Positions 1 through 64,000 of a stretch of 64,000 nucleotides of DNA are shown here, one piece after another. This DNA comes from Octopus sinensis (Eukaryota), in contig NC_043005.1 in assembly GCF_006345805.1 (NCBI RefSeq), positions 107,198,001-107,262,000 of the forward strand, read 5' to 3'. Each line of letters opens with the position of its first letter. Position 1 is the stretch's first letter. A program made the position numbers and the translations under genes. Under the pieces are notes generated by a model. The model saw only the letters and a list, made by a program, of their open reading frames with translations, was not told where the DNA came from and searched no databases.

Positions 1-429
1 GCTTACTAGACAAGAATGAGCTGGGATACATCAACAGAAGATATACAAAGGAGGAGGAAAAGAAATATTTAATATGAGAGAATAAGAGAAAGAGATAGAG
101 AGGCAGAGAAGGGGAGAGAGCAGAACACAGCAGAGAACACAATACAAACGATGTGAGGTTTAGGCCTTACTATACACAGAGTATGTGATCATATTAAATG
201 AGTCATCGTGACATTTTCAGAAAATATTTACTGATATGCATATCGACAAATAAGAAAAAAACAAGAAACTTATAAATATTGGAGACACAGACACGGTTTG
301 TATATAAGAATATAAAGAAAACAGATAGAAATATCAAACCGATAGATATACAGATAGACAGACACTTAGATACGAAGATGAATAGATGTAGCTACATAGA
401 AATAGTTATAAAACTTCATTACTATATAA

Positions 430-1100
<671 letters not shown>

Positions 1101-1314
1101 AGACATAAACCATGACTTCCAGTACATCGATCTACAGATTTGATAGCTGCATAGATACATACATTGATTGATTGGTACATGGATAGAGTGATAGATGGCT
1201 TGTCAGATCATATGACACAAAGTGTGAAAGTGTGAGACAAAGGGAAAAAAAAATATAATGTGAGTCAATCTGAAAGAGAACGAAAGGTAGAATCAGAGAG
1301 GGGGATTAACAGAT

Positions 1315-1610
<296 letters not shown>

Positions 1611-2393
1611 TTGTACGTATTGACAAAGAGCAATGCAAAGGGAATGAGAGCCGGAGAGATAAGACTGAGCGCAGAGAATAGTGAGTGAGGGTTAGGAAGA
1701 GTAAGCGAATGAAAGACAATTGGAAATTGAAACTCAATCCGATAAAGAACAATAAAAATGTCTGTTTCATTTGGAAGCTGCATGTAAAATTACATCGATT
1801 GGTCAACAACAACTGACCGCTCTATGAATTATGTCCCTAGTGAAGGGACTTGCCGCTTGTTTGATGTCCATCCGTCACCCTGTTATCAAAGGATTTAATG
1901 GGCTGAATCTAGCTTTTTATGACTGAGCACTTCCAACAGCGCGGCCATGTTTTTTGAATGTGAATCTCCTCGTAAGCTACACATGCATACATACATACAT
2001 ACATACACACAACACATACACACACTCACACACACATACACACATGAATGTATACATAAATACATGTATATACGCATGAACACGCACACAGACATACATA
2101 CATATATGCGATCTGTCATACGTACATGCATGTGTATGTTTGCTTCTGTGCGTGTGTATGTGCATATGCTTTTAAAACACATACCTTTCTGTACATGATT
2201 GTATGTGCATTCGCAGGTTCATGAAAGAAATATGCACATGTGCACATATGCATATAGACATAGAGATACACTTTCCCGAAAATGCTAATGAGGTACTCTG
2301 TTATGGCTGCGTGCGCGCGATCTGTATAGGTTGGCGTGTGTACGTGTAGAAACTAATTCAACGGTTCAAACAGACAGGCATTATACACACACA

Positions 2394-2451
<58 letters not shown>

Positions 2452-2999
2452 GACATACGTGTATATGAAAGAAATACAATTTATCCTAAATATAAACACA
2501 CATTCAAACATACATACAAAATATGCAGTAATATACACTCAAGCATACAAGCTGTGTCAATATATATTCATATGCATATGGTGTGTGTGTGTGTGTTTAT
2601 ACATGTTTTATAATTGTTCACAATATCTACGTGTTTTCGAATACTTTACGTTTTTCATCCGGAATTTCTCTCTGTGTCTCTATATTTATACGTTCTCATC
2701 GATATATTTATCGACTAGCTATCTATATATATATATCGATCTCTCTGATTATCAGTATATTATTTCTATTTATTACATTTTATTATTGTCTATATATGTA
2801 TCTATCTATCTGTCTATCTGCCAATCAATCTATCAACTCACTTATCTCTGTATACATTTTACTATGTAGCTATCTATTCATATAACTGGCAATCTATATA
2901 TTCATACATGCAAAAACTCACTCAGACATACATACGCATACATATTCACAAACATTTCCGAGTTTGTGTGTATAGCCTAAAACGTGTAGATATTTAAAA

Positions 3000-3460
3000 G
3001 GACACAGCATGTCCAGTCAAATGAGAGTGGTCTCAAAATTGCGCAGCCTATACATTCGTATGGATGGTTGTCCTGGGTATGGCTTTAAAACTCATCCACT
3101 TGAGAGTTTTTCATATGGAATTTCCGAGGTTTTCAGAAGGGTGGAACCACGTCCTTGCCACTAATGGTCTACTATGAGCCGGAGTTGTAGCCCCTCTTAA
3201 GCGTCGTAGCTATGTGGTAAGTAGTACGTGAACTACTGCGAATGAAGCGCTCCTAACTCGCGTCAAACCTTCCTTCTAGAAGCTAAACTCGTATAAAAAG
3301 AAGACCAAAAGAGCAGTTGGTTTCTGGTTGTCCCCGCCAGTTTTGTGCCTCTTTTATTATAGCTGATTGCACCGAGAGTGAGTTCAGCACTGTGCAGCTT
3401 CTTATCCACTCAAAAGAAATTCACGCACAAGAATTTCTTGGTCTCTTAGTAAATTTGCAT
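3000..3460 (-). mobile_element. Highly decayed RTE-like LINE RT fragment
   Basis: Manual minus-strand translation gives ..EILVREFLLSG*EAAQC*THSRCNQL (like RTE 'vRelLfADDaAl.ahse..lQ.l') and a GHAV-like motif near 3010; many stops and frameshifts. Confidence 0.35.
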
Positions 3461-4212
3461 GGATTTACCGAGTGTAAGAAGTGGTCTTACTCTGTCACGT
3501 ATTGACTTCTACTGTGTATACATACTGGATGCAATACTTATGCAAAGTATTCTTAAATACATTATAACAGAAGCGGTTCTTGTTTCTCAGTTACTCGTTA
3601 TCGATCATCAACTGGTAATCCGAAACTGCATTTCTTTTGTAATATTCACTGCTTAAACAGTTTTTTTGTAATATAACATGTAAGTTTAAAGAAAATGCTT
3701 ATCATTTTATGTTCTTTTGTTGAAAACAAATACATGAAAATTGCGACTAACTTACGAGTGAATAGACATACATAAGCGTATGATAGAAAATATTTATTTG
3801 TGTAAGTAATGCAGAAAGGGAATTACACTTAAATGTGCATGTGTTTAGGGTGAGATGCGAAATGGTAATATTCAGAGCAAAATACATGAGCTGAGTGAAT
3901 GCTAACGAGAATTTAAACGAAATCGCAGTTAGTTTATTTGATAGGTTCCACGTCTTTCAATGGATGGGAGCGCTGTTCCGACAGTGTATAGCCATGCTAG
4001 ATATAAGATTATTAACATCATAATGATAATTCTGATATGTATTTGCGTGTGAGTATGTCTATGTTAGAACTTGACCTGTTCACCTGAAGTATAACCGCCT
4101 CCTGGTTTGTTCACTGTATCATAATACAAATGATACAGCGAAGACGAAAATATTAAACACATGATTACAAATTCTGCAAGAAATATAATATGTATATATA
4201 TAGATATATCTG

Positions 4213-4261
<49 letters not shown>

Positions 4262-4412
4262 GTCTGTGTGTATATATGTAAGCATATATATATATGTATA
4301 TATATGTGTATATATATAGGTTTAAATAAGGGTTACAAACATCAGTAAGGGATCGTAAAATCCACTGAAAATACTGGTTAGCTACCTATTAAAAGTGTTG
4401 AATATTACAATT

Positions 4413-4733
4413 AATACATTATTTATATTTTACCGATATTTGTCTTCATCTTCTTTGTTAACACGGCGTTTTGGCTGATATACCCTCCAGCCTTCATCAG
4501 ATGTCTTGGGGAAATTTCGAAGCTGCGTTCTCATTCCTAAGGTATTTTTTGATGTTATTAATTATTATTATTATCATCATCATCGTCATCATCTTTATTC
4601 AGGTCACTGAATGGAATCGAACTCGGAATCTTGGGGTTAGTAGCCCACGCTCTTAGCCACTACGCCAGATACCCGTCAAATGTAAATCATGAAATTAATG
4701 TACATAATTCCTCATATCTTAAATATAGAACTG
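4413..4733 (-). mobile_element. tRNA-headed SINE with Penelope-type hammerhead motif and inverted terminal segment
   Basis: Minus strand: tRNA-like head 4674-4601 (A box TGGCGTAGTGG, B box GAGTTCGATTCC), ATG/ATA simple-repeat spacer, then GACAT-CTGATGA-AGGCTG..CAGCC-AAAACGCCGTGTT (4505-4459). A plus-oriented copy of the element's own 3' end lies at 4673-4733. Flanked by direct repeat TATTACAATT (4403-4412, 4734-4743). Confidence 0.8.
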
Positions 4734-4852
4734 TATTACAATTGATATTCAACAGTAAGGGAACTAGATAAACCGTGGTTTATATATATTTTAAGGCGAT
4801 CAGAAAATAGAGAGATAATTAATAATTATTTATTAATTTAAAATTAGATATC

Positions 4853-4939
4853 ATCTCTGACAGCTGTTTCGATTCCAGGCCTTTAGAAATTCATTACCAC
4901 AATTAAAACAATTTAAATGTCGAATCTCATTAGAAATCT
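4853..4939 (-). ncRNA. Type I hammerhead ribozyme-like motif (mutated core), Penelope pLTR-like
   Basis: Minus strand: ATTT-CTAATGA-GATTC..(long loop)..GAATC-GAAAC-AGCT-GTC-AGAGAT; palindromic stem III ACAGCTGT, GUC cleavage triplet; core CUGAUGA reads CUAAUGA. Confidence 0.6.
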
Positions 4940-5959
4940 TTCTAAAGATATATAATTACGTGTTCATATTCCTGCTTGTTGATGTCTAATTTTTTGATTA
5001 ATGAATAATTATCATTTCTCTATTTTCTTATCTTTTTAATATATATATATATATATGTATGTATGTACGTATATATATAGTTGCTTGGAAATGGAAGCAT
5101 GGCAATCAATTAAATAATAATACAATTAGTATATACACATCATAACCTTCTTGATGCGACTCTACTCTATACTGTTTTCTCCTCCGTCCATCGCTACTTC
5201 CCTTTTCTTGCCTTCACTGTTTTCTATCTGTCTGTCTCTCCCCCTCTTTCTCTTTTTCTCTCTCTCGTTGCTCACACGCGACCATCATCCGTCTTTCTTT
5301 TCCTCGCGTGGCCATCTTTATTTTCCTGCAGGACGTCCTAAGGACTGGACGAATTCTATCTCTCTCTTCCATCTTGTCTCTTTTTAAAGAAAATATTTCT
5401 CCTGCGTTAGCTATTTTACCCTCGCTCTGGTCTAACGACCCTCTAGGTTTGTTTTCGTTCGGTTTCCTTATATATCTCTACTGTCCTGTTTTTGTTCCCA
5501 ACATTGACCCTCCATAAATCCCAAATTTTATTTTGGTATTATGGGAGCAACTCACTTGGAAGACTCATATTGTCATTCAATGCTCGAAATAAGGAGTAGA
5601 TAGACAACCGACAACTGATGAAGAGTCATTCTTTGCTACTTTTTACTTGTCCTCATTTCCATTTTTCTCTCTTTATTTGCGTATTTAACTCAGTCGTTTT
5701 CGTATTGCATGTTGTTTGCTGTTGGTGACGCCCTGTACACACATATGCATATATATATGTAAGTATAAGATCGTTAATTTAAAATAAGGATAAGGTTAAA
5801 TAAAGATAAGATCGTTAATTTAAAATAAAATAACGAACTCATCATATATATTATATATATATATATATAAAACATACAGGACAATTTGAAGAGCTCACGT
5901 GACAACCTACTAAGGGCAATGGAACACATCTGTAGCAGGGGAGAATTTCGCCTAGTTGA

Positions 5960-6310
5960 GTGTGATATGGTAGTAGAGCGGTGAAGTAGACAGCCATAAA
6001 ATGAAAAAGGCAGATTTCGGAAAATGGGGGCAGCAAAGAACTACACTAGATAGCTATAAGGGAAACTAAGCAATAAGTTTATTTAGTAAGAGCAGAAGCA
6101 GAAAACAAAGGCTTGTCAATGTCTTATTGCATGAGGGTCAGAGGCATGGAATGGATGGACAGCGCTTTGCTTGCACTTAATAATACTGTAAAGGAAGAAG
6201 CATAGAAGTGCTACTTGAGAATGCATAGGAACAAGACAGACCCCTGGATGTTGACCCAACAGAGGGACCAGTTGTCATAGTTGATGGCAGTATGATAAAT
6301 AAATTTAGTA
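5960..6310 (+). mobile_element. Decayed RTE-like LINE fragment (APE-RT linker)
   Basis: Manual translation gives ..VYLVRAEAE.. and LDVDPTEGPVVIVDGSMINK, resembling the RTE linker just before the KAPG motif; frameshifted. Confidence 0.5.
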
Positions 6311-7311
6311 AATTGCTTAAATAGCAACGCAATTTCATAACTTAGATTGCATGGAGTTTATGACTTATATTTTAATATTACCACGAGAAGCAGAAATGAA
6401 ATGAAAAGCGTAAGATTGAAGCCGCCATTTTTGTACGTGTCGTTCACAAAGGTTTTTAAGCAAAGAACATAAGGATAAGCGTTTCTTTCGAACTTACATT
6501 TTGATATTTGATAAACAATTCAGGTCGGGAATATTCTAAAGAAAACAAGCTTAGTTAACCAGATGCTGATCAGAAACGAGGAACTCGGAGTATTGCAAAT
6601 CGGAACCTTTCAGTTATAATGTATCAAAGAATATTCTATATTTCTATCGAGTCCTATGTTTATCGCTTGATCGCTTCTGTTGAACCAACAGATATTTTTA
6701 CACAGACACACACACACGCGCGCGCGCGCACACACACACACAACACAACACACACATACACACAAACACAAACACACACACACACACAAGTACATTCACA
6801 ATTTATATTCATGAATTAACGACAATTAAACTGGAACTGGGTAATCGCTTTCTTTTACTTACTGCTACCACAGAGTTGATTATCAGTGGAATATCTAATA
6901 GCTTACTCAGAGCAATTTGTATACAGTTCTTTGTAGCAGAAACTGCTGTAAGCAAATGAAAGTGATTACGAATCTCTTGTTCTTTTGTCATTAATTAATT
7001 GATTCCTGTTATGCTCGGTACAGACGTGCTGGGTCACATAAGTGTCCTGAGCGGAGAACTTCTGACAAATCATGTATAAGTATATTGGGTTCTAACAACT
7101 AGTTATTGCTAGCGCTAGGCCTAGGCCGACATACACACATATATTTGTATATACATACATATATACATACACACACACAGACAGACGCACACATGTATAT
7201 GTATTTACATGTATGAATATACAGATAAGTGCGGATCTATACATACGCACACATATGTATGTATTACATGATTGCATATGTGTGTGTGCATGTATGTATA
7301 TATAGATATGT

Positions 7312-7634
7312 GAGGGCGCGTGGGTTAGTGGTTAGGGCATTCGGCTCATGATCGTAAGGTTGTGAGTCCGATTCCCGGCGACGCGTTGTGTCCTTGAGCA
7401 AGACACTTTATTTCACGTTGCTCCAGTCCACTCAGCTGGCAAAAATGAGTTGTACTTGTATTTCAAAGGGTCAGCCTTGTCACTCTCTGTGTCACGCTGA
7501 TTATCCCCGAGAACTACGTTAAGGGTACACGTGTCTGTGGAATGCTCAGCCATTTGCACGTTAATTTCACGAGCAAGCTGTTCCGTTGATCGTATCAGCT
7601 GGGACCCTCGTCGTCGTAACCGGCGGAGTCTTTT
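7312..7634 (+). mobile_element. tRNA-derived SINE with CORE/Meta-like central domain (full length)
   Basis: Head GAGGGCGCGTGGGTTAGTGGTTAGGG..GAGTCCGATTCCCGG (A/B boxes), then GTTGTGTCCTTGAGCAAGACACTTTA; related head at 20645-20717 (-) and related 3' end at 56295-56346 (-). Confidence 0.85.
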
Positions 7635-7739
7635 GAATATATAGATATGTATTTATATATATATGTAAGTATAAATGTATATATATGTATGTTTGCTTGT
7701 ATATTTATATATGTGTTTGTATATATATACATAAACACA

Positions 7740-7756
7740 CATATATACATATATAC

Positions 7757-7793
<37 letters not shown>

Positions 7794-7822
7794 TATATAT
7801 AGATAGATATATATAGAAAGAC

Positions 7823-7882
<60 letters not shown>

Positions 7883-7962
7883 TGATAGATTCATAACTAC
7901 ATACATACATGAATACATATATACAAAAACATACATACATAATGAATACATACAGACATATA

Positions 7963-8047
<85 letters not shown>

Positions 8048-8052
8048 ATATA
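7740..8052. repeat. (TA)n/(GA)n/(GATA)n compound microsatellite
   Basis: Visible tandem runs. Confidence 0.95.
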
Positions 8053-8821
8053 CTTATATACGTACTTGCATACATAATACACTACCAATGCTTTCAACTT
8101 CGTCCAACAGTTCTCTTTTATTTGTTTTCCTCTTTACCTCCCCTTTTCCCGTTATCATGTCTCTATCTCCTATTTTCTTTTACTCGTTTTGTACGGTATT
8201 CCCCTATATTTTCTATCCTTCCCCACTTCTCTTATTCTGCATAACAATATCTACATTTCTATTTACCTTACTGCTCGCTTTTTACCGTTTACTTCCCTTT
8301 CTCTATACTCCACTGTTTCCCTGTCGTTTAATAACCGTCTCTGTTCCCCTTCTCCATGTATCTTTCCATTGCTCGCTTTCCATCATCGTTCTAGAGTTTC
8401 TCTTTCACATTCTTTCTGTCTTCCTTCTTATGTCTTTATCTTAAACTTTCTCGTCTTTTGGTACGTCCCTTTCTACTTCTCTTCCCCTTTAGGGCCCCTC
8501 CCTGTTTCTTAGTCTCTGTCTTTCTTTCAACCCACTGTTACGCTTTTCTTCTCTCCTCTCCTAAAACGTAGCACATGGCCATACTGAGCGCTCTCTTCGA
8601 CAGTTAGGCTTTTCTGTTTGATTCCAGCTCCTGTTTTTCTAAGTTCTTTTTTAAATCGAGTTCCAGCTCATAGTTTTACGGTGCTTAAATATATTTGACG
8701 TAATTTTTACGTTTATTTTAAAATTCGAAATGACCGCGTTCTTTCCTGCATGCCTACTCTAAATTCTGTCGTATAGCCAAAAGGCATTCTATGTATACAA
8801 ATATTAGAGTCGTTTATTATA

Positions 8822-9174
8822 CAGGGTGATTCAAAAGTCCCCATACATAGGAACAATTTATCGTTTTATAAGAAACAGTTTATAAGAACAGTTTCTTTCG
8901 TTTTTTATTTAACAGGCTCTTTATGGTTACCATTGTTTTGAATACACGTTGCAATACCTTTACCCCAACTCATTGAGAACTCTTAATAGCACATCTGGTG
9001 ATACGTGTGCAAAGGAGTTGGTGATGCGTTCCTTCAAATCCTTTATGTCTTCTATCTTTCTGTGATACACCATGCCTTTCAAATACCCCCAAAGATAGAG
9101 ATCAAGAAAGCTAAAGGATCATATAAACTGTTTCTTATAAAAATATAAATTTTTCTATGTATTGAATCACCCTG
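8822..9174 (-). mobile_element. Tc1/mariner-superfamily internal-deletion derivative
   Basis: TIRs CAGGGTGATTCAA / TTGAATCACCCTG with TA duplication on both sides (8820-21, 9175-76); minus strand retains transposase C-terminus LDLYLWGYLKGMVYHRKIEDIKDLKERITNSFAHVSPDVLLRV. Confidence 0.9.
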
Positions 9175-9225
9175 TATATTTAGTTTTCCGTTACTGATTT
9201 TGTTTTTGCGCTGAAAGTTTCATGT

Positions 9226-9741
9226 TCCCGTTCGTCGGACGGTTTTGTTTAGAATGGAACAAAAATAGGCTTATATGCATAAATATGCAATTAGTTTGAT
9301 AGAAACACATTTTGATAGAAACACATTTCTTTGCTCTTTTCAACTAACGGTCTTTTCAATAACCGGTTGCATGAAATAACAAATTGCAGTTTAGAATCAT
9401 ATTATTATAAAAAATCGAAGAAAACCTTAAATCAAAAATAGCTTATAAAAAAGGAAAAGGTCTAAATACCCAGGGTACATAATTAGCTTTAAAATATTAA
9501 TAAATTAATAAATTTAAAGATATATCCGTTTAAAAATGTTTTCGTACTAGATTTCATATACGTTTAGCAGTATATCCACATACACACATGTTATTGCATG
9601 CAACCAGTTATTGAAAAGACCGGTAGTTGAAAGGACCACAGAAACCAGACCATTTTCAAATGTGTATCTATCGAACTAATTGTATATTTATGCATATAAC
9701 CTTCTTTTTGCTCCATTCTAAACAAAACTGCCCGGCTACGT
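9226..9741. mobile_element. Long-TIR (~150 bp arms) MITE/foldback element
   Basis: GTTTTGTTTAGAATGGAACAAAAA..TATATGCATAAATAT..GGTCTTTTCAATAACCGGTTGCATG (9241-9380) is mirrored at 9588-9730; no coding capacity seen. Confidence 0.8.
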
Positions 9742-9784
9742 AAAACTCTGAGTAACAGCTTTGGTGAAAGTTTTGCTGCTTTTT

Positions 9785-12020
9785 ATACATACATGGATGC
9801 TAAAAGACCTTCAATTTGCTAAAGTTCCAGCGTCAGCATAGTCAAAGTTACAGCTGAGGTGATTTCATCGTGGGCCACCATCGTGAAATTAAACACATAG
9901 AACGACTATATTATCACTGATAGAATATAGTATCGAAAAGTATTGCAAGGGGACAGCCTGTCTGTGATGTTGATTATACTTTCTCTAAACCCCTTGTCAT
10001 TTATGTTAGGGAAATCTGAAGGATATCTCACTGGTTCACAAGGAAATAGTAATATCAACATTACACACTGTTTGTGAATGACTTGAAACTTTATGCTAAG
10101 AATATGTATGAGATGAAAAAGAGCCTTGATCTAGTTACAACATTCTCATAGGATGCAGGGTTGGAGTTTGCTCAGGATAAAATTTGTTACATGTTTGTGG
10201 AAAAGGAGAAAACTGTAAACCAGACTAGCAGCATCTCCATCATTGATTTGACTGTTACCCCTATATCTGACTGAAGTATTTAGGGGCGAAAGAAGACATA
10301 TCTTACAATGGTACTTGTAACAAAACACGTGCCACTAAAGAATATTACAGCCTAAGAAAAAGAAACTGAGGCCTCAGAACTCTCTGCATTCAATAAAACA
10401 GTGGCCCACAATGTGCTTGCAGTGGCATTACTCATACCAACATTTGGGCTGCTTCATTGGATGCTTAATGATATCTGAGCCATTCATGTGAAAACCCGAA
10501 AATACTAACAAGCACATATAATTTCCACATAAACAGTGACGTAGACCACCGCTACGTAAAACGAAAAGAAGGCGGTAGAGGCTTAACAACGATCCAAAAT
10601 GGATTTGAATGTCGCATCATATCTGCCCGGCACATATTTGTGCTTAACCACCAGGTGTTGAAGTACATTCCTTGACTAAGTTTGCATACATGAGGCTGAT
10701 AAGATCATAAGACTTAAAAGGCAGCTCCATGAACAATACCCTTTATCTGATAACCTACAATACATGCCCAAAGAAGTCGCACGACTCTACTACAATGTAT
10801 CATCAGATGAAAGGATGAGCCTATAGGAGAGGAGACTATGCATGGATATGTTAGTAGAAAAGCCCCGAGATGTTCAGCAAAATCTTCTAACCAAGAAGAC
10901 TCGAAGTGCATACATCTACCAAGATTGCATACATAAGACTTGGAAGGCAGCTCCTTGCGCAGCATTCCTTGTGTGATAAACTTACATACATACCCAAAAA
11001 AGTCGCACGACTCTACCGTAACGTGTGATTAGATGAAAGTGTGAACCTGTGTGAGCAGAAGATTATGCATGAGTATGTTAGTAGAAAACTCTGAGATGAT
11101 AGTAACATTGTTCATCAAAGCAGTTTATCATGGAACAACAACCAGATTACTACCTCCTACTTTGAAGGGTATGCGTTTGCTATCCAAGAACAGGAAATGT
11201 CAACCAAGTACCAGATGCACAAAAGGAATAGAGATACAGGAAAAGCTGTAAAATGTGGCAACCGATGTAGACTTTGTGGAGTTCATACTGAAGATATCAC
11301 CCACATCATAAGTAGTTGTCCGGAAATGTCATCGCGGCATTATCTACCGATGAGAGATGATGTTGTAGCTAGGACACTCTATAAGGAAATCCGTCGGTAG
11401 GATAATCCGGAGGACAAAGAAATAAGAACCCACAATATGGTAGAAGACATAGCCACTCATAATAGAAAGGAATACAGGTGGAATATACCCGTGAAGATCT
11501 CAATAAAATGTAAGCACAACAGACTTGATATAATGATTAAGGTTAGAGGAGAAAATTTGTGCACAGTTGTAGAAATTAGCTGCGCATGCGGCTGTTCACA
11601 TAGAGTTGAAGATCAGTGGAAATGGGAATACCTACGCTGAACTATTGAGAAATCTGCAGTTACTCCATCCAGATTACAAGTTCAGGTTTATACCTGTAAT
11701 TATTGGGGTCCTTGGATATGTAACACACTGCCTAAATACCAGTCTTGAGAAATTAGGCTTCTCAAAACCAGAAAGGTGAAAGCTAATTCGAAGAATACAG
11801 ATCCAATCCATCACTGGAACTGCAACAATTTGTAAGACTTTCCTGAAATTTATCATTTAAATATATATATGAGCATGTCTAGATATGCAACTATATGCAT
11901 GAAAATACATATATAAAACATACAAATCTGCACATAAACATACATACATACATGCATCCATCTATCCATTCATACATACATACATACATACATACATACA
12001 TACATACATACATACATACA

Positions 12021-12056
<36 letters not shown>

Positions 12057-12170
12057 TACATACATACATACCTTGTTGATGTTGAGATTCAAATAAAGAA
12101 ACCTGGGATCTAGGTTAGAAACAAGCTCTTTCCCTATTGGCAAGTGATACATACATACATACATACATAA
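9785..12170 (+). mobile_element. Decayed, 5'-truncated R4/Dong-like non-LTR retrotransposon with (TACA)n-rich 3' end
   Basis: Frameshifted motifs VLQGDSLSVMLIILSLNPLS (~9940), FVNDLKLYA (~10075), EGGRGL (~10570), FEGYAFAIQEQE (~11161), CRLCGVHTEDITHIISSC (CCHC), KHNRLDIMI..VVEISC (RLE) and TGTATICKTFLKFII* (stop ~11859); 3' UTR contains and ends in (TACA)n. Confidence 0.85.
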
Positions 12171-13056
12171 ATATAAACACAAATATATACACACCAGTTA
12201 CATACATGTTATTCGTGTGACAAAGTACATACTTTTTCTATCAGTGACATATTTTCTTTACAGTTTCCATATCTCTCTCATATGTATATGTTTATCGTGT
12301 TTTCTATATCCAAACTCAGAAACGCTGAAAATATCCCATAACAAAAATCTGTACGAATCCATTGGTTATTGCTAACGGAAAAAAGACATTTCAATCCCTA
12401 TGCCACTTACGATATCACTGTCTTAGAAGCGATCGAATGTTAGAAAAATAGAAGTGAAACAATGTGTAGATATTTGAAATTTGTAATTGTTTTAAAATGC
12501 ACGTGAATGGAGTTTTAAATAAGCTTCGAGAATACAAAGTAGAGATTATACATCATTGAAAATACATTACTTTGAGAGGGATTATACTTTGTATTAGTGA
12601 GAGTTTGTCTAAACATGCGCTTGTGCGAAATATTCGAGCGTGATTTATGGTGCGATTGATTTGGTTTCGTAGTTGAAGAGAAAATGATTGAGATAAGGAT
12701 AAGAAATATATGTAGAAAACATACGGGTATAAGTATATATAAATGTGTGCATGTGTGTATATGTGCGTGTGTGTGTGTGTGTGTGTGTCTCTCTGTGCAT
12801 ATGTGTAAGTGTGTGTCAGTGTGTGTTACCAATATATTTGGTCATAGATACATATATCAAATAACAGCTTCACTCATTCGAACGTTACTTGAAGTTTCGT
12901 GGGTAAAGAAAGTTCCAGTTGAACTGGACCAAGCTGTTTTACAGATATATCGTTAAAGATTTAGAGAAACATATTTGATATCGTAAAATTAAGCGTACAT
13001 ATATATTTTTGTACTTAGTCAATATCTTCATATCCGTTCTTCATTTTTAAGATCCA

Positions 13057-13117
<61 letters not shown>

Positions 13118-13644
13118 CAGACTTATTCGTATACAAGTATGCCTGTATATATGCATGCATATATATATTATATATATATAAGTATGTATGTATATGTGTA
13201 TATATGTATATGTGTATGTGTATACATATATATATATGTGTGTCTACATATGTATGTATGAATATGCTTATATATATATACATATACACATACATCCTAA
13301 CGCACACGCGCGCAAACATGAGCAAGCCCACTGAGACACCTCTTAGATTCTATTATATTAAGCATTCTCACCTCTCCAGTTAGCAGGAAAGAAACAAAAA
13401 GCATTTCGAAACGAAAGGAGGAACACACTTTGGAACGATTAAAAAAACAGAAACTGCATATAAACAACATATACAGACATATGTCCATATAGCTCTGTGC
13501 GCGCACACCCATATGTAAACGTATATGTATGCATGTATGTATATAAATATATATATATATAACTGTCTATCTATCTATATATATATATAATATAAACACA
13601 CATATGTATATATGCATACATGCATATAGATATATACGTATGCA

Positions 13645-13681
<37 letters not shown>

Positions 13682-14577
13682 GTGTGTGTGCGTGTGTGTG
13701 TGTATTTATGTATGTATGTTATTTATGTATGTATGTAGACAAAATGGAAGAGTGTGGCAAATAAAACCTCAGCTACCACACCCTTTTCAAAGGATTACAT
13801 TGAATAATACAACAAAGAAAATTAGTTTTAACAAATAAAATTTTATAAAACGTATTCTTTATCTACTTAACTATTTCTTTCATTGAAATCTTTTGGTTTC
13901 AGAGATCAGTTTCCATCAGAAATTACTTTTTTATTTATTTAACGTTTTTGCTTCCCAGTTTTTTCTTATTCAATTACACATAGCTTCCATTTGTGCTTAA
14001 TGGCTTAAGGGGCTGAAAGGGAAAATAAAAACAAAAAGCAAAAACAAGAATAATCAGAAACAAATAAAGAAAAGATTTAGAAATATAAAATTTAAAGATA
14101 TTTCTGCAGGTTCATTGAGTTTTTAAACCTTTGTTTAGAATATCTTTTCTGTTTTCTATTTTCTTTGTGAAGGATTTACCAGACACTTTTTAAACTACTC
14201 CATATCTTGATATGTTTGGTAAAGTGAGATGAGCACTTAAGTGGCTTTGTGTTGGATGATCCCCATTTCTGCAATCTTCTCTTACAGTATACATACGTAT
14301 GTATATAAATGCCAGTCAGTGCGTATGTATGTGAGTGTGAGTGTTTAAAAGTGTGTCTGGGTTTTTTCCAGTACATATCTATGAGTTTGAGTATACATGT
14401 ATTAATATAAATATGCATGATATATATATATATATATATATATATAAACATACATACAGGCATATATATGTACTTATATACATACATATATGTATATAGG
14501 TATGTATATATTTATATATATATATGTATATATGTATACATACATATATATATATATATACATATAATATATATATG

Positions 14578-14628
<51 letters not shown>

Positions 14629-14822
14629 TCCCACTTCTCATTATCCTCTTCTATTGTCCTGTATTCTCAAGCCGTTCCTCTAACACACCCATTTCGGCAC
14701 TTTTATTTTGAAAATCTTATACTCTTCCAACAGCTGTATTATTCGTCTGTTTTCCTTTTTGTATATATCCCTCTGTAGGTATTATGTATATCTATATATG
14801 TATATACGTATGCATTGATATA

Positions 14823-14866
<44 letters not shown>

Positions 14867-16267
14867 TATATATATACATACTGATATACAGAAGAGAAAG
14901 AGTTTGTCATAGTTATATATAAGCTTGTTCATTCTATTTTGTATGATGACCTGCGTTGAGCTTAATAAGACTACAATTTGAAAACCTTGAAACTTACGTT
15001 TATTTAATTACGCCATGTTTGGATCATGTTTCTGTTGTGACAAGTAGCTCTTATAATCATGAAAGCGTTAATTATTCATAAATGTAATTTGTTCACCCGC
15101 GGATTTCAGCTTCGAATCTGCCAATTAATATAAGCAGGGTTTACCTTTCAAAAACCGTTGAACGTGTTTTACCACACTCACCCGAATCCGTTAACACACC
15201 CACTTAATCCTTCGGTGTATTGAACCACCTAAGACACAAGGAGCAACTGAGACATATTTAACAAGCTGAAAACAACGAATTACGACATCTGGGTGTTTTC
15301 AATGAACAACAATGAATATTTTTAACGTAGGTGATGGACCGAAATTTTGTGACTCACACTAGTTAAGGACTAGTGTAAAGGCTCACAGGATGTCTTTTAT
15401 ATACATTTCTTCTCTTTACTAGTACTTTATTCTACCTAGTTGGATTCCCTTTAGAAATATTTGGATTCAGATGTTAAATGCCTATAATATCATTCCCAGG
15501 TTAATTTTTCTGTCCCTCTATCGATTCTAATATGTGCAGGTCTCCAAATTAATAGTACAAATTGTGACAATCAACTTAGGACGCTTCTACTAAAAAAAAA
15601 AAAAAAAGAAAAAATTTGTATATAAGGGTTAGTATCAGAAAGAGTACTGGCCCTTAAATATTCATAAAAATAGTGTGGCGAAAAATCTGCTGAAAGATTA
15701 CATTCAAATGTATCAATTCTGAAGCCATCCGTTGTCCATATGTAAAATGCAGCAAAATGTCTGCCAGTGCTTCTGTGAGATATTTGAAATCGTTCGAAAG
15801 TTTAGAGCCAAACACACAGAAGTGAAGCGAGCTTCAAAAATTTGGCGTAGCCTTTTATTTGCAGAAGTGAAGGTAAATGTGAAGTTTCATGTTTGGTGGA
15901 CAACGAATGAACATGTAGGATCTGTGGCGTTAGACTTGGATCGAATGGATAACCAGAGATATAGTCAATGATTCTACCATAGATTCACGTCGATCAAAAC
16001 TTTGTGAATGGGATTTTATAAACACAAATTTTGTGGGACGTTATATGAGTGATCAACTAATATTACGTATAGATAGACAATTGTCATCTGTTTTGACATC
16101 TCACTCGGTTTAAAATATATAATTGTGAATGTGCACTTGCAATAACACATATACAAACAAAACCACAAGCACGCAAACCCACAGACATACAGACACTCTC
16201 TCTCCCTCCCTGTCTCTCCATGTCTGCCTGTCTATCTATCAAACACACACATGTATATTAACGTTTA

Positions 16268-16515
16268 TCTTTTACTTCTTTCTGTCATTAGACTGAGGCC
16301 ATGTTGCTCACCGTCTTGTGGTGGGGGTTCTTTAGTTCAAAGAATAAATCCTGATACTTATTTTGAACCCTGGTATCGATTTTATCGAAACGCTATGTTA
16401 CGAGGAGCTAAACTCACAGTTACCGCTGTTAACGGCGGTGATGGAGCAACTACTGACACAAAGACACATACACATAGATATGTACGGATAGACACAGACA
16501 CACAGACACACACAG
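16268..16515 (-). mobile_element. Decayed 3' part of the CORE-type SINE family seen at 56431
   Basis: TCTTTTACTTCTTTCTGTCATTAGACTGAGGCCATGTTG is the diverged reverse complement of the 56431-56841 tail. Confidence 0.55.
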
Positions 16516-17167
16516 GTTCTTGCATATAAACTGAGACCAATTTTAAGCAGTTGGCTTAGTGGGTTTAACATAAAACCATAAAAGAAAAATTTAATCGGCA
16601 CTTAGGGTGTTGAATAACATCTGTATTGCTACACATAAGAGTTAAATATATATACTAACAGAGGGTTCTAGCTGAACCATCCAAGCAATGGAGACAGACA
16701 TAGATGAAAAGTCTGAAATTAACAGACAAAATAAGCCTACTCCATTGGTTTTCAGCTTTGCTCATTGGTGGTTATCTTCCCTATCAATGTATATAAATAT
16801 ACGCTTATGCAGCTTTAAGGGTTTTAACTCTAATTTCTAGCAGTCACAATTAGTGACGATTAAAGTTTTCTTTTATGGTTTTAGGCTTCGTGTAACTGCT
16901 TACTTTAATATTTAGTGCACACATAAGCATTTCCCTCAATCAGTCATAAATCTTTATGGTAACTTCATCTACTGACACAGGATTTATCATAACCGTCTCA
17001 GCAATGGGGATAGGCACTGTTGAGGAGTTGCAATTAACAGACGAAACTAGATTACTCCAACGGTTTTCAGCTTTACTCCCCTATCATTATATATACATGT
17101 GCGTTCATGCACTTTCAAGCATTTTAAAACAGTACAGGTTCTGTTCAGCACCCTCATTCACAATTAT

Positions 17168-17168
17168 G

Positions 17169-17223
<55 letters not shown>

Positions 17224-17545
17224 TATATATATATTATATATATATATATATATGCATGTGTGTATATATGTTGTATGTGTGTAAATATATATGTATGTAT
17301 ATATTCGTACGCATATTTATATCTGACATTTGTATGTTCTCTTCTACGTCATTATAAGCACCCGTAGAAGTATACACACACACATTCACACACTTATACA
17401 CACATACTCATATGCAGAAATGATAAGTGTTGAATGTGTTTGAAACAATACCCACTGGTCTCTTACAATCTGAATTCCTCACCAAACATACACATATATG
17501 CATTTGTCCATCTTTCTCTCTTTTTCTTTCTCATTTCTCCTTTCT

Positions 17546-17580
<35 letters not shown>

Positions 17581-17583
17581 TAT

Positions 17584-17639
<56 letters not shown>

Positions 17640-17849
17640 ATATATATACACACATATATAATGATGATGATGATGATAATAATAATAATAATAATAGTAA
17701 CAACAATAATAATAACAATAATAATAATAATAATAATAATAACAATAATAAAAGTCTGGGTGTGTTGTGTGCCTGTATGTAATATTTTTTCATTTATTAT
17801 ACATAATGTATGTGTATATATATATATATCTATATATATAATATATATA

Positions 17850-17909
<60 letters not shown>

Positions 17910-18018
17910 GTACTCAGGTAGTTGAATTCGTGTAAGTAAACATATTTATGGATGGTTTATACAAGTAAAAACATATTTTATATGCCAAGTTTGCTATTAC
18001 AGTTAAAAAGTCTCGGTT

Positions 18019-18052
<34 letters not shown>

Positions 18053-18078
18053 TGTATGTATGTATCTATCTGTCTGTA

Positions 18079-18123
<45 letters not shown>

Positions 18124-18366
18124 GTCTATCTATCTATTTATCGATCTATCTATCTATGAATTCATGTATGTATGTATGCATATTTGTATGTACGCATATG
18201 CATACATACACATACAAATACACATGCAGACACACACACATACACACACTCACACACACATACACACACATACATATATAAAAAAACGAGACGCACTCAT
18301 TATAACAATACACGTGTAGTCATATAAAATTTTTTACTTGTATAAAACATCCATGAACATATTCAC

Positions 18367-18409
<43 letters not shown>

Positions 18410-18459
18410 TATATGTATATACATATATATACATATGTATATGTGTGAATATATATATA

Positions 18460-18503
<44 letters not shown>

Positions 18504-18929
18504 TTCACGCAAGCACCTTCTGAAACACACATCTCCGAGCGCACGCAGACACACACATACAGACACATGTACTTGCAGAGAGAGAGGAGAAGACAGGAAA
18601 AGTAGATAAATATGTGAATGCGAGTGTGATAGTTGACATTGTAAGTGACCAGTGTCTAATGTTTATAAGAAATGGTCCCTGATAGACAGAGATGGAGTCT
18701 TTGATGTAAAGATTTAAATTGAAAATTGAATTTCTATATGGTTTGTTTGTGAGACATTTTTATGTCCATTGCATCGTTTACTTTCACTTTATAATTTGAA
18801 AGAGTTACACATAAAAACAGGCACGTATATGCGTATACATACCATATTTACACAAACACACACACACACAACCACACACATATATATGTATATATAGATT
18901 GATAGATACATACATACATACATATACTT

Positions 18930-18999
<70 letters not shown>

Positions 19000-19027
19000 G
19001 GGTAGATAGATAATACATACATACAGG

Positions 19028-19061
<34 letters not shown>

Positions 19062-19120
19062 AGTATATATATATATATATATATACATACATATTATATA
19101 TATATTATATATATATATAT

Positions 19121-19165
<45 letters not shown>
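17168..19165. repeat. Dense microsatellite field: (TA)n, (AAT)n, (TATC)n, (CA)n
   Basis: Visible runs separated by short unique spacers; source of many YIYI/NNN/LSIY ORFs. Confidence 0.9.
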
Positions 19166-19168
<3 letters not shown>

Positions 19169-19962
19169 TGTACTTATGTATGTATAATCGTAAGTATCCG
19201 CATAGGTTCATACACACATACGCGCACGTATATATATTTGTGTGACTATTCATAACCCTGTCTCTCTCTCTCTCTAACACACACACACTCATATACGCAC
19301 ATATATTTTTATGAGTGTGTTTGCATATATGTGTGCTTGAGTTTTTATGTATATATATATGTGTGTATACTTTATCTATTACGTTGTTTAGTTTCCAATT
19401 AATTTCTTGATTGTTTTCACGTTGATCTTATTCATCTTGTTTGTTTTTAATTTCACCTGGGCTATTTATTTCTATTTTCATGAAAATCATCTAAATATTA
19501 CATAGATATATTGATTTCTTAACTCACCAAATTTTTATAGTGTAAAGTTGTCTTTATCTTTGTTTGGTTTAACAAAATATTTGTGAAGGATATTACTTTT
19601 GCTGCTGTAGCTTTTGTTGTTGTTTAACACCAGGTCACCTCTTAGGGAGCAGAATTATGCTTGTATGACGTTTAATCACGTCAAACCCTTGTTTTTGCAT
19701 ATCAAGTGTATCTTGTCTCTTGAGTATTTTAGTCTTTCTTAATTTAAGACAATTGTGTGTGTGCTTGTATAATTTGATATAAGTTTTTAGAAAGAAGAAT
19801 GAACACAAAGAAAATCTTTTGTAGGCTCAAGAACATTGCAGTTGTTACATTTGATGAAATATTCTATACTTAAAGTAGGTAATAGGGTTATCGACTTGAG
19901 TCTGAGGAAATGGTACTCTACAATGCCGCCTACGTATATATTGTGTAAAAGTTTGATCAAAA

Positions 19963-20140
19963 TCGATCACGGCAGAATTGAACGCAGAGCGTGAAGACTG
20001 ACGGAATGCTTCGAAGAATTTTGTCCGGCGTACTAACGATTCTTATTTCTCTATTGCCCACAAGGGGTTAAACATAGAAGGGACAAACAAGGACAGACAA
20101 AGGGATTAAGTCGATTACATCGACCCCAGTGCGTAACTGT
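19963..20140 (-). mobile_element. Nin-type SINE fragment (tail-to-head junction)
   Basis: Matches the 33014-33245 family; the tail is followed by a head segment. Confidence 0.75.
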
Positions 20141-20399
20141 GGTTGATCATGTTTACATAAAATCGGTATCGATTGTGTAAAAGTTTGATCAAAAGTGCTT
20201 CAGCCAAGACCCCAGCCGATATTATTTCTGCTCACCAGTTAAGCATTATCGGTGTTCTTGTTTTGTTTAGTTTTATATAAACAAGTGAAACTTATCTGTG
20301 AACAGTTCCCATCTGAAAAAGTTATCATAAATGCCTGACTTTCATTGACTGGTCTTCTCATAGCTTGAAGACTGGTGCATTCATTACAACCCTCGAGAA

Positions 20400-20620
20400 A
20401 GCAGGAGTGGAGTCGCTTTCCGAATGCATTTGGAGCTGTTTGCCTTTATCCGATGGTCGGAAAAGCACACTATGCAGCTAAAAGACAGTAAATTCGAATT
20501 ATGCACTTCGGTAAAGTGGCTTCACTTAAGCTACCATACACTCTTCCCTCGAGCGAAAACCTCATGGTATCAAACACCGCTTGGGATCTCGGAGTAACTG
20601 TCGACAACAACTTAAACTGC
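20400..20620 (+). mobile_element. CR1/Jockey-group LINE RT C-terminal fragment
   Basis: IRWSEKHTMQLKDSKFE/MHFGK..YTLPS..DLGVTVDNNLN resembles CR1-type 'W...n.M.fN..K...mhfG...kDLGV.vd..L'. Confidence 0.6.
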
Positions 20621-20644
20621 TATTTCCGAACAAACAACAAAGTG

Positions 20645-20717
20645 GGAATCTGGGAATCGAAACAGCGATCCTACGACCGCGTGTCCGCTGCCCTAACCAC
20701 TGGCCATTGCGCCTCCA
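20645..20717 (-). mobile_element. Isolated tRNA-derived SINE head (7312 family)
   Basis: Minus strand GGAGGCGCAATGGCCAGTGGTTAGGGCAGCGGAC..GTTTCGATTCCCAG parallels the 7312 head. Confidence 0.65.
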
Positions 20718-21602
20718 CATACACACACACACACACACAAACACACTTTAGCCTTGCAGTTTTAACTAGGAAGCCAGGTTATTCGTATCAGTGCTGTATA
20801 CATACATTCTCTCTATGCATAAAGTTGTTATTTGCCTACAGTTTCAAGTGTGTGTATGCGTATTTGCATTCATTATTGGATTTCTTTACAGGTGTATAGA
20901 TACACTGAGATATCTGAACGTTTTAACCATTAAATCAACATTTATGTTGATAAAAATATCGTATACTAATGCACGTAATAACTAATTTGACACTGCTTAT
21001 CACTCACTTCCATTACGTCATCAATATATGCACAATCTGAAGTGTCCACCTCAATATATCACATACAACTGTACGATACTGTTATTCCTTATACCCAGTC
21101 AGGGTACTATCCGATCCAATCATTATAGACCGATCCCGTCACGACCAACATGATCTCTTGAATCAAGCTGTACTATTTAAGTGATCAATGACACATCTAG
21201 AAACAGCGACCAAATCTGCTTCCAATTACGCTTTATAGTCTGAAATAAGAAATATATATTTTGGAAATTGTTGTACTTTCTTAGAAATGCAAATTCATAT
21301 TTTTGAATCAAGGATGTGCAGGATGAGAATGCTAGTACGAACTATAGAACAACAATAACAACAACAACAATAACAGCAGCAACAGCAATAGCAGCCGTTC
21401 ATGAATTTGAACCTGGAGATCTCCATTTCCAGCGACTTCGAGGGCCACCTCCCAGTGGTGTCAACGAAGAGCCATCGACTACAACAAGACGACCAAAGTT
21501 TTTTTTCCAAGGTCTGGGGTCTCCAGCCCCTAAGCCCTAGACCATCACCTAATCACCCTTACCCGAATTGTTGCTTAACAACAACAGCAGCAACAACAAC
21601 CA

Positions 21603-22175
21603 TTACGACGACGGAATGCTTCGAAGTATTTTGTCCGGCGTACTAACTATTCTTATTTCTTTATTGCCCACAATGGGCTAAACATAGAGGGGACAAACAA
21701 GGACAGACAAAGGGATTAAGTCGATTACATCGACCTCAGTGCGTAACTACAACTTAATTTATCGACCCCTAAAGGATGAAAAGCATTACTACACACAAGG
21801 GGCTAAACACAGAGGGGACAAACAAGGACAGACAAACGGATTAAGTCGATTACATCGACCCCAGTGCGTAACTGGAACTTAAGTTATCGACCCCGAAAGG
21901 ATGAATGGCAAAGTCGACCTCGGCGAATTTGAACCCAAAACGTAACAGCAGAGGAAATACCTATTTCTTTACTGCCCACAAGGGGCTAAACACAGAGAGG
22001 TCAAACGGATTAAATCGATTACATCGATCCCAGTGCGTAACTGGAACTTAATTTATCGACCCCAAAAGGATGAAAGGCAAAGTCGATCTCGGCGGAATTT
22101 GAACTCAGAACGTAACGGCAGACGAAATACGGCTACGCATTTCGCCCGGCGTGCTAACGTTTCTGCCACCTTAAG
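21603..22175 (-). mobile_element. Tandem array of Nin-domain tRNA-SINE units
   Basis: Three copies of the tail (GGGGCTAAACA..GGATTAAGTCGATTACATCGAC) and of the Nin-like core (minus: GCCTTTCATCCTTTCGGGGTCGATAAATTAAG); full head only at 22170. Confidence 0.85.
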
Positions 22176-23629
22176 GCAAGCCAATAATAATACCAACAAT
22201 ACTCCAAACATCCATTTACACTTAGCTAACTGCATACTATTTGTCAATCAATAATGTCACCGACACGTATCGCTGCTACATTCTTTTCTAAATATTCAAC
22301 TACCTTAAACAAACTCTGCATTATATGTCAGTCCCTGCCACAACCCTTACACAGAAACAACCATATGCTTACACTTCTATATCCCTGAGATAAATAAAAA
22401 ACAATGAATAAAATAAAACTCTCGGTTATTTCTTTTATTCGTTCTACTCTACCTCAACCAACGTTAGAGCATGTACCATAATTACTATGACATACCATAA
22501 ACAGACTTAACCGATTTTAAACAACCAAACACGCTGTAGGTTTTTCGGCGACATTTTCAATCTCAGGATATGTTTAACATGCTCTGAATTCGAAAAGTAG
22601 ACGCGAACGAGTGGCATTGTTAAAATAAACCATGCCTTTGATGGCTTTTGAAAGCTTAAGTTTGGCAAATAACTGTTAGCTTCCCCACACAGGAAGCAAA
22701 TTAATATCATCTTTGTTATATCCATTTCGAAAAACTGCGCGAGAATATGGTCCCTCGACCAAATATACGCATTTCTAGTCATTTGTAGCAATTAGTTTCT
22801 CTAACTGATATTTATCTTGCTATACATTAAAGGCCTTCAAAGAAATCGACCGTTATAATATCATTGATGTTAATCGAGGAAAGCGTATGTACGAGAGTGT
22901 CTGTGTGTGCATTGTGTGAGAGTTTGCGTGTGCGAGTGTTACTGATGGGTGACAATGTGTATATGCGTGCGTGTCAGATTTAAAGTCGGTGTCCGAATCA
23001 CTCTGAGCTTGTGTGTATGTAATTATATGCTTGTGTATGTGTTTGTAAATATGTTTATTCATGTGTAGTGTGACATTTCACATTGTTCTTGTAAATATGT
23101 AAGCATGGAAGTTAGCGTAACTCTATCTACGTACGCTTGCGCATAAAATGCATAAATATGTACATCTCTGCATCTATGTGTATAGGTGTGTATGTGTGTG
23201 TATATGTGAATGCTTGATGTGTTGGATGTGCTGTAATTTTTTTTTTTACTTCCAAGGTGCACTTGACCAAACCAAAAACCAATAAGTCACCATGACAACC
23301 AAACGGTCCTTCAGTTATTTTCAAAAGTAGATCATAAATTCACATATTACAAGGAAAACCATTGAGCTTCAGTAATGTGGACAGACTACAGTCGTAAAAT
23401 GGACGTTCACGTATGTTTAAAATCTTGGAGTGGGTTATTGGACGCTGAAGAAATTGAGAACTTGTAAACATTTGTTCTCCCGACATATATTTTCTTTTGC
23501 TACTTGTTTTTCTTTTTTTTTGTAGTGTTCAATTTCTTCATAAATCCTACAGGAATTTATTGTCTGACAATTTTTTCTCTAAAATATCGCTTTATTATGA
23601 AAAAGGATACATATAATTGTAATGTAATG

Positions 23630-24066
23630 TAAAGACAGACGAAATATCGCTAAGCATTTCGCCCGACCTGCTAATGTTTCTTATTTCTTTATTACCCCCA
23701 AGGGGCTAAACATGGAAGGAACAAACAAGGACAGACAAAGGGATTAAGTCGATTACATCAACCACAGTGCGTAATTGGTACTTAATTTATCGACCTCGAA
23801 AGGATGGACGGCAAAGTCGACCTTGGCGGAAAGTGAACTCAGAACGTAGCAGCAGACGAAATACCGCTAGGCATTTCGTTCGGCGTGCTAACGTTTCTGC
23901 TGGCTAGCCGCCTTAATGTGTATTATATATTCTTTTCTACTCTAGGCACAAGGCACGAAATCTTGGGGGAGGGGCCCAGTCGATTAGATCGACCCCAGTA
24001 CACAACTTATACTTATTTTATCGACCTCGAAAGGATGAAAGGCGAAGTCGACCTCGGTGGAACCTG
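23630..24066 (-). mobile_element. Nin-domain SINE cluster (full unit, extra head, variant-tail copy)
   Basis: Same head and core as 33014-33245; the 23930-24066 copy has the alternative tail (CTAGGCACAAGG..GGGGGAGGGG). Confidence 0.8.
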
Positions 24067-25927
24067 AACAAGAAGACTGACCAAGGCTTACACAACTCTC
24101 CGAACATGAAGTCTGACTTAGGCTTACACAACTGTCCGAACGATTGCAATCTTTTAAGATCGCATTTGCTCAATTTCAATTATTTAGTTATATTTTGCCC
24201 TAAACGGGAGCTCCGAATGTTTGTTACTGAACTTAGCATTGTACTCACTGTGTAAACTATACAATTTCATATGTCAGGTCTAGGCCGATTCTATACAAGT
24301 CACAAGGAAATCTTCAATGGGTAACCACATACTCTAATGCTACTAGCTCATTCTCTTTGAGACGTCAGCTCCTAAAGTGTTCCTTTTGGAACTTGTCCAG
24401 AGAAAGGGGTGAGTGGATAAACAATAGGGCAAATAATCAACAATAAATAAAACTCTTCATAGTTGATTGAGGTCCTTAACAGCTATGGTAGTAATATTAT
24501 GAAAAGGAGATGAATGCTATAAGGATCACTAAGTCCCTTTCTAATACTTGAATGGAAATTACAGCAATATTTAATCCGTTGCTGGGTCGGGGATACCAGC
24601 AAAACTCGTTTGCTAAAACTTGAAAACGTCGCCAAGAGTGTCACGTGCTGTATTAGTAGGAACGCGGACATTTGGTTTACTAATTACTTTGGTAATTGCT
24701 AAGATTTATATTACTATCGTGGATGGTTTTTCTGATCTCACTATTTAGTAAGTTATCATTGTTGTTAGTTATATTTAGCCTCGTGTTTTATTCAGGAATT
24801 CATTCGTGTTTATATAATGGAAAATGGGGAGACAAAATTTTTGTCAGATCAGGTGAAACGTATGCAAACGCCATTGTACGGATAAGTAACAAACGTGTCT
24901 TTTATTCTTTTGTTTGTTTCAGGCATTGAGCTGGGGCCATGCTCGGACAAAATCTTGCTTGTTAGAATCGATTTCAACATATTTTAAGATAATAGAACGT
25001 ATACAAAACAACAGTAGTTATTAAGTTTTGGGAAACAAACAAAAATACAAACAACTCGCGCAAAGCATGTGTATGTGTGTTTTTCTGTGTATATATACAT
25101 TTATGCATGTATGTATATATGTATGTATATCTACATACATATAAATGCGAAAACCAATTTCAGTGTCTCAGTGTGTCACACTTTGAATCCCCTCTCTCGC
25201 TATTTAATGACACTTTTACTGTTGACAATGTTTTATTAAAAGTAGTAGTGTTGATGGTAGTAGTGGGAGTAATAATAAGAGACAGAGAAAGTATGGGTAT
25301 GTGAGAGAAAGAGGGACTGAACACTAAATTCATTTTCTTAATACCACCACCATCGCCACCACATTGACCATGCACACACCATTCAGACTTCTGACGTCAC
25401 CACCATCAATACCTTTGACATCGCTGCATTTCCCTCCACGACCATGACCATTGTCTTTCACATCACTTAGTCTCACTCTCATCGCTGACCGCCTCGGCTA
25501 CCACCACCACTATCATCACCGCCACCTTCGCCTCTATCAACACTACAGCCCATATTATTACTATCATCCCATTACCATCATAAAAAAAGCTGAATGGTGT
25601 ATGTAGGGCAGATGTGGTGGCGATGGTGATGGTACTCTTGCTTATCCTGCAGCTTTGCAATAAGTTCCAAGTCGACAAAATTATATTGTTTCGATGAAAA
25701 TCGTTCATTGCTTGAAAAATATTGGCCAAGTTTAATAAAATTTTATATTTACTAAATGCACGAAGTGTCATTGTTGGGCCCAAGGCCCGATGAAGAGCCC
25801 TCCACAGGAGCTAGCCTAAGATCCACCCTATCAGGTCGCTTTTAAGCTAGTGTATATATATATGTGTGTGTATGTGTGTATATATATATTATATATATAT
25901 ATCTTACATACGCAAACGCATACACAG

Positions 25928-25966
<39 letters not shown>

Positions 25967-28209
25967 CGTTTATAATGTTAAAGAAGCTAAAAGTGAAAAG
26001 AAATACCCATCAACTGGATTAGTCGACTATTATGATAATCCCTGTATTACATTCCTTCTTTACCTCTTCTGTCTCCTATTCCACGTCGCCCTCTGATTTC
26101 CTATCATCGTTGCCAACATCATCGTCATCAACATCATTATCATCATCATTAAGAATATCTAAATTTCTTGTGATGATGCTAATAAAGATGACGTCGTTGA
26201 AGTTAATTACTGCTGTGGTCGGCATGGTTTGCTCCACGGGATAATATACAATATATTGAAAAATAAAAACAGAATATTATAGAGAGACAAAGCTAAAGAA
26301 AGAGAGAGAGAATATAAGTGAATGTATCATATGTAAATAGAGAAAGGGTGAGGGGGAAATATGGGAGAAAACATATTCCAGAAAGGTATAAGACATTAAG
26401 TAAGGATACAACAAAGAGATTTCATCAACTGCAAGAGATGACTATAAGAACAACACGAATATTAAAGACAGAGTCGGCAAGGATAAAACAAACGTTGGTG
26501 ACAACAAAAGAAACGATATTTTGAAGGATGAGAATCAATGAAACAAAATATCCATGTTGTCTTTCACTGAAGTCAGTTTTGCTAGAAGCACCTGAGTAAG
26601 ATAATATACCTGAGATTACTGGACGCTAATAAGAGAAATTAAGCTTCGTTAATCAACCTAAGCCGTAACCACAAACATAAACATAAGCATTCATGTCCAG
26701 GAACATCCTTACGTATACACACATATATATGCTTGTGTATAATTTTTATATAAATACATGCGTACACATATATATGTACTTAAAGATAGTGCATATGCAT
26801 CATTATGAACAAACATATACATATATTTATAAGCATATACTTATGCATACATAAATGTATACAGCACACTGCACTAACAACGGAGAATAACACCCATACA
26901 AAATATTCTCATATAAGAAATTACGATGTGAAGCATAACCTAGAACGTAATCATTGCCAACACTCACCACGGTATTAACAAAGAGCAGGAAATCTTAGCA
27001 TTTGCTCCTCTGGGTATTATAATGTATTTCGTAAACGAAAGATCCTGGAAAGTGAAAGATGTCACCCATCTTATGCGTTATCGATTTAAATAATCATAAA
27101 CTAGATTAGACCATGTAACATGTACTCACCTATAATGTTTAGATGGTCACGGTTGGAATGTGTTGCTTATAGTTTGCTAGTGTTGAGTCGAACCGGTGTT
27201 AAACACCAACATGCTGGCTACTGGATTATCAATAAGCTAAAAACAATACCGACCACATTATACAAATCACAAATTGACACATTAAAAAATATGATCAGAT
27301 GGACTCTGATGTATCTAATTTGATTCGTTATCTTTTCTGTCAATAATGACCGGGAGCTAAAGAGCACTAACATCTGTACTATACGTATATATTCATAATT
27401 ATCGGTGGTACACTTTCACATACATACAACACTCACTTAAACAGCTGTTAAGTGAATGTTCCTATTACAATAACACACAAATTCCAACCAGGGATTGATA
27501 AACACAATGTTACACGTTGCAGTTGTACTGAAACCCAAATGTACGAGTAAATTTCTTCAATTATGCTACAAATTATGAAAGCCTGTGTGTAACTCAAAAT
27601 CAAACACTGCATAATTGTAGTGTATAGCGTTGCCACACATAACAGCCATAAAAAATTAATCACACACACACATACATATATGCGATAGAAAATATATGTA
27701 TGTGTATGTATATTTCTGCACGTTTGTGTCTGTGTATGTTCGTGTGTGTATACATAAACAAACCATAATGTGAGTGACGTAAACACATACACAGTACTAG
27801 ATTGTACCACATCAAACCATTGCAGTACACAAATTCTATATGACAATTCTGTAAAAAGAAACTTGTGAGGCATATAACAGATAATACCGCAATACGGACT
27901 GAAGGAGACATGGTGTTGAAGCTGATGTTATTGATGTTGATGTGTGTCTCATCATCAAAGACATCACCACAACCCATCAAAAATATACTAAAAATACATA
28001 ATATACTAATGAAAAAATTAATTTTCTTTTTTCCGTTGCATGGAAGTATAACGAAAGAATCAGAATATCAGATTAGTGAGATATCAAAAAAAGATGAAAA
28101 CAAATAAAAATATAGCAAAGAAGCAAATAACGAGATCAGCTAAGGAAGAGGACAATCACTAACTGATTGATACTGAAAATATAACAAGGAAGAAATGAAC
28201 AAATAAAGA

Positions 28210-28350
<141 letters not shown>

Positions 28351-28629
28351 GTAATGTTAATGATAGCCATAGCAAGGCCAACAACGATAAAGGCTAAAGA
28401 GAGAAAAAATGGCTTAGTTGGAAGATGTAGAATCAAAATTAAGGAGTAAAAATATACCAACATAAATGAACGGCAAAACTGGCGAGTTAGAGATGTTGGT
28501 AGCAGAGGCCGTCTTGCCCATGTCTCTTGTAATTTCATTCTGAGTAGTGGTATTTATTAATGGTTTGGATGAATCCTGCTATTAGTCTCAACCTCATTAC
28601 TAACAAATTACTTACATGTGCCATTATTA

Positions 28630-28890
28630 TTGTTCTTATTTTCCTTCTCAAAGCTCTCGGTCTTAATTTCTCTGGTTGATTCTGTGAGTGCGGATAGCAA
28701 CCTGTTGTTAGAGGTCCACAGGATTCCTGTCCGCAAATCATTAGACTTGAAATTTGGATATTAAGTGTCGTGAAAGATATTCAACACACAAGCACGAATC
28801 CAAAAATCCTAGCTCTGCCCAGTAGAGCAGATTTTTGGGCCTGCTCTGCCTCATGTGAATTCCGATTTCTCCGACATATTTCTCAAATTT
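28630..28890 (-). mobile_element. 3' end fragment of an R4/Dong-like family
   Basis: Minus strand AEQAQKSALLGRARIFGFVLVC* (cf. Dong C-terminus QK.aLLGTArILr.vL), then a 3' UTR ending in AATAATAAT. Confidence 0.6.
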
Positions 28891-28928
28891 GTTATTATTA
28901 CTCCGAGATTATTATTATTATTATTATT

Positions 28929-29325
28929 CAGTATTATTTTTATAGCGTGCTTTCACTTCACTACCGAGCGCAGCTCTGTGTGCCTTGGGTATGTGCTGTT
29001 ATTTGTTGTGATGCTCTGATGGTTACTGTATTGAAAGTGTTCTGCGAAGAATATGTGCAGTGCCTAGTAGTGCAATTTTCTGTATGTTATATGTGTTTGT
29101 AAGTCCTGGTGTTTTTGTTATGTATTTGTCTGAATATTTTTTTATCATGCCTAATGCACCTACTATGATATGAATTGTTTATGTTTTTAGATTCCACATT
29201 CTGGTTACCTCTATTTCCAGGTCTTTGTATTTTGAGAGTTTCTCCATTTCTTTTAGAGACACGTTGTCATCTATCGGTATTGATACATCAATTAGAAAGC
29301 ATTTTTTTTCTTTGTGATCTCTATA
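28929..29325 (-). mobile_element. 5'-truncated R4/Dong 3' fragment (RLE C-terminus + 3' UTR)
   Basis: ORF 29179..29415 contains RDHKEKKCFLIDVSIPIDDNVSLKEMEKLSKYKDLEIEV; bounded by (TTA)n on both sides. Confidence 0.85.
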
Positions 29326-29346
29326 ATTATTATTATTATTATTATT

Positions 29347-29379
<33 letters not shown>

Positions 29380-29393
29380 ATCATAGTTATTAT

Positions 29394-31615
29394 TCAGTAG
29401 TCTCACTTTCATCACGCCTTTTCACCGCACTACTGAGCTCAGCTCTGTGTGCTTTGGGTATGTGTTGTGGTTTGATGTGATGCTCTTATTTTCATTGTAT
29501 TGGCAGTGTTTTTACATAGGATGTGTGCGGTACCTAGTAGTGCAATTTTCTGTATGTTATATATGCTTCTAAGTCCTAGTGTCTTTGTTATGTATTTATC
29601 TGAAATTTTTTATCATACATAATACCATGATAGGAATGGTTTCTGATTTTAGGCTCCACATTCGAGTAACCTCTATTTCCATTTCTTTATATTTTGAAAG
29701 TTTCTCCGTTCCTTTTAGAGAAACATTGTCATCTCTTGATACTGATGCATCGAGCAGAAAGCATCTTTTTCTTGGTGATCTCTGACAACTATATCCGGCC
29801 TATTAACCTTGATTTCTCTAACTGTGTGCATTGGCATATCCTAGATTATGCTTGTTTTCTCATTTTCTGTGACCTCTTCTAGCATGTGCCTATACCATCT
29901 TTTTCTGCTCTCATTCCATAGTGTCGGCATAGCTTCCAGTGTATATAGATCTTAACCTCGTGGTGTCTGTGAATATATTCCTTCTTAGCCAGGACTGGGC
30001 AGCCAGAGACAATATTATTTATTGTTTCTTACTTCATCACCACATATTCAGTAGTTAATTGTATTTGTTTTCATTACATGTTTTTGGTGATTTATAGTGG
30101 GAAGCCTTTGATCTTGTGCAGCAATTAAAACTGCTTCTGTCTCTGCTTTGAGTACTGAGCTTCTCAGCCATTGTTGGGATTTTGATTTGTCTATTTCTTT
30201 TCTGTTTAGTTTCACCCACGAAGGGGTCTTTCTTGTCATCGCTTTATCATGATCCGTTGCTGTTCCAGTTTCAGTTGGGATTTCAGTTGTTTACAGCTTT
30301 TGTAGTTTCTTCTTTTTCTTCATAGTTCTTACGTACGATGACTTCATATTTGTGTTTGTCAGCTTCCTTAAAGACAGAAGATATTTTTTTTGTTCGTGTT
30401 TTGTGACTATTTGCATAAGTTTTCCCTGCTTCAGGAATAGTTTTTTTTTAAATCTTATAGTCGTTATTTTGTAGCAGTTTTCTAGCTGTATAAGGCCTCT
30501 ACCACCTTCGATACGGTGTATATATATAACCTTTTTATGTCAGATTTTGGGTGATGCACTCTAAATCCTGTTGTTATTTTTCTTGTTTTCCTGTCTATTT
30601 TGATTAATTCATTTAGAGTCCAGTTAAGAATAGTGTAGCTGAAGTTTATAAATGGGACGCCTTAGAGTGTTCATACCTATCATCTTGTTTTTGGCATTGT
30701 GCTCTCTTTTCAGTATTAATCTAACTCGTCTATAGTACAGTTCTATATTTAAGAGATGAGGAATTATGTACATTATTTACGTTTGACGGACATATGTCCT
30801 CATCTTGTTAACACAACGTTTCGGCTGATATACCCTCTAGCCTTCGTCAGGTTTTTTGGGGAAATTTGAAACCCAGGTTCGAAATTTCCCCCAAAACACC
30901 TGATGAAGGCTGGAGGCTATATCAGCTGAAACATTGTGTTAACAAATATGATGAGGACAAATTTCCGTCAAATGTAAATAATGTAAATAATGTCATTTAT
31001 AGTATTTCTTTTTTATCTTCTCTTCCATTTGTTTGAGTTGTATCTTGTCTTGTTGCCTGATTCCTAAGTATTTGTATGTCTGGCTTTGGTCTGATTCTAT
31101 TAATTCATTTGCTTTATCTAGTGTGATGTTGATACTCTTAACTAGTTTTCTTGGTTTCAAGGTGCTTAGGCACATTTTTCTAAGCCAAATTTCATATTTA
31201 TTTCTTTGGTAAATCCATGTCCTGTCTGTCGTAATGTTTCCAGCTATTTATCATTAGTAGCACACAGTTTTAGATGATCTATATATATAAGAGATGGTTT
31301 ATTGTCTTGCAGTAATAGTTGTATCCGCATCCAGTTCTCTTTAGTATGTCAGATAATGGTGTTAGTGCCAAGCAGAAAAGGAGTGGAGAGAGTTCGTCTC
31401 CCTTGAATATTCCTTTTCTAATGGGGATGGCTTTGGCTTTTATGAGTCCTTATTTTGTTTGGAACTATAGCACTCTCTGCCACTTATTCATGGGATGTGT
31501 TATATGTTTTATGATCATTGGTGCTACCTTGTTCATGGCTAGTGTTTCCAGGATCCATGTGTGGGGCACACTACCAAAAGCCTTTCGATAATCGATCCAT
31601 GCCATACTTAAACCC
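29394..31615 (-). mobile_element. Decayed 5'-truncated R4/Dong-like retrotransposon, interrupted at 30738-30997
   Basis: Minus-strand motifs GIFKGDELSPLLFCLALTPLS, YKYLGI, EGGRGL, WLRSSVLKAETEAVLIAAQDQRLPT and RLE/C-terminus; 3' UTR related to 28929 and 35820; (TTA)n at both ends. Confidence 0.85.
30738..30997. mobile_element. Palindromic (head-to-head) copy of the hammerhead-bearing SINE 3' half
   Basis: ~105-bp inverted arms centred near 30875; hammerhead motifs at 30810-30855 (-; CTGACGA..CAGCCGAAACGTTGTGTT) and 30895-30940 (+; CTGATGA..CAGCTGAAACATTGTGTT); TSD TATAGTA (30731-37, 30998-31004) inside the host Dong frame IKKKYY|RRVR. Confidence 0.85.
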
Positions 31616-31632
31616 TTTTTCTTTCTGCGGCT

Positions 31633-31633
<1 letters not shown>

Positions 31634-31729
<96 letters not shown>

Positions 31730-31769
31730 CATTATTAGTAATGGTGGTGGTAGTAGTAGTAGCAGCAGC

Positions 31770-31827
<58 letters not shown>

Positions 31828-31828
31828 T
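31634..31828. repeat. (TTA)n + (GTA)n microsatellite
   Basis: Visible trinucleotide runs. Confidence 0.95.
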
Positions 31829-31840
31829 CCTCATTATTAT

Positions 31841-32423
31841 CGCGTGAGAGAGAAGTGCATGTCATCAAAGTGATACTGCTGTAAAATGTACGAAGCCCAA
31901 TGTACGCCTCATGAAGACCCGTCTGATAAGGGTAGTCATGATGTGTACCACTGCATGGTACCTGGGCGATATAAGTAGACCAGGCACATGCATCACAACC
32001 ATATATTGACGACATAGTGATCTCATATCAAGATCAACAGTGCATGACAGTGCATGTGGGCCCAGTTAGAATTTCTTTCTGGTTGAGTAGCGCACCCCAC
32101 TCAAAATTTCTCTGAATAAGAAATGTTTAAGGATGTTAAATGAATCACCCATGTTTCCAGAGGTGAATTATTCAAACGCCAACGAATTCCTCTCGACATA
32201 TGGCTATGATGTTCCTCCACTATATCTGCACCTGATGAGAGATGCACTTATCGTCAGCGACCAAGTGACATGCTCAACTGGTTAAAGTTGAAACAACTGA
32301 CAAGCAAACCTGTGGTTTTGAGCAGAATACTTGCTGCAGCCCATCTTTTATACCAAGAAAAATCATCTACGTAACACTTCCACTCAGTTAAGATCAGAAG
32401 CCACGAGAGCCACTGCCTGGTAC
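31841..32423. mobile_element. ~560-bp non-coding interspersed repeat, copy 1
   Basis: Colinear with 36363-36872, 40958-41506 and 61154-61710 (GAGAG..GTGCATG.CATCAAAGTGA ... GTTAAGATCAGAAGCCA.GAGAGCCACTGCCTGGTAC). Confidence 0.85.
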
Positions 32424-33013
32424 CGGGGCGATATACTGAATGGCATAAGTACAATATTTTATTGAATTAAAATTTGCAGAGAGCATACAGTAACCTAGTG
32501 GAAAGCGTGACTCTAAGAAATGAGAGTATATTTTTGAAAAAGTGTATTATCGGATCCAATTTTCATATTCATACTAAAATGAAAAGAAAAAAAAACTTTG
32601 GGAGAACGCAGATGACAGCCGACCGGTCGAGACAAGCATCCATGTATTGAGAGATAATTTGTTCACGTACAAAATTTACGAATTAGTTTGGCTTTTGTTA
32701 TGTCAAGAATTAAAAATGTTAACCTAGAGAGAAAACTAAAGTGGACAGATGTCATGAATGTAGATATTAGGAGCAATACATTGAAAAAATTGTGCGGCGT
32801 ATGGTAGGTCTATTTGAACTCATTTAAAATCTTTATTTGCATTTCAACTGTACAAACATGAATGGTTGTTAATTTAGATTAGCAACTCTATTTGGTTGAA
32901 TTTCATTACGTGTTTTATAAACTATGCTAAGGTTCATTTACAACCCATCTATCAATAATATTTTTCAAGAAACATTATTTAATCTAATTTTGAGTGAAAA
33001 GTCTACAATCACC

Positions 33014-33245
33014 TGTTTCTTTACTATCCACAAGGGGCTAAACACAGAGGGGACAAACAACGACAGACAAACGGATTAAGTCGATTAAATCGACCCCAGT
33101 GTGCAACTGGTACTTATTTAATCGACCCCGAAAGGATGAAAGGTAAAGTAGACATCGGCGGAATTTGAACACAGAACGCAACGGCAGACGAAATACCGCT
33201 AAGCATTTCGCCCGGCGTGCTAACGTTTCTGCCAGTTTGCCACCT
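33014..33245 (-). mobile_element. Full-length Nin-domain tRNA-derived SINE
   Basis: Minus strand head (TGGCAGAAACGTTAGCACGCCGGG..GTGTTCAAATTCC), core CCTTTCATCCTTTCGGGGTCGAT, tail ..CCCCTTGTGG..AAAGAAA; 19-bp TSD TGAAAAGTCTACA(A/G)TCACC at 32995-33013 and 33246-33264. Confidence 0.9.
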
Positions 33246-33736
33246 TGAAAAGTCTACAGTCACCATATTAGTTTCGCTCAAAATGTCAGTTTCATCATTA
33301 GCTTCATTTCATATGTAATGCAGCGTCCAAGATGTAAAAAATATAAGCTTGTCTCGTATTTTTACAGAATTGAACAGCTTTATTCACCTCTTTCCAGGCT
33401 TTTCGGTACAATGTCCATGTGAAACATTTCAAATGAAATACGTCCTTTTTGTTTTTTAATAATTTACATTCAGGTAGAACGAATTAGATTAATATTTTGA
33501 CAAATATAGTTCAATAGCGAATACTAACAGTAGTAGCGTTATTACTACTAAAAAGAAAGAACGACAACGAATTTGATTTGAACAATAAGACAACTAACTA
33601 TGTTTCAAAGAAAGCATAATGAATATCAATGAATTTCATTGACAGACCGATCACATAGAAGGCCGATTTTATTTTAGGGAAAAAAATCTAATACATGAAA
33701 TAATAATGTTCACTCACAAAGAATGAAAGGGATGAC

Positions 33737-34167
33737 GGATTTTTCGGTTTGAACGGCAGTTTTTTACATAATTTCTAGGTAACTAAAAAATTTTTAACTT
33801 CGTGTACTGGTAGAATGTGTTTAAAAAACATCTTTTTCTCTTGGCTTTATTGAGAAAATTCTATAGTTTGTAAGATATTTGTTGTTTTTTATTCTTCAAT
33901 TTCTGCAATTTCAACCAATCAATGACATCTATTGAAGTAAAAACATTCTGTGCCGTATGAATATGTCCCTCGTTTAAGAAACAGATTGGGTTTATTTACA
34001 TTTGTGAAGAAAAAAAGATACCCTTCCCCCACCCCTAACCCTAACCCTAACTAACTCTAACCCTAAAACAGATTGAAATGCAATAGATCGATACTAGGGT
34101 CATAATTATGGGTGACAATTTCATATGACACTGCTAGAAAAAACTGCCGTTCAAACCGAAAAGTTCC
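33737..34167. mobile_element. Merlin-like non-autonomous DNA transposon (MITE) with internal (CCCTAA)n
   Basis: TIR GGATTTTTCGGTTTGAACGGCAGTTTTTT / AAAAAACTGCCGTTCAAACCGAAAAGTTCC; exact 8-bp TSD GGGATGAC (33729-36, 34168-75); GG..CC termini; CCCTAA repeats at ~34032-34065. Superfamily inferred from TSD length and termini only. Confidence 0.8.
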
Positions 34168-34896
34168 GGGATGACTATTTCGGAGATTATCCAATTGTAA
34201 TATAGACTGCAACAAAGATCTAAAATTACTTTGTTAATCTTAAATTAGATTTCAGAATTTAACAGAAACTTTATGTCTATTTTAGCGCTTCGCACTAAAA
34301 CAATCGTACTCTAATATTGAAAGAATCTTCAGAATTCTATTCTCTTTATACAGGAGAAGAGTGACATGAAGAGAAGGAATACGAAGAATAACAAAAGAAA
34401 ATGTTATAAATATTTCGCCAAATATCCAAGTAATCAAAAGAAGAATAGACAATATAATAAATGAATAAAGTTAGCAGAAAATTGTAAGAAATTATAGGAA
34501 TTGGTGAAAAAGCAAGAAAACTGACAGCTTGGTTACGGAGAAAGCATTTGTAAAAGATTTGCACACTAAGTTGATTAAATGCTAAAAGAAGTGACGAGTT
34601 AAGCAAAGATGGAATTTTTTCGTTAATTCACTTCATAAGAGTGGATTTGTTATATTAACATTGGTAAAAAGACTACGATGGGTGGGGATCGATAATTTTT
34701 CTTTGATTTATATTTATGCAATTTTTTTTGTGATATTCTGAAGTCAGAGAGTAACAAATGAACTTGATAATGTTTACTTATTTATTTCAATATATTTGTA
34801 TTAGTGTTTGAGACACGCCAGATATATGGGATTCTTAATGAATATGTATCCACACACACATACATAAATTACACACACACACACACACACACACAC

Positions 34897-34940
<44 letters not shown>

Positions 34941-35712
34941 CGGATATACACTTATAATCACATATATATGTATAAAAGATGCTTGTATATATGTATAGAG
35001 CACATCTTTTAACAATGGAGTGATTTTTTTCTGGTTCAGAATGATGCAGGTGGGACAAATCATTAATTTTCGAGAAATGCAAACAATTTATTAACATGTA
35101 AAAGAAATAACGAATAAGAAATTAAGAAGAAAAAATATGGCAAAACAAAGACGTAATCAAAAGATAATTATAAAAACAAAATAAATCGGTGAACATCTGC
35201 ATTTTGCACATTATATTTTTGAGTGGGTAAAAGGTTGTAAAAACCTTTTTATAATCATTACATTACGAATCATTAAGTAAATGAAAATTTGTCAAAGTTG
35301 TGCTTAACAAGCGATGAAATAAAACCTTGTCAGATTTCAGCTTCTCCATGACAGAATACCGCCTCCAGAAGCCAAGAGAATGTATAAAAATGAAGGGAGA
35401 TAATTACTTTGTAAAAAAAAATAAAGAAACGAATAACTGAATTTACGTGATTGTAAGACAGAAACGTGAAAGGTAATTTCAATAAACATGTTTAAGCACG
35501 TGTGCAAGCAGTTGAATACGAGGTAGAAAACCAAGTCTTACCAATACACAGATTCACTCACATGTATATCCCTATATGTTATATATACGTACATATACAT
35601 GAATTATTTGTCAATAATTAATTACGCTTGTATCGAGATAGCCATTACATACTCGCACATACATTTCAACTTGAATGCATCAATGTATGTATGTGTATAT
35701 ATGTGTGTGTTT

Positions 35713-35809
<97 letters not shown>

Positions 35810-35819
35810 CATCATTATT

Positions 35820-35981
35820 CAGTAGTTTTATTTTTATAGTGTGCTTTCACTTCACTACCGAGCGCAGCTCTGTGTGCCTTAGGTATGTGCTGTGATTCGT
35901 TGTGATGCTCTGATGGTTATTGTATGAAAAGTGTTCTGCGTAGGATGTGTGCAGTGCCTAGTAGTGCAATTTTCTGTATGT
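35820..35981 (-). mobile_element. Very short R4/Dong 3' fragment in (TTA)n
   Basis: Near-identical to 28929-29090 (IQKIALLGTAHILRRTL + 3' UTR); long (TTA)n on both sides. Confidence 0.85.
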
Positions 35982-36004
35982 CATTATTATTATTATTATT
36001 GCTG

Positions 36005-36086
<82 letters not shown>

Positions 36087-36090
36087 CATT

Positions 36091-36301
36091 GAGTGAGAGC
36101 AGTGCATGCCATCAAAGTGACACTGGGTTACAAATAAAGGAAGCCCAATACAACCATCATGACTACCCATCCAATAAGGGTACACCAATAAGGGTATCAC
36201 ATCCACCAATAAGGGTATCACATCCATGAATATTTTTTTATCATGCCTAATGCACCTTATTATTATCATTATTATTATTATTATTGCTGTTGTTATCATT
36301 A

Positions 36302-36358
<57 letters not shown>

Positions 36359-36872
36359 CATTGAGTGAGAGCAGTGCATGCCATCAAAGTGACACTGGGT
36401 TACAAATAAAGGAAGCCCAATACAACCATCATGACTACCCATCCAATAAGGGTACACCAATAAGGGTATCACATCCACGTTTGCGCAGATAGTGATCTTA
36501 CATCAATATAAACAGTGCATGACATTGCAAGTAGGGCCCAGTTATAAATTTCTTGAAGTTGCTTAGCCGATACCTATGGAAAGGTTTGTTTTACACGATG
36601 ATGAAGAAACACCCATGCTTCCAGACGTGAATAATCCAACGAATCCCTCTTAACATATGGCTAGGAATCTCCACCACTACTTCTGCACGTGATCAGAAAT
36701 GCACATAAGGAATATGCTCAAATGGTTAACGTCAAGCAACTGACGATTAAATCTGTAGTATTGGACAGAATATTTGCTGTAGCTCATCTCATATACCAAG
36801 ACAAAGATAACACTTCCAATCAGTTAAGAGGAAAAGCCATGAGAGTCAGTGCCTGGTACTGCATCAGGGAAT
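36091..36872. mobile_element. ~560-bp non-coding repeat, copy 2 (36363-36872), preceded by a duplicate of its left end (36091-36226)
   Basis: Colinear with the other copies; the two left ends look identical. Confidence 0.85.
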
Positions 36873-37448
36873 TTCTTATCATTATTATTATTTTGCTAAA
36901 GTTGTCCAACTTACCTTGTGCATTTTAACCCTTCAGCCAAACGACCTAGAAACTGCGGGACGATATTGAATGCAAGTTACTGACCTTCTATATATTGTCA
37001 CAGGTCACTGCTTTTCAGCTTCTTACTTTTGACTTTCGAACGTGTTGTTACGCCGCCATTTCTTTTCAGCTCATCGCCAAAATCTCACAGCAACTCAGCA
37101 CTTTTCGGCCTTAATTATTCATTTACTTTTAGAAAGGCACGCGCACACTAACGCAGATATTCATGTATGTATATGCAAGTGTATATACATACATACATGC
37201 ATACATACATACACACATAATTGCATACATATTAGATAGCTTCGCGCATTGCACTTATCAAACGCCTATCATAAAGCCATGAACTAAAAAGTATTGACTG
37301 TTCAATAACTCTTCTAACTTTCTTCCGATTGAATGTAATTCCCATATTTAGAGTTCTATGTCACGTGTTATGTCTGCATATGCATATGTATGTGTATGTG
37401 CATATTCATTTGCTCTCTCCCTCTCACACACACATTCACATGCTCACG

Positions 37449-37493
<45 letters not shown>

Positions 37494-38424
37494 GAAGATA
37501 ATGATCCAGCGATGGGCCGCTCCGGAGACGTGTCCGATATTATATAAATTTCATATTTTAATGAGACACTCCCCTCATCAGGATGCTTCACAATAGGACA
37601 CAATGATATACATTGTATATAAATATGTATGTATATATATATGTATGTATCTATGTATGTATGTATGCGTATACATACATACATCTGTATGTGTACGTAT
37701 TCTCAAAGATGGAGACGCACTAGTTTGTACAGACTTTTATATGAGAAAAAAAAAATATTATACAGATATTTGTAACTGAAATGATAACGTTGAAGCTCCA
37801 AAAGATGTGATGACAGAATGACGACGAACATAAGCATGTAGTTAAATACGAAAATGATTGAAATGGAACTCTCAACATAATAAAAAATAGCAGAGCGAAT
37901 GGATATAGTGCCTAAGTGCTTAAGCTGAAAATAGATAAAATGGAAAGAATGACCGTTAATGCTGAAAATAAAATGTGGACCGACAAAGACATTTATAAGT
38001 GAAAATTAAACACAACATTCAGATTATTAAATAGATTAAATATAATAACGAGATGTTGATAGATAACAAGTGGTATGCTGCGTTTTTAAAATTTTTATTT
38101 ATCTATTTTTACTTTTACTTAAAACTAGCTCAGACTTGGTCGAAGAAAACTGATGATAGATATCCGAAATTTCGTTATCAATTGGTTAGTGTGTATCTAG
38201 GTGGCACTACCATGATTAGAAAATTTCTAATGATATCAATGACGAAAATATACATCTGGATATACATGAGTATGTCTCTATATAAGCCATTACTTAAATG
38301 AATAACAATCCCTAAATATATTCATTAGGTTTTAAACACAAATTCTTTACTTTTCACATACAAACACATCAACACAAGCATATGTGCTAATACATTAGTT
38401 AGAAATATACTTGCCTGTACGCAT

Positions 38425-38612
38425 ATACATACATACATACATACATACATACATACATACATACATACACACATACATACATACATACATACTTATATAC
38501 ATACATACATAAATACATACATACTTATAATCATACATACATACATAAATACATAATACATAAATACATACATACATACATACATACATACATACATACA
38601 TACATACATACA

Positions 38613-38642
<30 letters not shown>
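38425..38642. repeat. (CATA)n microsatellite
   Basis: Visible tetranucleotide run. Confidence 0.95.
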
Positions 38643-38644
<2 letters not shown>

Positions 38645-40501
38645 GGTGGTTGCTTAGTTTGAGGAAAGAGACAATACTTTCATTATATAAAATTTTTATT
38701 GTGGGCACATAATCTTATACGCACATAATGATTTTAGGTTGAGATATTCTCTGTATTAATATGGATATTAAATATGAAATATGGAAGAAAATGGATCCGA
38801 TCAGCATCTAAATCCTAGCTGAGAACTCGGATCATTTGACAGAATATTCCGTACATACCAAAGTTCAACGTTGAACAGGATGTTAAGTCTATAATGTTAT
38901 CTTAAATTATTACATAGAAACAACACCATAATTCTGTAGAAGATGGAATACTTATTGATACAGACCTAGGTATCTTAATGGCACGTATTTCAGGAAACTT
39001 GGAAGTATGAAAACAATTCACATCTTCCTGGAATTCGAACGCAGAATGGAAAGAGAAATATTAGGTAACGTATTTGGAGATTAACTATGTAAGTATACAA
39101 GGAGTGATCAAAGTTTGAATGCTTTGATCATATGCATACACGATTAAGACTGACCTAGTGCTAAATAAAAACAACTGTAAAAAAGGATCTATAAGAAAAA
39201 CATCCAGTTAAATGAAACAAAAAAAGAAAATAATAACTAAAAAACATTTCACACAAACATGTTTTGAAAACATCAAAACATTTAGTGCAGAGGTTCACTT
39301 CACAAATATAACATGGTGCGCCGGTATAATATTTTCTTTTTCTTTTCCTTTTTTCCTATTTCTTGATGATAAAAGGATTCTATAAGAAATATTAGGGATA
39401 GAGAGGGCAAGGGACAGATGAAACAAAACACATTTTTTAGAATGCTTCGTGAATAACAGTACATGAAACACACACGCGTACACACACGAGCATACACATA
39501 TGTATATACTTACATATATGGTGTGTTAATGCGTATGTTAGTATATGCGCATAGGGTACAGTTGGAGAACATGTCCGTGGAAAAAAAGTGAAAAAAAATG
39601 ATTATGCTCAATGAAGATAGAGCGAACCATTAAATGGATACATAAATATAGTACACAATGATACAGAAGCGATGAGATAAAATGAATTAAAGTGAAATAT
39701 ATTAGGGGAATCTACAAAATATAACAATGAATATTGTGAAAAATAGTATAGAAATAACTAAATTATGGTGGGACAAAAAGAGAACAGAAAAATATATGTC
39801 TTAAAAATAACATGAAATTAATACAAAGTATGAAGTAAGAAAAAATGTTTTATTATGGAAAAAAATGTTTTTTATGGAAAAAAAAGTGTTTTATACAAAG
39901 TCCTAAATACTGAAATAAAAACTGAAAAACACAACAACATTACCGTGAGTAACGCTATTGAAAATATAAATAAGTCTGACATGTATGGTAATAATGATGT
40001 TTCATTATGGTTACAATTATAATAATATTAATTTATTTCATTCACTTGGTAGGATACCATTGAGTATGGCACTAATGAAAATAGTTAATAACTTAAGTCT
40101 AATTTAGGATCTAGGCTAGCAATATTGACATGGAGTGGTTAGCGAATTAAATAGACCTAACACCAGAGAAAAAAAAATGTCAAAGCTGACTTCAGTGAAT
40201 TTGAACCCAGAAGCTAATGATTCCAAAAAGTAGCACCCGAGTATTTTCCCAACACTCTAAAGCAGAGGTTCTCAGCCAATATTTCTCTATGACAAGACAA
40301 GAAAGTTTGAAGTGAACTGCGGGACATCCAGGCATTTAGTAGTTTATATGTAGAATGTATCATGGTCTCCGAAATGAGGGATGGAAAATTTGAACTCACA
40401 ATGCCAAGAGCCGTAGGAAAATACCGGAGGGTTCTAACGATTCTTCCATACCAAGACAGTCAGTAGCAACACCAGTACTAGTTGTATCAAAATTATTTGT
40501 A

Positions 40502-40938
40502 AGGCAGCGACCTAACAAAATCATTTGCGCGCCGAAGAAATTAAAACACTTCACGGAATTTCGCCGTTCTTTATGTTCTGAGTTAAAACTCTTCGAAGTT
40601 CGACTTTGTCTTTCATCCTCTCGGGGTAGGTAAAATAATGGTTTTACAAATACTGGAGTCCATGAAAGGGAGTAGACATCCCCTTAAATTTCAGTCCTTG
40701 TGCCTATAGTAGGAAGTATTCTTATTATCAATAATTAGGCGACGAGCTGGCAGAATGGTTAGGAAGCCGGGAAAATTGCTTAGCTGCATTTTGTTCATCT
40801 TACGTAATGAGTTCAAATTCCACCGATGTGGACTTTGCCATTCATCATTTTGGGATCGATGAAATAATACCACTGGGATCGATAGAATCGACTTACCCCT
40901 CATCCCGAAGTTGCTGGCCTTGCTCCAAAATTTGAAAC
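40502..40938 (+). mobile_element. Two decayed Nin-domain SINE copies (40502-40722, 40737-40938)
   Basis: GGCGACGAGCTGGCAGAA head, GAGTTCAAATTCC B box, GACTTTGCCATTCATCATTTTGGGATCGAT core, GCTGGCCTTG..CCAAAATTTGAAAC tail. Confidence 0.75.
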
Positions 40939-40957
40939 TATTATTATTATTATTATT

Positions 40958-41506
40958 GAGCGAGAGAGCAGTGCATGCCATCAAAGTGACACTGGGGTAA
41001 AATATACGAAGCCCAGTTTACATATCATGACTACTCGTCTGAAAAGGGTACACCAGGCACATGCATCACAACCATATGTGCGCGACATGGTGAACTCTTA
41101 TCAAGATTTACAGCTTATGACCTTGCAGGTGGGGCCTAGTTAGAATTTTCTGTTGGTTAGGTAGCCCATCCCGCTCAAAAGGTCCCTGAATAAGGGTTGT
41201 TTATGTATATTGAACGAAACACCAATGTTTCCAAAGGTGAAATATCCAAATCCCAAAGAATTCTTCTCAGCACATGGCTATGATGCTCCCCTACTATTTC
41301 TGCATGTGATCAGAGATGTACGTGTCGTCAGCCACTAGTAGACATGCTCAATTGGCTAAGATCAAACAACTGACAAGCAAATCTGTGGTATTGAGCAGAA
41401 TATTTGCTGTAACCCATCTTATATACCAAGATAAATTAATGTAGACGATGACAATAACAACCAGTTAAGATCAGAAGCCATGAGAGCCACTGTCTGGTAC
41501 TGCATC
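40958..41506. mobile_element. ~560-bp non-coding repeat, copy 3
   Basis: Colinear with the other copies; between (TTA)n and (CAT)n(TTA)n. Confidence 0.9.
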
Positions 41507-41507
41507 T

Positions 41508-41540
<33 letters not shown>

Positions 41541-41541
41541 T

Positions 41542-41592
<51 letters not shown>

Positions 41593-41646
41593 TATTATTA
41601 TTATTATATTATTATTATTATTATTATTATTATATTATTATTATTA

Positions 41647-41677
<31 letters not shown>

Positions 41678-41678
<1 letters not shown>

Positions 41679-44600
41679 TATGTTTGACTTTTGCTTTATG
41701 TCTGTATAAGTTGGCTCCAAGTCTCACCCAGAGACCTCAAGAGACAACAGGTTGGAAGTTCTGTGCCATATATTTGGGGGTTTTTTTGTGTTGTACTAGT
41801 GAATGTCTAATACATAAAAAAATAAATAAATAAATAAATTAATAAATAAAAAAAGTGTGTTTTAAACCTTGGGATTACGTAGAGAGTATTTTGCGTAGGA
41901 TATGAGCAGTTCCCATGAGAACTATCTTTTGAATTTCTGCAATTTGGGGGTTTCCTTGTATCTGAGTTAGGTAGCAATCAGTCCCTTTCGCTATCATTCC
42001 CAGGGCACCTATGACAACAGGTATTGTTTTTGTCTTCAGCTTCAGCTGATTTCTATTTCAAGATCTTTATATTTGCTCAGTTTTTGGTAGGTCTTGACAG
42101 ATACGTTTATATCGATTGGGACAGTCATATCAATGAGGAGGCATGTTCTTTGTCTGAAGTCTTTCAATATAATGTCTGGCCTATTTGCATCTATCTTCCT
42201 GTCAGTTTGAATGGTGAAGTTCCAGAGGAGTGAGATGTGGTCATTTTCAAGCACAGGAGGTGGATTGTGTTCCCACCAGTTTTTTTTTCATGGGGCAAAT
42301 CCAGGTTTTTGCAAATTACCCAGTGAATATATTGTGCAGCTCTATCATGCCTACTGAGGTACTCTGTAGGCGCTAGAAGACTGCATTTGGAGACAACATG
42401 GTCAATGGTTTCATTTTGTTGTCGGCATACACGACATGTTGGGTTACTGCCGTTCTTTAGTATGTTGGCCTGGTAGTTTCTTGTTGGTAGGCATTGATCT
42501 TGAGCTGCTATGATAAACCCCTCTGTTTCAGATTTTAAGCTAGAGGCCATTAGCCATTGATGGCTCAGGGCTTTGTCGATATCTGCATTATTCGCTCTCT
42601 TTGGGTATTTGCCATAGAGAGATTTTTCTTGCCATTTATTATTCAGAATATCTAAGGCCGCAGTTTTGGCACGGGTTTTCATGCGCCTAGCTTTTTCTGT
42701 ACTTGTGTCTTGTATATCTATCTCTAATTCCGAAATTGGTTGTATTCGGAAATCACTTAGATATTCCTTTGCCTGTTTTGTGACTGAGTATGATGCTTTC
42801 TTGTTTTCATGTTTTGAGATAAGTTTTAACATCCAGTCCTCAGAGTTTTTCAGGTAGGTGTCTAGGCCAATTGTAGCAATCTTCATTGTTATTGCCAGTT
42901 GCAAAAGACCACAGCCTCCCTCTTTTCTTGGCAGATAGAGTCGTTCTGTATCTGCCTTATGGTGGTGCATTCTATGCATTGTCAACAGTTTCCTTATTTT
43001 TCTGTCGAGCTGACATATTTCAGTAATTGACCAGTTAACAATATTGAAACTGTAAGTCACGACTGGTATGGCTAATGCATTGATCGCTTCGATCCTGTTT
43101 CTTGCATTCAGCTCTGTCTTGAGTATTGCTCTCACTCTTCGATAGCATTCTCTCCTGATCCTTTCCTTTATCTCTGAATGCCTTATTCCGTTCCCTTCAA
43201 TTACCCCTAGGTACTTGTAGCTCTCCGCTGGGTCTAGTTCTTTTATGACATTCTGTTGGTCAAGGTTAACGTTAGATGTTTCTGTCATTTTTCCTTTGAT
43301 AAAGGTAGCCTTTGCACATTTATCGAGGTCGAATTGCATTCTGATGTCGTCAATGAATTGTTTGACTATTGATAGTAAGCCCTTGCGTTGTTGATCATTT
43401 TTTGCAAAAAGCTTTAAATCATCCATGTAAACGAGATGATTTATATTTTTATCAAACATTTTATACCCGTACTGCGCGTCATTGAGCAGTTTTGAGAGAG
43501 GTATTAAGGATAAACAAAAGAGGAGTGGTGACAGTGAGTCACCCTGGAAAATGCCACACGAAATGTTTACATCACCAGCATTTAGGGATTCATTGTCACT
43601 GTTCACAGTTAGTGTGGTTCTCCATGATCTCATACTTACAGTCAAGAAGTTTCGCAGAGTAGGTGCTATCTTATACATTTCCAGGCATTTCCTAATCCAG
43701 CTATGTGGTAGGCTATCAAAAGCCTTTTTATAGTCTATCCAGGCTATTGATAAGTTTTTGTGTCGTTTGTGACAATCTTCTAAGATCATCTTATTGATGA
43801 GTAGCTGGTCTTTACAGCCGTAGGATCCACGTTTACATCCTTTCTGTTCATTAGGGAATATGCTGCTGTCTGTTAAAAAACTATAGGTATATTCCGTCAG
43901 GACAGATGTTAGTGTTTTGTACATAGTTGTTAAGCAGGTTATGGGTCTATAGTTTTTTGGTTCATTTGTTTCTTCACTTTTTGGAAGCAGGAATGTTAAC
44001 CCATTAACTAGCCAAGGAGGCATCCTACTAGGGTGTTGCAAAACATCATTGTACAGTTCTGTTAGCACTTCATGGCTCTCTGGGAAGGCATTCAGCCAGA
44101 AGTTAGGAATTTTATCCTTTCCTGGAGACTTCCATTTGCTTGACCACCTGAGAGCAGATCTTATATCTTCTACCTTGACACCCTCCCACTTTTGCTCTTC
44201 TAAGGGGTCCAGTTCTGTAGATATTCTGTCAATCCAGGGGGCCTTTTCGTTGTGTGTTTTTCTTCTGCCCAGATTTTATTCCAAAATACCTGCACTTCTT
44301 TTAATGGTACAGACCTTGCAGTAAACGCTGTTTTTCCTATCTTCCTGTAAAAATTCTTGGTGTTATTTTTGAACATGTTGTTGTCCTTGAAAAATCTAAC
44401 ACGCTTTTCATACCTCGCTATGCGGGAAGCTTTTGCAGATACCTTTTGTTTCATGGTTTCTATAGTGGCATCAATATCAAGTATAGTTTTTGTAGGTTTG
44501 GTAGTTTTGTGAGCCTTAATGTTTTTAAAATATTCAATGTCAGATCTAAATATTTTAATTTGTTGTTGCAGACGCTCTTGCCAAGAAGGCTTTTTGTGGG

Positions 44601-45165
44601 AATGTTGCCGTTTTCTAATCTTTACACCACATAGGATTGTTGAGATTTTCGCGGATGCATATTATAGGTGGTTGAGGTTTGTGATATCAACATCATTAGC
44701 TGAAATTATATTCTTAAGTGCAAGGCGGATTTTACCAATAATTTTCATGTTTTGGTTAGAGTTGCGGATTTTAGGAAGTGTATCACGTTCATCCATGCTG
44801 GTTTCTTTAATTTTCAGCCATTCAATCATGATTTGATTTTTTAGCTCATGTAGTTCTGTTGGGTCAATATTTGTGTGACTTTCTTTATCTATTTGATGCT
44901 CATCTGTCTTAGTGTTTATGATTGGTTCAGGGAGTATTTCACTTTGCCTATCACTTATACTAACTCTTTCAATCCTCACTTCGTTTTTATTAGCCCTGGG
45001 CTGGTCTATAATTATTTCCTCTGTATTATCTTCTCTAGCTGCAGCTTCGTTCATTTTATCCGATATTGCTTGTCTAACTTGATCAATCTCTACTTCAGTC
45101 AGTAATTTTTTTTTTATAATGTTTCTTCTGGCGTTGGCAAGTTTGTTACTATCTATGTAGGGTCT
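41678..45165 (-). mobile_element. R4/Dong-clade non-LTR retrotransposon, near full length, slightly 5'-truncated
   Basis: Single disrupted ORF: N-terminal KLANARRNIIKKKLLTEVEIDQVR, RT, CCHC, RLE, C-terminus QKIVLMGTAHILRKILST* (stop 41875-77), ~200-bp 3' UTR, then (TAA)n on the sense strand as established for Dong. Confidence 0.92.
42191..44068 (-). pseudogene. Reverse transcriptase + CCHC portion (625 aa) of the Dong ORF; frameshifted before the RLE (42042..42254)
   Basis: NYRPITCL, EQKG, IDYKKAFDSLPH, GIFQGDSLSPLLF, YMDDLKL, YKYLG, EGGCGL, AAQDQ, CRVC-x8-H-x4-C, RHD; RLE motifs RPDII, LIDMTVP, KYKDL in the next frame. Confidence 0.92.
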
Positions 45166-45176
45166 TTATTATTATT

Positions 45177-46990
45177 ACCTTTGCATAGCTTCTAACGCTG
45201 GAGATGTACTGCAGTGTCAGCTGTTCACTACCAGTGAACTAAGGTAACACCTCTTATTCTTCGATCACCTTCCGGAGTATTCGGGCGGTTCAAGCAGTGC
45301 TATGTTCTACAAGCGCTCCACCCTTATTGCAGCCCTATTTGTTCCACGTACTTCTCGAGAATTTTGCTCACTGTTCCCAGAGCTCCGACAATTATTAGTA
45401 CTTCTGCTACCTTTTTCTTCGACCACAACTGCTTAACATCCCTAGCTAACCTGTCATATTTCTCGATTTTCTTTCTTCCTTATCGCATAACTTGTTGTCA
45501 GCTGGGTATTCTATATCTCTGATCCAGCATAGTTTGTTTTCTTTCTCAATTAAGACTACGTGCAGCTTCCTATTTTCTATCTCATGGTTGCACTGACTCA
45601 TAAAATCCCATAGGATCTTTGCATTTTTATTTTCATCGATGCATTCGGGTTTGTGGTCCTACAAATTTTTTGCTCTGTCAAGTACCCACTTGTTACAAAG
45701 TGTCCAATGGACAAGCCTAGGTATATTGGTATGGCATCTCTTATATTCCTTCTGAGCTAGTGGCGTACATTGGCTGGTAATATGCCATGCGGTTTCACCA
45801 TTTTGTCCATACCTTTTATTTTGCCTCTCTTCAAATCTAACAGACCACACTTTCTCAATCCGAACTCCGTTCTAATATCAGCACTGAAGGTATACACCAT
45901 ATCAACGAGGGAACTGACTTGGGTTTCATCTTTACGATAAAGTTTGAGGTCCAACATGAATAACAAATGGTCGACTTTTTGTTGGTGGCTTTTGAATACA
46001 GACCTATCTTTCGCTTTCCTTAGAATCAGTGTTAGTGGTATCAAGCACAATACAAAGATTAGTGGGGACAGGCAGTCCCCTTGGAAGATACCCCTCCTAA
46101 TTTATATTATCCCTAAACTTCTTCCGTATGATGTCTTGTCCGTCCTCCTATTCACCATACTTTTTGCAAGCAATCACTCAACATTCGACGCAATACCAAA
46201 AAGGTTCATACATTCCATAATTCAAGAATGTGGGATCATATCGTACACCTTACCATAGTCGATCCATGACATGGCTAAGTTACTTTTGCTCCTCTTGCAG
46301 CCTCTCAGTACAGTTTTGTCTATCAGGGGTTGATCCTTGGTACCTCTGCACTTGCCACCCTTGTGTTCAATGTTTCTCCAGATGTTAGTATATTGACTCT
46401 GCGAGTATTCCAATCAATAAATTCCACATAACTGACAAACAGGATTTCGGCCTGTAATTGTCTACCGTATTGATTTTTTTGATGTTTTTCAAGCAGAGCT
46501 CTTTCCTAATCAATGTCAACCAGTCCGGTGTTAAACTGTATTTTCATCGTTATCTCTGCTGCTATTTTCCAAGACCCGTTTCTTGATAGCTTCATTCTCT
46601 ATTTCTGTGAACCAACAATTTTTTCCTATTGCTCTAGCGTGATCACATAGTCTCTGTTCCGTGAGTTGAAACAATCCCTTTTCCCTCCAATGACCATACA
46701 TATGTTGTCGGTAACCCCTAATTTGAGCACCATTTTCTTCTACCGGGCTGCTGAAGAAGTAACACTCCATGACCACAGCATTAATTTTCTTGCTCCATCT
46801 ACGCCGTGTGTAGTGGTTTCCTTCTGGATATCGACAGACTGAAGCCGGACCAGAATCTCTGGGCTTGCCGGGTGGAACACTGTCACTATCATTGCCTTCA
46901 GTTTCATTACCACCGTTATTGATAATATTTTGTTTTGTCATTGTCACTCATATGAGGTAACGATTATCAGGTTGCGCAATTACCAGTGTT
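45177..46990 (-). mobile_element. Second R4/Dong family, internally deleted but retaining N-terminus and 3' end
   Basis: ORF 46531..46947 RRRWSKKINAVVMECYF..RGYRQHM..LTEQRLCDHARAI (R4/Dong-type N-terminal domain); RT pieces [38 protein letters not shown]; ETAWHITSQC..KRCH; C-terminus ARILRKVIEE*; short (TAA)n tail at 45166-45177. Confidence 0.88.
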
Positions 46991-47399
46991 TTTATTTTGA
47001 CACCATCACTAGATGTATCATGAATTAGTCCATGTGGAGGCTCCACCCGTTTCATTTCATTACTATCATTAAGATCATCACTGATATAATTCTTTTCAGG
47101 TGCAGTAGCAGCTGTGGTTGCAGCAACAGCAACAGTAGTAAGGGTGGGGGTAATGGTAAGGGTAGTAGTTTTGCCTCAAATTCCTCTGCTATCATAATAG
47201 TAGTATTTGCAGTATTAGCAGCTGCAACATATTATTATTTTGATTTTTATCAATATCCCCATCACCACCACTACCATTGCTATTATCATTATTACTATCT
47301 CCATTTATTAGTAAAAGATTTTACTAAATGATCTTTATTTTCAAATTTTGTCTTGTTCGTGAGATAATCATAAATATGTTTTTGAAGGAAATAGTTGGA

Positions 47400-50030
47400 T
47401 AACATTTTGGTGAATAGTTCATATTCTACAAGTCTAAAAATAAATTCGGCAGATGGTAGGGAAGTCAGCCATAGAGATAAACGAATCTTGTTGCCTTTGG
47501 GTCAGCAGAGGTCAAATGTGTTTACTACTACCAGTGACCACTGAAAGCACTTTCTATAACCAATATTATGTTTTTTTTTACCTCATTGATATATTTTCTG
47601 CTCTTACCAGCATTTCATCCTCTGTCTTAACCCCAAGCCAATTCTCCTCACGGACCATCAGATTGTGATTGTTATCTTATCCATCTCATATGATTATAAA
47701 TAAACTGTAAATAAGGTGTAAAATAAATTGAAGTAACGTTTTCAAACGTACCTCTTGACGTTAGCCATGCTTCCAAGATTACCCTAAGCCATGCGCGTTT
47801 ACACTACTTCATCTGCGCAAGGCCAGGTTCGACAGAAGGAAATACGTGAGAAAGCCCACTTACAATATTTTCATTTACGGATATGCATTTCTTCCCTAAG
47901 GGTGGCTCTGGATGTTTCCAGAAGCAGATATTTGCAGCTCTTTTACTAACGTTTACTTTGAAGTCTCGTACTGCATCGGAGTATCTGTATTTATGGCGTC
48001 GTATATATTTTGAGTGGTTTCAATGGTTTCTTTAAATGTTTTGATTGTTAGTATTATGGAATCATAATTATTCTCTGCAATGTTTTTATATGTTGTTGTA
48101 CGTGTTTCACTAACTTCTTTTTTGTATTTATGGTAGTGTAATTAAATTTCTTATCGATGGCCTTGGTTTGTGCGTGTATAATGGGTTTTACTGGTGTTTG
48201 TGATTGTCAATGTCTCTGTAGTAGAGGCAATTGTGATGGTGGTGTAGGTGTCGAGGGTGATGGTGTTGGTAGTATTGACTTTGGTGATTTTGGAGATGAG
48301 GCTAGTGAATCATTGCTGAAAGATGTGTCTTCCCCAACCTGGGTGCCATCCAGCCTTTTCCTTAGCGTTACGTTTTCTTTTTCCGTTTTTGCTGTTACTT
48401 TTTGCCACTTACATTCTTCCCTGTCACCTTTACCACGTGATACATCCCAGTGTTCCAAAGTGTGTGTGTGTGGGGGGGGGGGCTGCATGCCTTCATTTTC
48501 ATTGTTTTACTGCGTTCATGCTTTTGCTTGTGGACATTCATTTGTTACTTTTGAGGTGGTGGTCATGTAGTGGCTTTTCAGGGCGATGCTTTTCGTTCCT
48601 TTTGTTGCTGAAGATTCTGCAGCTGATGTTCAAGTTTTGTTGCGGTTCCTGTTACTGATGTTTTTGCATCTGTTTGTTTTAGTGTTGTTGTTGATGCCGT
48701 AGTTGACGTCACGACAAGACTGTGCCATTGGTACTGTTGCTCTTTATGACGAAGCTGTTATTTCTGCTGTTGACAGAAGAGTCGATCTTTCTTTTATCCC
48801 CCTTTTATTGTGAACAGAAAGCTCTGAGATGGTTTGTGTTACCACATTAGTGACGACGTGGCTTAATTCCCACAACGATCACGTACAGTCTTGTTCCGAC
48901 TGGCAGATTCATCGGGTCTAGGAAAGATTCCATACGTGTTTGTCCTGCTGCATTGATAGTCCCACTCTTGGCCCGATCAATTTCGTTTCTGTAGATTCTG
49001 AATCTGCAGAACATGGATGTTTCTTTTTATATAAACGAGGCTCACTTTCACCCGCAACCTGATATTTCCCTCAGTCGGGGCGGGAGCCCATCAACAATCT
49101 TTATTCTTCAAACTGTACGACTATGGTAGATTACAATAAGGTCCGATTCTTCATTTGTTAGTCTTGTTTTGGAGTAATTCCTACCATCTTTCCGGAATTT
49201 CAAGTCCACTGTGTTGTAGTTTTCCTTCTAGCGATTTACATTTTGGTGTCCCATGTTATTTCTGAGACTATTTTCCGTTTGGTGATGCGTCGCTTCTTCT
49301 ATTCCCCCCCCCCTTTTATTTTTATCACTTCATAAGTTACAGTTTCCAGACTGATTTCTTTATGGATTCTTGAATTGTTAATTCCACCTTTCGGCTGGAA
49401 ATTGTAAAGAGGGGTGTAACATATTGTAATTCTTAAGACATTAATTTAATTACTTCCTTTTCTCACATGACGTGGACACGATGTAGTGTCTAATAATTGT
49501 GTTGTCTGGATTTTCAATTGTGTGATCTTTGACAATGGTGGTGACAGCGGAGAACGAATCCTCAGGTGTTTTGAATTGATAATATAGTGCTCGTTGTTTC
49601 TATTTTTCATGCTCATTGTTGTTGTTGCTAATTCGCTGGACACAAGTACTGGCAGTGGTGGTCGCAGTAGTGTTGCTTTCTCTTGTCTCTTCATTTGTGT
49701 GGCATTCATCGCAGTTGTTTTTGTTAGCATTGATATTGCTGCTCATGCGTTCTCTCGTGATAGGGAGTAATGGAGAATAAATATTGTAGTGACTATTAAA
49801 ACACACAACTGAGCCCAATATTTCCGAAGCCATATTTTCTTGAAGAAACACGTAAAATCTACCAAGTTACGCCCCGAAGGAGAAAAAATTACACAAGGGT
49901 AGTTAGCCTGAGAGAATGATGGTTAGCTTACTGAAGAAATAGTTCTACTAAAAGAGAATTACTTCTTTCAAACAACCAAATTCAATAACAGTTTACGAGT
50001 TCCGAATCGATGTCACTTACGCGGAAACAC
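47400..50030 (-). mobile_element. Decayed L1/Tx1-like element: ORF1 (gag-like zinc knuckle) and start of ORF2 APE
   Basis: Manual translation near 48880-48800: LYVIVVGIKPR(R)H*CGNTNHLRAFC, a decayed CX2CX4HX4C; followed by a T/S/P-rich tail with WQKVT (ORF 48207..48488); weak APE-like MDKITITI*WSVRRIG, DPKATRFVYL and FRLVEY at 47680-47420. Boundaries approximate. Confidence 0.6.
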
Positions 50031-50076
<46 letters not shown>

Positions 50077-50101
50077 TAATAATAATAATAATAATAATAA
50101 T

Positions 50102-50150
<49 letters not shown>
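50031..50150. repeat. (AAT)n microsatellite
   Basis: Visible trinucleotide run. Confidence 0.95.
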
Positions 50151-50777
50151 GCAAAAATATAATATTGGTATTAAAGAACATGTTAATATTTATAACCTAA
50201 CGAGGAAATTTTGCCTGCGTGAAAATGAATTGGAAATAACTGAAATAATTATAAGACGGAAAGTAAACCAAAAACTTTATGAATAATGAGGAAAGTTAGT
50301 TAGAATATAGACACTGATACAAATACACGGGCATATACACTCGTAAAAACATATACACACACACTCACACACATATGTAATACAAATACATCTATCTGTC
50401 CGTGTTTGTGTTCATTGATATGTGTGTTAGTGTGTGCACAATGTAAATGTGCGTACTTATTAGACAAAGATTGTCTACATTTTGAATAATGTATGATGGT
50501 TATTTTAGAAATGAATGAGAAAGTTTCTTTACAAAAGAAATATTGCCACACTGGAAAATATAAAATAAAAAAAAAGTAAGCAATTAAAACGAATATTAAT
50601 ACGAAAATAAAAAGTCTATAAAAATGAAGTAATAATGTATAAAAAAAAATACAATGACCACCTGAAAACAATGATAGAACCATGAAAAAGAATATACTCT
50701 CAGATACATATGGATATGAGCGTGTATTTGCGTGTGTTTATATATGCAACAACAAATGTAGGAATGTTTATCAATAT

Positions 50778-50811
<34 letters not shown>

Positions 50812-50862
50812 CATATATATTTAGCATAAATATATATATGTATATATATATATATTATATAT

Positions 50863-50909
<47 letters not shown>

Positions 50910-50931
50910 ATATATATGTATATATATGCTA

Positions 50932-50966
<35 letters not shown>

Positions 50967-51559
50967 AAATATATAATACTCGTACCTCACATATATGTAT
51001 GCATTTGTATATATGTTTGTGTGCGTTGGTTTGTATGTACGTGTGTGTGTGTGTGTTTACTTATGTGTTGTAGTTCTGGGAACTAAAACTATTATGAATA
51101 TATATATATACAGTTTTGCTATTTTTGCAAATAAATTTGGCACGTAAGAGTAAACGTGTTAGCTGCAAGCTAGACGAGAATACGTTCAAATAAAACACCA
51201 GAAATATATCGCAATAACTTTGAGGACAATAATACCTACCATAATTTTTAAAACTTTGCTTCATAGATTTTTTTTATGTTCATATTATCCGTTCATATTT
51301 TATAATCTTCCGTTCATTTTCTTTTTATTTCTCGTTTATTTTAAGCAATGGATTATACTAGTTATTATATTACGTAAGAAGAGTTAGTAACAAAATTAAT
51401 ATACACTTTCAAAGTCCAAGCTAATCTCCTGGTGACGTGAAAACGTTTATAAACTCAATGATTGATCTGCTCAGGGAAGACAGAGTCTGTAATGCTAATG
51501 GAATTAATCGTGATTTACATAGAATGCAGGCAGGATTGTGTGAGTTAGAGTACCTTTGT

Positions 51560-52250
51560 CTACTGGGAAAGGTCTGTCTCTTCCTTTGACGGGGTATTCT
51601 CCCATTCTAGTCCAAAGCCCGCCAAGTCGACAGCACTTCTGAACATTTTCTCCACTCTCAACCTCATCTTCTCAAGATTCGTTTTTCGGTGCTCAACCTT
51701 AACCCTCTACCCAATGATAGAGCTGTTGTCTTTCTTCCGACTAAACCACACTTCACCTCAATCTGTACTTTTCCTCACTCAAGCGTACCCGTAGTTTACG
51801 CGACTTATTGGTCCATGGTTCTCCTATCTCCCACCTTTCCAGGATCCTCATCTTCTCACCAGCCCCGTTGTCACACCTGTCTCTTTCTCACTAACGATAT
51901 CTCTCACTCAGGATACAACCACTGCAACGCAGATATTTCTGATTCCTTTATATTGAATTCTACTTTCTTAAAAAAAGTCCCTCTGTGGCGCCTTGTCGAT
52001 CCTTCAAACCGGCCGCCAAATAATGGATCGTTTCAGGCAGCATCTATATCCCAAACTTTCCCTCTCTTCCCCAATACTTCAGATTCTTAGACCTCCCAGT
52101 TCATAGTTACTCAATGAATCCACAGACTCCAAGCTTTCTAGAGGGGAGCGTTTTAATTTTTCTCGCCAACCTCTCCACTTTAGAAGTCAGTTCGCCTCCA
52201 CCCAACTTTCCTAACACCTCCTTCAACATCCATGTACTCATGCACATACC
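51560..52250 (-). mobile_element. Highly decayed Tx1/L1-like ORF2 3' fragment
   Basis: Minus strand ELTSKVERL (~52170), VWFSRKK (~51745) and LEKMRLRVEKMFRSAVDLAGFGLEW (51680-51602) resemble Tx1-type C-termini; GC-richer than the flanks. Confidence 0.45.
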
Positions 52251-53779
52251 CCACCTGTTCACCACCTATCACGCTTGTCACACGTGCTATAGAGGAATGT
52301 ATCCACGTAAAAACTCTAGTCCTTGTCTACGTGTGCACTTCCTCCACACTCTTATGCTAAATTCTCACAAGTTTTTACAGGCATACACACGTATATCCAT
52401 GTCTCTATTACAGCTACAGACCAACGTCATTCAGCTTTCGATGCAACACATGCACTTTCAGACACACACACACACACACACACAGAATTATTCACATGTC
52501 TGTGACAACACAGAAATACATGAAGAAGTATACTAACATACGCGGTCGCAGTATCACGAGCATTTATAAAACACATTGTTACCCCCACACATTCACACAC
52601 ACAAACTCACACAGATATACACACACTTCGTACCCATTCGCCAACAATCCAGGTTTTACTAGTCAACGAAGGCACATGCAGACTAATTCACAATATGGAA
52701 CACATTCTCCCTCCCCCCCACGCACAATAAACTCACATATGCACAATCTCATGCAAAAAGACATACATTGAATGTACATACGACAGATAAATTCAAACAC
52801 ATACACACAAGCTGGCGATATCACACGTTCCTGTCCACGTTTTCGCACTTCTATCTTAAACACCCAACTCAGTTCACCATCCAACTTCCGTTCAGTTGAC
52901 GATCAACATATAAATTAGCTGCACGAGGCTTTTCCTACAGAGATTGTTCTACGTATATTCTTTTCTTCTTCAACCTTTTCAGTTACTGTTTCTCTTTCCT
53001 CTTCCTTTTTTTTCCGCAGTCGGATGAAGGACAATTTCAGAAACGCTATAGCAATGAATTCGTTGTAAAATTATACCATCTTGTTTTTTTTTATATTATT
53101 TTGCCTTTTGTGATCGTTACAGTGAGACACAAGCACACAAATGCACACACACACAGACACACATTTATAGACGTATACACACACTCACATATAATATATA
53201 ATCATATCAAAGGGAAATATGAAATTAATTAAACTAGATTGTAAAATGATTTTCCTTTCTTAATTTATTCCTGTCGAATTTTACCCCTATTTTGTGGTTA
53301 TAGAACCTAGCTGTTCTTTCTAGGGTGTAGAATCCCTCTAAGTGGATTCCTTATGTGTTTAAATATACACTATAGCGTATATATATATTTATGTGTTTGT
53401 GTATATATATATATATATATATAATATATATATATATGTCCTTTCGTCACATTTACGTTGTCCAACATACACACCAACATATACGACAGGAAGCAAGCAT
53501 ACATGTGTGTGTATGTGTATGTGCGTGTATGTGTATAGGTGTGCATGTGTATGTGTGAGTGTGAGTGTGCGTGCGTGTGCGTATACTTTTATGCGTAGCT
53601 TTACTTGTAAGAAACTGAAACAGAAGACACAAAACACAAGGCATTCTTATTTTGAACTCCAAAAGGAAGGACGTACTGGACAGAGTAAGTATTGAAGGAA
53701 GAATAGACCGGATAATAACTACAGAAATAACTCAGGCACTCACTATTGTGTGACCAAAAACAATAACAAAAAATTACGA

Positions 53780-54085
<306 letters not shown>

Positions 54086-56430
54086 ACATATATTTGTATT
54101 TATACGAATACGTATTTATATATGTATACTGTTAGTATAATGTACTACAAATAAATGTTAATAGACTTATAATGTGATGAGAAAAAAGAAAAAAAATACA
54201 CTTCAAATATTTTTATTTCATATTCCTACAAAAGCGTTGCAGCAACAACAACCCCTCCCTATGCCACTATTATATCAATTTAATATGGAACTGAGCCAGT
54301 AACATAGAGTGAGCTTGACTTTCTAATCCTCAGCTGAATTCATTTCATTTTATTTACGCAGTTTGTTCTTTTGGGAAATGAATAAAAATTACAACTGTTC
54401 TCTTCAGTCGTAATATAGCAATGAATATGTAGGTAAGAAGTTAATTTCACTACAACTTGTGTGCAAGCTGGATCACACTACAAGGCATATTCGGTTGCAG
54501 GGAAGTGTGTGTATGAATTTGTGGAATGGCTTGCCTGATCTTTGCTAGTTGAAGTTATTAATTTTTTTTATATTTTGGACTTTGTATGTCTTTAGTAAGG
54601 TCTAATATTGTGCAAGTATTCGGACGAGGTCTATAGTCTCAAGATAGCTTCTTAATCTCGTCCCACTGTTTTTGTAACCTGATAACGAGTCTGTGACTCT
54701 GATCTTCTGTCTACCCAAGTGCGGTGTTAAGAAACAGTGAAGAATGCTGCAGAGCAGATTGCCTTTCTTTTAACCAAGTTTTGTTCTCAATCGACAGTAA
54801 TTCAATTCCCTTTTATTAAAAACCTTTCTCCTTCTATCTACCTACCATTATCAATCTCGTTTTGTACCCAACACTTCTTACAACATTATTTTGCTAATAG
54901 TAGAAAAGATGATTAATAATTTGCAAAATAGCATGACTGTAGCAAATTTTAAATAATTATCATCGTATACATTCGTAATCTCGATGTCTTAATTAGCCAA
55001 TCGACATGTAAATGAGTGAACTTATGCTGAATAAACTGCTGCATTATGGAGCAAATACAAATGCAAGAAGTATTTCGTCAAAATTGTACGACAAATGTAA
55101 AAGTTTTCATTCTTGTCCAAGCTGAAGTATTTCTCTCAATAATACGGCTAACAATTGCTCAATCATTATTTAAAACTGAATGGCTGTATTCTATTTCCAG
55201 TGGAATAAACTGCCAATAATATACGCCTGCTACCGAACTTCTGTATGAGTAACTATTGTTATTGTAGCTTAACCCCCAAGTTAAACCTCACTAAAGAAGA
55301 ATATAAACAAAGGCTGAATGAACATTCGGTTTCTTAATATTAAGATTATACAGCATGATTTAATTGAGATTCGACTGCTATACCTGTTTGTTTGAAGTCC
55401 GACGTCGACCCGTTTCGCAAACCTACATTTGGAAAGCTGACATACTGTAGAATATCATGCACGTTCAGTATACTGAGATAATCGAGGGCATGCTAGCGTA
55501 GCTATTATAGAAGATATTATACAGAACCAATCAACCTAATGTGTTCCATTCCTTTTCTCACCGTCTTCATTGTTAGTGATGAAAAGGTTGTGATTGATGT
55601 TGTCTAGGCACTTCGAGCTATGATATGGTATTTTCGAAGATAATATGGCGTGATTTGGAGTAAATGTGGCTGCTATTTCTGTATCCATGCGCTCATATTA
55701 CATTGCACTTCAGTTGTTTTTGTAGACGAAGCTCTTTCTCGACATATATTCTGTCAACGGTCATGTTCTTCCCCATTCAGGGCTCTTTCCTACATATTCT
55801 AATAATTCTGATGTCTCATCCGTTATTTCTGATAGCGGATAACAAAGATCATGCTCTTAGTCACTCCTAATTATTTCAATCTTCTGCATATAAGCGTCAT
55901 CTAGTTGAATCATAGATTTCTTACATCCAACATGCACTAAATTTATAGCAACAGACTTCTGAGGCAACCCTCAAAATCATGGTGAAAAACGACAATGCAT
56001 ACACATATCAAGAAGGAAGTAGTGTATCTTAATCCTCACTTAAATATAAATTGCTTACAGATAAAAATGGACGCTCAAGTTCATCTTCGAAGTCACGTCT
56101 CAGTTTCAATGAAGATATTTTCTAGCCAGAACTGCATCACTTTGACCGATACACACTCTTCAGAGCCTGAACATATTTCATACTTCAAGAAGTAAATGAC
56201 TGTAAGGCTTCAGTGAATATGACATCAAGCACTGATCTCTTATCCCGGACGATTAGGCAGCTACGAACAAAGGCATTCTATACTGCATCCACAGGCATTC
56301 CGTCGCTTACGACGACGAGGGTTCCAGTTGATCCGATCAACGAAACTAACGTTCGAGAGCACCCGAACAAAATAAATATCCTCTTAATTGATTGATATTA
56401 TGTGATTGTCACCATATTTAAATCTTTGTA

Positions 56431-56841
56431 GGCGCAGGAGTGGCTGTGTGGTAAGTAGCTTGCTAACCAACCACATGGTTCCGGGTTCAGTCCCACTGCG
56501 TGACATCTTGGGCAAGTGTCTTCTGCTATAGCCCCGGGCCGACCAATGCCTTGTGAGTGGATTTGGTAGACGGAAACTGAAAGAAGCCTGTCGTATATAT
56601 GTGTATACATATATGTATGTGTGTGTTTGTGTGTCTGTGTTTGTCCCCCTAGCATTGCTTGACAACCGATGCTGGTGTATTTATGTCCCCGTCACTTAGT
56701 GGATCGGCAAAAGAGACCGATAGAATAAGTACTGGGCTTACAAAAAATATGTCCCGGGGTCGATTTGCTCGATTAAAAGGCGGTGCTCCAGCATGGCCGC
56801 AGTCGAATGACTGAAACAAGTAAAAGAGTAAAAGAGTAAAG
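56431..56841 (+). mobile_element. Full-length CORE-type tRNA-derived SINE
   Basis: Head GGCGCAGGAGTGGCTGTGTGGTAAG..GGTTCAGTCCC (A/B boxes), CORE-like GTGACATCTTGGGCAAGTGTCTT, internal (TA/TG)n, tail GGCGGTGCTCCAGCATGGCCGCAGTC..(TAAAAGAG)n. Confidence 0.9.
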
Positions 56842-57787
56842 AGAGAGAGAGATTGCTTTGTACCTAATGTTTATTTTTTATTGAGATTGTCTTCTTGGAA
56901 GATGATGTTCTAGGTTCTACTTTTACTCAGACACCCGCAACTCACTCCCCGCTTCTCCCCTCATTTCACATATTGTAATCAACTACAGACAACTGTACAG
57001 ACAATGCGCCCATTCTTTACTCGGCAGAAAAACGACCGTCGAGCATCTCCTAATACATGTTCTTCCTGCTGACTCCGATTTTTAATATTTCCTGGGGAGC
57101 AATAACTGCTTTGATCTTTGATCTCCGAGTACCTACGAAGTTTTGGGAGCTAACACTATTTTGTAGATGCATTTAAAAAGCAACTAAATACATTCCCCAC
57201 CAGTAAACATTCCGACACTATTATATCTACAAAGAATGATAATACGAAACAAAATGTATTTCATCAGCAGCATACTCAGCCACAACATTTGAAATATTCT
57301 TTTTATTTAATCTACTTGTCACGAACAATTTAAATAGCATTTGTAGGATGTTTTATCTGCGGCCGAATGTCTACTCCAGGGATAATTTATATATTTATTG
57401 AGAATGAATACAGTATATATTATCGCTAAAACGGTGAATTGTATACAGGTTATGGTTCTACAAACTCATTTGAGTAATGCTGCATGGAATATATCATTGT
57501 ACAGAGGTGATACATTTGTATATCCCATGCGGAATAGATCCAAGATGATCTAGGTATTGACAAGCAAATTATAACAGTTTATCGGTGACGGTGTTGGAAT
57601 TAACAAGTGGGTGATGGTGAAAAAAATGTAAAAGAATATTATTTGAAGGCGAAATTAATAAAAGATGTACAAAATTATTTTTCTCGAAATCGAAATGGTT
57701 GAAAAGCAAAAGCGTAATCGTGAGGTGAGTGAGTGATTGGAAAAAAAATATGACAGCGGCTAGTGCTGCTGTTGCTCACACCACTGA

Positions 57788-57803
57788 GGATGATGATGAT
57801 GAC

Positions 57804-57841
<38 letters not shown>

Positions 57842-57960
57842 CGATGATGGTGATGATGATGACGATGACGATGACAACGACGACGACGACGATGATGATG
57901 ATGATGATGACGACGACAACAACGATAGAGAGGACGACAACGAACACAATGATGAACACG
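57788..57960. repeat. (GAT/GAC)n microsatellite
   Basis: Visible trinucleotide run. Confidence 0.9.
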
Positions 57961-59250
57961 ATCACAGGGTCAGTGTTGAGGATCGTGAAGGTAATTAAGA
58001 TGGTGGGAAACGATTAAAGATTACTATGATATGATTATGATGATAATATTTATACTGGCAAATATATTTTAAAACAAAAAGATTCGATAACAAATGACAA
58101 CAACGTATACAAAATAAATTTGCAGGAAAAAATATGAGATAATTGAAAAAAAAGAGATGGCTAAAAATGAAAGTCAAGAATAAAAACCATTAAAATATGC
58201 AGAGAATAGCGTGATATTTCTCTTATGTAATATCTAGAGTGTTGACTATTGTAAGGTTTTTCAATGTTGCTTGGGGGATTAAAACTCAACAATGTATATT
58301 TAGAAACGTGAATGCAGTAAAATAGGAAATGAATACAGAGGCGTATGGTGATACTGATGACATTGATGGGTTTCGTGATGATGATGAGGATGATGATGAT
58401 GTAAATGTTATAACAATAGCAACGGCATAAATATAAAAAACAATATTGATAATAAAAACATTAACGACAAGAATAATAAAATGTACAAAGGTGAGAAAGA
58501 ATTCAAAAATAAAATAAAATTAAAACAAACAGCTTGATATAAATTCTGTTTGAAATTGTAATAATTTTTTTCCTGCTTTTTGTATATTTTGTATTCTCTT
58601 ATTTTTGTTTTTGTCGCTTCAGTTTTACAGTTCCACTTCATTTATTTAATATATATTTACTTATTTTTGTATATATGTATTAACGTTATTTCTTTGACTT
58701 CGCTTTTTTTTAAAAGTCATTTTTGTATTTTATTCAGATGTTATAAAATATTAGTTTTATTGTCTTTTCTGGAGATAACAGGAATAACTAAGACTTACAC
58801 TTTGGAATTATTTTCCTCCGTGACAGAAAAATAAAATAAAACAAAATATATAATAAAAAAAATTTTGCACATAAACTTAACTAGTTTTTCTTTATTCTGC
58901 CTCCAAGATAATTCTTTTCAAGTTTTTCATTTTCATATGGGAAATACGAGTTCTTATTTTGTAGATGTCGTTGAAGTCGTTCTTACATTTTTCTTATTAT
59001 TGTTCAAAAAGATTGCGCTGTGTTCTTACTGAAAATTATCATTTAACTTGAAGCAATTAAATACAATTGCAGAATAGAATTATACTTGAAACGGATATTT
59101 ATAATACATACAGGCATGCATGTGTGCGTATATATATGCATATATGCATGTATGTATGTATGTGTGTATGTATGTATATATTAATGTATGTATGTATATA
59201 TATGTGTGTGTGTGTGTATATATATAAAAAAAATATATATATACATATAC

Positions 59251-59297
<47 letters not shown>

Positions 59298-59403
59298 CGC
59301 ATATATATATGTATATATATATGCAACATGCGTACATACATATGTGTGTTTGTGTATGTGTGTGTGTGTGTACACATATATATGGATGTATAAATACTCG
59401 CAT

Positions 59404-59482
<79 letters not shown>

Positions 59483-60080
59483 TGATTGTTTGCTCTGCTA
59501 CAAACTTCACAAATAGGCTGATTAAAGGAAGATGCCAGAATAGCCAGTGTAGCTAGATTACTTTGTGCGATTGTGTGTGGGTAAGTGTAAGTGTATCTGG
59601 AGTGTCGGTGTGAGCATGCGCATTCAATATTTATTTTTGACTCTCTGATCAAAATACTGATAAACTTTAGAAGTGTTTGCCTAAATTCTACATCGTTATA
59701 GATAAAATGAATTCTGTTGAAATTGAAGCGTAACTGAATGGTTAAAATATTTCCCTAAGAATCGCACGGTTCAAGGTTCGATTCTGGTCTACAGTATCAT
59801 TAACTCGTATCTTTTGTATTGGCGTAATGTCCAATCAATCTCCGTAACTCATAAGTAAGCAGAAACAGAGACGCTTGAAAGACTGTATAGTTACTTAATT
59901 GCTTGTCTTATTTATTATTTTATGACTATTGGTACTATTTTTCTATATCATAGAAACTCCGGGGTACTACAACTGTTCTATAACGAAGCCATAAAGTGTA
60001 AGAAACATTAAGTTACAAATAGATCAGTATATTATTTTTATCTAATTCACATTCGTCTGCTGTTTTAAATTAGTTCACAC

Positions 60081-60759
<679 letters not shown>

Positions 60760-60760
<1 letters not shown>

Positions 60761-61111
60761 TGTTTGGCTTGTGCTTTGTATTTCTACAAGCTGGCTCCAA
60801 GTCTTACCCAGAGACCTCAAGTGACAACAAGTTTGAAGTTCAAGCTGGTGTTATGCCTAGGGTATTGTTATATATTTGGTCTTGCACATAGTATTGTTCT
60901 AGAAAATGTTTAGGAAAACATAATTATAAGTTTGTTTTAAAATTTGAGATGACATAGACATCATTTATGTAGGATATGGGCAGTTCCCATGAGTGCTAGC
61001 TTTTGAATTTCTGCCATTGTGGGGTTTTCTGGTATCTGAGCTAGGTAAGAATCAGGCCCTTTTGCTATCATTCTTAGGACACCTATGACAACAGGTATTG
61101 TTTTAGTCTTG
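60760..61111 (-). mobile_element. 5'-truncated 3' fragment of the 41678 Dong family
   Basis: GGCTCCAAGTCT.ACCCAGAGACCTCAAG 3' UTR and KTIPVVIGVLRMIAKG..EIQKLALMGTAHIL match 41690-42035. Confidence 0.85.
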
Positions 61112-61153
61112 ATTATCATCATCATCATCATCATCATTATTATTATTATTATT

Positions 61154-61707
61154 GAGTGAGAGAGCAGTTCATGCCATCAAATTGATACTGGGGTAAAATA
61201 TACGAAGCCCAATATACCCATCATGACTATCCGTCTGATAAGGGCACACCAGGCACATGCATCACAACCATATGTGCGCGGCATGGTGATCACATATCAA
61301 GATAAACTGCACATGACCTTGCAAGTGGGGCCCAGTTAGAATTTTCTCCAGGTTGAGTAGCCCATCCCGCTCAAACGGTCCCTGAATAAGGTTGTTTAAG
61401 GATGTTGAAAAACCCACCCATGTCTCCAGAGGTGAATTATTCAAACCCTAAAGAATCCCTCTCAACACATCGCTATGATGCTCCCCCACTACTTCTGCTC
61501 GTGATCAGAGATGCCCATATCGTCAGCCACTAAGGGACATGCTCAATTGGTTAAGGTCAAACAACTGACAAGCAAATCTGTGGTATTGAGCAGAATATTT
61601 GCTGTAGCCCATCTTTTCATACCAAGACAGAACAATGTACATGATAACACTTCCAATCAGTTAAGATCAGAAGCCATGAGAGCCTCTGCCTGGTACTGCA
61701 TCAGGGC

Positions 61708-61710
<3 letters not shown>
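61154..61710. mobile_element. ~560-bp non-coding repeat, copy 4 (most complete)
   Basis: Colinear with the other copies; (TTA)n directly on both sides. Confidence 0.9.
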
Positions 61711-61777
<67 letters not shown>

Positions 61778-63086
61778 ATTATTATTATCATCATCATCAT
61801 CGTTTTAGACATGTGAAGTTTCGTAGGCTTCTTACTAAAACCTAGCTCATCTAGTTCAGTCAACTGGGACCGACGACCTAGGATTTTGTAAGCCTACAAA
61901 ACTTAAAGTCGCGGAGGGCCGGCTGAGACTACTTTAAATGATAATATATGCAACCCCTACAAAATGCGTCGAATGCCTCTTTCTTTCATGTTCCACTCAT
62001 CGGTATATGTGTGTGTGTGTGCGCGCGCGTGTTTGTGAGTATGTATATGTGTGCGTATACTTGAGCATATGTGTGAATGTGTTATTGATTATCCTTGTGC
62101 CAAAACTGATCAAGCATTCTCTCAGAATTGCTGGCCTTGTCCCAAAATGATATGTCAACAGGAACACGAAGCATAGTTTAACCATGTAAATATGCCTATA
62201 GTCAATAGATGTGCTTCCAAGATTTTAAGTATAAATTGTATCCTATATAATACGTTAGACTGAAACGTTCTAACTTTGGATTATTATATGTTACAAATAT
62301 AAGAACAGATCCACGATTATCTTAATCAATACCGATCCCACAACCTTTTTGCCATACATTTTCATGCAACTCAGTGAGAACAAAGATTTTCAATGTCATA
62401 TTGGCTGACACATTACTTATGCCCTACTCTTTGTGCTCTAACACATTTTTCTGATGATAGAAAATATACATAATACTGCTATGTCAGCAAATAGATTTGA
62501 TATATGTTACACATTTTATATAACTGAAGGAAGAGAAGAAAAAATTTTAATGTTCAAAATTGGAAAATAACGCCTTGAATCACAGAAAAGAACGAATGTA
62601 ATTTTATCTTATTCTAAGACAGCATTTAGTAATAGCTTGAGACAATAAAAAATAAAAAACATCAGAAGAATAATCTTGCTTGGTGAGCAACATAAGTACG
62701 ACACGGTTCCATCAGCGTTGTGTACTCAGTCAATCCAGCCCACCACACCTCCTTTCACTTAATAAGAAATAAGTAAACCTCACGAAGTAACAAAACCAAC
62801 AAAAATAACTAAACAACAATATTACCTGCTTGGGCCATACGATAAACGCAACCTCAATACGCAGGTCAGCCATGTATTAAATCAGTTAAAAGCTTTAGCC
62901 AATTACCAAGTTTACATAAAACGTTGCTTTCAACTCTCATACTCTCCCGCTCCATCTCTTTATACACCAATAGCTATGTTTTTGTCAGCCACCCCTACCT
63001 GCACACACATGTATTGATAGAGAGATAGATATATAAACTGAGAGAAACATAGGGAGAGAGAGAAAAAGAGAAAAATAAAGAGATAC

Positions 63087-63125
<39 letters not shown>

Positions 63126-63623
63126 CTAGAGGGTTGGAAGAAGAGAGATGGGGGAAGTGATGGGCGAACTTCTAAATTTCCCCGACTCACGTCACAGTCC
63201 TCACAGCAGGATTTGTTCAAACTAAAATATTTACACCAAAAAAGAAAAGTAAATTATGTCACATAAAAAAATCTCACATCAAAACACATAAAAAATAAAC
63301 AGACGCGTAAACAGAAACATACATTCCCACCTTGAACCACGCACATATAAACACAATTTTCATTCACAACACTCGCTCTTCTCATCATAAATTTAGTTAA
63401 GTCTAAAAGGTTTGCTTAGTTAAGTCTAAAAGCTTTCAAAACTAGTTTAATACGGCCTCCATTTACAATTTCCATTCTCTTGGAGAGAATTGTATTCCGA
63501 ACTGTCTTTGAAAAAAATCAAACCAGGTTGAATTTACTTACGTAGATTTAGAATGTTTGCTGTTTCTATGTACACTTAGAAAGGATGCTACTACTATGTA
63601 TACACAGAAAGTAAAGGATGTTT

Positions 63624-63658
63624 CACACACACAGACACACACACAGACACACAGACAC

Positions 63659-63740
<82 letters not shown>
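63624..63740. repeat. (CA)n microsatellite
   Basis: Visible run. Confidence 0.95.
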
Positions 63741-63743
<3 letters not shown>

Positions 63744-64000
63744 CATCATTTCATTTCTGTATTTGCTTTGCAAGAATGTTACTGTGTAAATCTTGTCTTC
63801 TTGTTTTAAAACAGATGTGTCATGAAAGGGTGATTTCCCGAATAAGAAACACTCGCACTGGTTCTATTTTAGTTTTATGTATCATTATTCGTGAACTAAT
63901 TACCGTATGGATCGTTTATCTGATCGTCTGGTTGAACGATCGTTCTATTAAGCAATTAATGAACGGGTTTGTCAAAAGTATTGTCTTCGCTATTCGCGAC

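Follow-up and report, generated by a model that had tools for sequence, protein, structure and literature searches.

Several described systems share part of the organization of the element reported here; the comparisons below extend to excerpts of the cited sources. Poseidon of Anolis carolinensis (PAc) likewise has an ORF with RT and C-terminal GIY-YIG domains and AT-rich targets. In the excerpted description (PMC11167929), its ORF starts in the hammerhead, its tail lies between two internal RT start sites and both target strands are primed; the ORF start has its counterpart in octopus, and so, probably, do the two start sites and the priming. Whereas these excerpts mention neither a tRNA-derived segment nor a Pol III promoter, the octopus element carries such a segment as its putative promoter, and, in a further difference, about 34 nt separate its ATG from the catalytic core downstream. 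Penelope of Drosophila virilis shares partial tandems, inverted 5' pieces, a 34-bp tail and a promoter in the terminal repeat (pLTR), but that promoter is internal, LINE-like and contains an intron (PMC2377424, PMC8557442), while the octopus spacer is a tRNA-like unit with A and B boxes.

The Schistosoma repeats SM-alpha and Sj-alpha (reviewed in PMC6765202) are short and have a Pol III promoter beside a type I hammerhead. They are, however, described as non-coding, often tandem and free of an ORF, whereas the octopus unit forms the terminal repeat of an autonomous element together with the beginning of its ORF, and its hammerhead lacks a stem III loop. Non-LTR retrozymes and other non-autonomous derivatives of Penelope-like elements (PLEs) are similar in being short, hammerhead-bearing pLTR relatives moved by PLE proteins (10.64898/2026.07.22.740005; PMC7229834; MRC1, PMC8557442). 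Retrozymes form head-to-tail tandem arrays, in contrast to the dispersed, single or inverted octopus copies that start at a tRNA head; as a class of non-coding hammerhead tandems, they do not accommodate a repeat whose body is coding. The TRIMp3 elements Cassandra, Helenus and Ajax also have a small-RNA-derived Pol III promoter within the terminal repeat, but are non-autonomous LTR elements and not an autonomous protein-coding PLE (PMC10886601).

PLE hammerheads, ORF-overlapping pLTRs and Pol III promoters, beside schistosome hammerheads and in TRIM LTRs, are thus already known singly. In a search of freely available papers, largely by title and abstract, we found no report of a tRNA-derived promoter in the pLTR of an autonomous PLE. 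The repeat itself may already be catalogued, be it in Repbase, Dfam or the 1994 octopus SINE paper, and then probably as a SINE.

The insertion in the window

The window is a stretch of 64,000 nt from Octopus sinensis (contig NC_043005.1, positions 107,198,001 to 107,262,000). The insertion at 4403-4743, which the original prediction took for a SINE fused to a ribozyme, is not a separate SINE but a short copy of the pLTR that belongs to an autonomous retrotransposon of Penelope/Poseidon type. The predicted parts are all in place (Table 1). On the minus strand, a simple-repeat spacer connects a tRNA-like head, which has both an A and a B box, to a minimal Penelope-type hammerhead located by motif and stems, and an exact 10-bp TSD encloses the unit. 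The piece upstream of the head, described as an inverted copy of the unit's own 3' end, is present but is not a mere copy, as it carries a tail of ~34 nt that is absent from the direct arm. The junction between head and inverted piece recurs at other loci with different TSDs. Two core positions of the hammerhead are broken, GAAA having become AAAA (4472) and the palindromic CGTT having become CGCC, which agrees with the earlier expectation of an inactive ribozyme in this copy.

A second locus in the window had been proposed as a better preserved copy. Its hammerhead core is indeed intact, but stems I and II are mismatched, there is no tRNA head, and the locus consists of two inverted arms. Its flanks at 30729-30737 and 30996-31004 agree at 8/9 bases and likely represent a TSD.

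Table 1 Positions of features in the window
Feature	Position	Strand	Remarks
TSD, left copy, 10 bp	4403-4412	.	exact match to 4734-4743
PLE ORF start (ATG 4534-4532); end = inner priming site; holds the hammerhead	4413-4534	-	frames of copies L288 and L290
Minimal type I hammerhead	4460-4505	-	G12 and stem III palindrome mutated, predicted inactive
Hammerhead stem I	4501-4505 paired with 4460-4464	-	
CTGATGA	4494-4500	-	
Hammerhead stem II	4473-4492	-	
(AAT/GAT)n spacer, head to ORF start	about 4551-4598	-	same spacer in family copies
tRNA-derived head	4599-4674	-	5' strand of acceptor stem replaced
B box	4613-4624	-	within tRNA-derived head
A box	4657-4667	-	within tRNA-derived head
Inverted piece = pLTR 3' end with ~34-nt tail	4673-4733	+	4-5 nt microhomology to head
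TSD, right copy, 10 bp	4734-4743	.	exact match to 4403-4412
Head-less arm with tail	30738-30870	-	hammerhead 30810-30855, core intact, stems I and II mismatched
Head-less arm without tail	30871-30992	+	inverted relative to 30738-30870

The unit is the terminal repeat of an autonomous element

The ORF of the element was found by reading upstream of position-ordered copies: in four of the first 30 such loci, the head is preceded by a common sequence that translates as the C-terminus of an endonuclease. Among 30 loci from a GIY-YIG DNA search, which include the query locus and three duplicates, the head follows ~30 nt after the stop codon in 27; of the other three, one stops short of the head, another breaks off after its first 12 nt and the third has lost most of it. 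A protein search with P0007, which belongs to a set of relatives that are 52-68% identical (P0001-P0007), yielded 30 loci, of which 22 reach the stop codon, each with the head behind it. All 30 are 83-100% identical to the family, and a sister Poseidon family without the head was not among them. Contigs bridging ORF end and head also occur in runs X16 and X17, which bear two other organism labels.

At the opposite end of the ORF, body or tail lies directly before the 5' part in 25/30 loci, as predicted for a 3' part that matches the pLTR of an RT and GIY-YIG element. The natural copies L288 and L290 have open frames of 401 and 391 codons, respectively, that lead from spacer through hammerhead and tail into the RT ORF, and translation of the body gives a sequence alignable to the N-terminal part of P0005, a full-length relative of 847 aa, at 49% identity over 377 aa. 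Because both copies are in frame and this N-terminus is conserved in P0005, what had been taken for a SINE body is where the ORF begins, and the unit as a whole represents the pLTR. The tandem unit accordingly runs from ORF stop over ~30 nt to tRNA head, (AAT)n, ATG, hammerhead, tail and the rest of the RT and GIY-YIG ORF. Its stop-to-ATG spacer measures 124-162 nt in six copies and is mostly tRNA-derived. That the unit is a pLTR with a tRNA-derived spacer is near certain. The predicted mobilisation by an RT and GIY-YIG Penelope element is supported. Another part of the original prediction falls: the unit, head included, is the autonomous element's own pLTR and not a separate non-autonomous element with a borrowed PLE tail, and the ribozyme region, in frame in L288 and L290, is protein-coding.

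The ORF is colinear with P0005. Its natural copies have a DKG motif, YVDD and a C-terminal YSIPC..YKGET..R..EH segment, and RVT_1 matches copy L286 with an E value of 3e-6, below the curated cut-off. The Pfam GIY-YIG model gave no score on copy L172, and the EN assignment rests on the motif and homologues. The EN is C-terminal and no Cys-rich linker separates it from the RT, which fits Penelope/Poseidon rather than Neptune, Nematis or Naiad. Judged by sequence, the single ORF with RT followed by a C-terminal GIY-YIG domain classifies the element as an EN+ Penelope-like element, and the pLTRs show the architecture of this group: they stem from a partial tandem arrangement, have inverted 5' pieces and bear at one end a tail in the range of 30-40 bp. 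A partner sought among 30 Pfam GIY-YIG loci and 20 longer stretches yielded other PLE families with unrelated pLTRs.

Outside the genome, a metagenome scan found nine distant loci (30-55%), five with hammerhead motifs and none with the A/B-box pattern (0/9). The viral and prokaryote collections contained no useful relatives, and a sequence search for a solved PLE structure found none. ORF-linked pLTRs are more deleted than short copies, with at least five deleted columns in 65% vs 28% (L172-L200, L299-L328), and copies L285, L287, L291 and L298 break off about 400 nt into the ORF and resume in the 3' pLTR. At 1650-1930 of L180, a high-depth set of ORF variants is present in runs X17 and X18 and nearly absent from X16 and X19; it perhaps marks a younger subfamily in related organisms.

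The hammerhead

Across the family, the commonest letter in each alignment column spells out a full hammerhead core, as the prediction expected of a consensus, and the whole core is kept in 18 of 87 unselected arms. The only shared core change outside CpG sites is at position 7, where any base is tolerated in hammerheads. The motif is of minimal type I, with an extra base after A9, G10.1-C11.1 and a palindromic 15.2-16.2. In the excerpted text of PMC4209133, these minimal-hammerhead features are reported for PLE pLTRs. The Rfam hammerhead models, proposed as an Infernal-type check, gave no match at E≤10 on two natural copies and none in the window among the matches listed (150 of 191), so that the identification, as read from the sequence, rests on motif and stems.

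The predicted fold is as stable as that of shuffled sequences (z -0.2 to -1.0), the ACGU duplex alone is predicted to contribute -1.7 kcal/mol, and cofolding of a dimer did not give the hammerhead dimer geometry. In this model, the ribozyme would cut only as a dimer or with the help of a protein. RNA ends had been anticipated at the predicted cut site; three unstranded RNA-seq runs of another organism label contain none there. The predicted cut position lies downstream of the in-frame ATG. Self-cleavage is able to induce cap-independent translation, according to the excerpted source (PMC13725137).

Family size and linkage of head and body

The family has the features of a short, dispersed, high-copy and TSD-flanked repeat, with copies 5-8% diverged. 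A DNA search of the genome (G000) gave 3504 first-look candidates, of which 40 were scored. A 29-mer from the 3' side of the hammerhead has 3600 exact matches in the genome, while its reversed control has none, and the family copies are therefore not chance matches. As this 29-mer is exact in 9/37 arms from a head search and in 13/90 arms of three pooled sets, none selected on it, the 3600 matches scale to roughly 15,000-25,000 pLTR arms. No intact ORF was found among the copies of the element.

Head and body are regularly linked, as the prediction required: a body lies within 400 nt of 184/208 heads, and of 26/29 in a head-only search. The 24 heads without a nearby body mostly have a foreign repeat in the spacer, a long spacer or a truncation, and neither a free head-plus-tail SINE nor a head-only SINE parent is evident among them. 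The (AAT)n spacer is frequently hit by at least two other repeats ending in (AAT)n, which part head from body (L057, L059, L141, L159, L164, L032, L053, L155, L169, L039, L234).

3' ends, inverted arms and a model of insertion

The 3' ends of the family fall into two groups; in the DNA contigs from five runs, the two peaks of ends are separated by 33-34 nt. Exactly one arm carries the tail in 36 of 40 inverted insertions, a biased set in that about 25 were picked by a query of this same form. Most of these insertions have TSD-like repeats of about 7-18 bp. One-tailed inverted pairs are the expected product of priming on both nicked target strands at two sites. By analogy to Anolis Poseidon in vitro, the RT-EN protein could nick both strands and prime cDNA at two internal sites. 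Priming in the first pLTR would give SINE-like short copies and priming in the second pLTR 5'-truncated ORF copies, and two cDNAs joined by microhomology or through the 5' palindrome would give inverted arms. The window copy could have formed from a long cDNA (inner site to head) and a short cDNA (outer site) joined by microhomology.

Loop flip compared with tail side gave a mixed outcome on fold-back versus twin priming (about 5 cases for, 3-5 against). Four bases that perfect the palindrome are present in 7/23 copies with non-UTR sequence before the head (L035, L056, L019, L026, L038, L130, L131), a pattern pointing to brief fold-back of the cDNA or to second-generation templates.

A tRNA-derived head and the 5' ends of copies

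Aligned with tRNA genes of the same genome, the head reaches z values of 7-9. The Rfam tRNA model matches one natural copy weakly (13.3 bits, model positions 8-63), and ARAGORN reports no tRNA in the window. As a possible parent tRNA, the best of 22 sampled genes, an incomplete sample, is Arg(TCT), with Cys, Thr and Lys close behind. Both boxes of the head are intact and keep their normal spacing, in contrast to the decayed tRNA stems.

The 5' ends were sampled head-blind and in genome order in 91 distinct arms, after three duplicates had been dropped. Nineteen arms begin within the body and another 24 within the spacer, while 48 connect to head or ORF; the latter comprise 12 that end inside the head, 23 that end at -17 to +5 and 13 that run upstream. 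Hence, 23 of the 36 arms reaching the head start end there, whereas the in-head rate predicts 4.4 (Poisson P 4e-10). The 23 include four head-to-head copies aligned into the palindrome, and without them 19 ends fall within -9 to +5, BLAST-defined ends being uncertain by a few bases. Ends are most frequent at a pyrimidine-purine step that precedes the A box by 13 nt, where Pol III normally starts. For a 29-mer taken from the sequence immediately before the head, the genome contains 301 exact matches, or about 2,300 arms when scaled by 6/45, in agreement with the head-blind sample. Among ORF-bearing copies, three also begin at the head start and four run further up.

A TATA-like element lies 30 nt before the start and a hairpin overlaps it, so that this accumulation of ends could equally reflect initiation by Pol II or arrest of the RT. 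In the latter case, the tRNA segment would be a passive old insertion in long read-through RNAs, with the ends arising by RT stop or fold-back at the palindrome over the head start. A hairpin is indeed predicted across the head start in ORF-linked copies, and both the head-to-head copies centred on the palindrome and the extra fold-back bases in the 7/23 copies mentioned above would be accounted for. However, an RT stalled at the base of the hairpin would leave ends near +10, and the ends cluster at about -7 to +5; the DNA hairpin predicted for the end of the cDNA has little stability (other pairings, -1.5 to -2.5 kcal/mol); and a passive insertion leaves the 124-162-nt spacer, and hence the element, without a promoter. 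We regard this explanation as quite improbable.

The proposed Pol III promoter

Our main reading, to which we give a probability of about 0.58, is that a tRNA-derived segment, the stop-to-start spacer of the pLTR, probably provides a Pol III promoter for the element, which would shed SINE-like short copies. Transcription would start at a G six bases before the tRNA +1 and 13 nt before the A box. From boxes, spacing and ends, Pol III is likely to drive the element.

A Pol II start at the same site would use a TATA-like box over the stop codon, the tRNA segment being a fixed passenger or a downstream 5' UTR element. The box, TTTATAAG, lies 30 nt before the commonest 5' end, a position that fits Pol II equally well, and a capped Pol II RNA would settle the question of translation, Pol III RNA being uncapped and a poor mRNA. 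CCAAT, CRE and TATA motifs are present in the pLTR of another PLE family of the genome, and D. virilis Penelope has an internal promoter in the pLTR that its excerpted description likens to TATA-less LINE promoters (PMC2377424). Against Pol II speak the A and B boxes, intact at normal spacing despite the decayed tRNA stems, and the lack of TTTT in the majority columns of the ORF. A TATA-like element at -30 can assist Pol III genes as well, which further weakens the case. A Pol II start is unlikely in our judgement.

Pol III terminates at runs of four or more T, and an RNA without TTTT could run through the ORF into the next pLTR. The alignment of 122 pieces of the ORF, with a median depth of 37, provides 2349 majority columns, in which TTTT does not occur. 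Shuffling the ORF's own codons leaves 2.7 on average (P 0.034 and 0.043), a control codon usage gives P 0.022 for the absence, and 12 other long frames of the genome, two of them of low quality, have 1.0-6.0 per kb. The test is nevertheless weak, because the protein is Phe-poor like P0001 and P0005 and because GGGG is likewise absent (1.1 expected, compared with 2.7-3.5 for TTTT). The absence of TTTT is a suggestive sign of Pol III only. In the three unstranded RNA-seq runs of another organism label, there is no pile-up of transcript starts or ends, and 66-72% of reads continue into unrelated flanks, i.e., passive read-through.

It is tempting to go beyond the main reading and propose an autonomous PLE with a captured tRNA promoter that would be transcribed end to end by Pol III, with an ORF purged of TTTT, short copies as SINEs in the making and cap-independent translation of the RT. 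We hold this wider proposal tentatively, at somewhat less than even odds.

Short copies

An alternative closer to the original prediction makes the short copies themselves Pol III templates that spread as a SINE lineage independent of the full element. Short arms outnumber arms at ORF ends by about 7-10 to 1, they are slightly less diverged (0.054 vs 0.065) and less deleted, and internal RT priming requires no defined 3' end. However, the head belongs to the autonomous element, and a free head-plus-tail SINE is not evident among the 24 heads lacking a nearby body. Two non-CpG subfamily variants are equally frequent among short units (n = 99) and units linked to an ORF (n = 57), with Fisher P=1 in each case, for which reason a separate SINE lineage is not visible, and these units contain no short-only variant outside CpG sites. 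Four CpG columns do differ between the two sets, and many of the short copies had been picked by queries with those letters. An independent lineage therefore seems very improbable. The repeat has the tRNA-derived head with A and B boxes of a SINE, but it is not a distinct non-autonomous element sharing only a 3' part, since the whole unit lies in the autonomous element. This sequence-based test of independence thus excludes it from the SINEs, even if its short copies behave like them.

Other elements in the window and genome

The window also contains a 694-codon non-LTR retrotransposon frame on the minus strand at 42191-44275 (RVT_1 E 4e-28, weak zf-RVT), which we take to resemble the R4/Dong type, and smaller related fragments at 11095-11400 and 45757-46101. 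Loci L091-L094 (about 570-5950 in L091) represent a different young PLE family with copies about 99% identical. It has two ORFs, of 479 and 781 aa, which overlap; its long 3' region contains CCAAT, CRE-like and TATA motifs, and stem III of its hammerhead is a longer palindrome. Further short repeats that resemble hammerheads and have GAAACGT ends, but bear no relation to the family of the window insertion, occur in L304 (about 377, +) and L061 (about 2230-2330 as oriented), which suggests that the genome may hold further pLTR-derived repeat families. The GIY-YIG matches in L070 and L071 look like exons of a host nuclease gene, presumably SLX1-like, and not like PLEs.

Implications

If Pol III makes the full-length RNA, the element would be a natural protein-coding Pol III unit, which is unusual for a coding jumping gene. 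A Pol III promoter would also make it a test bed for how PLEs produce and translate their RNA and for the purpose of their hammerheads, and reading by Pol III from end to end would open a route by which SINEs are born from inside an autonomous element. Even without Pol III, repeats annotated as tRNA SINEs can be PLE terminal repeats.

Follow-up and report, generated by a model that had tools for sequence, protein, structure and literature searches.

Enzymes of the R2 family are thought to recognise the 3' UTR of their own RNA, and the passengers known for them contain parts of the host LINE. EhLINE1, the partner of EhSINE1 in Entamoeba histolytica, belongs to the R4 clade and has a restriction-like endonuclease. 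Here, such systems are compared with a short, ORF-less element found at (TAA)n tracts in the genome of Octopus sinensis.

The R2 SIDEs and R2/R1 hybrid SIDEs of Drosophila are short, non-coding and site-specific passengers of an R2-family enzyme, as this element probably is, with variation at the 5' junction and template jumps. In the portions of PMC3414825 used here, they are rare and consist of a 5' ribozyme and a LINE 3' UTR, whereas neither part was detected in the octopus element, which is present in tens of thousands of copies. EhSINE1, as outlined in PMC2996970, is similar in being 500–600 bp long, ORF-less and non-autonomous, with no small-RNA precursor identified and an unclear promoter, but it shares ~70 bp of its 3' end with EhLINE1 and has ordinary TSDs at T-rich sites; in the octopus element no common tail was detected and the target is (TAA)n. 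The LP-SINEs of gastropods and bivalves are likewise molluscan and lack a small-RNA head, Pol II transcription having been proposed for them, and they set a precedent among molluscs for a head of non-Pol III type; their heads are traceable to LINE 5' UTRs and their TSDs are variable (PMC4758252, in its sections on these families). For the head of the octopus element no LINE origin was found among the five Dong families compared.

Dong, of the R4 clade, is a described TAA-targeting group (PMC3812793, in the part dealing with it) known from Bombyx, Anopheles and Biomphalaria. Octopus Dong is mentioned in passages of PMC8967140 and PMC9115989, and the octopus annotation as excerpted from PMC13282606 holds 51 Dong-R4 families, five of them recently active. 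Dong and the octopus "Dong-R4" resemble the element in their (TAA)n target, orientation, junction phase, 5' truncation and head duplication (relevant parts of PMC3812793, PMC13282606 and PMC9115989), and differ in being autonomous, 4–5 kb long and provided with an ORF; silkworm Dong also self-cleaves at its 5' junction by an HDV-like ribozyme (PMC3774820, as summarised there), and none was detected in the element. The sources of bipartite elements are given, in the pertinent text of PMC5786205, as RTE, Ingi, Vingi and R2 only. By our analysis the octopus element would work like an R2 SIDE or EhSINE1, yet it does not fit the definitions of SIDEs, bipartite LINE derivatives or classical SINEs.

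Results

The element was noticed in a 64-kb stretch of DNA (the window), in which the following features, all on the minus strand, were delimited.

61154..61710, minus strand: focal element, 557 bp, a member of a young subfamily; probable RNA start at 61709 ± 1, which is element nt 1–3
61607..61710, minus strand: 5' domain (nt ~1–104), a predicted closed hairpin domain, with a fold z of −2.3 for the sense and +0.6 for the antisense strand
61438..61605, minus strand: segment nt ~106–273, found too within a separate ~500-bp MITE bearing TIRs
61207..61254, minus strand: 3' hairpin with a GGRUA pentaloop, suggestively like the hairpin common to Dong 3' UTRs
61113..61153, minus strand: 3' flank, (AAT)5 followed by (GAT)n, target or tail
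61711..61788, minus strand: 5' flank, (TAA)n target tract of ~26 units
60750..61110, minus strand: old Dong-like 3' fragment, 5'-truncated, with ORF end and 3' UTR, co-oriented with the focal element
40958..41506, minus strand: second copy, 86% identity, inserted into a Dong-A tail
41680..45165, minus strand: a Dong-A copy, 5'-truncated and frameshifted, with RT domain, CCHC motif and endonuclease-like end
36363..36873, minus strand: third copy, 75% identity
36095..36187, minus strand: fifth piece, a 5' fragment (nt 7–98) inside a local tandem duplication
31841..32423, minus strand: fourth copy, 78% identity, with a 43-nt insertion similar to its own 5' end

A sequence-only reading of the window had reported four long copies with common ends, in one orientation relative to TTA and close to Dong fragments. 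The four copies (31841, 36363, 40958 and 61154) are present, the first two matching the focal element over 31844–32423 and 36367–36873, besides the fragment at 36095–36187; all are on the minus strand adjoining TTA tracts, their start and end sequences match those given in that reading, and Dong-like pieces lie ~45–320 bp from each of the four. That they share both ends held in part: at 40958 the initial 8 nt are missing and the copy is preceded by (GAT)n; in the copy at 31841 the first ~14 nt are divergent, TAA is absent from the 5' side and the 43-nt insertion is present. The element ends are not inverted repeats, and the lack of TIRs, of a conserved ORF and of tRNA boxes was borne out, the longest ATG-ORF having 35 aa in the sense and 50 aa in the antisense direction; ARAGORN found a tRNA in none of the four loci, the A box is absent and the sense strand has no B box. 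Another abundant short repeat family occupies positions 19991–24074, 33011–33246 and 40597–40895 of the window, partly as 125-bp tandem units and often abutting AAT tracts.

Genome-wide, the 28-mer at the 3' end of the element has 11,489 exact matches in 2.72 Gb (reversed control, 0) and that at the 5' end has 5,344. The motif AATAAT directly follows 9,867 of the 11,489 exact 3' ends, and the orientation is fixed. Sixty evenly spaced 10-kb stretches (600 kb, an unbiased sample) gave 13 hits, comprising 11 copies and one MITE, from which ~50,000 copies were extrapolated (Poisson range ~25,000–90,000). Near-identical sequence also occurs in sequencing runs under four organism labels. In a set of mixed selection, comprising 101 distinct copies whose 3' end is intact, an AAT-type repeat follows 98, with (AAT)3 within 30 nt in 94 and (TTA)3 in 3. 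Young copies differ by 0.4–3% from the majority sequence, and diagnostic sites divide the element into nested, partly mosaic subfamilies, a pattern that fits several source copies.

The integrity of the copies is asymmetric. In a set of 30 chosen by the 3' motif (the first matches on contig 1), 14 get to the 5' end, two of these with internal deletions, and 16 are 5'-truncated, contrary to the earlier impression that copies are nearly always full length. The break point falls at nt 54–112 in nine of the 16, most 5' truncations stopping within the 5' domain (61607..61710) or at its base, and upstream TAA repeats, either direct or beyond a short self-duplication, were found in 14 of them. When copies were chosen by the 5' motif, 28 of 30 get to the 3' end. 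At none of the 60 end-anchored loci (30 by each motif, with some overlap) does the sequence run on into an ORF.

The element is thus a self-contained unit whose polarity is that of target-primed reverse transcription, and it combines the marks of a non-autonomous product of that process: a fixed 3' end with a simple-repeat tail, variable 5' truncation and no coding capacity. Any target-site duplication would be masked by the surrounding microsatellite. The polar truncation and the lack of run-on into an ORF argue against a solo LTR, a MITE or the UTR of some longer element. Random insertion sites, a solo LTR and the UTR of a longer element had been named beforehand as outcomes that would refute the Dong-dependent retroelement first proposed; each was looked for, and none was encountered. 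A DNA-level repeat, whether of the solo-LTR, MITE or satellite-like type, is scarcely credible. Some copies are in tandem and nt 106–273 occur within a MITE, as such a repeat might lead one to expect; against this, TIRs and LTR-type ends are absent, the tail is fixed and folding is strand-specific, and the polar truncation largely refutes the idea. Solo LTR and MITE were rejected because the element lacks LTR-type ends and terminal inverted repeats and its integrity is asymmetric.

The MITE that carries nt ~106–273 is ~500 bp long, has terminal inverted repeats (L163–L182; L046:4815–5310) and is flanked by apparent 3-bp TAA/TTA duplications; we take it to be Harbinger-like. Its segment differs from the element majority at six sites, MITE copies being ~7% from their own majority. 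As the segment pairs with element sequence that is absent from the MITE, capture from the element is the likelier direction.

As candidate partners, long copies of five TAA-flanked LINE families, here named A–E, were fetched. A long Dong-A copy has a 1,313-codon open frame with RT and CCHC domains, and the best solved relatives of its protein are R2 proteins (E 5.6e-28); open frames in families A and D range from 1,200 to 1,350 codons. The traits of Dong/R4 were found, namely a single ORF with RT, CCHC and a restriction-like endonuclease (a motif read by eye) and a TAA target, and the label Dong/R4 used here for these putative members follows ORF layout and target. Families A, D and E are of recent age (97–99% identity between copies), comparable to young copies of the element. 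With these open frames and young copies, an enzyme source is present. All five families end in the phase X|AATAAT, which is identical to that of the element.

Of 30 element copies, 15 have a Dong piece no more than 400 bp away, but so do 30 of the 77 TAA tracts sampled without bias. Proximity by itself therefore tells little; the closeness is mostly due to the common target. Where Dong pieces are neighbours, they are co-oriented with the element in 15 of 15 cases. Element and Dong thus agree in target, phase and orientation, and since these features and the age match the Dong-like families, Dong-type target-primed reverse transcription is likely. Mobilisation by another microsatellite-targeting enzyme, such as one of the Penelope type, with which the element would have only its tracts in common with Dong, appears very unlikely. 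It could account for a closeness to Dong so little above the TAA-tract background and for the other repeats that abut AAT tracts too. The 3' phase, however, is that of Dong, and the element has neither a hammerhead, the mark of retrozymes and Penelope-mobilised elements, nor a terminal repeat. Furthermore, partial tandems of Penelope duplicate the tail, whereas the element duplicates its head, as does Dong-E.

Four candidate element–Dong fusions were seen. Three of them join the two directly with no TAA between (L026:632–1430; L023:1–680; L139), through either a template switch or a deletion. The fourth, L198, was rejected as a Dong-to-element template jump, as the rest of that old copy lies downstream with the same private changes at nt 98–153. 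When the whole genome was scanned for element heads lying no more than 450 nt from a Dong-E head, the single match was L243, which was rejected as a chimera: it is a 3'-broken copy followed by TAA and Dong-E. No clear-cut chimera was thus obtained, and the evidence for jumps between the two kinds of template is weak. L244:175–3259 is an old copy of the element interrupted by a Dong-E-like insertion; nt 98–153 occur on both sides of the insertion, possibly a ~55-bp target duplication at a non-TAA site. In contrast to silkworm Dong, the 5' UTRs of Dong A, E and D (L036, L183, L194) gave no fit to the HDV-like descriptor. Each has a splice-donor-like GTAAGT ~100–260 nt from its start, a hint of Pol II transcripts.

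On the sense strand the element folds with a z of −4.88, and none of 100 shuffles was as good. The sense strand folds better than the antisense in every domain tested, clearly so in the 3' domain (−4.3 vs −1.2) and by a small gap at nt 108–220 (−2.0 vs −1.7). Variants shared among copies disrupt 15 of the 64 predicted pairs, against 23.1 ± 3.1 expected, for a structure drawn from the majority sequence and copies that are related. Covariation, which had been suggested as a check of the fold, is nearly absent: it is confined to one partial double change (G-C 78, A-U 10, A-C 14, G-U 5), and the covariance term of the alignment is −0.85.

About 75 nt from its 3' end the element has a hairpin that looks like one common to Dong 3' UTRs. 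In the divergent families A–D this hairpin keeps its bulge and pentaloop while its inner pairs covary, and leave-one-family-out scores were positive for 14 of 15 members. A covariance model of the Dong hairpin, built without the element, had the expected hairpin as its best hit at 7 bits (E 0.27, not significant), and 336 of 2000 shuffles equalled the score of the element in the profile test. The likeness, not being significant, is a suggestive lead.

The sequence-only reading had seen no similarity between the element and Dong 3' UTRs, and none was found. Apart from separate inserted copies, blast gave no match to any sequence of families A–E, their 5' and 3' ends included, it being uncertain for B and C whether the genuine 5' end was reached; local alignment to 58 of 66 Dong 3' UTR pieces (8 dropped for length) was at chance level, the best score being equalled by 10 of 300 shuffles. 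Among the five sampled families, then, neither end is homologous to Dong as it would be in a SIDE or bipartite element. We consider it unlikely, though the least so of the alternatives to the present account, that the element is a SIDE-like bipartite or LINE-promoter derivative of an unsampled or extinct Dong/R4 family, which would give it the same mechanism and an ordinary origin. Long copies of five families were compared, set against the 51 Dong-R4 families of the octopus library (PMC13282606, in the part cited above), the 5' ends of Dong B and C were not firmly reached, and the 3' hairpin agrees with Dong-C at 14–15 of 22 positions in register, with one swapped pair. Such a derivative is opposed by the blast result and the chance-level alignments to the sampled UTRs, and by the 60 end-anchored loci (some overlapping), none of which continues into an ORF.

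The lead that the element might be a SIDE with a 5' ribozyme was also not sustained. No match to the HDV-like descriptor was found in silico at its 5' end (the descriptor recovered 20 of 20 synthetic controls), and a relaxed search gave eight overlapping internal matches and none at the 5' end. A hammerhead was absent in all strand orders searched, and Rfam returned only chance-level or repeat-driven hits, with no ribozyme among them. Nor did the box scan, ARAGORN and Rfam reveal a small-RNA-derived head with Pol III boxes, as in a classical SINE; the sense strand contains internal T4 runs, and no promoter motif was found. The metagenome contigs and phages searched contained no distant relatives. 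An A-to-G strand excess, the trace of RNA editing, was absent (26 vs 34 events, p 1.0). A literature search, conducted without Repbase, Dfam and octopus consensus libraries, turned up no published account of a non-autonomous partner of Dong. Because one octopus library holds 1,279 unclassified SINE families (the supplement of PMC13282606, in part), the element is probably already catalogued, without a mechanism.

The heads of the copies bear on the start of the template RNA. A duplicate of the element's own head, instead of TAA, precedes 14 of 64 full copies; these duplicates span 17 to 236 nt and are stacked in some copies. By script, 11 of 28 heads of full-length Dong-E copies likewise have a tandem duplication of the first 15–330 nt (L213–L242; L024:2195–3100). 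Head duplications would be the expected trace of template jumping or re-priming at the 5' end of a template, and template jumps of R2 in vivo have been described (PMC3414825, in the portion on R2). At the duplication junctions the downstream copy begins at nt 1–3 with no TAA between, and the template RNA therefore likely starts at the A of AUGCCC.

Expression was examined in two raw, unstranded RNA runs of a related species. One, with 12.9 million reads, has 9,066 on the element, and the other, with 12.0 million, has 7,855. The reads are equal on both strands and have no sharp ends, and few match young copies at ≥99% (70 of the 9,066), all of which fits passive inclusion in other transcripts. 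The discrete ~560-nt RNA that had been proposed was not seen in these runs, whose reads are compatible with its presence as well as its absence. In the copy at L158, a 139-nt head duplication (joint 1636 to 1498) is crossed by 672 and 469 junction reads in the two runs and is also present in DNA contigs.

A sharp RNA start, with upstream TAA absent at the duplication junctions, could also arise if the same trans-mobilisation acted on an RNA whose 5' end is released from a read-through transcript by self-cleavage, through a ribozyme of undescribed class located in nt 1–104. We regard this as rather unlikely. In its favour are the fold of the 5' domain, restricted to the sense strand, and the self-cleavage of silkworm Dong at its 5' junction (PMC3774820, as above); it is countered by the absence of the HDV-like descriptor, hammerhead (in any strand order) and Rfam ribozymes, by local Dong 5' ends that likewise lack the HDV descriptor, and by the 672 and 469 reads that run uncut over an internal head junction, in a copy that may be antisense or mutated.

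Discussion

Taken together, the preferred reading is that a folded element RNA is probably copied into (TAA)n in trans by a Dong/R4-type reverse transcriptase-endonuclease. The original proposal of a Dong-dependent, site-specific, structured and non-autonomous element gains indirect support from the target, phase, orientation, 5' truncation, head duplications and strand-specific fold.

Under this model, several source copies would give an RNA starting at the A of AUGCCC. How it starts is the least certain step. An internal Pol II-type start is the most likely of the routes considered, with a little under an even chance; an outside promoter at a few master loci is appreciably less likely, a ribozyme of an undescribed type slightly less likely again, and a non-canonical Pol III start improbable. 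The RNA is predicted to fold into three domains, and the Dong protein would bind it, probably via the 3' hairpin and the AAU tail. The bound protein would then nick (TAA)n and prime at the 3' end of the element. Synthesis may often stop at nt 48–112, or may get to the 5' end and restart on a like template to give head duplications; products of both kinds are seen. A more radical version, in which a free-standing RNA parasite with no LINE- or small-RNA-derived part hijacks a sequence-specific Dong enzyme by resembling the hairpin of Dong 3' UTRs in shape, and cleaves its 5' end with an undescribed ribozyme in nt 1–104, seems distinctly unlikely.

If trans-mobilisation by Dong is true, a passenger of ~50,000 copies without detectable common sequence would mean that the Dong enzyme reads shape or the AAU tail only. 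The element would also be a short natural template for testing recognition by Dong, which bears on RNA-templated gene insertion by enzymes of this kind. For octopus genomes, it names one large component among the unclassified short repeats and illustrates how TAA tracts grow into nested clusters.
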